From NCBI GenBank assembly GCA_031549085.1, contig JAVBQL010000001.1:119486-183485 (forward strand): a stretch of 64,000 nucleotides of DNA. The letters run 5' to 3'. Source of the DNA: Spirochaetota bacterium. Lineage in GTDB: Bacteria > Spirochaetota > GWE2-31-10 > MWDO01. The notes under the pieces are model-generated. The model was given only the letters and a program-made list of their open reading frames with translations, searched no databases and was not told the DNA's origin. Of this stretch, positions 1 through 64,000 are shown piece by piece. How positions within the stretch are numbered: position 1 is the stretch's first letter; every line of letters begins with the position of its first letter. The position numbers were made by a program, and so were the translations under genes.

Positions 1-1000
1 ATCTATAATAGTACCAGTTATCAATAGCAGCACCAACAATAGCAAATCCATCTTTGAAAGGGCCTATATCAGTATATTTTGGCTTAACAATCTCACGACC
101 TTTTTTGTCTATAAGTCCATAAATAGAAAATTCCAATATAAAGCCAGTATACATTTTAGTTTTTACAAAGCCGTCATCAAAATCATATATATAATCATAT
201 TTTGGAGGAATAAATTGCTTTCCACTCTTATCAATAAGACCATATTTGCCATTAAGTGTTACTTTCTTAAAGCCCGCCTCATCAAAGTAGTCATAAACAG
301 CGTCATATTTTACACCATTTATAACCACTCCACTTAAATCTATTACAAACTTTTGATCTCTATAAATATTATAATTTCCTACAATGTATTTTCTATTTTC
401 TTTAACCTCAAAAGAATCATATTCAGTTGCAACAACCTCAACTCCTTTTTCATTGATAAAACCCCAAAAAGGATTGTGAATTTGATATGCCCTCTCTACC
501 ATTGCAAAACCATTATAAAAATCTCCAATTCTAGTATATTTTGGTTCAAAAATTATTTTTCCATTTTTATCTTTAAGCCCATATCCCATTGAATATTTAT
601 CTTTTTGAAATCTTACAAAGCTATCATTGACTTCAGGATTGCCATATCGATCTTTTGTTGCCTTTCTATCATTCTCATCAATATAGAACCACTCATCTTT
701 AAATTTTACATAGGCAAAACCATCATTAAAATTCTTAACTTCATCATATTTAAAAGGGATAATGACCTTCCCATTTTTGCCAATAAAGCCCCACTTGCCA
801 TAGAATTTTACGGCAGCGAGACCATAACTAAAATCACTGGCCTCATCATATTTAAAGGGGATAACAACTTTGTTGTTGCTATCAACATAGCCCCACTTTG
901 AGTTCTCTTTTTTGGGAGTTAATTCATTACTCTCCTCACTACTATTTAAGATGGCAGTGGTAAAAAAAAGAAAAAGTGATAGGCAGATAATTTTTCTCAT
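1..1000 (-). CDS. WG (KWG Leptospira-type) repeat-containing exported protein, 3' end truncated by the window edge
   Basis: Not in the ORF track. Manual translation from ATG at 1000 gives MRKIICLSLFLFFTTAILNS (signal-peptide-like). Repeats follow: KWGYVDSNNKVVIPFKYD, KWGFIGKNGKVIIPFKYD, FWGFINEKGVEVVATEYD, KYGLIDKSGKQFIPPKYD. The frame stays open to base 1. Confidence 0.9.
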   Translation of the reverse strand, partial: MRKIICLSLFLFFTTAILNSSEESNELTPKKENSKWGYVDSNNKVVIPFKYDEASDFSYGLAAVKFYGKWGFIGKNGKVIIPFKYDEVKNFNDGFAYVKFKDEWFYIDENDRKATKDRYGNPEVNDSFVRFQKDKYSMGYGLKDKNGKIIFEPKYTRIGDFYNGFAMVERAYQIHNPFWGFINEKGVEVVATEYDSFEVKENRKYIVGNYNIYRDQKFVIDLSGVVINGVKYDAVYDYFDEAGFKKVTLNGKYGLIDKSGKQFIPPKYDYIYDFDDGFVKTKMYTGFILEFSIYGLIDKKGREIVKPKYTDIGPFKDGFAIVGAAIDNWYYYR

Positions 1001-1104
1001 ATAGAATCTCTCTCTATAAAAAACATATTTAAAAAGCTATTTTACGATTTTGTTGATTGGGGTGTCAACTTAATTATGAAAATTGGATTTTAAACAAATA
1101 TATA

Positions 1105-1435
1105 GTTTTTTATATAACTCTGTTGTTATAAACATACTATTAATATCAAATTAGCAGTACAGTTATCTATTTAGTTTACTTGTCAGTAAGAAGGGATATA
1201 ATTAGCGAATGGTACTTAAAAAAGAAAAAAAAAGAAAAAGTAAAAATGTATAGGGCGGGATTTTATCCCCCCTATACATTTTTATTCTCTCTCTTTCTCT
1301 TTTTTTGAGTAGTGTTCGCTCGTTATATATCTATTTAATGATAAGTAATACAAAGGCTACAATTTTAACAACCCATTAACACTTGGATAGGATTAATTAT
1401 AATATAGAGTAATACAAAACCTTTTATAGCTATGA
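1105..1435. repeat. Family A foldback element, copy A1 (core palindrome about 1195-1331)
   Basis: Arms GCGAATGGTACTTAAAAAAGAAA...GTAAAAATGTATAGG and CCTATACATTTTTATTCTCTCTCTTTCTC...GAGTAGTGTTCGC surround a GGGAT-TTT-ATCCC tip. Flanks CTATTAATAT and TTGGATAGGATT are shared with the other copies. Confidence 0.9.
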
Positions 1436-1440
1436 GTATG

Positions 1441-2670
1441 CTATTTCTTCTTTCCAGCGTCCCGTTTAATTCTATCTGCAAGAGCAAGCAGGTCATCACC
1501 TTTCAATGCCCCGCCAATAAGCTCTGGCAATCTATTTGGTGTACAGGCAAAGCATGGAATACCAAGATTGCTAATCTTTTTCCCCAGCCTCTCATCATAG
1601 GCAGGTGTACCTCCGTCAGCCAAGGCAAGAAGCACCAAGACCGTCACACCTGACTCCCTCATCTCATCAAGCTGTCTTAAGAGGCCAGCCTCAACACCAC
1701 CCTCATAGAGATCTGATATAAGTATAAACATTGTCTTCTTTGGAGTCTTCACAAACTCACGACAATATTTGACTGATTTATTTATATCAGTTCCGCCTCC
1801 AAGCTGGACACCAAAGAGGATATCAACAGGATCAGTCCCGCAGGTCTCCGTTAGATCAACAACCTCTGTATCAAAAGCGACTATCCTTGTATCGATTGCT
1901 GGCATAGAGGCAAAGATTGAGCCCATAATTGATGAGTAGATAATACTATCAGCCATAGAGCCGCTCTGATCCATGTCGAGAATAATAGTCCACTCATTTG
2001 ACACACGCTTTCTCTCAAAAAAATAGAATTTTTCTGGGATAATACGTTTTTTATCTCTATCATAATTCTTTAAGTTTTTTTGGATTGTCTTTTTCCAGTC
2101 AGTGTTTGGCAGTGATGGAATCGGAGAGTGCCTCTTTCTGTTTAGAGCCCCTGTTACAGCCCTCTTTATGTCGTTCTCCATATACTGCATAATCTCATCA
2201 ACCAACGCCTGCACAATCTGTCTGGCCTGCTCTTTTGATTTCTTTGGTATATGTCCCTGAAGCGAGATGATGGTACTTACCATATTTATATCGGGCTTAA
2301 CATTAGCCAGTGTCTCCGGTTCAAAGAGAAGCTGTTTAAGCCCCTTCTTCTCTATTGCATCACTTTGGATAACACTTACCACATCTGTTGGAAAGTAGGT
2401 TCTGATATCAGCAAGCCACTTGGCAATATTTGGATATGATGGACCAAGCCCCGCACTTCGCCCTTGAGACTTTCCATCATCCATTGTATTATCATAGATA
2501 GCCGCCAACGCTTCATCCATAATAGAATCACTCTCACCAAGCAGACTTGCTCCACCGCACATAGAAGAGAGCTTCTCCTCTGAAGATTTTCCAAGGATCA
2601 GTCGCCATCTTTTTAAGCGAATACTGTTATCCTGTGCTGCATTTTTCTCATCTAATCTATTATCACTCAT
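1441..2670 (-). CDS. VWA domain protein (YehP/CoxE-like)
   Basis: RLKRWRLILG N-terminus; MIDAS DMDQSGSM, GGGTDI and LISDLYEG; last gene of the AAA operon. Confidence 0.9.
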   Translation of the reverse strand: MSDNRLDEKNAAQDNSIRLKRWRLILGKSSEEKLSSMCGGASLLGESDSIMDEALAAIYDNTMDDGKSQGRSAGLGPSYPNIAKWLADIRTYFPTDVVSVIQSDAIEKKGLKQLLFEPETLANVKPDINMVSTIISLQGHIPKKSKEQARQIVQALVDEIMQYMENDIKRAVTGALNRKRHSPIPSLPNTDWKKTIQKNLKNYDRDKKRIIPEKFYFFERKRVSNEWTIILDMDQSGSMADSIIYSSIMGSIFASMPAIDTRIVAFDTEVVDLTETCGTDPVDILFGVQLGGGTDINKSVKYCREFVKTPKKTMFILISDLYEGGVEAGLLRQLDEMRESGVTVLVLLALADGGTPAYDERLGKKISNLGIPCFACTPNRLPELIGGALKGDDLLALADRIKRDAGKKK

Positions 2671-5033
2671 ATAGAATCTCCAAAATCAAAGTCATTCAAG
2701 TCATCAAGAACCGACTCCTCCTCTTTTGTAAGCTCCTCTTGTAGAAACTCTGCGGCACTGTTTGAGTCAACTCCCCATAACTCCGCAAGTATTTCACAGA
2801 TACCGCTCTTCTCTGATGGTTCGAATGATGAGAAGGCACGTCTTAAACTTACAAGGGCGTGAGAGAACTCCTCATCATCAAGTATATTAAGATAGCCATC
2901 AAGCTCCCTCCATAGTGCAGCCCGTGACAAGAGGACATATCTGTTTCTTTTGCTTAGTCCCTCAAACCATAACGCCCCAGCCTCTGGCGTGTTCCCTTTT
3001 GAGAGGTGTCTTGAGACCTCCGTTGAGAGATCATTCTCTGTAACTTGATTTCTCTCAAGCAAAATAGAGAATGCAAATCCACAGAGGAGCGGATTTTTCT
3101 CATCAGACTTTGCAAGCGTAGTTAGCTCCTTAAGCCATATCTCATCGTTTACAATATCATAGTTCTCCTGTGATATATGGTGCATATTTGCAATGTCAGA
3201 AGCCATCTCTTTCGCCGCACTCTCATTGCATGATGATGCGGAGAGAAGCAGAAGCGACGCCTTTAGAAAGAGCTCTTTAAGTATAGGGATAACAAGCTTT
3301 GTATCAAACTTGCGGATAGTTCCATACTGAACGAGAAATGAGATCTCCCTTGCAGCCTTTGCTGAGTCGGAAAAGCTCTCAGAATCGGAGGCTAAAGACT
3401 GAAGCTTCTTAACAGCATCATGGATAGAGTCTGGAAGCTTGCACTCGCAGGCCTTTCTAACAAGTGAAGCGACCTCTATTACATCGTTGCTCTTTTCAAG
3501 CCTCTCCTTAAGTGCATATGCAGAGGCAGCCTCAATTGAGTCCCCATATAGCACAGACTCAACAAGCTCAATCTCAACCTCTGGTGTCCAGCACAAAATC
3601 CAATTTTCTGCCCATGAAGCACCCTCTCTCTTTCCAGCAGGCTTACCAAAATTTATATTAAGAAGTGTAAGTCTATTTAAAAATATCGACCGATCCAAAT
3701 CAAGAAAGGCGGCCTCATCACTCTGCACCCTTCTATTTTCGCGAAGGTCAAGAACCAGTGTCTCGGCAACAGTAGTCTTATATTTTGTTAACTTAAGCCT
3801 CTTAAGCTGGTAGTTCATATCGTCCTGTATAGGTGTTTGGCTTACTCCATCAGGAAGCGAGCCTATCCTTGTGCCAACATCAAGAGAGGCAAAGGCTGTT
3901 GCTGTCTCTGTTATAACTCCATTTCCCATTGTTGCAACGGCAGCATCATGCAAGTCTGAAAGTGTAGGTAAAATTCCGCCATGCAGATATTGAAGAGAGT
4001 TTGCAAGGCGAACCGCCTCTATAACGGTTGCAGTAGAGGCATAGCCATTCTTCTTTCGCAAAAGCTGATTAAGTTCTGAGAGATACTTTGATGGCAATGT
4101 TGAAAGGTTATCCCTCTCCATTGCATTAAACATCATCTCATAGTAGTATGGTGCATGGTTTCCAGCCCCATAGCCCGAGTGGGTGGAGAGCTTGTAATAT
4201 GAGTAGGGCATCAGTGTCATCTTCGTCTCTGCCTTTGGAAGCCCTTTTATCTCGCCATCACTCATAGGCTCATTTTCCATTAAGCCCTTAACATGGTATG
4301 CCCCTGTTATCACAACGATCTTCTCCGGAGCAAACCCCTCCTTGATGGCTTCTTTTATCTGCCGTTTCATATAGGCCTCCCTTAAGGTATTTATAGAGGA
4401 GCTTAGCGAGTCTGCCTCTCTCTCCTCATCCTCTGTAAGAAGCCTCATCTCTTTTGAGTGTGTTGCAACGCCATTCATATAGACATCTGTTGTAAGGTTA
4501 TGTTCAAAGTGGCGCTCCCAATAGGTATCATAATCTGTCTCCCCGCCAATTTTAGCTATTTTTTCATAGAGGTTATTACTATACTTATAGTATTCAATTC
4601 GCTTTTCAATCTCTTCTGGGAGCTCCTCCGTTTCACTTTCAAGTGCCTCATTTTTCAAATTGTTATGTTTTACGCGCTCCCTCTCCTGAAATCTATAGAG
4701 CGGCGCCTTTACATATGAGGGAAGATCTATAAAACGACAAATCTTTTTCTTCTTATTTGCCCAAAGAAGCGCCTGATACTCAGGTGAGTATAGTGCAAGA
4801 GGGTAGACTATTGAGTAGGCTGGTATCTCTGTGGTATAGCACAACACTGCTATTGGAGGCTTAACCCCACTCTTTGCAATATCGTTTATAAGAGCTGTTG
4901 TGTCTGAAGGCATCTCAATCAAAACGCAATCAGGCTTCACACTCTCCAAAAACCTCTTTATATGCCAAGCCCCAGCGGCAGAGAGGTGCCTAATACCAAA
5001 TAGCTTTACACCCTCTTTTGTAGTCCACTCCAT
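2667..5033 (-). CDS. DUF5682 / YehM-like protein
   Basis: GIRHLS, VLIEMP, YSPEYQAL, VVITGAYH and YGAG motifs. Start set at ATG 5033 (MEWTTKEG); ATG 5084 is an alternative that overlaps the upstream gene. 4-nt overlap with the VWA gene. Confidence 0.85.
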   Translation of the reverse strand: MEWTTKEGVKLFGIRHLSAAGAWHIKRFLESVKPDCVLIEMPSDTTALINDIAKSGVKPPIAVLCYTTEIPAYSIVYPLALYSPEYQALLWANKKKKICRFIDLPSYVKAPLYRFQERERVKHNNLKNEALESETEELPEEIEKRIEYYKYSNNLYEKIAKIGGETDYDTYWERHFEHNLTTDVYMNGVATHSKEMRLLTEDEEREADSLSSSINTLREAYMKRQIKEAIKEGFAPEKIVVITGAYHVKGLMENEPMSDGEIKGLPKAETKMTLMPYSYYKLSTHSGYGAGNHAPYYYEMMFNAMERDNLSTLPSKYLSELNQLLRKKNGYASTATVIEAVRLANSLQYLHGGILPTLSDLHDAAVATMGNGVITETATAFASLDVGTRIGSLPDGVSQTPIQDDMNYQLKRLKLTKYKTTVAETLVLDLRENRRVQSDEAAFLDLDRSIFLNRLTLLNINFGKPAGKREGASWAENWILCWTPEVEIELVESVLYGDSIEAASAYALKERLEKSNDVIEVASLVRKACECKLPDSIHDAVKKLQSLASDSESFSDSAKAAREISFLVQYGTIRKFDTKLVIPILKELFLKASLLLLSASSCNESAAKEMASDIANMHHISQENYDIVNDEIWLKELTTLAKSDEKNPLLCGFAFSILLERNQVTENDLSTEVSRHLSKGNTPEAGALWFEGLSKRNRYVLLSRAALWRELDGYLNILDDEEFSHALVSLRRAFSSFEPSEKSGICEILAELWGVDSNSAAEFLQEELTKEEESVLDDLNDFDFGDSI

Positions 5034-5044
5034 AGAGGATGTCT

Positions 5045-6142
5045 CTAGACCATCTCCCTGCATGCTTTGTATAGCCCCTGCCATGACAATCCTCTCTTTT
5101 TCATAATATTTTCAAGATACTCTATCCAAGCAGCTCTATCTTTATCCTCATCTTTTATAACTGCCCCAAGTAGTCCCGCTGCAATATCATTTTCACTGAC
5201 ACTTCCGTCTCCAAAAGATGAGGAGAGTGCCATCGCATTTGTTAGCAGTGATATCGCCTCGGCAGTTGATACAACTCCGCTTGGACTCTTAATCTTCTGC
5301 TTTGCATCGAGTGTCTGTCCGCTTCTAAGCTCTCTAAATATTGTAACAACTCTTGTTATTGCATCATCATGCGGCATCTTTGATGTTATCTCATAGTTGG
5401 ATGAAATCTCAGCAACACGCTTCCTAACAATCTCAATTTCTGTCTCAATATTTGCAGGAGAGGGAAGAACAACGATATTAAACCGTCTCTTTAGGGCAGC
5501 TGACATATCATTTACACCCTTGTCCCTAGTGTTTGCTGTTGCAATTATAGAGAATCCCCTTTGGGCAGAGACCTCTCTTGAGAGCTCATTAACAGCGATT
5601 GTCTTCTCTGACAAAATTGATATCAAGGCATCCTGAACCTCAGACTGACACCTTGATATCTCCTCAATTCTAGCAATTCCGCCAGCCTCCATAGCAATCA
5701 TAACAGGGCTCTTTATCAGTGCCTTGTCAGATGGGCCCTCTGCCAAGAGGAGTGCATAGTTCCATGAGTAGCGGATCTGCTCCTCACTTGTCCCCGCAGT
5801 ACCCTGAACAACTTTGGTAGAGTCTCCATAGATTGCAGCAGAGAGATTTTCCGAAAGCCAAGATTTTGCTGTACCGGGCTCCCCAATAAGAAGAAGTGCT
5901 CTGTCTGTGAGGAGTGTCGCAATTGCAACCTCAACAAGTCTGTCATTACCTATATATTTTGGAATGATATCAACTCCGCCTGCCTTTCCGCCAACAATAA
6001 ATTTTCTAACCTGCATAGGAGACATCTGCCACCCTGTTGGAATATCCCCCTTATCCTCACTTTTTAGTGCTTCAATCTCATGAGCATAGAGCTTCTCTGC
6101 TGGAAGTCTTAGAATCTCACTCTTTGACTCTTTTTTAGCCAT
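5045..6142 (-). CDS. MoxR-type AAA+ ATPase, YehL-like
   Basis: Walker A GEPGTAKS, Walker B-like IEEISR, IIATANTRDKGVNDMSAALKRRF. Confidence 0.92.
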   Translation of the reverse strand: MAKKESKSEILRLPAEKLYAHEIEALKSEDKGDIPTGWQMSPMQVRKFIVGGKAGGVDIIPKYIGNDRLVEVAIATLLTDRALLLIGEPGTAKSWLSENLSAAIYGDSTKVVQGTAGTSEEQIRYSWNYALLLAEGPSDKALIKSPVMIAMEAGGIARIEEISRCQSEVQDALISILSEKTIAVNELSREVSAQRGFSIIATANTRDKGVNDMSAALKRRFNIVVLPSPANIETEIEIVRKRVAEISSNYEITSKMPHDDAITRVVTIFRELRSGQTLDAKQKIKSPSGVVSTAEAISLLTNAMALSSSFGDGSVSENDIAAGLLGAVIKDEDKDRAAWIEYLENIMKKRGLSWQGLYKACREMV

Positions 6143-6182
6143 TTTATCTCCTTAATTTGTTTTTATCCTTTATTCTACCATC

Positions 6183-6215
6183 ACCCCTACCCTCTTCCTT
6201 CAAAGGAAGAGGGAG
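6183..6215. repeat. Family C short hairpin
   Basis: CACCCCTA leader, then CCCTCTTCCTT-CA-AAGGAAGAGGG; TTCAAA at the tip as in other copies. Confidence 0.7.
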
Positions 6216-6330
6216 ATAATAAAAATTTTGATTAAATTAACATTAAATATATATAATGGTTTTACATAGGGTATTTAAGTCAATTTTTGTTAACAACACA
6301 AGCGATAAAAAAAATCTTCACTATTAAAAG

Positions 6331-6407
6331 GGGGCATACAACGTAAGATAAGTCGATTCTATTGTACAAGTAAGATAGAATCTTTGTTATCTTACGTTGT
6401 ATGCCCC
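6331..6407. repeat. Family B nested hairpin, copy B1
   Basis: Perfect 21-bp stem GGGGCATACAACGTAAGATAA/TTATCTTACGTTGTATGCCCC, internal loop GTC/TTTG, inner stem GATTCTAT/ATAGAATC. Confidence 0.85.
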
Positions 6408-6432
6408 TTATCGCCATTAAATCCTAAACAAC

Positions 6433-8118
6433 CTAATTTGTATTATATTTTATAATCTTATCAAGAGACTCCTTTGTTTTTTCATCACTTTCATCTTCAT
6501 ATGCTTTCTTAAAGGCATCCATAAGCTTCTCATTAAACTTGATCATCTCAAGATCTTCACTTGGATATCCTACCTTAAGAAATTGAACAAAATATTTTTC
6601 TGAATCTCTATGGCCAATTTTTAGAGCTGTCTCCAGCACCTCTGCATAAAATGGAGGCTTATATTTCTTTGAGACCTCTTTAAGAGAAAGCTCTAAGATC
6701 TTGTTCCATGTCTTCTCATCATCATCATAGACAAAACTGTATGCAACATTTGCATTTTTTTTGTCTGCAAAAAATTCACCCCATCTTCTATCCCACTTTT
6801 TTTCGCTATCAGGGATTCTCTTATCCCTATTATAATAGTAGCTATACATATCATAGGCCTGATAGAGAGCATTTGACAAATGGTAGTCCTGCTTAAAATT
6901 ACCGCTAAGCTCCTTGTAAATATCTTCAGGAGGCAAAATTCTTACTCCAACAAGAGCTTTATAGTGTATAAGATCACTATTATTCTTTGATATTTCATAG
7001 AGAGCTCTATCCTTTTTATCACTTTTGCTATCATAAAGAATACGAACAATGTCATAAAGATCAAGCGAATAGCTATAATCACTAAAGAACTTTTTATTGG
7101 ACATAATTTTAGTTATTAAATCAATGCCCTCATCTTCGTTGCGTGAAGCAGCAGCACTTAGAAGCACCTTAAGCTTGCTTGACTTCTTGTTTGGATCATC
7201 AAGAGCCTTGTTTATCTCCTCATAAACTTTCTTAATTATTCTTTCATCATCTGTCTCAACAAGAAATTCTGCAATATCGCCAAGGGTTGCTTTTTCCAAA
7301 GCAGCAAGAGCAATATCATTTCCTTTCTGAGATTTCATCTTGCCAAGAGCCGCAAAGGCAGCCTGTCTAATCTCTTTCTTTTTATCCTTGGCATATTGAA
7401 GAAGCAGATCTTCATACTTTGGATCCTCACCCAAGCTATATATAGCCTCCACAAGAACCAGTGGAGAGCCCTCCTCAAAGACCTTCATTGATAGGGGTAT
7501 TATATCTTTGCCCTTTAGAGAGTATAGAACCTTGAATAGTCTTGCATCTCTCTTTGTTCCGTTTATATTCAAAGCCTCCTCAATAAAAGGAATCATCTCC
7601 TTGCCAATTGCTGGGACTATTGTCTCTGCAACATAGTTTGAAATATATGAACGATTTTCAGTAATCGCCTCACAGTAGTATGGATACAATCTTGGGTCAT
7701 TATAGAGATTTCTCTTGAATAGATCCTCAATTTCGGTCTCATGAGTCTGTGTGCCCGATGTCAAAAGTTCAACAAGTCTATACAAGCTTGAGTATGGAAT
7801 CCTATTTACAGAGAGGGGTCTATCTTTGTACTCTAGCTCCTTAACCTCCTCATCAGCATCAGTTCGCCCCTGCGTGTAGATGAGAGAGTAGAGAAGCATC
7901 CCTGCCTCCATCAAGTTTTCTGGAGACTTTTTATCATCTCCCTCTGTAAGCTCTGTAAGTTTTGAGGCTAAAGAGTTAAAAACAGGTGCCTTTTCGCCAA
8001 GCTTCTTAAGCGGAGCTATATATTTAACAACCCTTGGATCTCCTTTTGAGAGAGAACTTCCAGCCACATACAATCTTTTAAGCTCTTCATTTAATTCATT
8101 TAAAATAGGTATACCCAT
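6433..8118 (-). CDS. HEAT-repeat domain protein
   Basis: Alpha-helical repeats such as VLVEAIYSLGE and IRQAAFAALGKM; lies between the SWIM and AAA genes. Confidence 0.8.
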   Translation of the reverse strand: MGIPILNELNEELKRLYVAGSSLSKGDPRVVKYIAPLKKLGEKAPVFNSLASKLTELTEGDDKKSPENLMEAGMLLYSLIYTQGRTDADEEVKELEYKDRPLSVNRIPYSSLYRLVELLTSGTQTHETEIEDLFKRNLYNDPRLYPYYCEAITENRSYISNYVAETIVPAIGKEMIPFIEEALNINGTKRDARLFKVLYSLKGKDIIPLSMKVFEEGSPLVLVEAIYSLGEDPKYEDLLLQYAKDKKKEIRQAAFAALGKMKSQKGNDIALAALEKATLGDIAEFLVETDDERIIKKVYEEINKALDDPNKKSSKLKVLLSAAASRNEDEGIDLITKIMSNKKFFSDYSYSLDLYDIVRILYDSKSDKKDRALYEISKNNSDLIHYKALVGVRILPPEDIYKELSGNFKQDYHLSNALYQAYDMYSYYYNRDKRIPDSEKKWDRRWGEFFADKKNANVAYSFVYDDDEKTWNKILELSLKEVSKKYKPPFYAEVLETALKIGHRDSEKYFVQFLKVGYPSEDLEMIKFNEKLMDAFKKAYEDESDEKTKESLDKIIKYNTN

Positions 8119-8134
8119 AATATTCTCTCCTTAA

Positions 8135-9592
8135 TTAATAGTTAAATCTTATAATTCCATCATCATTGACAAGAGCCATAGGGACAGCATAGAGTAGATC
8201 TGTCTTCATATCTTGAGTAAATCTGCAAATCATAGTCTGTCCAACAATCTGCTCTTTTGAGAGCTTTTTAATAAGAAAACCAAAGTTCTCAGGCTTCAAG
8301 ACAATCTGTGTCCCCTTCTCATCATAGATAACTAAAAAATCTTTACCTGATGCAGCTTTGCTTACAACAACAGCCGCAATTGGATTTTTGTCAGAGAGAG
8401 GATTCTTTATTTGTGCTTTGATTTTTTTGATAAGATCGGCAAAATCGGTTTTTCCAGCCTTTTTTGCTTTGGCTAAATCGCCCTTTGTTACATCTCTATG
8501 GTCAAACCTCTCCCATCTAACCCTTGGGTTTAGCTCGCCCGGGTATATAGAGAGTTCGCTTGTTGTAAGAAGTGAGAAGAAGCTATCCTCCTGCTTTATA
8601 TACTTCAAAGCATTATATGGGCGGAAATTTTTTGTAAGATAGATGTTTCCGCTCTCAAGCTCTATCCAGCAACCCTCATCAACATACTGCTTTTTTGCAC
8701 TATCATCATAGGAGTCAAAACTGACCTGAAGCAGTTCAGCATTCTCTTTAAATAGCCCCCTCTCTTTAAGTTCAGAGAGTTTCCACGCATAGCCAATCTG
8801 CTCCTCTATTGCGGAGTGGAGCATTGCATCAAGAGAGGTGGTTGTCATCTCAGGGAAAGCAAGATAATCATTTTTCTTTGCCTCAAGATATGCTTTGCTC
8901 TTTTTAAGAAGAGCATATATATAGTTTACACTATCAATTGCAGAACCATAGTGCTGCTCTTTGCTTGCCTCTGTTATTTCAGAAAAGAGCTCATAAAATG
9001 AGGCCTCAATTCCATCAATATAGTAGCTTCCAAGCCCCTTTACCTGCTCTCTATATATCTTCTCATTTTTTTTATCAAAACTATGGAGACCTGCTGATAT
9101 TATATTATGAAGAATCTTTTCGGAAAGCTCAATTCCCTCAATTTGTGCGCTGCACTTTTTTGCGGCAGCTGTTGCCTTTGCTTTTGTCATAACTGAAGAT
9201 TTTGCTTCGCTGCCTTCACTATCATCGCCGCTTTTTTCGGCCCTATCCTTTTTCTTCTCTATCTTGCCCCTTTTTGATACTATATCTTCAGGCACCTCTT
9301 TTTTCTTGAACTCCTTTTTTTGAAGTTTACAGAATAGAAGACCAACAGCATGTTTACATGGAAGCTGTCTGCTTGGACAGTTACATCTTGCAATAGGTTT
9401 TTCGTTATCGATAAAGTCGACAGAGCAGACATATGGATCTTTTCCGCTTCCTGCACAGCTTCCAAAGAGCAGTGTCTCATCATCACTTATAAAGAGCTCT
9501 TTAAAGCTTCCTTTTGCAGCGAGGCTCTTGCCGTTTGAGACTGTTGATGGATTTCCAGTAAAACTAATGATGAAATCTTCACTTATATTCAT
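8135..9592 (-). CDS. SWIM zinc-finger protein (YehQ-like)
   Basis: CNCPSRQLPCKH matches the SWIM CxC...CxH motif; preceded by GSCAGSGKDPY; first gene of the operon. Confidence 0.9.
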   Translation of the reverse strand: MNISEDFIISFTGNPSTVSNGKSLAAKGSFKELFISDDETLLFGSCAGSGKDPYVCSVDFIDNEKPIARCNCPSRQLPCKHAVGLLFCKLQKKEFKKKEVPEDIVSKRGKIEKKKDRAEKSGDDSEGSEAKSSVMTKAKATAAAKKCSAQIEGIELSEKILHNIISAGLHSFDKKNEKIYREQVKGLGSYYIDGIEASFYELFSEITEASKEQHYGSAIDSVNYIYALLKKSKAYLEAKKNDYLAFPEMTTTSLDAMLHSAIEEQIGYAWKLSELKERGLFKENAELLQVSFDSYDDSAKKQYVDEGCWIELESGNIYLTKNFRPYNALKYIKQEDSFFSLLTTSELSIYPGELNPRVRWERFDHRDVTKGDLAKAKKAGKTDFADLIKKIKAQIKNPLSDKNPIAAVVVSKAASGKDFLVIYDEKGTQIVLKPENFGFLIKKLSKEQIVGQTMICRFTQDMKTDLLYAVPMALVNDDGIIRFNY

Positions 9593-9744
9593 GAATAGAG
9601 CTCCTTAAAAAGAAGAATATTAAAGAGATATTGTACGATTTTGTCAATTATGATGTCAATTAAATTTGGAAAAAAAGCTGATATTGGGAAAATATATCTA
9701 TTTTTGGTTATTTTTAGTAACATTTTGTCATTATATATGTATAT

Positions 9745-10075
9745 GGTTTTTTGTATAGTTCTGTTATCACAAATATACTATTAATATCAAACTAGCAGTA
9801 CAATTATCTGTCTAATTTACTTGTCAGTATGAAGATATAAAATGAGTAAATGCTACTCAAAAAAAAGAGAAAGAGAGAGAATAATTTTATATAGGTTGGG
9901 GTTATACCCCACCTATATAAAATTACTTTTTTTCTTTTTTCTTTCTTTTAAGTAACATTCGCTCGTTGTATATCCACTTAATGATATGGAAACCAGAAAA
10001 TAGGTACAAATCGCTTATTAAAGACTGGATAGGATTGTTTATAGTATAAAAGCTAAATAAAACCTTTTATGGTTA
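9745..10075. repeat. Family A foldback element, copy A2 (core about 9834-9974)
   Basis: Same flanks and orientation as A1 (ATACTATTAATATCAAA...TGGATAGGATT); tip GGGG-TTATA-CCCC. Confidence 0.9.
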
Positions 10076-10178
10076 TAAATTTACTATAATAATATAAAAA
10101 ATATAAAATTAAAAAAAGCTTTACAAAAAATTTTTAATAAATTAGCCTGCTTAAACAAACAATAAAGGACAGGCAAAT

Positions 10179-11483
10179 ATGGACGACTACAAAAAGCTAA
10201 TCAAACTCTCGCTCCCAGTAATAGTTACCTACCTCTCATTTCACCTAATTGGTATAACCGATATGATTATGGTTGGCAGGCTTGGAAAAGAGGCAATCGC
10301 AAGCGTTGGACTTGCAATCACTGTTTGGATAGTTATCTTTTTTCCGCTTGAGTTCTTTTTCGAAACCGTTGTAATTCTCCTCTCCCGCGCCTTTGGAAAG
10401 GGGGATAAAAAACTATTTAAGAGCTACTACTATACAGAGATAATAATTGCATTGGTACTTGGATTTATTGCTCTCTTTTTTTACTTTCCACTAAAGATTA
10501 TTCTTGGATTTTTAACAAAAGATCCAGTGATATTAAAAATGGCAACACTATACCTCCTAACCGCAATGTTAAGATCTATTCCATTCACACTTGGACAAGT
10601 TTTTTCAAGAACCTTTATGGCCATACAGAGACCAAAATATATCACATACATATCAATCGCAACTACACTATTAAATATATTTCTAAACTATATCTTGATA
10701 TTTGGTAAACTTGGCTTTCCAAAACTTGGTGTCGTTGGTGCGGGAATTGCAAGCCTCATTGCAAGCATTTTTCAAGCAGGGATGCTATACTTATTCCTAA
10801 GAGTAAAGGTACGCCCCTTTATTAGTGATGATAAATTCACCCTCTCAAAACCGATGGTCAAAGAGATATTCAAGCTTGGAACACCATTGGCAGAGCTGAG
10901 CTTTTTAGAATCAATCTCTTGGGTAATATTTATAAGATTTATATCTCAATTGGGGGTGGCTCCATATGCCTCTCATGAGATTGCAATGAAGATCAAAGAT
11001 ATTGGTTTTCTGATGGGCTATGCTGTTGCGACAGTCTGCGGCTCCCTCGTTGGTGCATCGATGGGACAGAGTGATGAGAGCAGTGCAAGGAGGCTGACAA
11101 ACAAGTCGGTAATATTGGCAACTATATTTATGGTCGCCTTTGGTGTGCTATTTTTTATATTTCCAGATATCTTTACCTCCATGTTCACAGACGACAAAGA
11201 GGTAATTTTGATAAGCAGAAATATACTTAGAGTTATGGCTCTCTACCAAATTGCTGATGCTATATATCTTGTTTTTAGAAGCAGCCTCAATGCGATGAAG
11301 GATACAAAATTTGTTAGAAATATAAGCCTTATTGGGCTTTGGTGTCTGATGATTCCAGCAACATTTCTATTTGTGAATGTTTTTAAGATTGGTGTTATTG
11401 GTGCATGGATTGGACTAACTTTTCATGTTGCCTTTTGTGCGATCCTTTTTTGGCAAAGGTTTACAAAGAAGAGCTGGTCATAA
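10179..11483 (+). CDS. MATE family efflux transporter
   Basis: About 12 hydrophobic segments; TDMIMVGRLGKEAIASVG, FGKLGFPKLGVVGAGIAS and GVIGAWIG. Confidence 0.93.
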   Translation: MDDYKKLIKLSLPVIVTYLSFHLIGITDMIMVGRLGKEAIASVGLAITVWIVIFFPLEFFFETVVILLSRAFGKGDKKLFKSYYYTEIIIALVLGFIALFFYFPLKIILGFLTKDPVILKMATLYLLTAMLRSIPFTLGQVFSRTFMAIQRPKYITYISIATTLLNIFLNYILIFGKLGFPKLGVVGAGIASLIASIFQAGMLYLFLRVKVRPFISDDKFTLSKPMVKEIFKLGTPLAELSFLESISWVIFIRFISQLGVAPYASHEIAMKIKDIGFLMGYAVATVCGSLVGASMGQSDESSARRLTNKSVILATIFMVAFGVLFFIFPDIFTSMFTDDKEVILISRNILRVMALYQIADAIYLVFRSSLNAMKDTKFVRNISLIGLWCLMIPATFLFVNVFKIGVIGAWIGLTFHVAFCAILFWQRFTKKSWS

Positions 11484-11519
11484 TTTTTTAAGCAGCATTC
11501 ATCTATTTTACTCACAGTG

Positions 11520-11830
11520 ATATAAGGACTTGTACAGCTTTTATATTATTAATAATCCTATCCAATATAAAATGAGTTATCAAGTCTGTTCTCTAGGTTA
11601 CTGGTCAGTAGTAGCAGATATAATGAGTGAATGGTACTCAAAAAAAAGAGAAAGAAAAAAGAAAAAGTAAAAATGTATAGGGGGGATAAAATCCCACCCT
11701 ATACATTTTTATCCTCTCTCTTTCTCTTTTTTTTGAGCAGCGTTTTCTCGTTGTATATCTTCGTACTGACTAGGAAACTAGAAAGTAAAATGTACTAATA
11801 GTTTAATATTAATAGTATATTTATAACAAG
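11520..11830. repeat. Family A foldback element, copy A3 (reverse orientation; core about 11617-11759)
   Basis: Left flank AATCCTATCCAA and right flank ATATTAATAGTATAT are the reverse complements of the A1 flanks; tip GGGAT-AAA-ATCCC. Confidence 0.9.
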
Positions 11831-11884
11831 TAAGCTTTTTGTGTAGCTTCATATTAATGATAATTAAATACAAGTAATCAAAAT

Positions 11885-11921
11885 AAAAAAAGTGAGGTTA
11901 AAAAATAACCTCACTTTTTTT
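11885..11921. terminator. Intrinsic terminator, probably bidirectional, after the GatA-AspRS gene
   Basis: AAAAAAAGTGAGGTTA-AAAAA-TAACCTCACTTTTTTT, about 15 nt from the stop codon at 11936. Confidence 0.8.
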
Positions 11922-11935
11922 ACTTTTTTTTAAAT

Positions 11936-14743
11936 TTATGGAGAAACTCTACCTATATCTCTTGGGAATAGACACGCCTCTCTGACATTTGATAGTCCAA
12001 GTAGTTTCATAGTAAATCTTTCAAGTCCCATCCCCAATCCGCCATGTGGACACATTCCAAACTTGAATACACTTAGATACTCTTTAAAGCTCTCGGGATT
12101 TACTCCAAAATCAATCATATTGTTCTTTAGCATCTCATATTCATGAATTCTCTGTCCGCCTGTTGTTATCTCAAGCCCCTTATACAAAAGATCAAAAGAT
12201 CTAGTATAGCCTGGCAATCTCTCATCAGGCATTGCATACACTGGTCTCTTTTTTATAGGGTAGCCAAGGATATAGACAAAAGGAGAATCATATCTCTTCT
12301 GTATATAGTCACATACAGTTCGTTCGCCCTCAGGAGAGAGATCTCCGTCAAGATCCTTAACTCCCTCACGAGCAGCAATATCAAGCGCCTCTATAAAGTG
12401 GATCTTTGGAAATTTCTCAGGGATAACAATATCTTCACCAAATACATCTTTTATCAATGTACCATATTTTTCTTTAATATTGGTAAGAATATATTTAATT
12501 AAAGATTCTTGTATATTAACAAGTGTTAGTTCAGAATCTATGAAGCCCATCTCAAAATCGAGAGATACATACTCATTTAGATGTCTAATCGTATTGTGAA
12601 TCTCTGCCCTAAAGACCGGCCCAACCTCAAACACCCTCTCAAAACCACTTCCAACCATAGTCTGCTTATAGAACTGCGGAGATTGTGCCAAGAAAGCCGC
12701 TCTATCAAAGTATTTCAACTCAAAAACGTTACTTCCCCCCTCTGTCCCGCTTGATACAATCTTTGATGTCTTTATCTCTGTGAAGTCATTATTTCTCAAA
12801 AACTCACCGAATAGTCTAACTATTTCACTCTGTATCTTAAAGACTGTCAAAATCTTTGGCATTCTAACACTGATCATTCTATCATCTAGAAGTACTGGAA
12901 GGCTTATCTCCTCATATTTACCATTTATAGAGATTGGAAGCTCTGCATTTGAGTGTCCTAGAATCTTAATTTTTGAAGCTCTAACCTCGATGCCATTAAA
13001 TGGACTCTTTGGCTCTTTGACAACAGTGCCATGAACATCAATAACTGTCTCAAGGTGAAGCTTCTCTGAAAGATTGTTCTCAAAGACAACTTGAGTAAAA
13101 CCACCTCTGTCACGCAGAACAATGAATTCTATTCCGCCAAGCTTTTGAATTTTATGAATCCAACCCTTAACAACAACCTCTTTTCCAATATATTCTGGAA
13201 GCTTTGAAGACAACACTCTTCTGCTATCAACAATTGGAGCATTATAAGAGTCTGATATCTTTTTAATATCATCTGAACTATATTTTATTGACTCTTTTAC
13301 CTCTTCAAACTCTTTTTTTTTGATTATTACTCTCTTCTCTCTCTTTTTAAGAGCCTTTATCTTTTTTGGATCAATATTTTTATCTATTTTAACCTCTGAA
13401 AAGATCTTATCAGCAGCACCAATAACAGTTAGGTCTGAAAACTGCTTTCCAACAAGCTCTATTCCAAATGGAGTATCATCAATGGTATCCACTGGAATCG
13501 CAGCTGACGGTGAACCAATTAGGTTTGCTATCAAAGATGAAGCAACTGATGGATAATCAACATTAGAGAGATTTAGGTCATTAAAAGCAGGAAGAATAAC
13601 AAGATCATACTTCTCAAATATAGCATCAAACTTCTGCTTGATTAATGTTCTAACCTTTTGTGCCTTTTTGAAATATTTATCATAGTTGACACTGCTTAAC
13701 ATCAAGTTTCCAAGCATAATCTCTCTCTTTACATCAAAACCAAAGCCCTGATCTCTTGTATCAAAGAGCATATCATTGTATGTCACTTGGTTTGATGCTC
13801 TAAAACCATAGTTTACACCATCATACTTGCCCAAACTTGATGAACTCTCAGCAAAAGCTATTATCTTATATGTAGCAACCAACTCTGAAACAAGATCAAA
13901 ATCAACCTCATCAACAGTTATACCCATATTTTTAATAAGAGAGAGTGCTTTGTTAAATGAGTTTTTCACTTTGGCATCCAAAGGAAGACTCTTTATTGAT
14001 GCGATCTTTAATGACTTAAACTCTTTAGCAGGAGACAGCTTTAGATTATCAGCTCCATATGTAGAAGAGTCATATCTATCCTCTCCCTTTAAGATATTTA
14101 ACAACGTGGCAGCTCCTGATAGATCTGAAGAGGCAAAAGAGACTCTATCCAATGATGGAGCATTGCTTACAACACCATTGCCCGAAACCAAAGATGGTGT
14201 TGGCAAGAAAGATACTTGATTATTTGAAGTAATAAAAAATCTGTTTTTACCAGTATCAAGAGAGACACTTAACACCCCCATATCCAAAGCAACACCACTT
14301 GCTGCACCTATTGTTGAGAGCTTTGTGTTATATGGGTTTACTGATATATGTTCTGTTGAACCAAAATCAAACTCCAAAGTTGTTGACTTTCCAACAACAA
14401 TTCCGCCAGCCTCTTTTATCCTCTTTACTATAGTAGATTCAAAGATTGGCATATAGTCAGAGAGCATTTTGCTTCCGCATGTTGTTGGATAGTTCATATC
14501 ATGTATGTTGTCAGCTATGATAATAGGAAGCCCATCGATATCGCTTAATGGCTTGTTCTCTCTCCATCTCTTATCTGATAGAGCCGCTCTATTAATTAAT
14601 TCATCTTTATTGCCGAAAATCACAAAGGACTCTAAAAAGATATCAAACTCCTCGATTTGATTGAGAGTCTTTTTCATAATCTCTTCACAAGAAGTTTTTT
14701 TAGACTTTAAGTCTTCTTTCAATTGATAAAAACTCTTTTCCAT
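11936..14743 (-). CDS. aspS: Fusion of a GatA-like amidase domain (catalytically degenerate, aa ~1-450) and a short-type, probably non-discriminating aspartyl-tRNA synthetase (aa ~508-935)
   Basis: N half shows GatA signatures (AESSSSLGKYDGVNYG, GFGFDVKREIMLG, YFKKAQKVRTLI). C half shows the OB fold KGWIHKIQKLGGIEFIVLRDRGG, LAQSPQFYKQ, motif 2 FRAEIHNTIRHLNEY and motif 3 PHGGLGMGLERF. One uninterrupted ORF. Confidence 0.92.
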   Translation of the reverse strand: MEKSFYQLKEDLKSKKTSCEEIMKKTLNQIEEFDIFLESFVIFGNKDELINRAALSDKRWRENKPLSDIDGLPIIIADNIHDMNYPTTCGSKMLSDYMPIFESTIVKRIKEAGGIVVGKSTTLEFDFGSTEHISVNPYNTKLSTIGAASGVALDMGVLSVSLDTGKNRFFITSNNQVSFLPTPSLVSGNGVVSNAPSLDRVSFASSDLSGAATLLNILKGEDRYDSSTYGADNLKLSPAKEFKSLKIASIKSLPLDAKVKNSFNKALSLIKNMGITVDEVDFDLVSELVATYKIIAFAESSSSLGKYDGVNYGFRASNQVTYNDMLFDTRDQGFGFDVKREIMLGNLMLSSVNYDKYFKKAQKVRTLIKQKFDAIFEKYDLVILPAFNDLNLSNVDYPSVASSLIANLIGSPSAAIPVDTIDDTPFGIELVGKQFSDLTVIGAADKIFSEVKIDKNIDPKKIKALKKREKRVIIKKKEFEEVKESIKYSSDDIKKISDSYNAPIVDSRRVLSSKLPEYIGKEVVVKGWIHKIQKLGGIEFIVLRDRGGFTQVVFENNLSEKLHLETVIDVHGTVVKEPKSPFNGIEVRASKIKILGHSNAELPISINGKYEEISLPVLLDDRMISVRMPKILTVFKIQSEIVRLFGEFLRNNDFTEIKTSKIVSSGTEGGSNVFELKYFDRAAFLAQSPQFYKQTMVGSGFERVFEVGPVFRAEIHNTIRHLNEYVSLDFEMGFIDSELTLVNIQESLIKYILTNIKEKYGTLIKDVFGEDIVIPEKFPKIHFIEALDIAAREGVKDLDGDLSPEGERTVCDYIQKRYDSPFVYILGYPIKKRPVYAMPDERLPGYTRSFDLLYKGLEITTGGQRIHEYEMLKNNMIDFGVNPESFKEYLSVFKFGMCPHGGLGMGLERFTMKLLGLSNVREACLFPRDIGRVSP

Positions 14744-14883
14744 AAAAAACCGTCCTTTTTAAATAAAATTATTTTTTAAACTACTTTTATAAAAATACTA
14801 TTATATAAAATGTTAGTTCAATAAATCTCTCAAATAACACTTAAGGCAATTTCAAAAAAAAATCGACTCTACATAATTCCCTT

Positions 14884-14954
14884 GTAGGATAGAAGGCGAA
14901 AATCAAAGCTTTTTGTATTGCGTAGCATTAACAAAAAGCGGCATTTTTACCTAC
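14884..14954. repeat. Family B nested hairpin, copy B2 (variant)
   Basis: AAAAT-CAAAG-CTTTTTGT...ACAAAAAG-CGGC-ATTTT, closed by GTAGG/CCTAC. Confidence 0.6.
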
Positions 14955-14990
14955 TCAAACTATACCAAAAAAATCAAGTCTTTTACCTAA

Positions 14991-15100
14991 TTTTTGCATA
15001 TAGAGTATCAGTGGTATTGTCACAAAGATTTTTTCTTAATTGCTGAAAGCAATTTCAAAAAAATCGACTGACAATATTGCTGGTGCTCTATATGCAAAAA
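14991..15100. repeat. Family B nested hairpin, copy B3
   Basis: TTTTTGCATATAGAG/CTCTATATGCAAAAA outer stem, then TATTGTCA-CAAAG-ATTTTTT...AAAAAAAT-CGAC-TGACAATA. Confidence 0.8.
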
Positions 15101-15163
15101 TCGTAATATCCACAAGCAATGTTCTCTTTTTTTGATAAACAAAGCCTTTTATTCTATAATAAC

Positions 15164-15204
15164 CCCTCTTCTTGAACCCCCTTTATGTAAAGGGGACAGG
15201 GGGA
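15164..15204. repeat. Family C short hairpin (minus orientation, after folE stop)
   Basis: CCCCTTT-ATGT-AAAGGGG followed by ACAGGGGG; the core is the reverse complement of the 22760 copy. Confidence 0.7.
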
Positions 15205-15216
15205 TTAGTAATAAAA

Positions 15217-15762
15217 TTACTTCTTTGCAATAAGATTCAAAAACTCATTTCTTGTTCTGCTGTCAGATTTGAATCTCCCCTTCAGAGCACTTGTCATTGC
15301 ATAGCTATTTTGCTTTTCTACTCCCCTCATCATCATACAGAGGTGACTTGCCTCAAGGACAACTCCAACCCCAATTGGCTCTAATATCTCAACTATGGAC
15401 TCTGATATCTGTGTCGTAAGTCTCTCCTGAACCTGCAGCCTTCTTGAAAAATGTTCAACAATACGAGCAAGTTTTGACAAACCCAATATCTTCTTATTTG
15501 GTATATATCCAATGTGACACTTCCCAAAAAATGGCAGAAGATGGTGTTCGCAGAGTGAATAAAACTCTATATCTTTCACAATAACCATCTCATTATTTTC
15601 TGTCTCAAAGAGAGCCCCATTAATAACCGTTTTAAGATCGTCTCTATACCCTTTTGTCAAAAACTTGTATGCCTTCTCAACTCTACTTGGTGTTTTTAAA
15701 AGCCCCTCCCTATCAGGGTCTTCACCTATCTTAACAAGAATCTCTCTAATCAGCTTTTCCAT
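15217..15762 (-). CDS. folE: GTP cyclohydrolase I
   Basis: [46 protein letters not shown] and HLCMMMRGV. Start set at ATG 15762 (MEKLIRE). Confidence 0.97.
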
Positions 15763-16109
15763 ATATATTAAACATACTTCCTTAAAAAACATATTAAAAA
15801 ATAACTTAACAAAAATGTATACTATAATAAAAGTATACCCTCTAAAGCCATAATACTAAAACTATTTCGAGTTGTCAAAAAAATAATAGCTAAATTTAGT
15901 GGACTTTTACCTATCTTTTTTATTAAACTATATATATACACTCAAACTGAACAATAAGGGGCAAAATAGATATAAAATAATTTAACATTAATATACAATT
16001 TTATATAAACAAATAATTTGACATATTCAAATATATTTATTATCTTTTGTTTAAAGAAAGTGTTGTTTGCTAAATATATAAAGTATAAAATATGATTTTG
16101 GAGGTTTTT

Positions 16110-17234
16110 ATGAAAAAAACTTTGGTGTTCATATTTTTGATGTTTGCAGTTACATTTGTTACCTTTTCCAGCGAAAAAGTAAGAGGTGTAACTTCTACAA
16201 AGGTTTTAGTTTTGCCATTCACTATAGGTGAAGGGGTCAGCAAAGAGTACTCAAATATTGCTAATGAGGCCTTCTCTATCGCAATATCAAAATCTAAAAA
16301 ATTTGAGATTGTCCTAACAAAGACAGAGCAAACAGCAAAGAGAAATGATCTTGGCGAGGTTGAACAGAAGAACAACGATTCAATCAATACTGAGCTTGCG
16401 AAATTTTATGGGGCAAAAATTGTCTTCTCTGGAAGCATAAATGAGATTGATGGTGCATACAGCATCATAATCAAGGGGATAGAGATAGAGACAAAGCTTC
16501 TAAGGTATGCTGAACGTGGTATGTGTGCAAGCCAAGCAGAGATAATATCCACTGTAGAGACTATTGCGTATAAAATTGCAAATATATCTCCATCTAGAGA
16601 GAGCTTTAATGAGATGTCAAAAGATGAGATAATAGAGAGAGCTGATGAAGTATATAGAGGAGAGACAGTAGTAGAGCCAGAGGCAACTCTGCCTAAAGAG
16701 AAAGAACAATCTTATCATGATGCAAACTATATAACAAGCTTCAACAACAGTGATAAAAAATATATAAGAAAATATATAGATCCAACGGGAACTGATATAT
16801 TTGACCTTGATGCAATGAGAAAACTTCATAAAAAACATCTAAATGCTGGAAATGCACTTTTAGGTTGGGGTATTGCATTCTCTATCATTGGGCAAGTTGC
16901 TCTAGTTGGTTTGATTGGGCTTAATGTTTATCAATATCGTTATGGATACTACTACTATGATGATTATGGAAACAGCAATAGCTACAATCGAAGAAATATG
17001 GCCTACTATATAGATGGAGGAAAAGTTGCACTATCAATTATAACTCCTATATTTCTAGTTCTATCACTCTTCTTTATGCCATTCTCATCAATTCCATACT
17101 GGCATGCAAACAAGGTAAAGAGGATCGCCCTAAAAGCAAATGGAAAAAATAGCTGGTCATTCTTGGAGAACAGTGCTCCATTTATTAACTACTCTGATGA
17201 TAAAATTGGGATTGGACTAACTGTTAGAATATAA
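16110..17234 (+). CDS. Exported/membrane protein, paralogue 1 (N-terminal CsgG/TolB-N-like alpha/beta domain plus hydrophobic hairpin)
   Basis: GAGG RBS before ATG 16110; signal peptide; VLVLPF...FSIAISKSKKFE; module shared with the next two genes. The domain call is by resemblance only. Confidence 0.75.
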   Translation: MKKTLVFIFLMFAVTFVTFSSEKVRGVTSTKVLVLPFTIGEGVSKEYSNIANEAFSIAISKSKKFEIVLTKTEQTAKRNDLGEVEQKNNDSINTELAKFYGAKIVFSGSINEIDGAYSIIIKGIEIETKLLRYAERGMCASQAEIISTVETIAYKIANISPSRESFNEMSKDEIIERADEVYRGETVVEPEATLPKEKEQSYHDANYITSFNNSDKKYIRKYIDPTGTDIFDLDAMRKLHKKHLNAGNALLGWGIAFSIIGQVALVGLIGLNVYQYRYGYYYYDDYGNSNSYNRRNMAYYIDGGKVALSIITPIFLVLSLFFMPFSSIPYWHANKVKRIALKANGKNSWSFLENSAPFINYSDDKIGIGLTVRI

Positions 17235-17256
17235 AAATAGATAATATAATATCAAC

Positions 17257-17293
17257 AAAAAAAGCTTCTTGAAAAGAACAAGAGGCTTTTTTT
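17257..17293. terminator. Intrinsic terminator
   Basis: AAAAAAAGCTTCTT-loop-AAGAGGCTTTTTTT downstream of the stop at 17234. Confidence 0.75.
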
Positions 17294-17401
17294 ATTATAC
17301 AAGTTGTAATTGTAAAAATTGTTGACTAAAGATCAATGATAATGGATAATGAGCTTATATCTAAAAAAAAATGGTATCTAATTTGGAGATTACCCTTTAT
17401 T

Positions 17402-17938
17402 ATGCATAAAATTTTGTTGTCTGTTTTTATTATACTTTTATTTACTGGCAAAATTTTTGGTAGTGAAAAGAGTGATAATAGAGAGAATGAAGAACCCTCA
17501 TACATTAATATAAAATTTAGTGATAGTGAAGAAAAGTATATAGAAAAATATTTGAAGCCTAAAGGTGTTGAACTATCTGATGTACCAAAACTATGGGATC
17601 TATATAGAAAACATAAGATTATGGCTGGAATATTTTTGGGTTTTGGAATATTTTTCACCGCAGCAACACAAATTGCAACGTTTGGACTAATTTTAGTCTT
17701 ATTTTTTAATGTAATAATTTTTGCTTCAGTTATAGCAGTTCTAGTCACGTCCCTTGCAGCCTCTATAATATTTATCGTTGCAGCCGCAATAAACTATTGG
17801 TGTGCTGGTCAAAACAAAGCAATCTCTAAAAAAGTTAGAAGGGCCAAAAGGACAATGACACTTTGGGATGAGAGAGACACTTTTATGAATTATAGTTACA
17901 ATAAAATTGATTTTGAAATATTATCTATCAATTTATAA
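17402..17938 (+). CDS. Exported/membrane protein, paralogue 2 (lacks the N-terminal domain)
   Basis: GGAG before ATG 17402 (MHKILLS); FSDSEEKYIEKYLKPKG module, long hydrophobic stretch, NYSYNKIDFEILSINL end. Confidence 0.75.
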   Translation: MHKILLSVFIILLFTGKIFGSEKSDNRENEEPSYINIKFSDSEEKYIEKYLKPKGVELSDVPKLWDLYRKHKIMAGIFLGFGIFFTAATQIATFGLILVLFFNVIIFASVIAVLVTSLAASIIFIVAAAINYWCAGQNKAISKKVRRAKRTMTLWDERDTFMNYSYNKIDFEILSINL

Positions 17939-17973
17939 TAAAAAAATTTAAAATAGGTTTTATGGAGGAGTAT

Positions 17974-19035
17974 ATGAAAAAGATACTTGTATCTATCTGT
18001 ATAATATTTGTGATTATGCCAGCTCTTTTTGGTAATGAAAAATCAAAAAACAGCTCATCAGTAAAGGTTCTAATATTACCATTCTCAACAGGAGGCAATG
18101 TAAATAAACAGTATGGGGAGATTGCTGAAAAAACGTTCTCATCATCAATTTCAAAATCCAAAAATTTTGAAGCCATTACATTTAAAGATGAGAACATTGA
18201 AAATAGTGAAAAGCAGGAGCAAAACGACTCTACAAATATAGATATTGCTAAATTCTATGGAGCAGAAATTCTCTTTTATGGTGATATAAACAATCTTAAC
18301 AACAGCTACACAATAACAGTACGTGGAGTGGATGTCAATTCAAAAACAACTGATTACATAGAGAGGGGGGTCTTCTCTAATAAAGATGAGCTAATCTCTG
18401 TTACTGACTCCATTGCAAAAAAGATAAACAGCAATTTTATTGCTAAAAATAGCAAAACAGCAGATAAATTTTCACTGCAATCTGAAAATGACTATGAGCT
18501 CTACAAACAGGAGAAGGCATCAGGCAAACTTCAAAACGATACAGATTTTAATAAGAGTGAAAAGACCTATATAAGAAAGTACCTATACCCTGCTGATGTA
18601 AATATCTTTGATATAGATGAGATGGAGGGGCTCTATGTTAAACAGAAGAGAGCAGGAAATGGTCTCTTGGCTGGAGCAATCATATCCTCTGCTGTTGGAC
18701 AGCTGGCACTTGTTGGATATATTTTTACAAGTATATTTACACCTATGTCATATGGTATGCCTATTGCCTACCTATTTATGGTTGCTTTTACCAGCCCTGT
18801 ATATGGACTTATGATAATTGGCAATTTGCTGTTGGGACTTATGGCCTTTACACTGATGACACTTCCATTTGTTCTTATTCCACTTGCAGCAGTTGCCTAC
18901 TGGCATGCCAATAATATTAAGAAGATTACTGAAAAAACTCATGGAGAGGATATCTTCTCTGGTCTAGAGAAGAGAAACCTACTTATAAATGATAGTGATA
19001 AGATAAGTTTTGATATGTTCTCTGTTAGGTTATAG
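17974..19035 (+). CDS. Exported/membrane protein, paralogue 3
   Basis: GGAGGAG RBS before ATG 17974; VLILPF...FSSSISKSKNFE; FNKSEKTYIRKYLYP; YWHAN. Confidence 0.8.
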   Translation: MKKILVSICIIFVIMPALFGNEKSKNSSSVKVLILPFSTGGNVNKQYGEIAEKTFSSSISKSKNFEAITFKDENIENSEKQEQNDSTNIDIAKFYGAEILFYGDINNLNNSYTITVRGVDVNSKTTDYIERGVFSNKDELISVTDSIAKKINSNFIAKNSKTADKFSLQSENDYELYKQEKASGKLQNDTDFNKSEKTYIRKYLYPADVNIFDIDEMEGLYVKQKRAGNGLLAGAIISSAVGQLALVGYIFTSIFTPMSYGMPIAYLFMVAFTSPVYGLMIIGNLLLGLMAFTLMTLPFVLIPLAAVAYWHANNIKKITEKTHGEDIFSGLEKRNLLINDSDKISFDMFSVRL

Positions 19036-19054
19036 TTGATTACGAAGAAATAAC

Positions 19055-19092
19055 AAAAAAAACGAAGAGCGTTTTTAGCCTCTTCGTTTTTT
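19055..19092. terminator. Bidirectional terminator between convergent genes
   Basis: AAAAAAAACGAAGAG-loop-CTCTTCGTTTTTT. Confidence 0.85.
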
Positions 19093-19124
19093 ATACTCTG
19101 TTTTATATATACATTTTTTTTATT

Positions 19125-20948
19125 CTAATGCTTTTTCAACGCTTCAAGTTTGTCTGATGTGTGGCTAAGCTCTGATATATATGTATCTATTGCAGGAAGT
19201 GCCTGACCAAGCTTTGTTGTTATGGTTTCATAATTTCTAGCACTGCTCTTAAGATTATCCATTGTCGTTGTTGCAGCAATTACATCTGTTGTAATTGATT
19301 GAACTATTGGAACAATTTTTTCAGTCTCATCTTTAGTCTTATCTGCAAGCTTTCTAATCTCTGAAGATACAACAGCAAACCCCTTTCCCATCTCTCCGGC
19401 ACGAGAGGCCTCAATTGCTGCGTTTAATGACAGGAGGTTTATCTGCTGAGATATCTCTGTAATTGCAGAGACTATTGGAGAGAACTCTTCTGCCCTCTCT
19501 CTGTTTGCATCATTAGATTTTATTATATCATCAATGAACTTTAATACTGTCTCAAAAGATTTTTTTGCATCTGATATCAAGGAGATTATCTGATTGTTTG
19601 AACCCTTGAGCTCATCAATTATCTTTACTATCTCTCTTGAACTCTCAATACTGTTATCGTAATACTCCGTTAAGGTTGACTCTTTATAGAACCTACAGTT
19701 TAGATTTACATTAAGCTTATATTTTAATGCTGTATGGAATCCTTGACATGTTTCATAACCGCATGATTGACAATTTAAGAAATCTCTAGGCCCCTTCTTA
19801 TTTGTTTGAGGAATGGTATCTCCAAGTTGCTCTTTTGGCAATATATAGAGCGGCTTTGCAGTATCAGAAAAGTAGATTCTCTCAAAATCCACATCGCTGT
19901 TATCATCCATAAACTTATCTATTGCCTTTTGTGCTTTTATAGGACTCTTATAGTGACTTATCCCCTCCTCCTCATAGTTCTCTATTCTCCAGAACATATC
20001 CTCGAATGAGAGCCCCGGAGCCTGTCCCGGCCCTCTAAAACAGCCTCCATCACAACTCAACACATCATACATTATAGGAAAACCTTTAAATTTATTCTCA
20101 ATTCCTTTGGCAACATCATCAAAAAATTTCTTATATAAAATAGAACCCTCTAGGGAATGAATCTTTGCATTGTCATATGTACGGTTTGCAATATTCTTGA
20201 ATCCGCCCGGTCCGCAGAATACCTCTCCGCGTTCAGCAGGGATGAGATCAAATTCGCCCTCTTTATATGATGTTAAATCAACCTTGTGGTTGTCCATATA
20301 TTTTTTCAAGCTATCAAGCGTTATATTGTATTGGACAACACCATCAGTGTCAGGATCTTTAAACTCTCTTCTTTTCGATATACATGGACCTATATAGACA
20401 ATGTTTCCCTCAAAATTTAATTTCTCTCTTATAATTTTTGCCATTATTACCGCTGGAGAGTGGATTGGAGGAAGATAGTCGATTAGTTCTGGTTTATATA
20501 TTTTTATAAAATCGACAACAGATGGACACTGCTGGCTTATCACTGGAATAGCACTGCTTCTCTTTATATATTGGATATATTTTGATACTGCAATCTCCGC
20601 TCCAAGCGCCTCATCATAGACACCTGTCAAAACAAAAGACTCTTTAAGCCATCTAAGAAGCTGTTTAAAGTGATTTTTGAATAGGACAACTGCCGCTGGA
20701 GAGAGTATAACAGAGCTTTTTATACCCTTATTAATAGAACTGATAAATTCACTAAAGTCATCAACAAGATGTATCGCATCATGTTTACACATAGGAAGAC
20801 ACTTTCCACAGCCAATACATAGGTCATGATTGATTTTTGTACTATTTTTATCAACAGTAAAACAAAATTTTACGGGACAAGCGGAAATACAAGAGAAACA
20901 ATTTACACATTTACTCTCATCAATTTCTACAACCTTGCAAAAAGCCAT
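19125..20948 (-). CDS. Putative sensory [FeFe]-hydrogenase (group C type) fused to a methyl-accepting chemotaxis signalling domain
   Basis: Two ferredoxin motifs ([22 protein letters not shown]); H-cluster-like [14 protein letters not shown] and [11 protein letters not shown]; Fe-S motif CQSCGYETC; MCP core [36 protein letters not shown] 20954 is an alternative start. Confidence 0.88.
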
Positions 20949-21230
20949 AATCACACACCGCCTTAAATGAACTCTCTCTATTTTTTAAATAGGTATATTC
21001 CAAATGGATATAATTATAGTATTATATCGAAATAAACTCTATAAAATATTACATGTTTTGCAGTAAAAGTTTCCTTCTTTGTCTTAAATTAAGTTATCTT
21101 TTAATAAATTTAAGACGTTACTTAATAAATAAAGTAGAAAGAGATTTTGACATATATTTTTTTTTATTATATTTTAAAATATTGGATTTCTTACAAAGTT
21201 TTTTAGTAGGGTGAGATTGTTTTTTCTAAA

Positions 21231-21257
21231 CCCCTAACCCCCTTTTCAAAAAGGGGG
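21231..21257. repeat. Family C short hairpin
   Basis: CCCCTAA leader plus CCCCCTTTTCAAAAAGGGGG, a 20-mer identical to the one at 39110. Confidence 0.8.
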
Positions 21258-21283
21258 CTTTAAGGAAAATGAAATAGTGTTCA

Positions 21284-21316
21284 GTTTATCTTGTTGTGGT
21301 AAGCAACAAGATAAAC
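21284..21316. other. Isolated 13-bp inverted repeat in a divergent intergenic region
   Basis: GTTTATCTTGTTG-TGGTAAG-CAACAAGATAAAC; function unknown. Confidence 0.6.
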
Positions 21317-21436
21317 CTATTCACTAAAGCAATAAAACTCTATATATAAATTGAAAGATAAAAGTGTATAATGAATTTATTTTTTGTCATACTTAACAGT
21401 ATATAAAAGAAGAGTGAACAATAGACTTTTAAGGAG

Positions 21437-22744
21437 ATGGATATGAGAAGAGAGTTGGTTCCAATTGGAGCATCTGCTCTATCTTATGAGATTAGAGAGA
21501 TTGTCATAGTTGCTAATCAGTTGAAGCAGATGGGACTAAATTTAATATATGAAAATATTGGTGATCCTGTGGCCAAAGGTGAGAAGCTACCAATCTGGAT
21601 TAAGGATATTCTAAAAAACCTAATCAATGATGATATAAGCTATGCCTACTGTGATACCCAAGGAATCCCCTCAACAAGAGAGTTTGTTGCAAATATGACC
21701 AATGCAGAGGGGGGGATAAATATCACTGCAGGCGATGTCTACTTTTTCAATGGACTTGGAGATACAATTGCTAGGATGTTCAACTTTCTAAAGAGGGAGG
21801 CTCGCGTCATTGGACCAACCCCTGCCTACTCAACTCATAGCTCAGCAGAGGCAGCACACTCTGGATATGAACACCTAACATACCATCTTGATCCAGATAA
21901 TAACTGGCAGCCAAATGTTGATGAGATATATAACAAAGCAAAGTATAATGACTCAATCGCAGGAATACTCTTGATAAACCCTGGTAATCCAACAGGTTCT
22001 GTTATTGAACATAAAATATTGAAAGATATATGTGAAATTGCTGATGAGCTTGATCTATTTATTGTTTGTGATGAGATCTATTCGGAGATAGTCTATTCAA
22101 CTGCAACAAGAACAAAGCTCTCAACAGTTATTGGCAATGCTTGTGGTCTAAGCCTTAATGGTATAAGCAAGCAGATTCCATGGCCAGGTTCAAGGTGCGG
22201 CTGGATGGAGGTCTACAACAAAAAGAGTGACAAAGAGTTTGCAAAATTCATTGATACAATAATAAAGGCAAAGAGGCTTGAGGTGTGCAGTACAACTCTG
22301 CCGCAGATGGCTCTTCCTCTAATATTGGGAGACCCAAGGTATAAAAACCATCTAAAAGAGCGAAGCAATAAGTATGAAATGCGTGCAAAAGAGGCTGCTG
22401 CAATTTTTGGCGGTCATGAGGGGATAAAGTTCATTGAGCCAAAGGGGGCCTTCTATATGTCTATACTCTTTGATGAATCAAAACTCAAACCAAATCAAAC
22501 ACTTAAGATAGACAATGAGCAGATACGATTAAAGGTTGAGGAGCTCTGCAAAAAAGATATTGAGCTTGATAAGAGATTTGTCTACTATCTTTTAGGAAAG
22601 AGTGGGATAATTGCTGTGCCCCTAACAGGATTCTATTCAAAGATCAGAGGATTTCGAATAACCCTATTAGAAGAAGATGATCATAAGAGAATTAGGGTTT
22701 TTGAGACAATAAGAGATTGTATGCTTGAATATTTAAACAGCTAG
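21437..22744 (+). CDS. PLP-dependent aminotransferase class I/II (AlaA-like)
   Basis: YEIREIV, ENIGDP, LINPGNPTG, CDEIY, NGISKQIPWPGSRCGW. Confidence 0.9.
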   Translation: MDMRRELVPIGASALSYEIREIVIVANQLKQMGLNLIYENIGDPVAKGEKLPIWIKDILKNLINDDISYAYCDTQGIPSTREFVANMTNAEGGINITAGDVYFFNGLGDTIARMFNFLKREARVIGPTPAYSTHSSAEAAHSGYEHLTYHLDPDNNWQPNVDEIYNKAKYNDSIAGILLINPGNPTGSVIEHKILKDICEIADELDLFIVCDEIYSEIVYSTATRTKLSTVIGNACGLSLNGISKQIPWPGSRCGWMEVYNKKSDKEFAKFIDTIIKAKRLEVCSTTLPQMALPLILGDPRYKNHLKERSNKYEMRAKEAAAIFGGHEGIKFIEPKGAFYMSILFDESKLKPNQTLKIDNEQIRLKVEELCKKDIELDKRFVYYLLGKSGIIAVPLTGFYSKIRGFRITLLEEDDHKRIRVFETIRDCMLEYLNS

Positions 22745-22756
22745 AGTTTTTTTCTA

Positions 22757-22780
22757 CCCCCCCCTTTACATAAAGGGGGT
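22757..22780. repeat. Family C short hairpin after a stop codon
   Basis: CCCCCTTT-ACAT-AAAGGGGG about 15 nt after the stop at 22744. Confidence 0.7.
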
Positions 22781-22973
22781 GAGTTTTTTAGTTTTTAAAT
22801 TTAGAAACTAAAAATTTTTTCTTATACAAGATATTGATCAGAAAGGACGTGGCACTTAAAAAAAGAAAAAAAAGGTTACCGCTTGGATGCAGCGGTATAC
22901 AAGCTATAAACTTTATCACACAAGTAAATAATGAATTAAACGAATACAAAACCCAAAAGAGGTCTAATTAAAA

Positions 22974-23456
22974 ATGCCATTCGAAAACATAATAATAGCT
23001 GGTGCAAAGGGTGTTGGAAAAAGTATCTATGGAAAAAATTTAGCCATTAGAACAGGCAGAACTTTTTTTGACACTGATACTCTAATTATGAAAAAGTTCT
23101 CTTTTGATACTATTGGAGAACTTTTCTCATCTGTTGGAGAGAAAAAGTTTAGAGAGATTGAGAGAGAGTGCTTTCTTGAAGCCATCAATGACAATAGAAA
23201 AAAGGTAGTCTCCACAGGGGGCGGTTTTTTTTACTCTGAAGAGAGCATAAAATTGCTTCCCTCCGATAGTATAGTATTGTCCCTCTATTTAGAGCCAAAT
23301 CTCCTATGGGAGTTAAACTGCAAAAAGAGTAATCTGCCAGCCTACATAAAAAACTCGCCAAATGGAAAAGATGAGTTTATAAATAGAGTAACTATTATTA
23401 ATAGAAACCTTAAGGATATCTCTCTATTAATTAATATAGAAAAATATATTAATTAA
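22974..23456 (+). CDS. aroK: Shikimate kinase-like protein
   Basis: P-loop GAKGVGKS, FFDTD, FREIE, STGGG. Confidence 0.8.
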   Translation: MPFENIIIAGAKGVGKSIYGKNLAIRTGRTFFDTDTLIMKKFSFDTIGELFSSVGEKKFREIERECFLEAINDNRKKVVSTGGGFFYSEESIKLLPSDSIVLSLYLEPNLLWELNCKKSNLPAYIKNSPNGKDEFINRVTIINRNLKDISLLINIEKYIN

Positions 23457-24637
23457 TCTAAAGTGGATTTTCTCTCTATTCTTGATCTATAAAACTTGTT
23501 CTCAATAGTGATATTAAATAGATCTAGCTTTTTAAAACTATTTAGAAGTTTAAGATTACCTAAATCTGTGCTATCAAAATTTCTCTCTTTAATTATATCA
23601 AGGACTGTTATGAAGTAGTAATAAAATTTGTCTCTCTTAAGTTGGTTAAAAATATTAATTAATTCTTCATATCTATCAACAAAATAATTAAAAAGTTTCT
23701 CTCCAACAAAAAAGATCTCTTTCTCAATAACACTACTCTCTCTAATCTCATACATTTTGTAGAGTGATAAAAGAGTGTTTTTTAGGTGGTTAAAATATTT
23801 TTCGTCTTCGGGGTTAAATGGCTTGTGCTTTCTATTTTTTTTAAGCTTTTCAAAATTGGAAATATATTTTTTTAGTTCATCATTAAAATAGCGGCTGGAG
23901 AACTCCTCCATTATTTTGAGAACCGTTCTCTTTTTTAGATGAGTTTTATCTTTTTTATAGTAACTGTAATCTCTAAAGCCATCAATAACAAGTTCGTAGG
24001 CAGAAAAATAGAAAATATCTCTATTATTAATTAATGAATCTATTGCAACCCGCAAAATTGCCTTGCTTAATGAGTTTTCTTCAGGGTTATTTATGTTATG
24101 TCTTACTGGAGAGAGGGTTAGAATAATTTTTATATTTGGAATATGTTCTTTTAGGAGCGATATAGTTTTCGTGATAAACTCTATATTCTCTTCAACAGAG
24201 AGCATCTCTTTTGTAAATAGAGCCTCATTAAGCTTGTGGCAGTTGGCAACAATTTTGCCGCTCTCTTTTAGCCTATATACAACACTTGTTCCAAAGGTAA
24301 TTATTACTATATTAGATTTTAACAATTTTTCTTTGGAGTTTGAGGCACTGTTTATAAGTTTGTTTTTTAAGTTTTGATAAATATCTGACTCAAAAAGTGT
24401 AGATGAATTAAAAGAGACAAACTTGCCATCTATTTCAGTGATCTCACTCTCTTCAAAGAGACCATCATCTTTTGATAGCACTATTGTCTCTATATTTTTG
24501 TATATAGAATAGCTATTATATATAGTTCCAAATGGATTAACAAGAGAATCAATGCCATTTCTTTTTAGATACCTATTTATTTCTAATGCAAAGCATGAGC
24601 CAATTGAAAAAATATTATCATTAATGTTGATAACCAT
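23453..24637 (-). CDS. GSCFA domain-containing protein
   Basis: Literal IGSCFA motif, NPFGTIYN, ANCHK, LTLSPVRH and YFSAYEL; 4-nt convergent overlap with aroK. Confidence 0.92.
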   Translation of the reverse strand: MVININDNIFSIGSCFALEINRYLKRNGIDSLVNPFGTIYNSYSIYKNIETIVLSKDDGLFEESEITEIDGKFVSFNSSTLFESDIYQNLKNKLINSASNSKEKLLKSNIVIITFGTSVVYRLKESGKIVANCHKLNEALFTKEMLSVEENIEFITKTISLLKEHIPNIKIILTLSPVRHNINNPEENSLSKAILRVAIDSLINNRDIFYFSAYELVIDGFRDYSYYKKDKTHLKKRTVLKIMEEFSSRYFNDELKKYISNFEKLKKNRKHKPFNPEDEKYFNHLKNTLLSLYKMYEIRESSVIEKEIFFVGEKLFNYFVDRYEELINIFNQLKRDKFYYYFITVLDIIKERNFDSTDLGNLKLLNSFKKLDLFNITIENKFYRSRIERKSTLD

Positions 24638-24757
24638 ATATCTGAAAATAGCACTTTTTTAAATATATGCCTACTATAATTATTCATATAAAAGCTTATA
24701 TTATTTTAGGCTATTTAAGAGGTGTTTAACAAAAAAGAATCTATATTTCAAAGATAG

Positions 24758-24793
24758 ACTCCTAACTCCCCTCCCATAGCAAGGAGAGGGAGT
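24758..24793. repeat. Family C-related short hairpin
   Basis: CTCCTAACTCCCCTCC-CATAGCAA-GGAGAGGGAGT near the rlpA stop; more divergent than the other copies. Confidence 0.55.
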
Positions 24794-24816
24794 TTAAGAA
24801 GAGAGGTGTAAAAGCA

Positions 24817-25566
24817 CTACTCCCCTAGGTTATTTTTCTTTTTCTTAACAAAGTGATCTATATTATTTTTGTTCAATAGCTCTAAATATCTATCAACCTC
24901 TGCCTTCGTAAGGTTTGGGATAATGACACGATACATATCAACATTATTTATATTAACATTGGTTATAATTGGCTTAACATTCATAAGCTTGTCAACTTTT
25001 ACTGTTAGATCCTGTGCATAGTGATAGGTCTTAAAAGATCCAAGCTGAAGGTCATAGATGTATTCATCTGTTATAGTAATTTTAATATCTGCCGTTGTGC
25101 TGCCAGTAGTTATACTATCAGTGGTTGTGATTATGTGTGTAGAGTCATCAGCTGGAGCAATTTTAAGCTCAATAGCCTTCCCAACCAAATCTTCCATCAT
25201 TACTGGCTCATTGTCATTAGGCCTATGGATAGCAATTTTTACATTCATAACACCCTGATTGATAAGACCAAGCTCATTGGCAGCCGCCTTTGAAAGGTCT
25301 ATTATTCTTGACTCTGCAAATGGGCCTCTATCATTAATTCTAACAATTACCTCTCTTCCATTCTCAACAGAGATAACCTTCACATAAGTACCAAATGGAA
25401 GTGTTTTATGAGCTGCTGTATAGTCATATGTATTAAATATCTCACCACTTGCTGTCTTTTTTCCATGAAAATTTGGCCCATACCATGATGCAAGCCCTGT
25501 CTCTTCATAACTATTCATAAAAAACAGAACATTAAACAGCAGAGCCACAAATAATAATCTTTTCAT
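24817..25566 (-). CDS. rlpA: Septal ring lytic transglycosylase RlpA with C-terminal SPOR-like domain
   Basis: GLASWYG..FHGKKTASGE, TAAHKTLPFGT, VRINDRGPF and IIDLSKAAA; C-terminal LQLGSF. Confidence 0.95.
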   Translation of the reverse strand: MKRLLFVALLFNVLFFMNSYEETGLASWYGPNFHGKKTASGEIFNTYDYTAAHKTLPFGTYVKVISVENGREVIVRINDRGPFAESRIIDLSKAAANELGLINQGVMNVKIAIHRPNDNEPVMMEDLVGKAIELKIAPADDSTHIITTTDSITTGSTTADIKITITDEYIYDLQLGSFKTYHYAQDLTVKVDKLMNVKPIITNVNINNVDMYRVIIPNLTKAEVDRYLELLNKNNIDHFVKKKKNNLGE

Positions 25567-25716
25567 AATCTATCTTCTCCTAAACATAAAACTTACATAA
25601 AAAGATCTTTAGAAAAAAATTATACTTTTTTGATATAAAAAAAAGATCTTAATCTAAATGATCGGAACTTGGAGAAAGATCTTTATAAAAGTAGATTGAA
25701 GTTAAAAAAAAGTAAT

Positions 25717-26721
25717 CTATATTTTTAGCAGTTTATATTTATCTCTATTGATCAGTAGATAGTAACCACCCTCTATTTTCATTAATTTCTTAAATTCTTC
25801 CCTGTTTTTTTCTATTTGTATCAATTTTTCTTTTGCTATTTTATCTGTCAATTTAATTGAATAGAGAGCATCCTCTTTTAAAACCAGCAAAGTATCATCT
25901 ATTAGGCATATGTCCAAAACTTTATAAAAATCTCTGTCAACTCCGGGAAGCGCATCGAATTCTCCTCTTCCCCACCCATAGTAGAAACCAAGAGAGTTCT
26001 CTCTTTTCCAGTTTTCATCTTTTCCTACAATTGAAAGATGAGCATAATCGCCAAAGCGCCCCCAACTAGATGAGAAAAGCACTACCCAATTTTCACTTAT
26101 ATCGCCCTTAATTATATGCTCATATGAGCCATTATTTTGCAGTTCACTTGTCTTTTTATGTTTTGGTTTATTTGGAGTAGTAATATCATATTTTAATATG
26201 TATTTTGGAAACACTAAATTATCAACCAAATACAATGCATTATCTCTTATCAAGATATCATCTATTGATTTCCCTTTCATTTTTTTAATTGGGAGAAAAA
26301 TTTTATTTATTATAGAATCAAGTTTTGTTAAATCAATAAATGAGAAGAGCTCATTTTCTTTCTCATATTGTCCACCAAGATAAACAACATTGCCCTTGAA
26401 ATTTATTGAATCAAATTTATATTCAGTTTTTTCGAATATTTTCTTCCCATGCTCATCAGATATGATTAGTTTTCTATCTTTAGCCTCCTCACCAAAACAT
26501 AGTGATACAAATAGAAGATTCTCTAAAAAGACGCTCTTTGATGGGTAGGGAATATCAATTTTTCCTACCTCTTTGATTGAATTATTCTCAAATTGGGCAA
26601 TAATGCTGGAGCTATCTTGAGGGATTATGAATTTACGATTCTCTATATTTTGTCCACTCACATATAGTGGAACAAATAGCATAACCAAAGCAATGTATAC
26701 TATTTTTATCTCATTTTTCAT
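25717..26721 (-). CDS. Hypothetical exported protein (beta-rich)
   Basis: 334-aa ORF with an N-terminal hydrophobic signal; no motif recognised. Confidence 0.7.
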   Translation of the reverse strand: MKNEIKIVYIALVMLFVPLYVSGQNIENRKFIIPQDSSSIIAQFENNSIKEVGKIDIPYPSKSVFLENLLFVSLCFGEEAKDRKLIISDEHGKKIFEKTEYKFDSINFKGNVVYLGGQYEKENELFSFIDLTKLDSIINKIFLPIKKMKGKSIDDILIRDNALYLVDNLVFPKYILKYDITTPNKPKHKKTSELQNNGSYEHIIKGDISENWVVLFSSSWGRFGDYAHLSIVGKDENWKRENSLGFYYGWGRGEFDALPGVDRDFYKVLDICLIDDTLLVLKEDALYSIKLTDKIAKEKLIQIEKNREEFKKLMKIEGGYYLLINRDKYKLLKI

Positions 26722-26997
26722 TTTAAGTCCTTAATCCATTTGTTAAGTTTTTTTTTCAATAAAGTTTTTTCAAATATTAAATCTATCTCTTTTATCAAAT
26801 ATTTATAGCATGATTGCATAGCCAATAGCAAAGTTTTTTGTCAGCATCAATCTAAAAGATATTTTCTTTAATTTTACAAGAACTTCTTTTGACAAGTTTC
26901 AAACTTTTTAGTATCAATAAAACTACGAGATTTTATATTTAAAAATAACTATGACTTTTATAAGTCAAGAAATAGATTATTTTTTTTGGAGGTAAAT

Positions 26998-27552
26998 ATG
27001 AACGAAGAAATTCTACAGGTGGCAATTCGCATAAAGGCACTGCGAGAGATTGAGGGATTATCTACTGAACAAATTTCAAAAGAGCTTGATGTTTCAAAAG
27101 AGGAGTATGAAAATTATGAGAATGGGAAGGCTGATATTCCTGTAAGTTTTCTATATGCTCTTGCTAACAGATATAAAGTGGAGCTTACAGAGATTCTAAC
27201 TGGGGAGTCTCCAAGACTAAAAGTATATGAGCTTGTAAGAAAGGGTGAGGGAATTGGTGTTGATAGAAGAAAAGCCTATAAGTATCAGAGTTTGGCATAC
27301 AATTTTACACACAAAAAGATTGAGCCATTTATTGTAATTGCAGAGCCAAAGGATAGCAACTTGCCTATAGAGTACAACTCTCACAAGGGGCAGGAGTTTA
27401 ACTATCTACTTGAGGGAAAGCTTGCTTTCTATATAAATGGAAAGGAGCTCATTCTAAACGAGGGAGACTCTATCTACTTCGACTCTGGCGTTGGACATGC
27501 CCATAGGGCATTGGATAATAAAAATGCTAAATTTTTAGCAATTATTCTATAA
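26998..27552 (+). CDS. XRE-family HTH regulator with C-terminal cupin domain
   Basis: RIKALREIEGLS...YENYENG HTH; HKGQEFNYLLEG and LNEGDSIYFDSGVGH cupin; GGAGG before ATG 26998. Confidence 0.92.
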   Translation: MNEEILQVAIRIKALREIEGLSTEQISKELDVSKEEYENYENGKADIPVSFLYALANRYKVELTEILTGESPRLKVYELVRKGEGIGVDRRKAYKYQSLAYNFTHKKIEPFIVIAEPKDSNLPIEYNSHKGQEFNYLLEGKLAFYINGKELILNEGDSIYFDSGVGHAHRALDNKNAKFLAIIL

Positions 27553-27585
27553 AATATTTTTATCCATCTACCTATTTAAGAGTAG

Positions 27586-27604
27586 TGTGAAATTTAGTTT
27601 CACA
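27586..27604. promoter_or_regulatory. Candidate operator palindrome upstream of the acyl-CoA synthetase
   Basis: TGTGAAA-TTTAG-TTTCACA, a perfect 7-bp dyad. Confidence 0.4.
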
Positions 27605-27679
27605 ACCTTAAAGTAGGCAAAAGAGTTAATACTCTTTAATAATCAACTTTTATAGAACTTTTTAGGGAGAGAAACAAAA

Positions 27680-29335
27680 ATGATACTTAATAAATTTTTA
27701 CCAAAGACAGACTTTAAGTCATATGATGACTTTGATGAAAACTTCAAATTAAATATACCTGACAACTTCAACTTTGCTTTTGATGTTGTTGATGTTATCG
27801 CTGACAAAGAGCCAAATAGAAAGGCTATCATCTGGACAGATGGCGAAAATGACAAGACAATAACCTTCAAAGAGCTGAAGGAGTATAGCAATAAGACTGC
27901 AAACTTTTTCAAAAGTATTGGAATAAAGAAGGGTGATAAGGTGATGCTTATACTAAAAAGAAAGCATCAGTTTTGGTATGCGATAATTGCGCTGCATAAA
28001 ATTGGAGCAATCGCAATACCAGCAACACACCTTCTAACAGAGAAAGATATTACATATAGAATTGATGCTGCTGGAATTGAGACAATATTGTCTGTTAATG
28101 AGTCTCCTATAATAGATGCTATTGATGAGAGCACAAAAAAATCTAAAATAATAAAAAATAGGATTGTTTTAGCAGATGAGAGAGAGGGCTTCTTAACATT
28201 CAACAGCGAAGTTGAGAAGCATAGTCCAATATTTAACCGCGGTACGGGAGCTGAGGATTGCGGCGGAAAAGAGCCAATGATTCTCTACTTCACATCTGGA
28301 ACAACAGGTCAGCCAAAGATGGCACTTCACAATTTTAACTACCCGCTTGGACATATCATCACAGCAAGATATTGGCATAATATAGAAGATGGTGATATAC
28401 ACCTAACAGTATCTGACACTGGCTGGGCAAAATCCCTATGGGGAAAACTCTATGGACAGTGGATCTGCGGCGGAGTTGTATTTGTATATGATTATGAAAA
28501 ATTTGCTCCAAAAAAGATGCTCGATATGATCTCAAAGTATAAGGTATCAACCTTCTGTGCACCGCCAACAATATATAGATATATTATAAAAGAGGATTTT
28601 ACAAAATATGATCTTTCTGGCTTAAAGTATGTTACAACAGCAGGAGAGGCTTTGAACCCTGAAATATTTACTCAATTTGAGCAGAAGACAGGCTTAAAAA
28701 TATATGAAGCCTTTGGACAGACAGAGCTTACACTTCTTTTAGGCACATTCTACTTTATGGAACCAAGACCGGGAGCTATGGGGCGCCCATCTCCGCAATA
28801 TGAGGTTGACTTGATAGATGAGAATGGAGAGACATGTGAGCTTGGAAAGACTGGGGAGATTGTTATAAGGACAGACAAGAAGATGCCTCCAGGGATCTTT
28901 TTGGGCTACTACAGAGATGAAGAGCTTACAAAAAAGGCGTGGAACAATGATGTCTACCATACAGGCGATCTTGCTTGGTGCGATGAAGATGGCTTCTACT
29001 GGTTTGTTGGGCGTGCTGATGATGTTATAAAGAGCTCTGGCTATCGAATTGGACCATTTGAGATTGAGAGTGTTCTATTGGAGCATCCATCAGTTCTTGA
29101 GTGTGCTGTTACTGGTGTTCCTGATCCAATGAGAGGGCAGACAGTAAAGGCAACTGTAGTTCTAAGCAATGGATATGAGCCATCTGAAGATTTGACAAAA
29201 GAGCTTCAGGATTTTGTTAAAAATATGACCGCCCCATATAAGTACCCAAGAATTATTGAGTATGTCAAGGAGCTTCCAAAGACAATAAGCGGAAAGATAA
29301 GAAGAGTTGAGATACGAGAGCATGACAAAAAGTAG
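27680..29335 (+). CDS. AMP-binding acyl-CoA synthetase (acetyl-CoA synthetase-like)
   Basis: YFTSGTTGQPK, YEAFGQTE, YHTGD, GRADDVIKSSGYRIGP, PKTISGKI. Confidence 0.95.
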   Translation: MILNKFLPKTDFKSYDDFDENFKLNIPDNFNFAFDVVDVIADKEPNRKAIIWTDGENDKTITFKELKEYSNKTANFFKSIGIKKGDKVMLILKRKHQFWYAIIALHKIGAIAIPATHLLTEKDITYRIDAAGIETILSVNESPIIDAIDESTKKSKIIKNRIVLADEREGFLTFNSEVEKHSPIFNRGTGAEDCGGKEPMILYFTSGTTGQPKMALHNFNYPLGHIITARYWHNIEDGDIHLTVSDTGWAKSLWGKLYGQWICGGVVFVYDYEKFAPKKMLDMISKYKVSTFCAPPTIYRYIIKEDFTKYDLSGLKYVTTAGEALNPEIFTQFEQKTGLKIYEAFGQTELTLLLGTFYFMEPRPGAMGRPSPQYEVDLIDENGETCELGKTGEIVIRTDKKMPPGIFLGYYRDEELTKKAWNNDVYHTGDLAWCDEDGFYWFVGRADDVIKSSGYRIGPFEIESVLLEHPSVLECAVTGVPDPMRGQTVKATVVLSNGYEPSEDLTKELQDFVKNMTAPYKYPRIIEYVKELPKTISGKIRRVEIREHDKK

Positions 29336-29363
29336 TGTGCAATTAAAAACTAAAGGGTCTGTT

Positions 29364-30605
29364 ATGAAGATTAGAGCAGTTCTATTCTCTATTTTTGTTC
29401 TTTCTCTGATTTTATCAAGCTGTGACTATGAAGTTGAAACCAATGCCAACGCCCCAAAATATGATTATATAGGTAGTTACTATGATGATCTGGCAATGGT
29501 ACGTCTAAATGGAAAATATGGTTTTGTGGATATATATGGAGAGGTAGCAGTTCCAATTATTTATGACACTGCTGATAGCTTTGAGAATGGCTTGGGCAAA
29601 GTGGGATTCTATAATGAAGATAGCTATAGCAACTATAAATATGGCTTTGTTAATAAAAAAGGTGAAGTGGTTGTTCCTATTATCTACAACTATGTACGAT
29701 GCTACACTAATGATGAAATCAAATTAATTTTTGTAAGTCTAAATGGAAAATATGGTTATCTTGATACAAATGGGCTTGAAGTAGTTCCTACTATTTATGA
29801 GAATATTTCCAGTTTTTATAATAAAAGAGCAGTAGTAAAACTAAACGGAAAGTATGGTATTATAGGTATTGCTGGAAATGTAATTATTCCCACTATTTAT
29901 GATTATATTTCAACCTTTGTTGATAGCAATCTAGTTGGTGTTGGGGTCAGCAATAAATATGGCCTTATAGATATGGATAATCAAGTGGTAATTCCAATTA
30001 TATATGATGATATATGGCTCTCTCCCCATGATCTAATAACAGTTGTTCAAAATGGCAAGTATGGACTTGTGAATAGAAGCCATCAAATAGTAGTTCCGAT
30101 TATTTATGATAATATGACTCTTTATGATAGCCTAATTCGTGTTAAACAAAACTATAAGTGGGGTTATTTAGACTTAAATGGAAATGTAATTCTTCCCATT
30201 ATTTATGATGGCATAGAGCCTTTCAGTTATGAGTTATCGAGAGTAAAACTTAAGGGTAAGTATGGTTATATAGATAAAAATGGACAGATAGTAATTCCTA
30301 TTATCTACAATGAAGCACAATATTTTAATGATGATGAGCTATGTTTAGTGAGGCTAATTGATAAGTGGGGATTTATTGATACAAGTGGAAATGAAATAGT
30401 TCCTGTTACTTATGATTTTGCAGATAATTTTTCAGGTGGATTGGCAAGAGTAAGATTAAATGATAAGTGGGGGTTTGTTGATAAAAATAGTGTAGTAATT
30501 ATCCCTATTAGCTATGATTATGCAAACAATTTTTCTTATGGTAGAGCTCTTGTAAATTTAGGTAATGACTCTTTCTATATTGATAAGGATGGCAATAAAA
30601 TATAA
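29364..30605 (+). CDS. WG-repeat lipoprotein
   Basis: Lipobox-like ILSSC after ATG 29364; about 10 repeats of (Y/W)G(F/Y/L)(I/V/L)D..G..(V/I)(I/V)P..Y. Confidence 0.92.
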   Translation: MKIRAVLFSIFVLSLILSSCDYEVETNANAPKYDYIGSYYDDLAMVRLNGKYGFVDIYGEVAVPIIYDTADSFENGLGKVGFYNEDSYSNYKYGFVNKKGEVVVPIIYNYVRCYTNDEIKLIFVSLNGKYGYLDTNGLEVVPTIYENISSFYNKRAVVKLNGKYGIIGIAGNVIIPTIYDYISTFVDSNLVGVGVSNKYGLIDMDNQVVIPIIYDDIWLSPHDLITVVQNGKYGLVNRSHQIVVPIIYDNMTLYDSLIRVKQNYKWGYLDLNGNVILPIIYDGIEPFSYELSRVKLKGKYGYIDKNGQIVIPIIYNEAQYFNDDELCLVRLIDKWGFIDTSGNEIVPVTYDFADNFSGGLARVRLNDKWGFVDKNSVVIIPISYDYANNFSYGRALVNLGNDSFYIDKDGNKI

Positions 30606-30724
30606 TCACCCCTATATTTACTGAACTTGATAAACTTTTTTTAAATTAAAAACTTACAATCCTTCTGTATAAGATATTTATCAGAAAGAAGGCACACATA
30701 AAAAAGAAAAAAAAGGAGTTTTTT

Positions 30725-31936
30725 ATGATTGACCAACAACTATTTTCAACACTCGCAAAGGGAATGAAGTCATCAAAAATACGAGAGCTTATGAAATATG
30801 CAACATCAAGTAATGTTATCTCATTTGGTGGTGGCTCTCCTGACAGTAAAAACTTCCCTTTTAAAGAGGTACAATCAATTATAAATGACTTTGACAGCAA
30901 AAAAATTGTGCAAGCCATGCAGTATGGTGCAACAAGCGGTTTTCCACCTCTAATTGAGGCACTAAAAACAAGATTAAATAAAAAAAATAGAATAGATCTA
31001 AACGAGCAAGAATTATTGATTACCACTGGTGGACAGCAAGCTATCTATCTCTTCTCAAAGATATTTATTGATAGCGGCGATGTTGTTCTAGTTGAGGAGC
31101 CCTCATTTATTGGAGCAATGGCTGCGTTTCTCTCAAATGGAGCTGAACTTGTTGGACTCCCTTTGGAAGATGATGGCGTCAATATCGAGAAGTTAGAGGA
31201 GACGCTGCTCTCTCTACGCAAAGCTGGTAAAAAGGTTAAATTCTTCTATACAATACCAAATTTTCAAAACCCATCAGGTGTAACTCTCTCTCAAGAGAAG
31301 AGAAAGAAGCTCTATGAGCTTTCACTAAAGCACAATCTTCTAATATTAGAAGATGATCCATATGGGGAGCTCTACTTTGAGGGAAAAGATGAGGATTATC
31401 TCCCTATAAAATCAATTGGAAGCGAGGCACCAATTACTTATATTGGCACATTTTCGAAGGTGCTATGTCCAGGCTTCAGAATTGGCTATACACTCTCAAA
31501 CAAAAAGATTGTAGAGAAGATGGAGCTTGCAAAACAGAGTAATGATGCCTGTTCATCATCATTTGGACAAGTGGTTGCCGCAGAGTATCTAAACAGAAAT
31601 TTGATTGAAGATTATATAAAAAAGATGAGGGTTATCTATAAAGAGAAGTGTGATTTGATGCTCTCATCTATAAAAGAGAATTTTCCAAAAGAGATTACCT
31701 ATAGCACTCCAAGGGGCGGATTTTTTATCTATGCAAACTTGGGCGGTAAAGTCAGTGCTAATGAACTTTTTACCCATGTAATAAAGCAAAATGTTGCCTT
31801 TGTTACTGGAGACCCCTTCCACACTGATGAAAAACTTGGAGACTGCCATATCAGACTCTCATTCTCAAGCAGTACAAATGAGCAAATTATCTCTGGAATT
31901 AAAATTATTGGAGAGGAGATAAAAAAACAGCTGTGA
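30725..31936 (+). CDS. PLP-dependent aminotransferase (LysN / 2-aminoadipate transaminase-like)
   Basis: SKIRELM, ISFGGGSP, YTIPNFQNPSG, EDDPYGEL, GTFSKVLCPGFRIG. Confidence 0.92.
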   Translation: MIDQQLFSTLAKGMKSSKIRELMKYATSSNVISFGGGSPDSKNFPFKEVQSIINDFDSKKIVQAMQYGATSGFPPLIEALKTRLNKKNRIDLNEQELLITTGGQQAIYLFSKIFIDSGDVVLVEEPSFIGAMAAFLSNGAELVGLPLEDDGVNIEKLEETLLSLRKAGKKVKFFYTIPNFQNPSGVTLSQEKRKKLYELSLKHNLLILEDDPYGELYFEGKDEDYLPIKSIGSEAPITYIGTFSKVLCPGFRIGYTLSNKKIVEKMELAKQSNDACSSSFGQVVAAEYLNRNLIEDYIKKMRVIYKEKCDLMLSSIKENFPKEITYSTPRGGFFIYANLGGKVSANELFTHVIKQNVAFVTGDPFHTDEKLGDCHIRLSFSSSTNEQIISGIKIIGEEIKKQL

Positions 31937-32811
31937 GAAAAATAAAGAGGGCCAAAGAGTGCTTTTTTCGGGATACAACCAATAAAAAATTCTTTGACTT
32001 TTCCTCTATTGATAATATCATAGGATACAGCAATAAAAAACTGACCCATGTTGTAAAAAACGGACTCTCATCAGCTTGGAATATAGAGAACAACTCTATA
32101 TATCATGGCCGGTTTGAATCCTTTATAAAAAAAGAGTTTGGAAGAGAGTATGTTCCTCTCTTTTTCAACTCCATTTATGAGCTCTTTCTCTATATAAAGA
32201 TAGTTTTTGAAAAAGATTACAGAATAAATATTAATAGTGATATGTTTAATCTCTTTTTAGAGGAGAGTGGTATAGTTTTTGATAAGGATATTAACAAACC
32301 ACAAATTGAAATTATTGATTATGCTTATAATACCCTATTTGAAAAGGAGATTATTGCAAAAGAAAATTCAATATTGAATTACTATCTCTATCCATCAACA
32401 GCTATTGACATCAAAGGCTCTCTATTTACTATTTTACCAAAAATATTTTCTGGAAACTTCAGCTATGTTACCCTCATAATAAAACAGGACTCTCCCATTT
32501 TTGATAAGCTTAAAAAACTATCAAAAGAGATTCCATCGCTCTATTTAATATCAAGTTTGAAAAATATATTTCTAGTTAGAGAGCAGGAAAAATTGAAGAA
32601 GGAAGTGCTATCCTTAGAGTCTAGTAAGATTATACAGAAAGGCAGATTATTTATTTTCAAAGATAGTGAGAAAGAAAATAACAACCTATCTGATCACCTA
32701 TATGAGAAGGGGATATTAATTAATAAAAAAGCACCATACTATAACTATCTTCCATTTTTGTTAAACGAACATCAAGAAAAACATATAAAGAAGGTTTTGG
32801 ATAACTTATAG
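31933..32811 (+). CDS. Hypothetical protein with degenerate class III aminotransferase-like N-terminus
   Basis: RAKECFFRDTTNKKFFDFSS...IIGY resembles the class III small-domain start; GTG start overlaps the upstream TGA. Confidence 0.6.
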   Translation: MRKIKRAKECFFRDTTNKKFFDFSSIDNIIGYSNKKLTHVVKNGLSSAWNIENNSIYHGRFESFIKKEFGREYVPLFFNSIYELFLYIKIVFEKDYRININSDMFNLFLEESGIVFDKDINKPQIEIIDYAYNTLFEKEIIAKENSILNYYLYPSTAIDIKGSLFTILPKIFSGNFSYVTLIIKQDSPIFDKLKKLSKEIPSLYLISSLKNIFLVREQEKLKKEVLSLESSKIIQKGRLFIFKDSEKENNNLSDHLYEKGILINKKAPYYNYLPFLLNEHQEKHIKKVLDNL

Positions 32812-32871
32812 TTGATTATGTAGCAATTGCTCCCTACCTAAACATTCGTTAAACTTAATTTTAGCAACTAC

Positions 32872-33160
32872 CCTATCAATATTTAATTGGTTGTGCTGTT
32901 TCATCTTTAGCTTACTTATAAGTACAAGAATATATAATGAGAAAACGCTACTTAAAAGAGAAAGAGAGAGAATTAAAATATATAGCGGGGTGTTACCTTA
33001 AGCCTATATATTTTAACTTTTTTTTCTTTCTTTTTTAAGTAGCGTTTTCTCGTTATATATGTTGCTAATGACCAGTAACTCAGAAAATAAGTTTAATAAC
33101 TCATTCAAGATTGGATAGGATTAATTATATAATAGAGATGTATGAAAAAGCATTATCTGT
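32872..33160. repeat. Family A foldback element, copy A4 (core about 32929-33060)
   Basis: GAGAAAACGCTACTTAAAA.../...TTTTAAGTAGCGTTTTCTC arms; right flank TTGGATAGGATTAATT. Confidence 0.9.
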
Positions 33161-33260
33161 ACATGATATCAAAATAAAATAGTGATAGTATAAAAAAGCT
33201 TCAAAGCTAATTTAAGCTCTGAAGCCTGTAAATATCTAAATCTATAATACTAAAACAATC

Positions 33261-34388
33261 TTATATAATGCACTTCTCTTCAACATTTCCAGTAGGTCCT
33301 GTAACAGGGTTTAGGTCAAAGAAATGTGCTTTTGCAATTTTAACAGTCAATTCAATTGGCTCACCAACTTTTGCAGCAACGTTTGGATTTGTTCTTGACA
33401 ATAGTTGAGAACCATCACTTGTTGATAAGTATAGATATGTCTCTGGACCCAATGGTTCAATAACATCAACAACAGCCTTGATCTTCTCCCCAGCAGAACC
33501 ATCCTCTCTAATTAGATCTTCTGGTCTTATACCAAAAGTTACATCTTTATTTGTATAAGGTTTTAGGGCAGCTTGCTGCTCTTTTGTTGGAGTAATAGCA
33601 AAATCTTTATGTCTTACAACAAGATTTCCGCTTGCAGAATCCATCTCAACTTTACAGTTTATAAAGTTCATTGGAGGAGAACCAATAAACCCTGCAACAA
33701 ATTTATTTGCTGGCTTATTATATAGGTTTAGAGGAGTATCTGCTTGTTGAACATATCCATTGTACATTACAACAATCTTATCAGCCATAGTCATGGCCTC
33801 TACTTGGTCATGCGTTACATAAACCATAGTATTTCCAAGTTTATGGTGAAGCTTTGATATCTCTGAACGCATAGTAACACGAAGCTTTGCATCAAGGTTT
33901 GATAGTGGTTCGTCAAATAAGAAAACTTTCGGTTTTCTAACGATTGTTCTACCCATAGCAACACGTTGTCTCTGTCCACCAGAGAGAGCCTTTGGCTTTC
34001 TATCTAGTAGACTTACTATATCAAGAAGCTTTGCAGCATCCATAACTCTCTTTTCAATATCCTCTTTTGGAAACTTTCTAATTTTAAGACCAAAAGCCAT
34101 ATTTTCATAAACTGTCATATGAGGGTACAAAGCGTAGTTTTGGAAAACCATACCAATATCACGATCTTTTGGAGGGACATTATTCATCAATTTATCATCG
34201 ATAAATAGCTCACCTCTTGTGATCTCCTCAAGACCAGCGATCATTCTTAGTGTAGTAGATTTACCACAACCAGATGGACCAACAAATACGCAGAACTCAC
34301 CATCAGCGATTTCAATATTGTTCTGTTTAACAACATGGACATTACCCGGATAGATTTTGTCGATGTTTTTTAATACTACTCGTGCCAT
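33261..34388 (-). CDS. Sugar ABC transporter ATP-binding subunit (MalK/MsmX/UgpC type)
   Basis: GPSGCGKST, LSGGQRQR, FLFDEPLSNLDAKLR and YVTHDQ; GGAG before ATG 34388. Confidence 0.95.
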   Translation of the reverse strand: MARVVLKNIDKIYPGNVHVVKQNNIEIADGEFCVFVGPSGCGKSTTLRMIAGLEEITRGELFIDDKLMNNVPPKDRDIGMVFQNYALYPHMTVYENMAFGLKIRKFPKEDIEKRVMDAAKLLDIVSLLDRKPKALSGGQRQRVAMGRTIVRKPKVFLFDEPLSNLDAKLRVTMRSEISKLHHKLGNTMVYVTHDQVEAMTMADKIVVMYNGYVQQADTPLNLYNKPANKFVAGFIGSPPMNFINCKVEMDSASGNLVVRHKDFAITPTKEQQAALKPYTNKDVTFGIRPEDLIREDGSAGEKIKAVVDVIEPLGPETYLYLSTSDGSQLLSRTNPNVAAKVGEPIELTVKIAKAHFFDLNPVTGPTGNVEEKCII

Positions 34389-34715
34389 TACTTGTTCTCC
34401 TAATAAACAATATAACCCATTATAAAACCTTTTTATAACAAAAGTCAACTTGATTTTTTTAATAATATTTTTTTTATTTTTTTTTATTTTTGCCTGCACA
34501 CTCTTTTTGATAAATATCTATTGAAAAATGTATTTTCAGTCTCTAATTGAAATATAAACTCCTTTCAAAAACAAGCTGCATAATTAAAAAAAAACTAAAA
34601 CATTAAAATTATTCCACCATAGCTATTTTTAAATTGATCTTTTATCTTTTTTTTGATAGAAACTTTTTAGTTTAGGATTAAATTGTTTTACTATCATTTT
34701 TTTGGAGATTTTTTT

Positions 34716-36038
34716 ATGGATAAATTCAGAGTTGCGATATTAGGCTGTGGTATTGTTGGCGGCGGGACTGCTAAAATTATGCTTGATTTAAAAAATGAGT
34801 TAAAAGAGGCTGCGGGCAAAGAGGTTGAACTTGTAAAAATATTGGATCTCTTTCCAAAAAGATCAAGCAGCAAGCATAATATTCCAATTTCACTCTTTTG
34901 TGGTAATGGAGAGAACCTAACCATTGATGAGGCAAATGGATACACAAAAGAGATCTTAAGTGATAAAGATATAGATTTGGTAGTTGAAACAATAGGCGGA
35001 AGCAATGAGAATATATTAAACACTGCAATTGGTATACTTGAAAATAAGAAACATCTTGTTACTGCAAACAAGGCTCTGCTTGCTAAACATGGTGAAAAAA
35101 TATTTTCAACTGCTGAAAAAAATTCTAAAACCATAGGCTTTGAGGCTGCTGTTGGCGGTGCGATCCCAATTATAAGGGCAATAAAAGAGGGTTTTACTGG
35201 TGATGTTGTTGAAGCTATAATGGGAATACTCAATGGAACAAGCAACTATATCCTAACTGAGATGAGAGACTCCGGGCTCTCATTTGATGCTGCATTGAAA
35301 CTTGCACAAGAGAAGGGATATGCTGAGGCTGACCCTACACTTGATATAAGCGGAGGGGATACATCTCATAAGCTTGCTATACTTATGAAGCTTGCTTTTG
35401 GTCTTAATATAAATATTGAGAGTCTATCTGTTGCAGGAATAGAGAATATAACAAAAGATGATCTTCTTTTTGCAGAGGAGATGAACTCTACTATAAAACT
35501 TATCTGTTTTGCGAAGAGAGAAAATGATAATATCTATGCAGCAGTACGCCCTATGCTTGTAAAAAAGAATAATCTCCTCTCCAATGTTAGCGGCTCGACC
35601 AATGCTGTTAGAGTTTTAAACAGATACTCTACTGAACATGTGCTTATTGGAAAGGGGGCTGGCTCGCTTGAGACAGGTACAGCGATTGTTGGTGATATTG
35701 TCTCTATTGCAAAATACTCCAGCACCTCTTCTAGTGCAATGACATTGAAAAATAATAAAAATCTTACTTTGAAAAATATTGATGATATCTATCTTCCATA
35801 TAATATTGTTTTTGAGACAGTTAATAAACCAGGGATTACGGGTATTGTTACAACTGCCATAGGCAATAATAGTATCAACATAGATACCGTTAGTCATAAT
35901 AGAAACAATTCTGATAGGGCTATTTTTTCCGTTGCAACAATGCCATGCCAGCTAACCTCAATAAACAGAGCGATAGCAGAGATAAAGGGTAAAAATATAT
36001 TGATTAGTGATGCAAAGATAATGCCTATTCTATATTAA
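34716..36038 (+). CDS. hom: Homoserine dehydrogenase with C-terminal ACT domain
   Basis: LGCGIVGGG, VTANKAL, FEAAVGGAIP, GILNGTSNYIL, GYAEADP; ACT-like NKPGITGIVT. Confidence 0.95.
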   Translation: MDKFRVAILGCGIVGGGTAKIMLDLKNELKEAAGKEVELVKILDLFPKRSSSKHNIPISLFCGNGENLTIDEANGYTKEILSDKDIDLVVETIGGSNENILNTAIGILENKKHLVTANKALLAKHGEKIFSTAEKNSKTIGFEAAVGGAIPIIRAIKEGFTGDVVEAIMGILNGTSNYILTEMRDSGLSFDAALKLAQEKGYAEADPTLDISGGDTSHKLAILMKLAFGLNINIESLSVAGIENITKDDLLFAEEMNSTIKLICFAKRENDNIYAAVRPMLVKKNNLLSNVSGSTNAVRVLNRYSTEHVLIGKGAGSLETGTAIVGDIVSIAKYSSTSSSAMTLKNNKNLTLKNIDDIYLPYNIVFETVNKPGITGIVTTAIGNNSINIDTVSHNRNNSDRAIFSVATMPCQLTSINRAIAEIKGKNILISDAKIMPILY

Positions 36039-36044
36039 GTTGTA

Positions 36045-36430
36045 GTTGGCATACATACAGAAAATGCTTTTTCATACATCTTTATTATATCAATAATCTC
36101 ATCCAAGCTTTAATAAGTAGTTAGGTATCGTTTTTGTGTTACTTGTCATTACGTAGAGCTATAACGAGAGAACGCTACTCAAAAAAGAGAAAGAAGAGAG
36201 AATAATTTTGTATAGGTGGGGGGGGTAATCAAAAAAAGAGCCTAATTTTAAAAATATGAAAATAAAACAAAAAGGACGTGGCACGCAAAAAAAGCCTATA
36301 CAAAATTACTTTTCTTTTTTTTCTCTCTTTTTTAGGTACCATTCGCTCATTATATCTGTTCGTGCTGATAAGTAAACTAGGTATAAGGTTTTAATAGCTT
36401 GTTTAATATTAATAATACACTCATAATAAC
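36045..36430. repeat. Family A foldback element, copy A5 (reverse orientation, enlarged loop of about 78 nt)
   Basis: AACGCTACTCAAAAAAGAGAAAG...TATAGG and CCTATACAAAATTAC...GGTACCATTCGCTC arms; flanks ATCTCATCCAA and ATATTAATAA. Confidence 0.88.
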
Positions 36431-36568
36431 TAAGCTACCCTAATAATTAAATAGTATAAAATTGCTAAGCTAAAAGAGAGAAAAATAAAGAGTCAAAAAG
36501 TTAAATAGTAAAATGGCCAATTCCGATAAAACCACTATATACAACTAAAGGGTCTCTGCAAAAATAAA

Positions 36569-39085
36569 ATGAAAACTAATGGAAAAAAAATAAGATTTTT
36601 AACAATCTCTGCTTTTGCAACATTTTTTCTCTTCTCACTATTCCTAATTGTTGATAATGACTTTCTAAAGAATAAATTCTTTGCAAACTTTTCTATCTCC
36701 TACAATAGCTTTCTAAACCGAATCTTTGGAAGCTTTGGAGAGCTATATATAATTTTGGGACTCTTTATATGTGTTGTATTACTTATAAAAATTAAGCGTT
36801 ATAAAAAAATATCTCTATTTTTTGGAATAACACTGCTTCTTTTATTCATATCATCATTCACAGAGTTTTTAGGTGCAAAAATATATAATGGCGGTCTACT
36901 TGGGAAAAATCTCTCAAAATTACTCTTAACAGAGACTCCTTTTCTCAATTTTTCTATCTATTTTTTATGGGGAACAGCATCATTGTTTTTAATTTTACTA
37001 CCAATAAAAAATATTTTGGTAAAGGGATTAACATATATAACCTTTTCTATAATTCAATTTATTGAGAAATTAAAAGATTACTTTGGGGCATATAAAAATG
37101 AGCTCTCTAAAGAGCGAGCCAGTGTCCCTTTTATATCTAAAATTGTGTATGAAGATGATAATAAAATAACTGAAATACCTATATTTTCCATCAAAAAAAA
37201 TGATAAGCCTAAAAAATTTGTCTATAAAGAGGAGACAAATACAAGTGTATATTATGAAGAAGAAAAAGATAATCAAGGCAATAGAGGAAAAGCAGAGAAA
37301 AAAGTAGATAGTACCAATAGTACAGAGGAGTATTTCAAAAAACTAAAGGAGCACTGGCCAGAAAAGTGGAAACATGAAGAGAATAATGAAATTGTTATTG
37401 AAGATTCATCATTGGTAAATAAAAATGAACCAAACAAGAGAGATATTCAAAAAATGGATAGCGAAAAAATCCTATATTATAATGAAAGCAACTTTGCTAA
37501 TAAGTTTAATAATAGAGAGGAAGAATTTAAAAATAGCTATATAAAAAGTGAAATAGACAATATATATATAGAAGCTGACGATCTTGATATAAGTATAGAT
37601 GATGAGTATGACGAGGAGAATTATGATATCTCTCATGAAGCTATTTTAAACAAAAAAGATCATGAGGTTTTAAATAAATTTCCAAACTCAGCGATTCTAT
37701 CAAAACAGCTAAGTTTTGATAATGGCTCTTCAAAAGAGGAGGAGGCAGAATCTTCAAGAATATTGGAGGCAACTCTCTTTGAATTTGGTATAAAAGCAGA
37801 GGTTGTAGATATAATCCATGGGCCAGTGGTTACACTATATAAACTTATCCCAGCACCAGGTATAAAACTCTCAAGAATTGAGGGGCTCTCAACAAACCTT
37901 GCGCTGCGCCTTGCTGCACAATCTATAAGGATTATTGCTCCAATCCCAGGAGAAAAAGTTGTTGGAATAGAGATTCCAAATAGAATTAGAGAGCTGGTTA
38001 GCTTCAGCGATATAATAAACAGTAAAGAGTTTAAAAATAGCAAATATAATATTCCAATAGGTCTTGGAAAAGATATCTATGGAAACACAATAGTTGCGGA
38101 TCTATATAAGATGCCTCACATCTTGATAGCAGGGGCCACTGGAGCAGGTAAATCTGTCTGTGTAAATGGCTTTATCTCATCAATACTATTCTCAAAGAGC
38201 CCTGAAGATGTAAGGCTTATACTTATTGACCCAAAAATTGTTGAACTTAAACCATATAACAATATTCCTCACCTTTTAACTCCAGTCATTACAGAGTCAA
38301 AAAAGGCATTGATGGCATTGAAATATCTACTATATGAAATGGAGAGAAGGTACTCACTTCTTGATGAGATGGGTGTTAGAGATATTGTTGAGTATAGAAA
38401 AATGAATAAGGTTAAGCCTCACTTTGAGAACCTGCCTTTTATAGTTGCATTTGTTGATGAATTTGCAGATCTAATGACAACAAGCGGAAAAGATGTAGAG
38501 ATTATCTTCTCTCGTCTTGCAGCAAAGGCTCGTGCCATTGGTATACTTCTAGTTTTGGCAACCCAGCGTCCATCAGCTGATGTGATAACTGGTCTTATAA
38601 AGGCCAATATTCCATCACGTATAGCATTTCAAGTTATCTCACTTCAGGATAGCAGAATTATATTGGATCAAAAGGGTGCTGAAAAACTTTTAGGGCAGGG
38701 AGATATGCTATATTTGGGCGGTTCGCAGCCCTTTCCTATCCGTGTCCAAGGAGCATATCTATCCAAAGATGAGGTTGATAATATTGCAAACCACTGGAAA
38801 GAGCTCTTTCCCCCTCAATATGTGAACATAGAGGAGATTATCTCTGAAGATGATGACGAAGAGGATAGCATCGACTTTGATGGCGAAAGCAGAGACCCTC
38901 TCTTTGATGAGGCTGTATCTATTGTGAAGCAGACAAGAAAAGCCTCCGCCTCATATCTACAAAGAAGATTAAGCATTGGCTACAACAGAGCTGCAAGGCT
39001 TGTTGAAGAGATGGAGGAGATGGGGATTGTTGGCCCACAGCGCGGAGCAAAGGCTAGAGAGGTCATTGGAAGCGATTTTGAATAG
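36569..39085 (+). CDS. ftsK: DNA translocase FtsK/SpoIIIE
   Basis: N-terminal TM segments, IRIIAPIPG, AGATGAGKS, LIDPK, VDEFAD, LATQRPS and gamma domain ASASYLQRRLSIGYNRAAR. Confidence 0.97.
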   Translation: MKTNGKKIRFLTISAFATFFLFSLFLIVDNDFLKNKFFANFSISYNSFLNRIFGSFGELYIILGLFICVVLLIKIKRYKKISLFFGITLLLLFISSFTEFLGAKIYNGGLLGKNLSKLLLTETPFLNFSIYFLWGTASLFLILLPIKNILVKGLTYITFSIIQFIEKLKDYFGAYKNELSKERASVPFISKIVYEDDNKITEIPIFSIKKNDKPKKFVYKEETNTSVYYEEEKDNQGNRGKAEKKVDSTNSTEEYFKKLKEHWPEKWKHEENNEIVIEDSSLVNKNEPNKRDIQKMDSEKILYYNESNFANKFNNREEEFKNSYIKSEIDNIYIEADDLDISIDDEYDEENYDISHEAILNKKDHEVLNKFPNSAILSKQLSFDNGSSKEEEAESSRILEATLFEFGIKAEVVDIIHGPVVTLYKLIPAPGIKLSRIEGLSTNLALRLAAQSIRIIAPIPGEKVVGIEIPNRIRELVSFSDIINSKEFKNSKYNIPIGLGKDIYGNTIVADLYKMPHILIAGATGAGKSVCVNGFISSILFSKSPEDVRLILIDPKIVELKPYNNIPHLLTPVITESKKALMALKYLLYEMERRYSLLDEMGVRDIVEYRKMNKVKPHFENLPFIVAFVDEFADLMTTSGKDVEIIFSRLAAKARAIGILLVLATQRPSADVITGLIKANIPSRIAFQVISLQDSRIILDQKGAEKLLGQGDMLYLGGSQPFPIRVQGAYLSKDEVDNIANHWKELFPPQYVNIEEIISEDDDEEDSIDFDGESRDPLFDEAVSIVKQTRKASASYLQRRLSIGYNRAARLVEEMEEMGIVGPQRGAKAREVIGSDFE

Positions 39086-39100
39086 AGTTATTTTTACTAA

Positions 39101-39131
39101 TCCCCCTCTCCCCCTTTTCAAAAAGGGGGAT
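39101..39131. repeat. Family C short hairpin after the ftsK stop
   Basis: CCCCCTCT leader plus CCCCCTTTTCAAAAAGGGGG. Confidence 0.8.
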
Positions 39132-39175
39132 ATTTTTATCAAATAGAGACAAAAATATTAAATAAGGTATTTAGA

Positions 39176-39272
39176 GGGAGTTGGGATAAGAGTATATAAG
39201 TCGATTTTGTTCGATTTTTGCTTCCTGCAAAAATATACAAAATCTTTGTTATATCCCCTTATCTCAACTCCC
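39176..39272. repeat. Family B nested hairpin, copy B4
   Basis: GGGAGTTGGGATAAG/CTTATCTCAACTCCC outer stem with TAAGTCGATTTT...AAAATCTTTGTTA core. Confidence 0.82.
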
Positions 39273-39404
39273 AACCAACTAAAGTCTGCTCTAATATTTG
39301 CAATAAACTAACTTTTTATTTACCCACCATAGTTGGAAAGACAATATCATTTTTACATAAAATATATGTCCAAAAGGACATCACACGCAAAAAAATAAAA
39401 AAAA

Positions 39405-40280
39405 TTATACATCAACTCCAAGAAATTTTTTAACTGCCACTCCTATCAAGAAAGATAAAATCATTACGCTTGATGTAATTATTGCCATCTCCAAAAATCT
39501 CCTTCTGAAAGGAAGATCTTTTGCAACTGATATATAGTAATTAAAAGCCAATATTATAACAAAAACCATCGCAAGCATTATTATTAGCGCCTCTATATAC
39601 ATATGTTTAGGAAGAAGACAATATGGAAGTATCAACAACACAAGAGTAGAAAAATAGGCAAGCCCTGTGGAGAGCCCAGATCTTACTGCATGAGGCTTTC
39701 CCTCTGCACGGCTTGACAAATACTCACTTGATGTCATAGAAAAGACTGCCGCCATACCAGATATAAGTGTTGTCATTGCGGTAAAATGGGTGTTTTGATA
39801 GGCAAAGGTAAAACCAACAAGAGTCCCAGATATACCAATAAGAGCATCATTAAGCCCAAGTATTATTGAGCCAACAAATTTCAGACGCTCTTCATCAATC
39901 AGTTCAATAAACTCAACTTTGTGATTTAGCTCATCTGTAAGTATAGTTGAAGCCTCTGGAATAAGCTCTATTAACTTTTTAAAAGTTTTCTCATCTTTCA
40001 AAAAATCATCTGTCATATTCTCTAAAAATTTTATTACAAAAGTATACCCCAAAAGATGAGATAAAAAAACAAACCAATTAATTGCAAAATAGTTGGGTTT
40101 AACATCAACTTTTGTATAGCTCTTCCATATATTGTAGTGTTTTCCCTCCTCATTTGCCATCTCTTCCAATATTTTTCTATCTCTCTCCCCTTTAACACTA
40201 GATTTTATTTTAAGAATAATATTTTGTTCAGTAATCTCTCTTTTCTGCAGTTTTTTAACAAATTTAAGCATCTTATCCAA
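39405..40280 (-). CDS. VIT1/CCC1-family transporter with rubrerythrin-like N-terminus
   Basis: QKREITE, EEGKHY, GLNDAL, MTSSEYLS and FRRRFLEM; TTG start with GGAGG RBS. Confidence 0.9.
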   Translation of the reverse strand: MDKMLKFVKKLQKREITEQNIILKIKSSVKGERDRKILEEMANEEGKHYNIWKSYTKVDVKPNYFAINWFVFLSHLLGYTFVIKFLENMTDDFLKDEKTFKKLIELIPEASTILTDELNHKVEFIELIDEERLKFVGSIILGLNDALIGISGTLVGFTFAYQNTHFTAMTTLISGMAAVFSMTSSEYLSSRAEGKPHAVRSGLSTGLAYFSTLVLLILPYCLLPKHMYIEALIIMLAMVFVIILAFNYYISVAKDLPFRRRFLEMAIITSSVMILSFLIGVAVKKFLGVDV

Positions 40281-40424
40281 AGTATTAAGCCTCCATTTCC
40301 CACTTCAATTTCATTGAATCTTTATATCATTTTTTTATCAATTTATAAAACTTTTAAAATATAACTTTTTGTGAAAATAAGTATCTATAGTAATGATAAA
40401 ATTTTATACTTAATGACAGGTACG

Positions 40425-40735
40425 TGTAAAATATTAATACCAAGCCGGATGTAGAGCTTTATACTTAGTTTGCTAGTCAGCACGAAAATATACAACGAGA
40501 AAACATCACTCAAAAAAAGAGAAAGAGAGAGAATAAAAATATATATGAGCAGGAGCTTCGCTCCTCTCATATATATTTTTACTTTTTCTTTTTTCTTTCT
40601 TTTTTGAGTAGCGTTTTCTCGTTACATCTGTTACTAATGACAAGGAAGCCAGAAAGTAAGTTTAATATAGCTCATTATAACTTGGATAAGTCTATTAGAA
40701 TAATAGAGCTATTTGAAAAGCGGTGTCAGTATGAA
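40425..40735. repeat. Family A foldback element, copy A6 (core about 40487-40628)
   Basis: AACGAGAAAACATCACTCAAAAAAAGAGAAAGAGAGAGAATAAAAATATATATGAG and CTCATATATATTTTTAC...GAGTAGCGTTTTCTCGTT arms; tip GGAGC-TTC-GCTCC. Confidence 0.9.
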
Positions 40736-40800
40736 TAGTCTAAAAATCAGCTATTTTTAATTTTGACATTTATTATTCCTTTTGCTATAAAACTTCTAAT

Positions 40801-41460
40801 ATGGATAGACTTTTGAAAGTAGAAAACTTGAAATTTGGTTATTTAAAAGATAGGCAAATTTTAGATATAACAGATCTAAATATAGAAAAAAACAAGATAT
40901 ATCTTCTCTTGGGACAGAATGGAAGCGGAAAAACAACACTTCTAAAAATATTGGCTGGACTCTTAAAAGCAAATGATATAAAAATAGAGACTGAAAACAA
41001 CAAAGAAAGCAAAAAGCCTTATGAAGTTTTTAAAAAAAAATCTGTCTATGTACATCAGCACCCTGTTATGTTGTATGGGACAGTCCTCTATAATATTGCC
41101 TATCCACTTAAAATTGCAGGTGTTAATAAAGATAGAATAGATTCAGAAGTAAATAGTATAATGAAGAGGCTATCCATAGAAAATCTCTCTAATAAAAACA
41201 GCAGAGAGATATCAGCTGGAGAGGCTCAAAAGACAGCAATTGCAAGAGCTATTACAACAGAGAGGGAGCTTATATTACTTGATGAGCCAATAGCCAACAT
41301 AGATAAAAATAGTCTTGTTCTAATTGAAGATCTCCTCTTAGAGCTTAAAAAGGAGAGAACAATTATATTAAGCTCTCACAACTCTTTCTTAAATTATAGA
41401 ATGTGTGATTACATTATTACATTAGAGAATGGAAAAAATAGTTTTAGCAAAATAGGTTGA
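40801..41460 (+). CDS. ABC transporter ATP-binding protein (TupC/ECF-like)
   Basis: GQNGSGKTT, ISAGEAQK, LLDEP and SSH; no permease adjacent. Confidence 0.88.
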   Translation: MDRLLKVENLKFGYLKDRQILDITDLNIEKNKIYLLLGQNGSGKTTLLKILAGLLKANDIKIETENNKESKKPYEVFKKKSVYVHQHPVMLYGTVLYNIAYPLKIAGVNKDRIDSEVNSIMKRLSIENLSNKNSREISAGEAQKTAIARAITTERELILLDEPIANIDKNSLVLIEDLLLELKKERTIILSSHNSFLNYRMCDYIITLENGKNSFSKIG

Positions 41461-41461
41461 A

Positions 41462-43000
41462 ATGAAAAAAAAGATATTAATTCTACTATACATCACACTC
41501 TCCATAAGCCTCTTCGCTATAAAATTTAATATACAAACAAAAAATGAGAGTATAATATCCTTTGCAACAAGATTTGAGCTTGGAGCACAGCTTGAAGGTG
41601 TGGCAGATCTCTTTGGAACAAGTGACTATAAAACCTTCTATTTTACAACATCTTTTGAAATTTTTAAATTTGCAATTGGTTTTGACTTAAAGTTTAGATT
41701 TAAGACATTTCCCGGACGAATGGAGTTTTATATATATGATTGGACTTCAAGAAGAGGGGGACTTGATACTGTTTTTCTATATCTTGATAAGATAGATTTT
41801 ATAAGATATGGAACACTTGATGATTTTATCTACTTTACAACAGGAGAGATCCCCTTTATAAACTTTGGAGCTGGATTAATTACAGAAAATTATCACAACA
41901 GGTTTTTTGTTCCAATTTTACGTGAAAATGGTCTCTTTTTTAGATTTAATGGTGAAAACTTTGATACAATAGGACTAAAAAGATTTCCACTCTCATTCAC
42001 ATTTTTTGTTACTGACCTCTTAGACCCCGATACATTTGGATTTGATTTGCAATTTTCACCTCTAAAACTCACAAGATTCACAAATCGTTTTGACTTTGAT
42101 ATAATGTTCAGCGGTGCTTTTGATTTAAACGCGAATGAAAATAATAGACTATCCACTACTGACTACCCCCTTATTGACAAGGGTAATTATAGAAATATGC
42201 AATATGTAGGGGTCACAACAAGCATGTCCCTCTTTTCTAATACTTTAAAGTTCATATGGAGAACAGATTATACAAAATTAACTGTTTTTAATGAGATAGG
42301 TTTTTTAGCAAGTTTTGAAAATAATGATAATATAGACAACAGGTTTGGCATTGGAAACAAGGCTGGAGCTGAAATAAGGGCAGTAAAAGTTAATCCTGAG
42401 TGGGATCCACTTCTTGGGATTAGTGCATCTTTTGTAGTAAACTCTGATAATTTTTCTGTAGGCTACTTCAGTTCCAACTATGAAGTTAAGAGGCAGGAAC
42501 AATATTACAATTTATCCTCTCAAACAATTCTTGCATTCGATTTGGGACTCTCCGTTTATGCCCTAAATGATGATTTTAGATTTAATGTGTCTGTTCTGCT
42601 TCCAGTAAATATGGGGGATTTCTATATGAAACTTAGAGCATCTATATTCTTAGATAAGTTAAGTATTCCAACATCAGCCAAAATACCAGAACTATACCTA
42701 TTTATGCTATTTGAAAATGGTCTAAATAATTATTTAGACTACTTTGAAGAGAATGGTGTTACAATGAAATATGGAAATTCTAATGCAGGATATACAATGG
42801 ATCTTCTTATACGTAATTTCAGATTCTACACAGAGTTGGGATTCAAGTTTTATGCAGCAAAGATAGGGTTCATATTTGGATATGCCTATCCAGCCTCTCT
42901 TAAATATACATACACCGATAGTAATAGAACAATTAATATGGAAATACTGAATAGTGATCTTCAGAAATTTATTGGATTATCTGCATCTTTTAGTTTATAA
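41462..43000 (+). CDS. Hypothetical exported protein, probable outer-membrane beta-barrel
   Basis: Signal peptide; many alternating aromatic/hydrophobic strands; ends in FIGLSASFSL. Confidence 0.7.
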   Translation: MKKKILILLYITLSISLFAIKFNIQTKNESIISFATRFELGAQLEGVADLFGTSDYKTFYFTTSFEIFKFAIGFDLKFRFKTFPGRMEFYIYDWTSRRGGLDTVFLYLDKIDFIRYGTLDDFIYFTTGEIPFINFGAGLITENYHNRFFVPILRENGLFFRFNGENFDTIGLKRFPLSFTFFVTDLLDPDTFGFDLQFSPLKLTRFTNRFDFDIMFSGAFDLNANENNRLSTTDYPLIDKGNYRNMQYVGVTTSMSLFSNTLKFIWRTDYTKLTVFNEIGFLASFENNDNIDNRFGIGNKAGAEIRAVKVNPEWDPLLGISASFVVNSDNFSVGYFSSNYEVKRQEQYYNLSSQTILAFDLGLSVYALNDDFRFNVSVLLPVNMGDFYMKLRASIFLDKLSIPTSAKIPELYLFMLFENGLNNYLDYFEENGVTMKYGNSNAGYTMDLLIRNFRFYTELGFKFYAAKIGFIFGYAYPASLKYTYTDSNRTINMEILNSDLQKFIGLSASFSL

Positions 43001-43037
43001 TAAAAAAGTTAAAGACTATTTTTAGTAAAGGAATATT

Positions 43038-43847
43038 ATGACTTTAGATTTAATAATAAAAAAATTATGGATAAGGGCTACTCCAAAATTTGTTAAAGAC
43101 TATTGGGAAAACCACATAAAAAATAGAACAAAAAATGCTGTTATTTCAGAACTGACAATGGAATATGATAGTGAATCCCTGCCATACTCAAAATTTGCCC
43201 GTGTCTTTTTCTCCCAATTTGGAGAGGACGCTGTTTTATTATCACTATTCTCTAAATGTGAGTTCAAACAGAGTGGCTTTTATGTTGATATTGGTGCTCA
43301 CCACCCTGTACATTTGTCAAATACTTATATTTTCTACTTGAATGGTTGGAGTGGTATAAATGTGGATGCAATGCCAGGAACAATGAAACTGTTTGATGAA
43401 ATTAGAAGTCGTGATATCAATTTAGAGATGGGAGTTGTTTCTAAAGAGAGTGCTGGAAAAGAGATGAACTTTTATGTCTATAAAAATGGTGCACATAATA
43501 CTTTCTCAGAAGATCTTGTTAATAAAAGAGATTTCAAACCAGATAAAAAAATCCAAATAAAAACAGATACGCTATCTTCTATTTTAGACAAATACCTACC
43601 TAAAGACAAAAATATAGATTTTCTATCTATAGATGCAGAGGGGTTTGATCTTGAAATCTTGGAGTCCAATGATTGGTCAAAATATAAACCAACATACATA
43701 TTGGTAGAAGATCATTCAATTACTAATATTGACGAAATAACAAACTCAAAAATATATCAGTTTTTATTAAAACAAGGATATAAACTAATATCAAAAACAA
43801 TACTTACACTAATATTTGGATTAGAGCCAATTAAAGAAGAACAATAG
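43038..43847 (+). CDS. FkbM-family SAM-dependent methyltransferase
   Basis: SQFGED, FYVDIGAHHP, GWSGINVDA and DFLSIDAEGFD. Confidence 0.92.
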   Translation: MTLDLIIKKLWIRATPKFVKDYWENHIKNRTKNAVISELTMEYDSESLPYSKFARVFFSQFGEDAVLLSLFSKCEFKQSGFYVDIGAHHPVHLSNTYIFYLNGWSGINVDAMPGTMKLFDEIRSRDINLEMGVVSKESAGKEMNFYVYKNGAHNTFSEDLVNKRDFKPDKKIQIKTDTLSSILDKYLPKDKNIDFLSIDAEGFDLEILESNDWSKYKPTYILVEDHSITNIDEITNSKIYQFLLKQGYKLISKTILTLIFGLEPIKEEQ

Positions 43848-43850
43848 TGT

Positions 43851-44540
43851 CTATTTTTTTATAAACTCTTCATATCCTCTTTTTCTAAGTAGGCAGGCTG
43901 GACATTTGCCACATCCAAATCCAAACTCATTCTTTGTCATATCTCCATTGTAGCATGTAATAGTCTCATTAATAATGAAATCAAAACAATCAAGCCCCTT
44001 TGCCAATCCAAATATATCACTCTTTGTAAGAGAGATAAGTGGAGTTATAACATTTATGCCATCATCTAAACCAATAGCCAGTCTAAATGTTGATTCAGCT
44101 GACTTAATAAATTCTCTTCTGCAGTCTGGATAGCCTGAATAGTCAGCATCACTTACACCTATAACTAGATTGTTAGTTCCAATAACAGTTGCATAGCTTG
44201 CTGCAAGAGTTAAAAATATAAGGTTGCGGTATGGAACAAAGCTTGATGGCAGTGAACTATTTAGAGGATGAGAAGTTGATATCTCCTTTTTTGAACTATC
44301 AAAAAGGTCTGAACTAACCAAGCTGTCCAAAAAAGAGATATCAACTATTTTTTGATTTATGTTAAGTTTTTTACATATGTTTTTTGCAATATCAATCTCT
44401 ATAGAGTGCCTCTGTCCATAAAAAAAGCTTATTGCATAGACATTCTTAAAATTTCTTAATGCCCAAAACAGTAGGGTTGTAGAGTCCTGCCCTCCACTAA
44501 AAAGCACCAAACAACTCTCATTATTCTCTTTATGATCCAT
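43851..44540 (-). CDS. queC: 7-cyano-7-deazaguanine synthase
   Basis: LFSGGQDSTT, YGQRH, VPYRN, GYPDCR and TCYNG...CGKCPAC; start set at ATG 44540. Confidence 0.97.
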   Translation of the reverse strand: MDHKENNESCLVLFSGGQDSTTLLFWALRNFKNVYAISFFYGQRHSIEIDIAKNICKKLNINQKIVDISFLDSLVSSDLFDSSKKEISTSHPLNSSLPSSFVPYRNLIFLTLAASYATVIGTNNLVIGVSDADYSGYPDCRREFIKSAESTFRLAIGLDDGINVITPLISLTKSDIFGLAKGLDCFDFIINETITCYNGDMTKNEFGFGCGKCPACLLRKRGYEEFIKK

Positions 44541-44541
44541 T

Positions 44542-45207
44542 TTAAATACCCTCTTTTTCATCTCCCCATATCAATTTGTGAAGTTGAATTGAAATATTAA
44601 TATCCAATCTATTTTTTAAAATAAATGATGCAAGCTCTTTTAGACTAATTTTATTAAATTGTGGAGAGATATATAACTTTATTAGTGGGTTTACTTTATC
44701 TCTTGTTTTGATCTTATCTATTAGCCAATCAAAATCGGAGGAGGCGACTACACATTTGATAATGTCCGTTTTCGCTCGCATATATTTAAGGTTATCTAAA
44801 CAAAAATCTGCCCTAATCTCTGTTAAAGAGGAGGGAGCTTTCCAATCAACCACATAGTATAAGTTGGGTAGAGAAAAGTTCTTAATTTTTATAGTTCCAT
44901 TGGTCTCTACATAAAAATCTATATTACTCAATTGAGTTGCTATGCTAATTATATCATCTTGTCTTTCGTTTAGAAGCGGCTCTCCGCCAGTAAAGAGAAC
45001 TTTTAGTCTTGGATAATCTTTGGTTACCTCAATAATATTATTAATTAATTCATCTCTTGATAGGAGCTCATTGACCTCATCTTTTTGAAATGTATCACAA
45101 TAGGAGCAGTTGATATTACAGTGAGAGAACCTTATAATATAGATTGGCTCTCCCATTGTTGGAGCTTCACCACTTATAGTAATAAATTTTTCTACAATTT
45201 CAAGCAT
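44542..45207 (-). CDS. queE: 7-carboxy-7-deazaguanine synthase (radical SAM)
   Basis: ISGE, IRFSHCNINCSYCDT, FTGGEPLL, VETNG and QLHKLIW. Confidence 0.95.
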   Translation of the reverse strand: MLEIVEKFITISGEAPTMGEPIYIIRFSHCNINCSYCDTFQKDEVNELLSRDELINNIIEVTKDYPRLKVLFTGGEPLLNERQDDIISIATQLSNIDFYVETNGTIKIKNFSLPNLYYVVDWKAPSSLTEIRADFCLDNLKYMRAKTDIIKCVVASSDFDWLIDKIKTRDKVNPLIKLYISPQFNKISLKELASFILKNRLDINISIQLHKLIWGDEKEGI

Positions 45208-45216
45208 AGCTATCTC

Positions 45217-45576
45217 TTAAAAATCCCCTGCTTCGCAGTATGAACCTTCACCTATGATCTTCTCATAGACTCTAACCTTAAATAGTAGATTCTCAAAATC
45301 ACTTTTTAGCTTTTGAAAAACATAGATAGTTATATTCTCTGCGGTTGGGTTTTTCTTTAAAACATCGTTAAGTATCTTATGATCAAGACCATCTAATATC
45401 TTTTTCAAATTGGTGAAGTCCCAGAGAAGACCAATTTTATCAAGCTGACTGCTATCCCCTCTAACCCAAACAGCAATCTTCCAAGTGTGTCCATGAAGAT
45501 TGGAACATTTTCCATCATAATTTTCTAAAAAATGGGCAGAATCAAAATAGTTTTCTGTATATAGTGTTAGTGTCAT
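45217..45576 (-). CDS. queD: 6-carboxytetrahydropterin synthase
   Basis: FDSAH, KCSNLHGH, LDHKILN and PTAEN. Confidence 0.95.
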   Translation of the reverse strand: MTLTLYTENYFDSAHFLENYDGKCSNLHGHTWKIAVWVRGDSSQLDKIGLLWDFTNLKKILDGLDHKILNDVLKKNPTAENITIYVFQKLKSDFENLLFKVRVYEKIIGEGSYCEAGDF

Positions 45577-45697
45577 ATAGCTCCAAAAATAGATTTCTTT
45601 TTAATATTTTTTTGTTAATGAAATATACAATATAATATAGTTTTTTTCAATGATTAAAAATATGATTATCCAGCTAATACAAACAATAAAAATAGTG

Positions 45698-46084
45698 CTA
45701 ACTATAAATATGTTTAAAAATTGTTGAAGAGAGAATGAATCCTAAAATCACACCAATTAGACATACTAAAAAACTAATAATTGTATAATAAAAAAATAGA
45801 TCATATCTACCAATCTTCAATAATAAAAAGTTATCATATGAAAAAGTTGAAAAGGTTGTAAAACCTCCGCAAAAACCAGTAACACCAAAATATATTATAT
45901 TTGAATGGAGCTTTTTTACGCTATCTATTCCATAGATAAACCCTATTAAAAAACAACCAATAATATTAACAAGCAGTGTGCCTATTGGAAATTGAGTACC
46001 ATTTTTTGTAAAAAAATAGAGCAAAAATCTTAATATAGATCCCAAAGCTCCGCCAGCACCAACCAAAAGAATATTTTTATACAT
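45698..46084 (-). CDS. crcB: Fluoride efflux channel CrcB/FluC
   Basis: GGALGSILR, FPIGTLLVNIIGCFLIG and GFCGGFTTFSTF. Confidence 0.96.
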   Translation of the reverse strand: MYKNILLVGAGGALGSILRFLLYFFTKNGTQFPIGTLLVNIIGCFLIGFIYGIDSVKKLHSNIIYFGVTGFCGGFTTFSTFSYDNFLLLKIGRYDLFFYYTIISFLVCLIGVILGFILSSTIFKHIYS

Positions 46085-46100
46085 AATTTATATAGACTCT

Positions 46101-47339
46101 CTATTTCTTAAAAAACCACTCCAAACCACTTACAAGTGTATCTTTCCACAACCCCCAGCTGTGTCCTGCATGATAAACCCTCTGCTCCACATCTGTTATA
46201 TTTGGATTTCTCTTTAAAGCATTATAGAACATTTGATTCCCTTGAACAAAGTCTGCACCAGCAACATTTGTCTCATAGCTTCCAGTAACCAGATACCACT
46301 TTTTGGTGGTTGTCTTCATCCTATCTATTCTGTCTAAAAATGGCTCTAATTTTACTTTTTTATTGAATAGATTAAACGTTTTTATATTACTAAAAATAAA
46401 TGCTCCAGATTGGGATAGAACTCCGCCAAAAATATTTGGATATTTATAGACTATATATCCAGAGATAAGCCCCCCTAATGAGTCTCCTATAATTATTTTA
46501 CTTTCAGGACTCTTTTTAATAGAGTAGTTCATCATTACAAACTTCATCATCTCAAGGACAAAATAGTTTGCATAGCTCTCATTTGTCAGATAATCTATCT
46601 CTCTGGGGTTTGGTTCTACAAAAACTGCGATAACTGAAGGAATTTTCTTTTCATATATCAAATTATCAAGTGTCGTTACTGCATTAGCATATTTTATATA
46701 CTCACTTCCATCTTGAAAATAGAGAGTGCCATACTCCTTACTTGGATCATAATCATATGGGGTATAGACCTGTATAAGACGTGTTTGCTTCATATACTTA
46801 CTATATATTGTATGTTGTGTAATATCTCCATATTTTATATCAGGATTAAGTTCACTGTCAGACTCTTCAATATAGTTTGGCATAGCAAAGTAGGAATTTA
46901 GACCAAATCCACCCAGAGCAGTTTTACTATTTAAAGGATCCAAAATCCAATTTCCATCAGCAACAAACTTATAGTCAAATCTCGCATCAATTGGACACTG
47001 ATAGGTAAGATAGAAAAAATCTGTACCTGGAATATTGATAAACTCACTTCTATAGATCCATTGTGTCATATCTCCTGCCAAAAATAGCTCCTTACAATCT
47101 CCTCTATAGATAAAAGTAACATTTTCACTATCTATTATAGGAAATTGATTGCTATTTTTTATATCGCTATATTTGGAATCAATGAAATTTTGTCTCTCAC
47201 TTTCAGGAAAAGAGAGAGCTTGTTCAATAAAGTCTGAAATCATAATCTGCTCCAAACTAAAGCTATTAAAAGAGAAAAAGAGAATAAACAACAACATCAA
47301 ATAGACTTTTTTTAATACTTTGAAAATAGTATGCTCCAC
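46101..47339 (-). CDS. Exported alpha/beta-hydrolase (Fes/esterase family) with N-terminal CBM48-like domain
   Basis: LAGDMTQW, YKFVADGNWILDPLN, VYTPYDY, nucleophile GDSLGG and GHSW. Confidence 0.88.
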   Translation of the reverse strand: MEHTIFKVLKKVYLMLLFILFFSFNSFSLEQIMISDFIEQALSFPESERQNFIDSKYSDIKNSNQFPIIDSENVTFIYRGDCKELFLAGDMTQWIYRSEFINIPGTDFFYLTYQCPIDARFDYKFVADGNWILDPLNSKTALGGFGLNSYFAMPNYIEESDSELNPDIKYGDITQHTIYSKYMKQTRLIQVYTPYDYDPSKEYGTLYFQDGSEYIKYANAVTTLDNLIYEKKIPSVIAVFVEPNPREIDYLTNESYANYFVLEMMKFVMMNYSIKKSPESKIIIGDSLGGLISGYIVYKYPNIFGGVLSQSGAFIFSNIKTFNLFNKKVKLEPFLDRIDRMKTTTKKWYLVTGSYETNVAGADFVQGNQMFYNALKRNPNITDVEQRVYHAGHSWGLWKDTLVSGLEWFFKK

Positions 47340-47343
47340 AATC

Positions 47344-49149
47344 TTAAGAACCTGTCCTATTATAGATAACCAAATCTTTCTTGTTTTTTATCTTTAAAGT
47401 ATCATTGTCCTTAAATTTATATTTTATCATATAAGGATCATGCGAATCCTCTCTATCCAAGAATATTTTATCCTTATCAACCCTATACATATAGGAGGTC
47501 TCTTCATTATTTCTTAAAACATTAACATTATTATTGAAGTCAAATTCCAAAATATTTCCATTTTCAGACTCCCACTTCCCTATTAAAAACCCCTCTCTAA
47601 CTGTAAGTGGTGGATCTACTTTATTATCATAGAACATCTTTATTGGTTTCTCTTTTGGACGCTCCTTTACAAGCAAGAGCCTCTTTCCATCTTCATATAT
47701 TTCATAACGATACTTCTCATTTTTTCCCAATGTTATATAGTTTTTATCTATTGTATATTTATCTGTTACAGGTTCGCTCATCATAACCTCAATTGGAGAG
47801 CTTCCGCTCTTCCTAATATAGGTGTTGTTATTTTGCAAGGTTATGGAGTCCATACTTCCATCAGAGTGAGAGATCTCCCACTTTCCAACAATAGATGGTT
47901 TCTCTATAAACCACAAACTAAGCTCTGGGACATATGTTATTATTATAAGTGATATGAATGAGAGCCCAATAAAAAGAACAACCGATTTATATATATCAAC
48001 AATAGGCCGATTAAATCTTAAAGATGAGATAAAGAGATTCATTCCAACAGGAGGGGTTAGATATCCAATCTCCAAGTTTGTTAGGAATATAATTCCCAAG
48101 TGAATTAAATCAACATTATAGGCCCTTGCTATTGGAATGATCAGAGGAACAACAATCATCAGTGCCGAATAGATGTCCATTATACAGCCAACTATCAGAA
48201 GAAAAATATTTAGAACGATAAGAAAGAGCATCTTACTTGTTATAATTCCCTCTATCATAGCAAATAGCTTTTGCGGAATCTCCTGCTCTATCAAGAGGTT
48301 TGAGGTTGCTCTTGAACATGACAATATTATTAAGATAGCACCAACCAGTACCATGCTCTCTTTTATTATTGATGGAAGCTGCTTAATCTTTATATCTTTC
48401 TGTATAAAGACCTCAACAATTACTATATAGAGAGCTGTGAATGCTGCTGCATCAGAGATTGCAAGCTTTCCAGAGTAGACCCCAGCAAATAGAAGTATAG
48501 GAAGAGGAATCTCAAATTTCATCTCCCACATTGCATCTAAAAGCTCTTTAAATGAAAATTTTGTTGTTGGGATCCTACTTTTATAACTTATCAAAGACGA
48601 ATAGATTGCAAACACTAGAATTATTAATATCCCCGGAAGTATACCTGCAATAAACATCTTATCTATGCTTGCTTGTGATACTACGCCAAACATTATTATT
48701 GGAAGACTTGGTGGAAACAGAAGCCCTACACTTCCTGCAGTGGTAACAAGTCCATAGCTAAACTTCTCTTTATACCCTTCTGAGAGAAGAGCTGGAAGTA
48801 AAAAACCACCTAATGCAACAATGGTTACCCCTGATGCTCCAGTAAAAGCTGTAAAGAGAGCACATGTTATAAGGGTTACAATAGCCAATCCACCGGGCAT
48901 CCAGCCAAGGGCAGCCTTTGTCAAGCGAACAAGTCTCTTTGAGGTATTGCTATATGCAAGGACATAGCCAGCAAAAGCAAAGAGTGGAATACTGTATAGA
49001 AGCTGCATATCAGTGATACCAGCAATCTCCAGTGCAACATTCGTTAGAGGTGTGCCTGTTCCCAAAAAACCAGCTATGGCAATTCCTGCAATAACTGCAA
49101 AGAGCGGTGTACCTATTATGGCAATAATTATTAGAACAACTGTTTGCAT
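47344..49149 (-). CDS. dctM: TRAP transporter large permease with a soluble C-terminal extension of about 185 aa
   Basis: IPLFAFAG, FTAFTGASGVT, GLLFPPSLP, GYLTPPVGMNLF and YVPELSLW, followed by two GKWE-containing beta modules. Confidence 0.92.
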   Translation of the reverse strand: MQTVVLIIIAIIGTPLFAVIAGIAIAGFLGTGTPLTNVALEIAGITDMQLLYSIPLFAFAGYVLAYSNTSKRLVRLTKAALGWMPGGLAIVTLITCALFTAFTGASGVTIVALGGFLLPALLSEGYKEKFSYGLVTTAGSVGLLFPPSLPIIMFGVVSQASIDKMFIAGILPGILIILVFAIYSSLISYKSRIPTTKFSFKELLDAMWEMKFEIPLPILLFAGVYSGKLAISDAAAFTALYIVIVEVFIQKDIKIKQLPSIIKESMVLVGAILIILSCSRATSNLLIEQEIPQKLFAMIEGIITSKMLFLIVLNIFLLIVGCIMDIYSALMIVVPLIIPIARAYNVDLIHLGIIFLTNLEIGYLTPPVGMNLFISSLRFNRPIVDIYKSVVLFIGLSFISLIIITYVPELSLWFIEKPSIVGKWEISHSDGSMDSITLQNNNTYIRKSGSSPIEVMMSEPVTDKYTIDKNYITLGKNEKYRYEIYEDGKRLLLVKERPKEKPIKMFYDNKVDPPLTVREGFLIGKWESENGNILEFDFNNNVNVLRNNEETSYMYRVDKDKIFLDREDSHDPYMIKYKFKDNDTLKIKNKKDLVIYNRTGS

Positions 49150-49751
49150 TACACAATCTCCTTATTGTCAGAAGATTCATCTGCACTATTAGAATTAATT
49201 TGAGTATCTTTGTCATTAGATACTCTATTTAAAATGAAGTCTTTTAAGTCTCTTATAGTAAAAAGTAGATACTTTATAGCCATATTAAAAAATGAGAATG
49301 GGACAATTAGAAGAAGCACCCATCTGGGGATATTAAGAAATGGCCTTGCAGCAGTTGATGTGTACTCTATTTTTACCAAATAGATAATAAAATAGATAAA
49401 AACAATGGTACATACAATAAAGGCAGAAAGATTCGCAAAAAATGAGAGCAATTTTCCTCCACGTCCCTTAACAAATCGTCCAACCAAATCTATCTTAATT
49501 TGCTTATCTTCAGAGGTGGCAATATTAGCAGCAATCAGCCCAACCCACAAAACTGAATATTTAAGCAATGTTTCAATCCATGGGATACCACTGCCAATAA
49601 CATGCAGAACTATCTGAACTGAGGCAGCCACGAATATTATTGCAAAGATAAATATAAGCAGAAAAAGTTCTATTTTTGTAAAAATCTTATTTATTGTCTT
49701 AAATAGAGTTTTCACAAATGTTGCCTCCAAATTTATTTTTTTTCTAGCCAT
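49149..49751 (-). CDS. dctQ: TRAP transporter small permease
   Basis: Four hydrophobic segments, W.E.L.KY..LW, IKIDL; 1-nt overlap with dctM. Confidence 0.88.
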   Translation of the reverse strand: MARKKINLEATFVKTLFKTINKIFTKIELFLLIFIFAIIFVAASVQIVLHVIGSGIPWIETLLKYSVLWVGLIAANIATSEDKQIKIDLVGRFVKGRGGKLLSFFANLSAFIVCTIVFIYFIIYLVKIEYTSTAARPFLNIPRWVLLLIVPFSFFNMAIKYLLFTIRDLKDFILNRVSNDKDTQINSNSADESSDNKEIV

Positions 49752-49946
49752 CTCCCTTATAAACCTACTTTAATATAAAAGAGAGCGGAGTGCTTTTTAA
49801 TTTTTTTAGCCACATTCTTTCGAAAATACATATCTTATTTTAAATATGTATACTTGTCTAACTTTAGATTTCCTTATCCAATTTTTGTTCTATAATCAGC
49901 TCTCTAAAAATTATAACTCACCCTCCTAAGCTTCGCAAGAAGTCTA

Positions 49947-50948
49947 CTATTTATTTCCTTTTCTATACTCTTCTACAGTGTTTTGTACTTTTATTAAAAG
50001 GTCTCTTGAATACTCTTTTTCTGTTAAAGATTTGTAGACATTATCGCAAGCATTTTGAAATACTTCCTTCTCTTTATCAGCAACAGGAAGATATTTAATT
50101 CCATATTTCTCAAGTGCCTTCTTAGAATCAACATCATCTTGTCTTACTTTTTTTGATAGGGCCTTAAATTTGCTAGCAAATTGATCTCTCATCATAGTTT
50201 GATAGTTCTTTGGCATACTTTCAAATATTTTTTTATCAACAACTATTGCTCCAATCATAAGTGTAATTGGAAAATCTGCTCCATAGGCAACTCTTGTATA
50301 CCATTGAGTTGCAATTAGAGTATAGTATGAGGAGAAAACTGTATCGATCATTCCTGTCTGCAAAGAGGTAACGATATCCGCCATCTGTAGTGGTATAGGT
50401 TTTATGCTGAACTCATCAAACATTGCTTTACTAACAACATCTCCCTCCAGTAGAAATGGCTTTGATGTCTTTAGGGTTGCAAGGGAGTTTACCTTCTTCT
50501 TTGAAAAAACATAGATTAGACCAACCTCTGTCCAAGCTAAGAGAACAAAACCATTCTCCTCTATCTTGTCTCCAACATAAGAGCCAAGCTTCTCTATTGT
50601 ATAGTCATACTCATCATATGTTCTAAATATTAGAGGAAATCCCAATACACCAAAGTCTTTATAAATCAGCTGCATTCCACCGCTGCTTAAGCCAGCACCA
50701 TTTAGCTGACCAATTTTCATCTTATTTACAACAGTGTTTTGATCTCCCATAGTGCTGGCAGGGTAGACCTTTATATCTATCTCCCCATTAGTCGCTACTT
50801 TCATCTCTTTATTAATCTCATCTAAACAGTTGATCCATGCTGACTTATCAGGTGCGTCGGTTGCAATTTTAAAAAAGTATTTCGCTTTAGATTGGGAATA
50901 GGCAAAAAAAGATAGAAACATTAACAAAATTATGAAAGCTTTTTTCAT
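49947..50948 (-). CDS. dctP: TRAP substrate-binding protein (TatP_T type)
   Basis: KIATDAPDKSAW, TNGEIDIKVYP, GDQNTVVNKMKIGQL and SLQTGMID. Confidence 0.92.
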   Translation of the reverse strand: MKKAFIILLMFLSFFAYSQSKAKYFFKIATDAPDKSAWINCLDEINKEMKVATNGEIDIKVYPASTMGDQNTVVNKMKIGQLNGAGLSSGGMQLIYKDFGVLGFPLIFRTYDEYDYTIEKLGSYVGDKIEENGFVLLAWTEVGLIYVFSKKKVNSLATLKTSKPFLLEGDVVSKAMFDEFSIKPIPLQMADIVTSLQTGMIDTVFSSYYTLIATQWYTRVAYGADFPITLMIGAIVVDKKIFESMPKNYQTMMRDQFASKFKALSKKVRQDDVDSKKALEKYGIKYLPVADKEKEVFQNACDNVYKSLTEKEYSRDLLIKVQNTVEEYRKGNK

Positions 50949-51016
50949 AAAAGGCTCCTTTAAAGTAAGTGAAAGCTATATATAAAAATCAAAGGTCAGT
51001 AAACAACTGCCTTTTA

Positions 51017-51892
51017 TTAGAAAAGACTATCCGCATTTTTAAGCAGTTTAACTGCCTCTTCTTGAGTAATCAAGTTCAACAATCTGTTCTCTGGACAAGA
51101 ATCAAGGTCATAATCCTCAATCTCTTTCAAGGTCTTTTTGAATTCCTCTTTTTCATGCTGCGGTTTTAGATAGAACATTGCATAGAACATCTTTGCCATT
51201 AGGAGTTTATCTCCATTTTTTTCAATAACATAGTTAAACTCATTTTTAGCTTTGCTTATATCTCCGCCAATATCTTTTGGAAACGCAGCATAAAATACAC
51301 CATAAAAAAGATGAGGAGCACTGTAGTAAAAATCTCCATCAACAACATAGACCCTATCAATTATCTGCTTAACGATTCCAAGGTCCATAAGACCATCTAT
51401 TGTATCAAGATTATCAAGTATCCACATAATCCAAGCATATGATGCCCAAAAAACATATGGAACCTCAACCTTATTTATGCTTTTTATAAAGGAGTTAAAG
51501 GCTCTATTTTTTTTCTCTATATCTCTTGATTTTTCATAAGCTGCAAATTGAGGATAGGTCATAAGAAGCTGTTTTCCCCAGTTTTTACACTTGTCAGAAA
51601 ATATCTTTTTTCTTACAGGATCATCAACAAAGGCACTGGAGTAGGCAGTAAAGGTCTGTATACCAATTTGAAGAAATGTTCTATTTTTTGGATCAGAAGA
51701 GATGAGACCCTCTATAAGAAGAAGGTATGCAGGAGCTCCATCATTTACAAGCTTGACATCTTTTTGAGAAAATAGAGATTTTGCAAGTCCATCAAACATA
51801 GAGCTGCATGATGTAAAAGTAAATGAGATAATCATTACTACTATAACCATTATAGTAATAACACTGCTATTTTTGTCTGCTCTGCCTTTCAT
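51017..51892 (-). CDS. TRAP transporter TatT component (lipoprotein)
   Basis: Lipobox FTSC, DVKLVNDGAP..LLLIEGL, GGDISKAK..F and NRLLN; directly upstream of dctP. Confidence 0.88.
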   Translation of the reverse strand: MKGRADKNSSVITIMVIVVMIISFTFTSCSSMFDGLAKSLFSQKDVKLVNDGAPAYLLLIEGLISSDPKNRTFLQIGIQTFTAYSSAFVDDPVRKKIFSDKCKNWGKQLLMTYPQFAAYEKSRDIEKKNRAFNSFIKSINKVEVPYVFWASYAWIMWILDNLDTIDGLMDLGIVKQIIDRVYVVDGDFYYSAPHLFYGVFYAAFPKDIGGDISKAKNEFNYVIEKNGDKLLMAKMFYAMFYLKPQHEKEEFKKTLKEIEDYDLDSCPENRLLNLITQEEAVKLLKNADSLF

Positions 51893-52113
51893 GTGTTTTG
51901 TCCTTAAAATATTTTTATGTGTAATTTAAAAAAAATAACATACTTATAAAAAAATTTTCAATTTCAACTTTAAAACTTCCAAACTTAAGTAAATATTGTT
52001 TAAAAGCTTCTCCATCATATTCAAGTCTATAATTTTTTAAAAATAGAGTCAACAATAAAAACTTAAATAAACTCAATAATTATACTTTTTTTAATTTTTT
52101 TTAATAATATTTT

Positions 52114-55100
52114 TCATTTTAGCAGATCTTTCTCAAATATAGCCCTGCCATTATTAAAATAGACTCCGCTCCTGTTTCCATATTTTTCAAGCTGTTTTGA
52201 TGCTCTTCCTCTTAAATAGAGGTATATAATCCCACCAAAATGGCTCTCAAAAGAGAACTCCTCACCAAAATAGCTCTTTAGCCACTTAATAAGTGCTACA
52301 AAATATATTTGATACTGCATAGAGTAGTCTTTCTCCACAAGTTTATAGAACTCATCTCCGCTATAGGTCTCACAAGCGTTGGATTTCCAGTCAAGAATAT
52401 AGAATTTATTTTCATAAGAAAAGATCATATCAATAGAGCCTGTCATATAACCCTTTTTATTAATATCACCAATTTTGGCTATATCAACACTATCCAAAAT
52501 TTCATCGATTACCCCCTCTTTTGAATAGGTAAACTTAAGTTCATTAATTTTTAAATTTTTGTTTATACTGCTTAAAAGAAGCCTGCTCTCCCCAAAATCC
52601 TCCCTCTCTCTAAATTCTATGGGCACATTTAGGGTATTAAATATAATCTCATTTATAGAGAGGGCCATCTTCTCTATAATCAAGCCACTCTCTTCACCTT
52701 TGGATAACTTCTCAATCTTCTCTCTCGTCATGTTGGATAGGATATTATGGTCAATTGCTCTCTCAATTTGTTCTCTAATCCTTAAAATTGACTCCTCTTT
52801 GCTGCTGTTAAGTTCATCTATTGAGCCAATTTCCCCAAATTTATTAAAATCTATCTTTTCAAAGGCTTTATGAAACATATTTCCCAAATTTGTTCCATAT
52901 GGGAGTATTCTATCATTATTCTCATCTATTTTTTTAAAATCTCTCTCTTTTAAAGGCTCCCCATCAGTAAGGCTCTTTGAGAGGCTTGTAAATGATGATG
53001 TTGAGAAGACTCTGCTCTCGATATTTATAAGTTTTTCTCTTGATATGCTCTCAAAGGTCTCTCCTCCAGTTCCATCAGTTGTGGAGCTGCTGCAATTGCT
53101 AGAGTCTCTCTCATCATAGTGGTTGTAGAGACTCTTCTCAAATCTACTGCTATGAGCTCTCGAGAGCCCATCTATATCTATATGCTCTCTTATAAGCATC
53201 AGCAGAGGCTTTGTATTTTTTTCTGGGGTAAAAAAGGGGATAAAAATTTTTAGCTTTGCTCTGGTCAATACAACATAGAAGAGGCGCTTCTCCTCGTCCT
53301 CCTCCCTCTCTCTATGCAGCCTCTTGTGCTGCTCCCTCTTTGTAAGGTCAAATACATTTTTTGTATCATCTTTTTTGTCATAAAAGTTATAAAATTTATC
53401 TTTGCTGCCCCTTGAGAAGCCTCCAGCAACATAGACAATTGGGAATTCAAGCCCCTTGCTGCTGTGCATTGTCATTATCTTTACCTTTTTTTTATCACTC
53501 TCAAGACGCTGGAGATCTATCTCCTTTGTAAAGTCAGACTCCCTTATGTATCTCTCCAAAAGCTCAACAATACCTATAATGTTCAATCTCTTTTTAGTCG
53601 CCTCCTTCAAGAGGTTTCCAAATATATGCTCATAATTTGTTATCTTTCTATCATAATCATTGTTGATAGAGCTGCCCTCTTTGTCAATGGTCTCATTAAA
53701 GATAAGATATGAATTTACAATGATAGAGTGAAAAAGCTCCGAAAATTTATATGTGCCTGCAAGGTAGAGCCACTCTTGAAAGAGGCGATATATCTTGCTC
53801 TCCTCACTTGTAACATCAACTTTTGAGAGTTTTTCTATATCAAAGCCAATAAATCTTGTTAATAGCAGAGCTAAAAAATTGCCATTATCTTCAGGGTAGG
53901 CAATTGCTTTCAAAAGGTAATATATATTATATGCCTCTTTTGTCTCATAGAGACCATCTTTATTGTAGAATGAGTATGGAATTCCACTCCTTTTAAATAG
54001 ATTCTCTATAGGTATTGCATCACTTCTGCTTCTAACCAGCACACATATATCATCATACTCAATTTTTCGGCTTTGCTCCTCTTTTTTGTCTGTAGTTACT
54101 CTATATTTACTATTAGGAGATGTTATCTCACTTACTGATTTTGATATAAAATTTGCATATCTATTTTTTGAGTTTGTGGCATTAATTTTTGCGTCTCTAT
54201 GGTTAAGATCAACAAAGGTCACTGGAGCAACCTCACTATAACTATCCTCACTAGACTCAATTTTAATAGAGAGGCTGTTATCTGCTGGGGAGTCAACAAA
54301 CTCCTCTCTATTGAAGTAGCTCTTGCTATTTAGGACAATATTGGCCGCATCTATAAACTCTTTTGATGAGCGATGGTTTGTTTTTAGGGAGTCAGTAGTG
54401 CTCCCTCTCTCCTTAAGGATTGCCACCGCACTCTCATAGACCCTAACATTGGCTTTTCTAAAGCCATATATGGCCTGCTTTGGATCACCAATCACTATTA
54501 TATTATGCTCTTTAGAGTCAACAAATATCCTCTTTAATATACTCCATTGGGTAGAGTCTGTATCCTGAAACTCATCTACAATCAGATAGCTATAATTTGA
54601 ACGAAGCTCATTTAGAAGGATTTCACTACTATCCACAGAGTCATCAACTATGGTAAGCAGATCATTAAAACTCACCAAGTGCTTCTCTCTCTTATATCGC
54701 TCCATCTCTATGATAAGCTCGTCAACAACAATTGGAAAGATAAGTGTCTCAAGATGAGCAATATTAACAAATATTCTCTCAAGTCGCTCTGTACACTCCC
54801 TTATCTCATCATCAATTTTTGCCAAGTTTTTATATTTAGGATAGGTCGCAGCCTCTAACCAATCTTCAAATTTATCTTTATTAGTCCTTATATTTTCTAT
54901 TTCAGAGCTAGACTCTATATCTGCAGAGAGAATTTCATTAATTTTATCCAACAGCTTTATTATCTCTCCAATATCTCTTTTCCCAAGCTCTATAGATAGA
55001 TTAACAACAGTTTTTGTCCCATTTAAATTCTCTTTTAGATATTGATAGTCATTGGTAACCTCTCTCTCCATCTTTTCAACAAGCTCTATATACTCCCAAC

Positions 55101-55683
55101 TCTCTTTTGCACCACTCTTTGGCAAGATGATATCCCCATTTCGCTTATCATAGATCTTAATAAGCTGATAGATGGTGGATTCCCAAATATTTTCACCTGT
55201 AAGAAAATCACTTTTGCTTGAAAAATCAGAGTAGATAAGAAGCTTTTTTATCAACTTTTCACTATATCTTTTATATATTTCACTGTTCAAAACTCTATAT
55301 AGGCACTTTTTATATAACTTTGAGTCATCTATAACATCATATTGAAAATCGCTCTTTGTCTCTATTGGATACTTGTCTATCACAAGCTTGCAGAAGGAGT
55401 GTATTGTGAATATAGAATTGTTATCAAAATTCTCATAGGCATCTTTAAACCTATTTATAGTAGTCCTATCATCCTCTTCACTGTTATCTATGATATCTTT
55501 TAGCCTTCCCCTCACCCTCTCCTTAAGCTCATTTGTTGCAGCCTCTGTAAAAGTTAGAACCAAGATTTTTGATAGATCTGTCTCCCCATTTTTCAAAATC
55601 TCAACAATTTTATTGATAATTGTATATGTCTTGCCAGTCCCTGCACTGGCCTCTATTATTAGATTATAGTTATTTTTGTCCAT
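52114..55683 (-). CDS. recB: RecB-like helicase/nuclease (exodeoxyribonuclease V beta)
   Basis: EASAGTGKT, LTFTEAA, IFTIHSFC, VDEFQDTD, IGDPKQAIYGFR, MTMHSSKGLEF and nuclease GSIDMIF...ILDWKSN. GTG 55698 is an alternative start. Confidence 0.92.
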   Translation of the reverse strand: MDKNNYNLIIEASAGTGKTYTIINKIVEILKNGETDLSKILVLTFTEAATNELKERVRGRLKDIIDNSEEDDRTTINRFKDAYENFDNNSIFTIHSFCKLVIDKYPIETKSDFQYDVIDDSKLYKKCLYRVLNSEIYKRYSEKLIKKLLIYSDFSSKSDFLTGENIWESTIYQLIKIYDKRNGDIILPKSGAKESWEYIELVEKMEREVTNDYQYLKENLNGTKTVVNLSIELGKRDIGEIIKLLDKINEILSADIESSSEIENIRTNKDKFEDWLEAATYPKYKNLAKIDDEIRECTERLERIFVNIAHLETLIFPIVVDELIIEMERYKREKHLVSFNDLLTIVDDSVDSSEILLNELRSNYSYLIVDEFQDTDSTQWSILKRIFVDSKEHNIIVIGDPKQAIYGFRKANVRVYESAVAILKERGSTTDSLKTNHRSSKEFIDAANIVLNSKSYFNREEFVDSPADNSLSIKIESSEDSYSEVAPVTFVDLNHRDAKINATNSKNRYANFISKSVSEITSPNSKYRVTTDKKEEQSRKIEYDDICVLVRSRSDAIPIENLFKRSGIPYSFYNKDGLYETKEAYNIYYLLKAIAYPEDNGNFLALLLTRFIGFDIEKLSKVDVTSEESKIYRLFQEWLYLAGTYKFSELFHSIIVNSYLIFNETIDKEGSSINNDYDRKITNYEHIFGNLLKEATKKRLNIIGIVELLERYIRESDFTKEIDLQRLESDKKKVKIMTMHSSKGLEFPIVYVAGGFSRGSKDKFYNFYDKKDDTKNVFDLTKREQHKRLHREREEDEEKRLFYVVLTRAKLKIFIPFFTPEKNTKPLLMLIREHIDIDGLSRAHSSRFEKSLYNHYDERDSSNCSSSTTDGTGGETFESISREKLINIESRVFSTSSFTSLSKSLTDGEPLKERDFKKIDENNDRILPYGTNLGNMFHKAFEKIDFNKFGEIGSIDELNSSKEESILRIREQIERAIDHNILSNMTREKIEKLSKGEESGLIIEKMALSINEIIFNTLNVPIEFREREDFGESRLLLSSINKNLKINELKFTYSKEGVIDEILDSVDIAKIGDINKKGYMTGSIDMIFSYENKFYILDWKSNACETYSGDEFYKLVEKDYSMQYQIYFVALIKWLKSYFGEEFSFESHFGGIIYLYLRGRASKQLEKYGNRSGVYFNNGRAIFEKDLLK

Positions 55684-55720
55684 TAATACTCTTCTCACTC
55701 TAAATACTTTAACAATTTAA

Positions 55721-55816
55721 GAGGTTTGTCAAGATAGCAAAAACAAAGTTTTTTGTATTAAACCGCTTGGCACTTTTCCAACAAAAAACGACTTTTTTAA
55801 TGTCTTGGCAAATCTC
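55721..55816. repeat. Family B nested hairpin, copy B5
   Basis: GAGGTTTGTCAAGATA/TGTCTTGGCAAATCTC outer stem (three G.T pairs); ACAAAG-TTTTTTGT...ACAAAAAA-CGACT core. Confidence 0.8.
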
Positions 55817-55851
55817 TCTCCCCTATTTAACGCTTGAGAGACTCCTCTTAA

Positions 55852-55881
55852 ACCCCTTTTTGAAAAAGGGGTAGGGGGGGT
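55852..55881. repeat. Family C short hairpin (minus orientation, after the recC stop)
   Basis: CCCCTTTTTGAAAAAGGGG followed by TAGGGGGGG. Confidence 0.78.
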
Positions 55882-55891
55882 AGAGAAATCT

Positions 55892-58800
55892 CTACTCTAG
55901 ATATTTAACACCGCTAAAAGCCAACTTAAATCTTTCATCAATTATATCTTGCAGCTCCTCTTCTCTTAAAAGAGGAGACTCCAAAATGGCCGCTAATGAG
56001 AGGGAATCGGCTTCGCTCTTATCCATCTGCTCAAGGTATTTACCAAAATTAAAAGTGTCTGTCTTAAGAGTGTAGAGCTTATTTACCATATCAAAATCTA
56101 CACTATCAAAGTTTTTATCATCAAACATATAATATATCAAATTATTCAAGAATTTTTCTGCCTCATCTCTAACCGCAGAGAATTCCAGTCTCTTAACAAC
56201 ACCATCTTTGTAGATTATCGTAGTAACAATTTTCTCTTGAAACCCATCAATGGTCACCAGTGCAGAGAAAAAGAAGAGAAGAGGCTCCAATATGTGGTGT
56301 GTTATATATTGCTCTTCCCTTTTTGGCTCGCCAGACGTAGAGAGCACCAATATCTCATAGATTCCACTCTCTTTATCTTGAAAGAGAGATAGGTTATATC
56401 TACCAGTAAGTCCTATATTTAAAGTTTTTGAATCATCTTTTTTTAATTTAAACTCTATTGGCTTCATACGAAATATATTATCTCTCTTTTCATCAGTAGA
56501 GTCTGTGAACTCTACTGCACTATATGAGATAAAATTTCTATATCTCTCTTTAAGTGGCTCTATCACCCCTGCATAGGTAGAAAAACTCTTAGCCAACTCC
56601 TCTCTTGAGATCTCTAACAATGGTTTTGTTGCAGGTGTTTTTGCTGTTAATAGGCTATATTTAAAATATCTATCAAAATTATTCTCGATAAATTCACTCA
56701 AATCAAAGTTTTTATCCTCATCTAGAGAATTTTTATCAGAAGCTCTCTTCATACCAAAATATTTAGAGATATATTCACTTATAAAGGGGTGAACAATCTC
56801 CCAATTTGTTAATCTATCTACATAGATAGGTCTAAAATCGATCTTTTCATGCTCTCTCTCCTCAAAAATGTTAAAGAGCTTGCTAAACTTTGTCTCTATA
56901 GGATATCTAATAAGCCTCTTCAAATCAGCAATGGTTATGCTTCTCTCATCAGTTTCATTCAAATTAATATCATCTTTTTTAGTTTGATTCTTCTTAACGA
57001 GAGGGCTCTCTCCTCTACTCATAATCTTAAAAACCATATAGTCCATATAGCTATAGTTATTAAATAGATCTGTTATCGAAACATAGCTCTCTCTTCGCCT
57101 ATCTTTACTGTCAAAATAGAGCTCATCATAGCCCTTTAGGGGAATCCGAATCTCTCTAAACCTACTTCTCTTGCCATTTTCACCATAGGGCAAAAGATTC
57201 TCTTCTATATATTGCTTAAGATTGTGAAGCACTGATGAGTGATAGAGCTTTTTCTCTTTAACAATATCATCTCCACAATATGAGAGGTAGAGCCTCTCTT
57301 CAACAGATAGGAGAAGCTCCATAAATAGGTTTTTGCTCTTATCAATGGGCATAACATCATTTTCACTCCTATCCAAAGTTCTGATATCCAAAATATTATC
57401 GATATTTTTTTTAGGAAAGAGATTATCATTCAATCCAATAAGGTAGACAATCTTTTTTGGAATAGATCTAAAATTATCAAGTGTAGAAATTGTGATCCCC
57501 TCCGCTCTGCTGCCTCCTACACTCTCTTCAATACTTATATTTGAGAGAAGATCTTTTAAAAACTCTACTGCCTCTTTAAGAGTAAAGGGGGGGGTAAGTT
57601 TATCATTAAGGGAACTACCCCTCCTGCCTATGCTTTTGAGATTTTTGATTACTTCAATGCAGAGACTACTCTCCCGTATAATCTCTCTATCTTTTATATT
57701 TTTATCTTTTATATTAAAAAATTTATCTATAAACTCTCTAAACTTTTCACACCACTCTATAAGTTTGAAAGATGCCCTATCCTCTCTCAAATCCCACACA
57801 TATTTCAATACCTCATACAGCAGGGGTATACTCTTTTCAATAGCGTCCCTCTCAAAACCCATATCATAGGGGATAATTTTTGTTTCACCATCTATCTTAC
57901 TGTATGGAGGTATTGGCAATATTTTTGAGAGTGCAACCCTCTCTATCCCATAAACAATCGAGTAGGGGGAGTCCCTATCACTGAAGTCAAACCCCTCAAT
58001 ACTCTTTAACTCTCGAAGCACACCTATCAAAACCTTTGCCTCTCTCTGCTTAAGATTATTGCACTTTAAGAAGAATCTATTTTGAAAAAGTTTTGCTATA
58101 TCATCAAAGATTGTGTCCCTATCTATACCTAAAATAGTAATAAGAGCATCACCAAAGAGGGTATCAACGCCTGATAGACTTAAATTATTGTAGGTTAGTA
58201 TCTTTCTAAATCTTCGCTCTCTTGGTCTCTCTAAAAAATTGCTGTTGCCAAGCCACTCTCTATCAAAAACAGCCTTTATTGCTGTGCCATACTGCTCCAT
58301 ATCGGAGACAAAGATAGCCACATCACTCTGTTTTAGTCTATCATCAGCGCTTAGGTTATAGATTATACTATTAAAAACTGTCTCAACCTCCCTCTCTACT
58401 GTTGGAGAGTTAAAAATTTGCAGGCTCTTATCTTGAGCAATTTTCTCCTCTATCTTATACCCATTTATGCTATTCTTCAGATAGGCAAGCAGAGTTCTCT
58501 CATGGAGCTCTTTTGGCTCTGCTCTCTCAAAAGATATAGTTGGCTTAAGAGCAGCCTCACTTCTCTTTGACTCTCTCTCCAAAAAGAGTGTCGTATTTTT
58601 GATATTCACCATCGCAAGACTCTTTAGAAGTCTATTCTCTGGCTGACAAATTGTGCCATCTTTCATATATCTAACAGGAAAAGTTGGATTAAAGAGATCG
58701 ATATGAAAAAATTTAATCTTATAGAAGCGGCTTATCTTCAATAGTATATTGTAGTGCTCTTGAGAGATCTCGGAGAAACCAAAAAAGTAGACAATCTTTT

Positions 58801-59458
58801 TTGAAATGTCTGGCCTATACTTATCTTCATTATCTATATCAGATATATAGTTCATAAGAGTGGTAAGATTATCATTCTCCTCTATAATCTCCAATATCTT
58901 TTGATAGATAAATCTCTCAAGCCTCTCTATCTCATCGATAGATGCCATGTGTAATTGACTATTTTCAAAGCTATATCTCTCTCCTTTTCGCCAGCTCTCT
59001 ATCATATCTACCCGCTGAAACTCATAGTCTCTAAAGAACATAGCAAGCTTTTTTGCTGCCAAATATAGCCTTGTGTTCTCACCACTGCCTATATATCGCT
59101 CTATTATGGAGAGGCTATCCTCTATTCCAATATACTTCTTCAAGATAGAGAATATAATATCCTCATACTCACTCTTATTTTTGTTGCTTCCAAGAAATAT
59201 ATATCTTTTTTTATCCTTTTTTATCTCTCTCACAAGTTTTATAATCACGCTCTCTAAAAAATCAAACTCTATATTTATAGAGATCCCCACCTTTTTCAAA
59301 AAAAATCGCTCTAAATAGGTTCTTAATTCTTTGTTTTGAATGACAATCGTTGGTTTGTAGAATATTCCCTCCATTTTTCTATCTTTTGCTAGCTCTTCAA
59401 AGAGCATAGAGGAGAGAGGTTCAAGGTTTGCAGCAGAGTAGAAAGTAAAATTATCCAT
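55892..59458 (-). CDS. recC: RecC-like protein (exodeoxyribonuclease V gamma)
   Basis: F.FYSAANLEPL start, FRDYEFQR.DMI.SW, SPTVEREVE, DVAIFV.D...Y, LIGLND..FP and LYLSYCG; 1188 aa, upstream of recB. Confidence 0.88.
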   Translation of the reverse strand: MDNFTFYSAANLEPLSSMLFEELAKDRKMEGIFYKPTIVIQNKELRTYLERFFLKKVGISINIEFDFLESVIIKLVREIKKDKKRYIFLGSNKNKSEYEDIIFSILKKYIGIEDSLSIIERYIGSGENTRLYLAAKKLAMFFRDYEFQRVDMIESWRKGERYSFENSQLHMASIDEIERLERFIYQKILEIIEENDNLTTLMNYISDIDNEDKYRPDISKKIVYFFGFSEISQEHYNILLKISRFYKIKFFHIDLFNPTFPVRYMKDGTICQPENRLLKSLAMVNIKNTTLFLERESKRSEAALKPTISFERAEPKELHERTLLAYLKNSINGYKIEEKIAQDKSLQIFNSPTVEREVETVFNSIIYNLSADDRLKQSDVAIFVSDMEQYGTAIKAVFDREWLGNSNFLERPRERRFRKILTYNNLSLSGVDTLFGDALITILGIDRDTIFDDIAKLFQNRFFLKCNNLKQREAKVLIGVLRELKSIEGFDFSDRDSPYSIVYGIERVALSKILPIPPYSKIDGETKIIPYDMGFERDAIEKSIPLLYEVLKYVWDLREDRASFKLIEWCEKFREFIDKFFNIKDKNIKDREIIRESSLCIEVIKNLKSIGRRGSSLNDKLTPPFTLKEAVEFLKDLLSNISIEESVGGSRAEGITISTLDNFRSIPKKIVYLIGLNDNLFPKKNIDNILDIRTLDRSENDVMPIDKSKNLFMELLLSVEERLYLSYCGDDIVKEKKLYHSSVLHNLKQYIEENLLPYGENGKRSRFREIRIPLKGYDELYFDSKDRRRESYVSITDLFNNYSYMDYMVFKIMSRGESPLVKKNQTKKDDINLNETDERSITIADLKRLIRYPIETKFSKLFNIFEEREHEKIDFRPIYVDRLTNWEIVHPFISEYISKYFGMKRASDKNSLDEDKNFDLSEFIENNFDRYFKYSLLTAKTPATKPLLEISREELAKSFSTYAGVIEPLKERYRNFISYSAVEFTDSTDEKRDNIFRMKPIEFKLKKDDSKTLNIGLTGRYNLSLFQDKESGIYEILVLSTSGEPKREEQYITHHILEPLLFFFSALVTIDGFQEKIVTTIIYKDGVVKRLEFSAVRDEAEKFLNNLIYYMFDDKNFDSVDFDMVNKLYTLKTDTFNFGKYLEQMDKSEADSLSLAAILESPLLREEELQDIIDERFKLAFSGVKYLE

Positions 59459-59685
59459 CTTTTTATTTTAATAGTATCTATATTTTAGTTGTTATAATTA
59501 ATCATTAAATATTTTATATAAAAAAATAGATAATGTCTAATAATATTTATAATTAAAAATTATTGAATATCTAACAAAAGAGTTGGCATATTACTTTATT
59601 TTTTGAACTCATATTCCGTAAATTCATCTGAATCGCAATATCTTTTATAAAAAACTAAATAAAACTAACAAATGGAGTCTTTTAG

Positions 59686-60444
59686 ATGGTATCTAATATA
59701 GATGAAGCCTTTTTGCTCTATGAGAAGAGATACAATCTCTCAAAAATTGCACTAGAGAGCGGAATATATGATGAGGATTTTAACAGCCTAAATTCTAAAG
59801 ATAAATTTCTTCTTCTTGCATACAAACTAAAGGAGTCCAATAAGTTAAATCTTGCATCATTCTTCTTTGGAAAACTATTTGAGCTTACATCAGATTTGGA
59901 AGCGCTAATAAATAAGATAGATTGTTTGATAGAGCTTACTGAATATGATGAGGCAAACAGACTAAACAACCTTGCTTTTGAGTTATATCTTGAGGACCCT
60001 GCGATAAATACGCTTGAGGTGGAGAAAAAACTTAACTATCAAAAAGGCCTAATTGCTTTCTATACTGATAAGTTAAACTATACACAATGGATCTGTGAGG
60101 AGTCCATTGTACGCTATATGTCTGTTGAATTTTTCTATCTGCTCTGTGCAGTCTTTATCTCATTTTCTGATTATGAAAATGCGAGAAAGATCTATCACAA
60201 GTATGGCTCAAAGTTCACAACAAGCTTTGAATTCCTCTTTGAGGTTTTTCTTCTATTAATTAATATAGATAATATGAAGAAGGCCCTTGACTTTATAAGC
60301 ATGCTAACGAATGTAAGCGAGGAGCAGAAGAGTGAGCTTGTTAACTATGTATCAATCCACTATAATCTCTTCTCAAAGGATAGAGATAACTTAAAAAAAT
60401 GTTTTGAGAAGGTTTTTATTGATGGGGAAGTTCCATCTATATAG
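59686..60444 (+). CDS. Hypothetical TPR-like protein
   Basis: Helical repeats (ALINKIDCLIELTEYDEA, LCAVFISFSDYENA). Confidence 0.7.
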   Translation: MVSNIDEAFLLYEKRYNLSKIALESGIYDEDFNSLNSKDKFLLLAYKLKESNKLNLASFFFGKLFELTSDLEALINKIDCLIELTEYDEANRLNNLAFELYLEDPAINTLEVEKKLNYQKGLIAFYTDKLNYTQWICEESIVRYMSVEFFYLLCAVFISFSDYENARKIYHKYGSKFTTSFEFLFEVFLLLINIDNMKKALDFISMLTNVSEEQKSELVNYVSIHYNLFSKDRDNLKKCFEKVFIDGEVPSI

Positions 60445-60470
60445 TAAAGATGCTTTTTCCCTAATTCTAT

Positions 60471-60495
60471 CCCCCTCCTTTTCAAAAAGGAGGGA
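60471..60495. repeat. Family C short hairpin after a stop codon
   Basis: CCCCCTCCTTTTCAAAAAGGAGGG about 27 nt after the stop at 60444. Confidence 0.75.
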
Positions 60496-60660
60496 ATTAA
60501 AAAGAGGAAGATTTTATAATAAATTGCTATAGAAGTTTGACAGAATGTAAATGAGTTGATCTTTTTGTTATTTTTTGGCAAAGTAAAGAAAAAAATCTTT
60601 GCCTTTTGTATTCTGTCAAACCTCTTAAATAACAAAATAGATTTGTCTACTGGAGAGATA

Positions 60661-61020
60661 ATGTCTGCAAAGTTTTTTCTTATTTTTTCTATTATATTTA
60701 ATGTCTCTGCACAGCTCTCTATAAAGGCTGGGATTGGTAAGATTAAATCTATGGAGCTTTTAACAAGACTTGATAAGGCAATCTATCTTCTATTTAATCC
60801 ACTATTTATGCTTGGGCTTGTTTTTTATGGCTTTGGCTTTGCAACATACACCTATGTTCTTTCAAAGGTAGATTTAGGCGTTGCCTATCCAATTTCAAGC
60901 ATTGGCATACTAATTCTTATAACAATTCTCTCTATAATCTTTCTAAATGAGATAATAACAGTCTCAAAGATAGTGGGGATATCTCTCTGCATCATTGGAA
61001 TAATCTTTATTTTTAGATAA
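60661..61020 (+). CDS. SMR/EamA-family small membrane transporter (ArnE/F-like)
   Basis: AQLSIK, VLSKVDLGVAYP and FLNE.IT..KIVG; four TM segments; start set at ATG 60661. Confidence 0.88.
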   Translation: MSAKFFLIFSIIFNVSAQLSIKAGIGKIKSMELLTRLDKAIYLLFNPLFMLGLVFYGFGFATYTYVLSKVDLGVAYPISSIGILILITILSIIFLNEIITVSKIVGISLCIIGIIFIFR

Positions 61021-61360
61021 TCTCTCTTTAAACCTTAAGAAACACTCTTTTATCCTCCAAGTTATAACACAGTTCGTAATTTGTATTATAGTCAATTAAA
61101 GCATAAATATATTATTTTTTTATACATATAAATACTTTTTTTTAATTTACTATTATAAAAACATAATAACGAATATTATATAATGATAAAACAATATACT
61201 TATATATTTATAATAATGTTTACCAAATATCATTTAATAGATCACTATATAGTATAATTACAATAATATAGTATAAATTTATTGATATTTTTATATAATA
61301 ATATATATATTATTAACTTTTATTTTATATAAATATATATTATTTTTAGGAGGTTTTTAA

Positions 61361-64000
61361 ATGAAAATCAAAAGTTATCTTTTTTCTGTCTTTATGGGAC
61401 TACTCATATTTATGAGCGTCTCCTTTGGGTTTGTTGGGTGTGTTCCAATTGATGAACTAATAACAACTACAACAATCTCTAATGTGGTTAATCCAAATTT
61501 AATGGGAAGTTGGGATACAAGTGATGATCATCGTATTATCATAACAAATACTAACGTTAAAGTAATTACCAAGGTTACAGGGGCTGTGCAAATTTTTAAC
61601 ATTATCTCTGGTGATGGTGAAAAAATAGAGATAGCAGATGGAGGAGGCTTGCCACCAAATATAACTTGGTACTATACACTATCCAATAATAATAATGACT
61701 TAATTGTGACAGCAGATAGTGTTACTGCATTTAAAGCTACTAGAACTATCTCAAAAATTGAATCTTTTATATTGAAAACAAGCTTAAATAGCTGGATGAC
61801 TAATGGAAGCAATATTAATGGAGTAATCGATCAGACAACAAAAAAAATCAATATTGTAATATTTGATAATATTAATTTCGAAGCAGAAGATATCGTGGCA
61901 TCTATCTCATATAAGGGTGACTCTATAGATCCACCACTAACAACAAATACAAAAATTGGTGATACAGATCCTATTATTTTTAGTGGAGCTTCAAAAACAT
62001 TTACTATTGATGTTGATGGGGTTTTAACATCATACACAGTGAATATCTCTTTACATCCATCTGCTATTCCAACGACTACAACAACGACAACAATTAATGC
62101 TAGTCAAGTTAACCCAGATTTTTTTGGAAGCTGGGATACAACTGATGGTATCGATCGTATTATTATAACACCAACTGAAGTTAAGATCATAACAAAAGCT
62201 ACCAATTCCACAAGAACATTTACTATAATAGGCGGCTCTACAGCGACAGAGATAAAAACTTTAGATCCTAGTGGAGAGCATCCAAATCTAACTTTTGTAT
62301 GTACTTTAACCAATAGTAATAATAACCTGCATATAGTTGCTCATGACCTTTATGATAATAACGCCACAAGGGTCGTTGCAAAGATAACAGCTTTCTCATT
62401 TAAAAAAAGCTTAAACAGCTGGATCACAAGTGGAAGTGATATAATTGGAGATATAGATCAAACAAACAGAGAGATAACTCTTACTATATATAATGATATC
62501 AGTTTTAATACAATAGGCATTGTATCCTCTCTTACCTATACAGGTGACTCTATTGATCCATCACTAACTACATCAGCAAAGAGTGGAGAGACAAGCTCAC
62601 TTACCTTTACCGGAGCTACTAAAGATTTTACAATAAATATTGATGGGGTATATACAACATACAAAGTAAATATCAAAAAAGATATCTCCCCTATATGTGT
62701 CTCAACCACTGGGCTTGACACCAATGCTGGAGATGAATCTAATCCATTAAAAACTGTAACAAAAGCCTTAACAAAGGTTACAGGGGACAAAAATAGAATT
62801 CTTCTTGTTTCTGGAACTTATGAGGAATTAATTAATATATCAATTGTAAACCCTGTAATCATAAAGGGCGGATACAACTCATCATTTACAGTGCAAGATG
62901 TGAATAGCAAGAGTATTTTAAAAGCACCTTTAGCTGAAAACATAACTGTTAACCAAATAGGAAGAGTAACTGCAGCAGCAACATCAAATGTTACATTAGA
63001 TAATTTAAGTATAATGGGAGCAATAGCAACTGTAAGCGGAAATAAATATGCTTATGGTGTCTTTACTAAGGGAAATCTTACTTTAGATAAATGTGAAGTT
63101 ATGGCCTTATATGATCACACTCTAGTAAAAGAAACCTACACTATATGTGGAGCATCTGCCACCAAAACATTGACAATTTCAAATTCATCTATATATGGAG
63201 CTGGCAATGGAGTTAATACTGTTACAGTAACAAATGCCTATGGAATAAGAACAATGGGAGGAACAACTAATATATCTGGGTCAAACATATATGGAGCAAC
63301 AAAAGCTAATGTAGTTACAGCTATTGGTATATGGCACCATTCTGGAACACTTTCTATTTTTGGAGCTGTTAGTAATATATATGGTGCAGTAAATAGCTCT
63401 GCTGTTTCTGGCACAAACCTATTAACTACTGTTCCTGAAGGTTCTATAGGTATATTAAATGATGTAATAATCAATACAATAGCCAGTGCCAATATTTATG
63501 GAATATCGAGTTCTGCGAATGCTACGACTGTAAATGGAAATGCTATTGGTCTCTATAATAGAGGAACGCAAGTTACCTTTTCTAGCGGAAATATATATGG
63601 AACAAATACAACTCTATTAGGAAATGTATATGGTATATATAGTTACTCTGGCACAACAACAGTTACAGGTTCAAACTCTTATGTTTATGGAGCAAAGAGT
63701 GCATTTGTCTCTGGCCAAACCCACGGTGTCCGTGTAGAGAAAGGGTTATTTGAAGTTCTTAGTGGCGCAAAAGTCTATGGTGCAAGTGGAGCTACTGTGC
63801 AGGGAGTTTGTGGTATAAATATTAATAGTGGGTCTACTGCAATTACTAATGGGACTGTATATGGTGCCTCCACAACTACCGCAAAAGGATTTGTTTATGG
63901 TATACAAGATCAATATCAAAAGGGGACAATTAGTGTAAAATCAAGCTCTTCTATCTATGGTTCTTTTAGCTCTACCACCAGTGGAGTTGATGTTTATGGG
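61361..64000 (+). CDS. Large surface lipoprotein: duplicated beta modules, DUF1565-like motif and right-handed beta-helix repeats; truncated by the window edge
   Basis: Not in the ORF track. AGGAGG RBS, MKIKSYLFSVFMGLLIFMSVSFGFVGC lipobox, Thr-rich linkers, two GSWDT modules, VSTTGLDTNAGDESNPLKTV and many (I/V)YG repeats. Open for 880 codons. Confidence 0.9.
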   Translation, partial: MKIKSYLFSVFMGLLIFMSVSFGFVGCVPIDELITTTTISNVVNPNLMGSWDTSDDHRIIITNTNVKVITKVTGAVQIFNIISGDGEKIEIADGGGLPPNITWYYTLSNNNNDLIVTADSVTAFKATRTISKIESFILKTSLNSWMTNGSNINGVIDQTTKKINIVIFDNINFEAEDIVASISYKGDSIDPPLTTNTKIGDTDPIIFSGASKTFTIDVDGVLTSYTVNISLHPSAIPTTTTTTTINASQVNPDFFGSWDTTDGIDRIIITPTEVKIITKATNSTRTFTIIGGSTATEIKTLDPSGEHPNLTFVCTLTNSNNNLHIVAHDLYDNNATRVVAKITAFSFKKSLNSWITSGSDIIGDIDQTNREITLTIYNDISFNTIGIVSSLTYTGDSIDPSLTTSAKSGETSSLTFTGATKDFTINIDGVYTTYKVNIKKDISPICVSTTGLDTNAGDESNPLKTVTKALTKVTGDKNRILLVSGTYEELINISIVNPVIIKGGYNSSFTVQDVNSKSILKAPLAENITVNQIGRVTAAATSNVTLDNLSIMGAIATVSGNKYAYGVFTKGNLTLDKCEVMALYDHTLVKETYTICGASATKTLTISNSSIYGAGNGVNTVTVTNAYGIRTMGGTTNISGSNIYGATKANVVTAIGIWHHSGTLSIFGAVSNIYGAVNSSAVSGTNLLTTVPEGSIGILNDVIINTIASANIYGISSSANATTVNGNAIGLYNRGTQVTFSSGNIYGTNTTLLGNVYGIYSYSGTTTVTGSNSYVYGAKSAFVSGQTHGVRVEKGLFEVLSGAKVYGASGATVQGVCGININSGSTAITNGTVYGASTTTAKGFVYGIQDQYQKGTISVKSSSSIYGSFSSTTSGVDVYG

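Follow-up and report, generated by a model that had tools for sequence, protein, structure and literature searches.

The GatA half of P0001, a natural GatA-AspRS fusion protein encoded in the 64,000-nucleotide stretch of Spirochaetota DNA analysed here (the window), is probably a glutaminase-dead pseudo-amidase, a view supported by the loss of its catalytic Lys and nucleophile Ser, of the GGSS loop and of two out of the three residues that bind Gln. Among the 67 members of the fusion family, only P0001 lacks a catalytically intact GatA half. With modest confidence, we favour the reading that the presence of other GatA capacity in the cell permitted this loss and that the domain most likely persists as a structural or tethering part of the AspRS polypeptide, with putative docking on GatC-GatB. 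The sample is one genome, represented by a MAG-like assembly that is 88% complete.

Results

Architecture of P0001

The open reading frame and its parts are listed in Table 1. Pfam matches along P0001 were PF01425 (residues 21–440), PF01336 (523–595) and PF00152 (618–929), and the protein has the GatA-linker-AspRS layout of the fusion family together with the conserved linker helix. Alignment A1 shows little or no variation at I493, S497 and Y500 of the linker; the AF2 model places a helix at residues 490–499, and its pLDDT is low at 466–487. Separate translation of AspRS was considered and dropped, there being no internal ATG around the start of the AspRS domain. Unlike the arrangement in many relatives, gatC-gatB is absent downstream of P0001. 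No RNA elements from Rfam were found within the window, and a promoter scan gave no useful signal, with 18 sites versus 14.7 expected.

Table 1 Features of P0001 and its flank (positions within the window; family, GatA-AspRS fusion family).
Feature	Position	Strand	Basis
P0001, single 935-aa ORF: GatA-like domain, linker and archaeal-type ND-AspRS	11936..14743	−	ORF list, translation, Pfam
P0001 stop codon	11936-11938	−	
GatA-like domain, putative pseudo-amidase, residues 1–455	13379..14743	−	TIGR00132, 2df4_A, Foldseek, family columns, ML branch
Ala77 codon where the catalytic Lys is expected (S. aureus Lys79)	14513..14515	−	IIIADNI vs family (I/V)A(V/I/L)KDN(I/M), 66/66 orthologues
Collapsed Gly/Ser loop K141-L-S143-T-I-G146	14306..14323	−	family: (V/I)PGGSSGGSA
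D163-T-G-K-N167-R168, remnant of DTGGS(I/V)R	14240..14257	−	DTGGS(I/V)R in 66/66 orthologues
L180-P-T, remnant of KPTYG	14198..14206	−	family alignment
Glu341 where the Gln-carboxylate-binding Arg is expected (S. aureus Arg358)	13721..13723	−	2df4_A alignment; R341E
Lys/Glu-rich linker, residues 456–507, ending in the family-conserved helix YSxxxIKKISDSY	13223..13378	−	
Archaeal-type non-discriminating AspRS domain, intact, residues 508–935	11939..13222	−	NF003483, conserved columns, Foldseek
Terminator-like hairpin immediately past the P0001 stop	11880..11926	−	

Loss of catalytic and glutamine-binding residues

Positions 14201–14530 of the window (minus strand) translate to residues 72–181 of P0001, LPIIIADNI...NPYNTKLSTIGAASG...SLDTGKNRFF...SFLP. 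We compared the motifs by means of a HMMER alignment to S. aureus GatA (2df4_A, E 7e-62) and a 67-member family alignment. A sequence-only reading of this region had proposed that the fused domain lost the Ser-cisSer-Lys triad of GatA. Its observation that Ala77 replaces the Lys of IAIKDNI was borne out by both alignments, as was the change of KPT to LPT, with KPTYG corresponding to LPTPS and the further changes Y183P and G184S. The reported collapse of PGGSSGGS to KLSTIG was traced to a 4-residue deletion that takes out VPGG before SSGG and leaves S143-T-I-G-A; the AF2 pLDDT is below 50 at residues 141–143. The reading of DTGGSIR as DTGKNR, with the nucleophile gone, was likewise correct: the motif aligns as DTGKN-R, with one residue deleted and Asn167 in place of S. 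aureus Ser178. The proposed loss of the triad therefore holds for the substituted Lys and nucleophile Ser, together with the collapsed Gly-rich loop, but not for the invariant cis-Ser column of alignment A1 (S. aureus Ser154), at which Ser143 is still present. The alignments revealed no Lys or Ser in P0001 at the Lys79 or Ser178 columns or at adjoining positions, and the complete triad is lacking.

The Gln-binding residues of GatA have been named as Tyr309, Arg358 and Asp425 (bioRxiv 10.1101/733030); this preprint on Tse8 was the sole source by which we confirmed the catalytic triad and substrate residues. In addition to the substitution at Arg358, P0001 lacks the equivalent of Asp425, with Val400 at this position of the family alignment and no Asp anywhere in the segment. 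The equivalent of Tyr309 is retained as Tyr292, so that two of the three residues are gone.

P0001 as an outlier within the fusion family

The GatA-AspRS fusion family comprises approximately 67 full-length members, mostly from Spirochaetota MAGs and also from Ca. Uabimicrobium amorphum. Our search of the literature found no paper on natural GatA-AspRS fusions, and P0001 and its relatives are annotated merely as 'GatA'. Each of the motifs (the Lys motif, GGSSGGS and DTGGS(I/V)R) is intact in all 66 other full-length fusions, and, judged from these alignments, the motif loss in P0001 is far beyond what chance would be expected to produce. Near-invariant columns were retained at 94 of 159 positions (59%) in the GatA domain versus 158 of 167 (94.6%) in the AspRS domain, with the latter including QSPQ, FRAE and GLGxGxER; every other member retains at least 93%. 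The 65 changed near-invariant positions of the GatA domain (41%) have a mean BLOSUM62 score of −0.47, and the domain carries five in-frame deletions and has lost approximately 25 residues. The loss is uneven, with 27 of 59 conserved columns kept in residues 101–200 versus 67 of 100 elsewhere (Fisher p = 0.012).

Identity of P0001 to its orthologues is 0.365 for the GatA domain and 0.603 for the AspRS domain, a ratio of 0.61; all other pairs average 0.94, and none is below 0.81. The end branches of P0001 in the ML trees are 3.57 for the GatA domain (median 0.27) and 0.43 for the AspRS domain, the GatA half thus evolving approximately eight times as fast as its own AspRS half. At the level of sequence, the retention of only 59% of near-invariant columns shows a GatA domain under apparently strongly relaxed constraint.

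The AspRS domain is 68% identical to its nearest counterparts in the fusion family, and the ML tree places the GatA domain, weakly, with the GatA-AspRS fusions. We rejected replacement of the NH2-terminal domain by one from a separate family of dead GatA proteins. Among standalone proteins, the best matches are ordinary GatAs with at most 36% identity, compared with up to 40% for fused GatA domains; given that no standalone GatA exceeds 36%, the domain decayed in place. No homologue of P0001 above approximately 53% identity was found in a set of 5.8 billion proteins or in the genomes of 40 relatives. The fusion is labile within the family: genome G001 has a stop past the amidase domain and is without a fused-type AspRS.

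Fold of the GatA half and integrity of the AspRS half

The GatA half scored 299.3 bits against the GatA equivalog profile TIGR00132, below the cut-off of 481.1, and it matched positions 1–444 of the 445 in PF01425 (E 2.3e-57). The amidase-signature fold indicated by PF01425 is also predicted by the AF2 model, for which Foldseek gave TM scores of 0.82–0.86 to GatA chains, with 0.84–0.86 for 2df4_A, 3h0l_A and 3kfu_H; this model is biased by the active homologues in its input alignment. The COOH-terminal GatA segments were found to lie close to consensus, as the sequence-only reading had stated. The dead GatA domain, which is full-length, thus appears in the model to be still folded.

The AspRS half exceeded the cut-offs of both NF003483 (529.4 versus 353 bits) and TIGR00458 (417.1 versus 368.4 bits), and Foldseek matched it to T. 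thermophilus ND-AspRS (1n9w) and to the transamidosome 3kfu, among others. The genome contains tRNA-Asn(GTT). The family name, the fusion to an AdT subunit and the absence of AsnRS from the assembly suggest that this half probably charges tRNA(Asn) in addition to tRNA(Asp).

Other AdT components in the genome and in relatives

The suspicion that a separate active gatA exists elsewhere proved correct: a standalone gene at C23:176932-178320 encodes a protein that scores 494.7 bits against TIGR00132, above the cut-off, with its triad intact. In an ML tree, this standalone GatA is sister to that of genome G004, a sister genome that likewise carries a conventional standalone GatA. The genome also has standalone gatB (C10), standalone gatC (C31) and a second AspRS. 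The expected partner of the fusion, a GatC-GatB fusion of 591 amino acids, is encoded at C17:10167-11939, unlinked from P0001; the genome accordingly holds two gatB genes, and 155 of the 175 columns conserved in GatB are preserved in the copy inside the GatC-GatB fusion. GatC-GatB fusions are present in 16 of 19 relatives of the same order and are encoded directly downstream of gatA-aspS in eight of them. The losses at Arg358 and Asp425, the single-outlier status, the relaxed constraint and this second AdT set including GatC-GatB all extend beyond the sequence-only reading.

Searches of the 88%-complete assembly identified no AsnRS, GlnRS or AsnB, and AdT activity is therefore needed; an AsnRS could be encoded in the 12% that the assembly lacks. 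AdT has been shown to accept NH4Cl, which bypasses the glutaminase (PMC4027206).

Discussion

In the reading that we favour, P0001 is an orthologue of a widespread GatA-AspRS fusion that relatives pair with a GatC-GatB fusion, often encoded next to it. In this lineage the GatA half would have become glutaminase-dead, with the AspRS half still functioning as an Asp-tRNA(Asp/Asn) synthetase. A separate working GatA apparently rendered the lost activity dispensable, with the triad-bearing standalone GatA, GatB and GatC able to supply Gln-dependent amidation; such redundancy, followed by relaxed selection, is what we infer. Given that the domain is seemingly folded and full-length, with its losses concentrated in the amidase-signature region, it was most likely kept as a structural module. 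It would most plausibly still dock on GatC-GatB so that Asp-tRNA(Asn) passes to GatB, and the amide nitrogen might come from the enzyme containing standalone GatA or from free ammonia. The intact reading frame cannot be taken to show that the domain functions, since a stop or frameshift anywhere in it would abolish the downstream AspRS as well. The loss of 41% of near-invariant positions is heavy and could include interface residues, which counts against this reading; the unlinked gatC-gatB, the single genome, the bias of the AF2 model and the lack of a relative closer than approximately 53% do so as well. In a stronger form that we consider rather unlikely, the pseudo-GatA half would clamp AspRS to GatC-GatB in a two-polypeptide, glutaminase-less Asn-transamidosome, with free ammonia arriving through the gutted pocket and tunnel and the standalone GatCAB serving Gln-tRNA(Gln). 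Sister genomes retain the active form of the fusion.

The GatA half might instead be a functionless relic, a possibility that deserves weight although we do not expect it to be correct. The redundant domain would then be drifting without binding GatB or GatC, GatC-GatB would work with the standalone GatA, and the GatA half would persist only because it precedes an essential AspRS in the same reading frame, so that stops and frameshifts are purged. The eightfold acceleration relative to the AspRS domain, the changes at 41% of near-invariant columns, the five in-frame deletions, the separation from gatC-gatB, the lability of the fusion in the family (as in G001) and the presence of a standalone GatA all point in this direction. 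Uniform neutral decay, however, does not predict the uneven loss of conserved sites (p = 0.012), and the domain is short by just approximately 25 residues despite the usual deletion bias of bacteria, still scores 299 bits as GatA and has a predicted fold with a TM score of about 0.85. It has also kept 36–40% identity, on a branch along which the constrained AspRS domain has undergone 0.43 changes per site.

Clustering of changes in the active-site region would also suit a neofunctionalised domain, in which rapid adaptive evolution remodelled the glutaminase pocket for capture of ammonia or ammonium, for a regulatory ligand or for tRNA. This we consider improbable: the new residues are shared by no relative, so that no newly conserved motif is apparent, and the substitutions are spread over the domain and are on average non-conservative. 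It is very improbable indeed that P0001 is a still-active amidase with alternative residues or an artefact of assembly or sequencing. Ser143 remains in the cis-Ser column, but neither Lys nor Ser is available at or beside the Lys79 and Ser178 columns, a deletion has removed the oxyanion/Gly loop and the counterparts of Arg358 and Asp425 are lost. The reading frame is unbroken on a 187-kb contig, and 65 conserved-site substitutions accompanied by in-frame deletions are unlike the pattern of sequencing errors.

The Asn-transamidosomes of T. thermophilus (ND-AspRS2, GatCAB and tRNA(Asn); 3KFU) and P. aeruginosa (4WJ3) bring together the same four modules, AspRS, GatA, GatB and GatC, in the same pathway, and Foldseek matched the AspRS half of P0001 to chains of 1n9w and 3kfu, and its GatA half to 3kfu_H and 4wj3_A. 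Here, in contrast to these complexes, AspRS and the GatA module form one polypeptide, as do GatC and GatB; moreover, residues for glutaminase activity on which the known complexes depend are missing from the GatA module of P0001. Relative to its own family, P0001 is typical in layout, linker motif and AspRS and differs in its lost motifs and in the absence of an adjacent gatC-gatB. The P. aeruginosa T6SS effector Tse8, which is GatA-like and has been suggested to dock into the transamidosome (bioRxiv 10.1101/733030), has a GatA-like amidase fold and a role in interaction with the AdT complex rather than Gln hydrolysis, and Tyr309, Arg358 and Asp425 are not conserved in it. It differs from P0001 in that its Ser-cisSer-Lys triad is intact, it is secreted as a toxin and it has no aaRS fused to it. 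AspRS is also linked covalently to AdT subunits in natural AspRS-GatC (NCBIfam NF009460/PRK12820) and GatB-AspRS (for example, P0075, 957 amino acids) fusions, which differ from P0001 in fusion partner and order.

The amidase-like domain of plant Toc64/OM64 resembles that of P0001 in belonging to the amidase-signature group, in having lost its catalytic residues and in being kept inside a multidomain protein, although Toc64/OM64 is eukaryotic, membrane-anchored, fused to TPRs and unrelated to tRNA amidation.

The plain label 'GatA' on P0001 and its relatives should be treated with caution in annotation. Together, the GatA-AspRS and GatC-GatB fusions resemble a natural hard-wired transamidosome, and P0001 would constitute a natural experiment in which the glutaminase of such a scaffold has been knocked out, alongside active versions in sister genomes and, within the same cell, a conventional GatCAB. 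If the pseudo-amidase domain does not dock, P0001 would provide a clean case of the domains of a fused enzyme decaying independently after redundancy. If it does dock, tethering by GatA would be separable from catalysis, and AdT would be able to use another nitrogen source in vivo.

Results

Residues of the fused GatA domain

P0001, the GatA/AspRS fusion protein of the window, was compared with S. aureus GatA (2df4_A, E 7e-62) and within an alignment of 67 full-length members of the fusion family. The residues quoted in the sequence-only reading exactly matched residues 72–181, as translated from window positions 14201–14530 on the minus strand, and both alignments confirmed the changes that it had described: S. 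aureus Lys79 is replaced by Ala77; the Gly/Ser loop has collapsed, with VPGG deleted and SSGGS reading STIGA; DTGGSIR reads DTGKN-R, the nucleophile Ser178 being replaced by Asn167; and KPTYG reads LPTPS. The claim that the entire Ser-cisSer-Lys triad is lost held for the Lys and the nucleophile, but the cis-Ser column retains Ser143, so that two triad residues are substituted and the loop of the third has collapsed. Among the glutamine-binding residues of S. aureus GatA, Tyr309, Arg358, and Asp425 (bioRxiv 10.1101/733030), only the Tyr survives in P0001, with Arg replaced by Glu341 and the Asp segment lacking Asp. As judged from these alignments, the loss of GatA motifs is robust and extends somewhat further than previously described.

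The COOH-terminal half of P0001 was assigned to aspartate--tRNA(Asn) ligase (NCBIfam NF003483; 529 bits versus a cut-off of 353), and the NH2-terminal half was GatA-like, scoring 299 bits with the GatA equivalog model TIGR00132, well below its cut-off of 481. A terminator-like hairpin lies 3' of the stop codon. The end of the linker (residues ~490–505; window 13223–13270) carries a short helix, YSxxxIKKISDSY, that is common to the whole fusion family and is kept in P0001; this helix may act as a hinge or extend the AspRS anticodon-binding domain at its NH2 terminus. Elsewhere in the window, positions 16092–19035 (plus strand) encode three tandem membrane-protein paralogues (380, 200, and 357 amino acids) with common NH2- and COOH-terminal motifs flanking a variable hydrophobic stretch.

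Location of P0001, its domains, and tRNA amidation components elsewhere in the same genome (C, contig; L, locus)
Feature	Location	Strand	Evidence
P0001, GatA/AspRS fusion ORF, 935 aa	window 11936–14743	minus	ORF list, translation
Amidase domain of P0001	residues 21–440		Pfam, E 2.3e-57
OB anticodon-binding domain of P0001	residues 523–595		Pfam
Class II D/K/N synthetase core of P0001	residues 618–929		Pfam
Standalone GatA	C23:176932–178320 (L003 8927–10357)		TIGR00132, 494.7 vs 481.1
Standalone GatB	C10
Standalone GatC	C31
GatC-GatB fusion, 591 aa	C17:10167–11939 (L029)
Second AspRS, standalone, archaeal-type	C17:86300–87577		495.6 bits

Comparison with the fusion family

Full-length P0001 has about 70 homologues that share its GatA-linker-AspRS architecture (42–53% identity), mainly from Spirochaetota MAGs but also from Ca. 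Uabimicrobium amorphum and one Chrysiogenales fragment; all are labeled simply as GatA in databases. The Lys, GGSSGGS, and DTGGS(I/V)R motifs are intact in 66 of the 66 other full-length fusions. Mean identity of P0001 to these proteins was 36.5% for the GatA domain and 60.3% for the AspRS domain, a ratio of 0.61, whereas the ratio for all pairs without P0001 averaged 0.94 and was never below 0.81. For columns at least 95% conserved among the other members, P0001 retained 94 of 159 (59%) in GatA and 158 of 167 (94.6%) in AspRS, compared with at least 93% in both domains for every other member. In maximum-likelihood trees, the end branch of P0001 measured 3.57 changes per site for the GatA domain (median, 0.27), where it grouped weakly with same-family fusions, and 0.43 for the AspRS domain. 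P0001, from one genome, is by these sequence measures an outlier within an active fusion family.

A search with the NH2-terminal domain alone yielded no standalone match above 36% identity, and those obtained were ordinary GatAs; replacement by another GatA was therefore ruled out, and the domain decayed in place. A same-family genome (G001, C87:2649–4046, L051) encodes a fusion-type GatA of 490 amino acids that stops just past the amidase domain and has DADGS in place of DTGGS as its nucleophile motif, and a fused-type AspRS was not detected in G001. The fusion is therefore evolutionarily labile.

Other amidation genes

The assembly containing the window (C30:119486–183485) comprises 2.68 Mb in 33 contigs and is 88% complete. 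It does encode the separate GatA that had been suspected, with K, GGSSGGS, and DTGGSVR intact. This protein barely exceeds the TIGR00132 cut-off, has a long branch (1.59 versus 0.21 for its G004 sister), and is not adjacent to gatB or gatC. No AsnRS, GlnRS, or AsnB above threshold was detected in this assembly, and both tRNA-Asn(GTT) and tRNA-Gln(TTG) were found; the genome, as assembled, thus leaves the cell reliant on tRNA-dependent amidation to provide both amide amino acids. A bona fide AsnRS occurs in each of the sister genomes G002 and G004 (696 and 676 bits; L053, L054). Either the AsnRS gene lies in the absent 12% of the assembly, or the lineage has come to depend wholly on the indirect pathway.

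A GatC-GatB fusion of ~595 amino acids was present in 16 of 19 same-order relatives (L030–L045). In eight (G005, G008, G010, G011, G013, G015, G018, and G019) gatA-aspS is immediately followed by this gene in the same orientation, and the pair forms a two-gene, four-domain operon, a "hard-wired transamidosome," for which we found no published description. Several relatives, including G002, G008, and G011, gave no other GatA or GatB match, so the fused pair is the only tRNA-dependent amidotransferase (AdT) there. Others, including G004 and family f3, carry a conventional gatA-gatB pair beside the fused system, and the standalone GatA of the present genome is sister to that of G004 (support 96/91). 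The double system is therefore older than this lineage, and the fused copy lost its glutaminase at a time when that activity was redundant. In the GatC-GatB of this genome, the most divergent of 17 compared, the conserved residue is present at 155 of 175 columns for GatB and at 10 of 12 for GatC, with GLEVH, RIHxEEDAGK, and PLIEIVxEPD preserved; on this basis the protein looks functional. In G003 (same family, 93% complete), searches for GatA and GatB gave no match, and nothing was seen beyond one standalone AspRS and one AsnRS-like gene; the whole AdT system thus appears dispensable in some relatives.

Discussion

The GatA half of P0001 is very probably unable to hydrolyze glutamine while its AspRS half is active, as predicted from their residues. 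A redundant glutaminase that came under relaxed selection, and so would have lost its catalytic residues, is the likeliest history. The earlier interpretation as a whole is partly supported. We somewhat favor a structural role, most plausibly as a putative tether of AspRS to GatC-GatB. The main rival, a functionless relic shielded only by the AspRS reading frame, is less probable. The intact ORF bears little on it, since the essential AspRS downstream would itself be lost with any stop or frameshift. Against a relic, only ~25 residues have been lost from the GatA domain, it remains recognizable as GatA at 299 bits, and its model, which was built on an alignment of active homologues, has a predicted GatA-like fold (TMt 0.82–0.86 to 2df4_A, 3h0l_A, 3kfu_H, and 4wj3_A; pLDDT mostly 70–90, with low-confidence patches at the collapsed loop [123–143], residues 301–350, and an 8-residue deletion around 389–399). 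Losses of conserved sites are also nonuniform, with 27 of 59 columns kept in residues 101–200 versus 67 of 100 in the rest of the domain (p = 0.012, Fisher test). Together these features argue for residual constraint on the GatA half. Its acquisition of a new function is unlikely, and residual amidase activity or an artefact highly improbable.

The bacterial Asn-transamidosome (3KFU, 4WJ3) consists of the same parts and serves the same pathway. AspRS-GatC (NF009460) and GatB-AspRS (for example, P0075) fusions, which likewise link AspRS covalently to an AdT subunit, are already in databases; our literature search turned up no description of a GatA-AspRS fusion or of a GatA lacking the triad. 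The closest published case of a GatA-like protein with a proposed role in docking instead of glutamine hydrolysis is Tse8 (bioRxiv 10.1101/733030). Homologues of P0001 (P0075–P0093, P0102–P0106) also included GatB-AspRS proteins of ~957 amino acids (PF02934+PF02637+PF00152) and AspRS of ~600 amino acids with a YbaK/ProX-type deacylase domain (PF04073).

If the GatA half is indeed a tether, it would, though glutaminase-dead, keep AspRS held on GatC-GatB, so that Asp-tRNA(Asn) would be handed to GatB. Nitrogen for amidation would then be supplied by the enzyme containing the standalone GatA or by free ammonia, a source on which AdTs can draw if the glutaminase is bypassed (PMC4027206).
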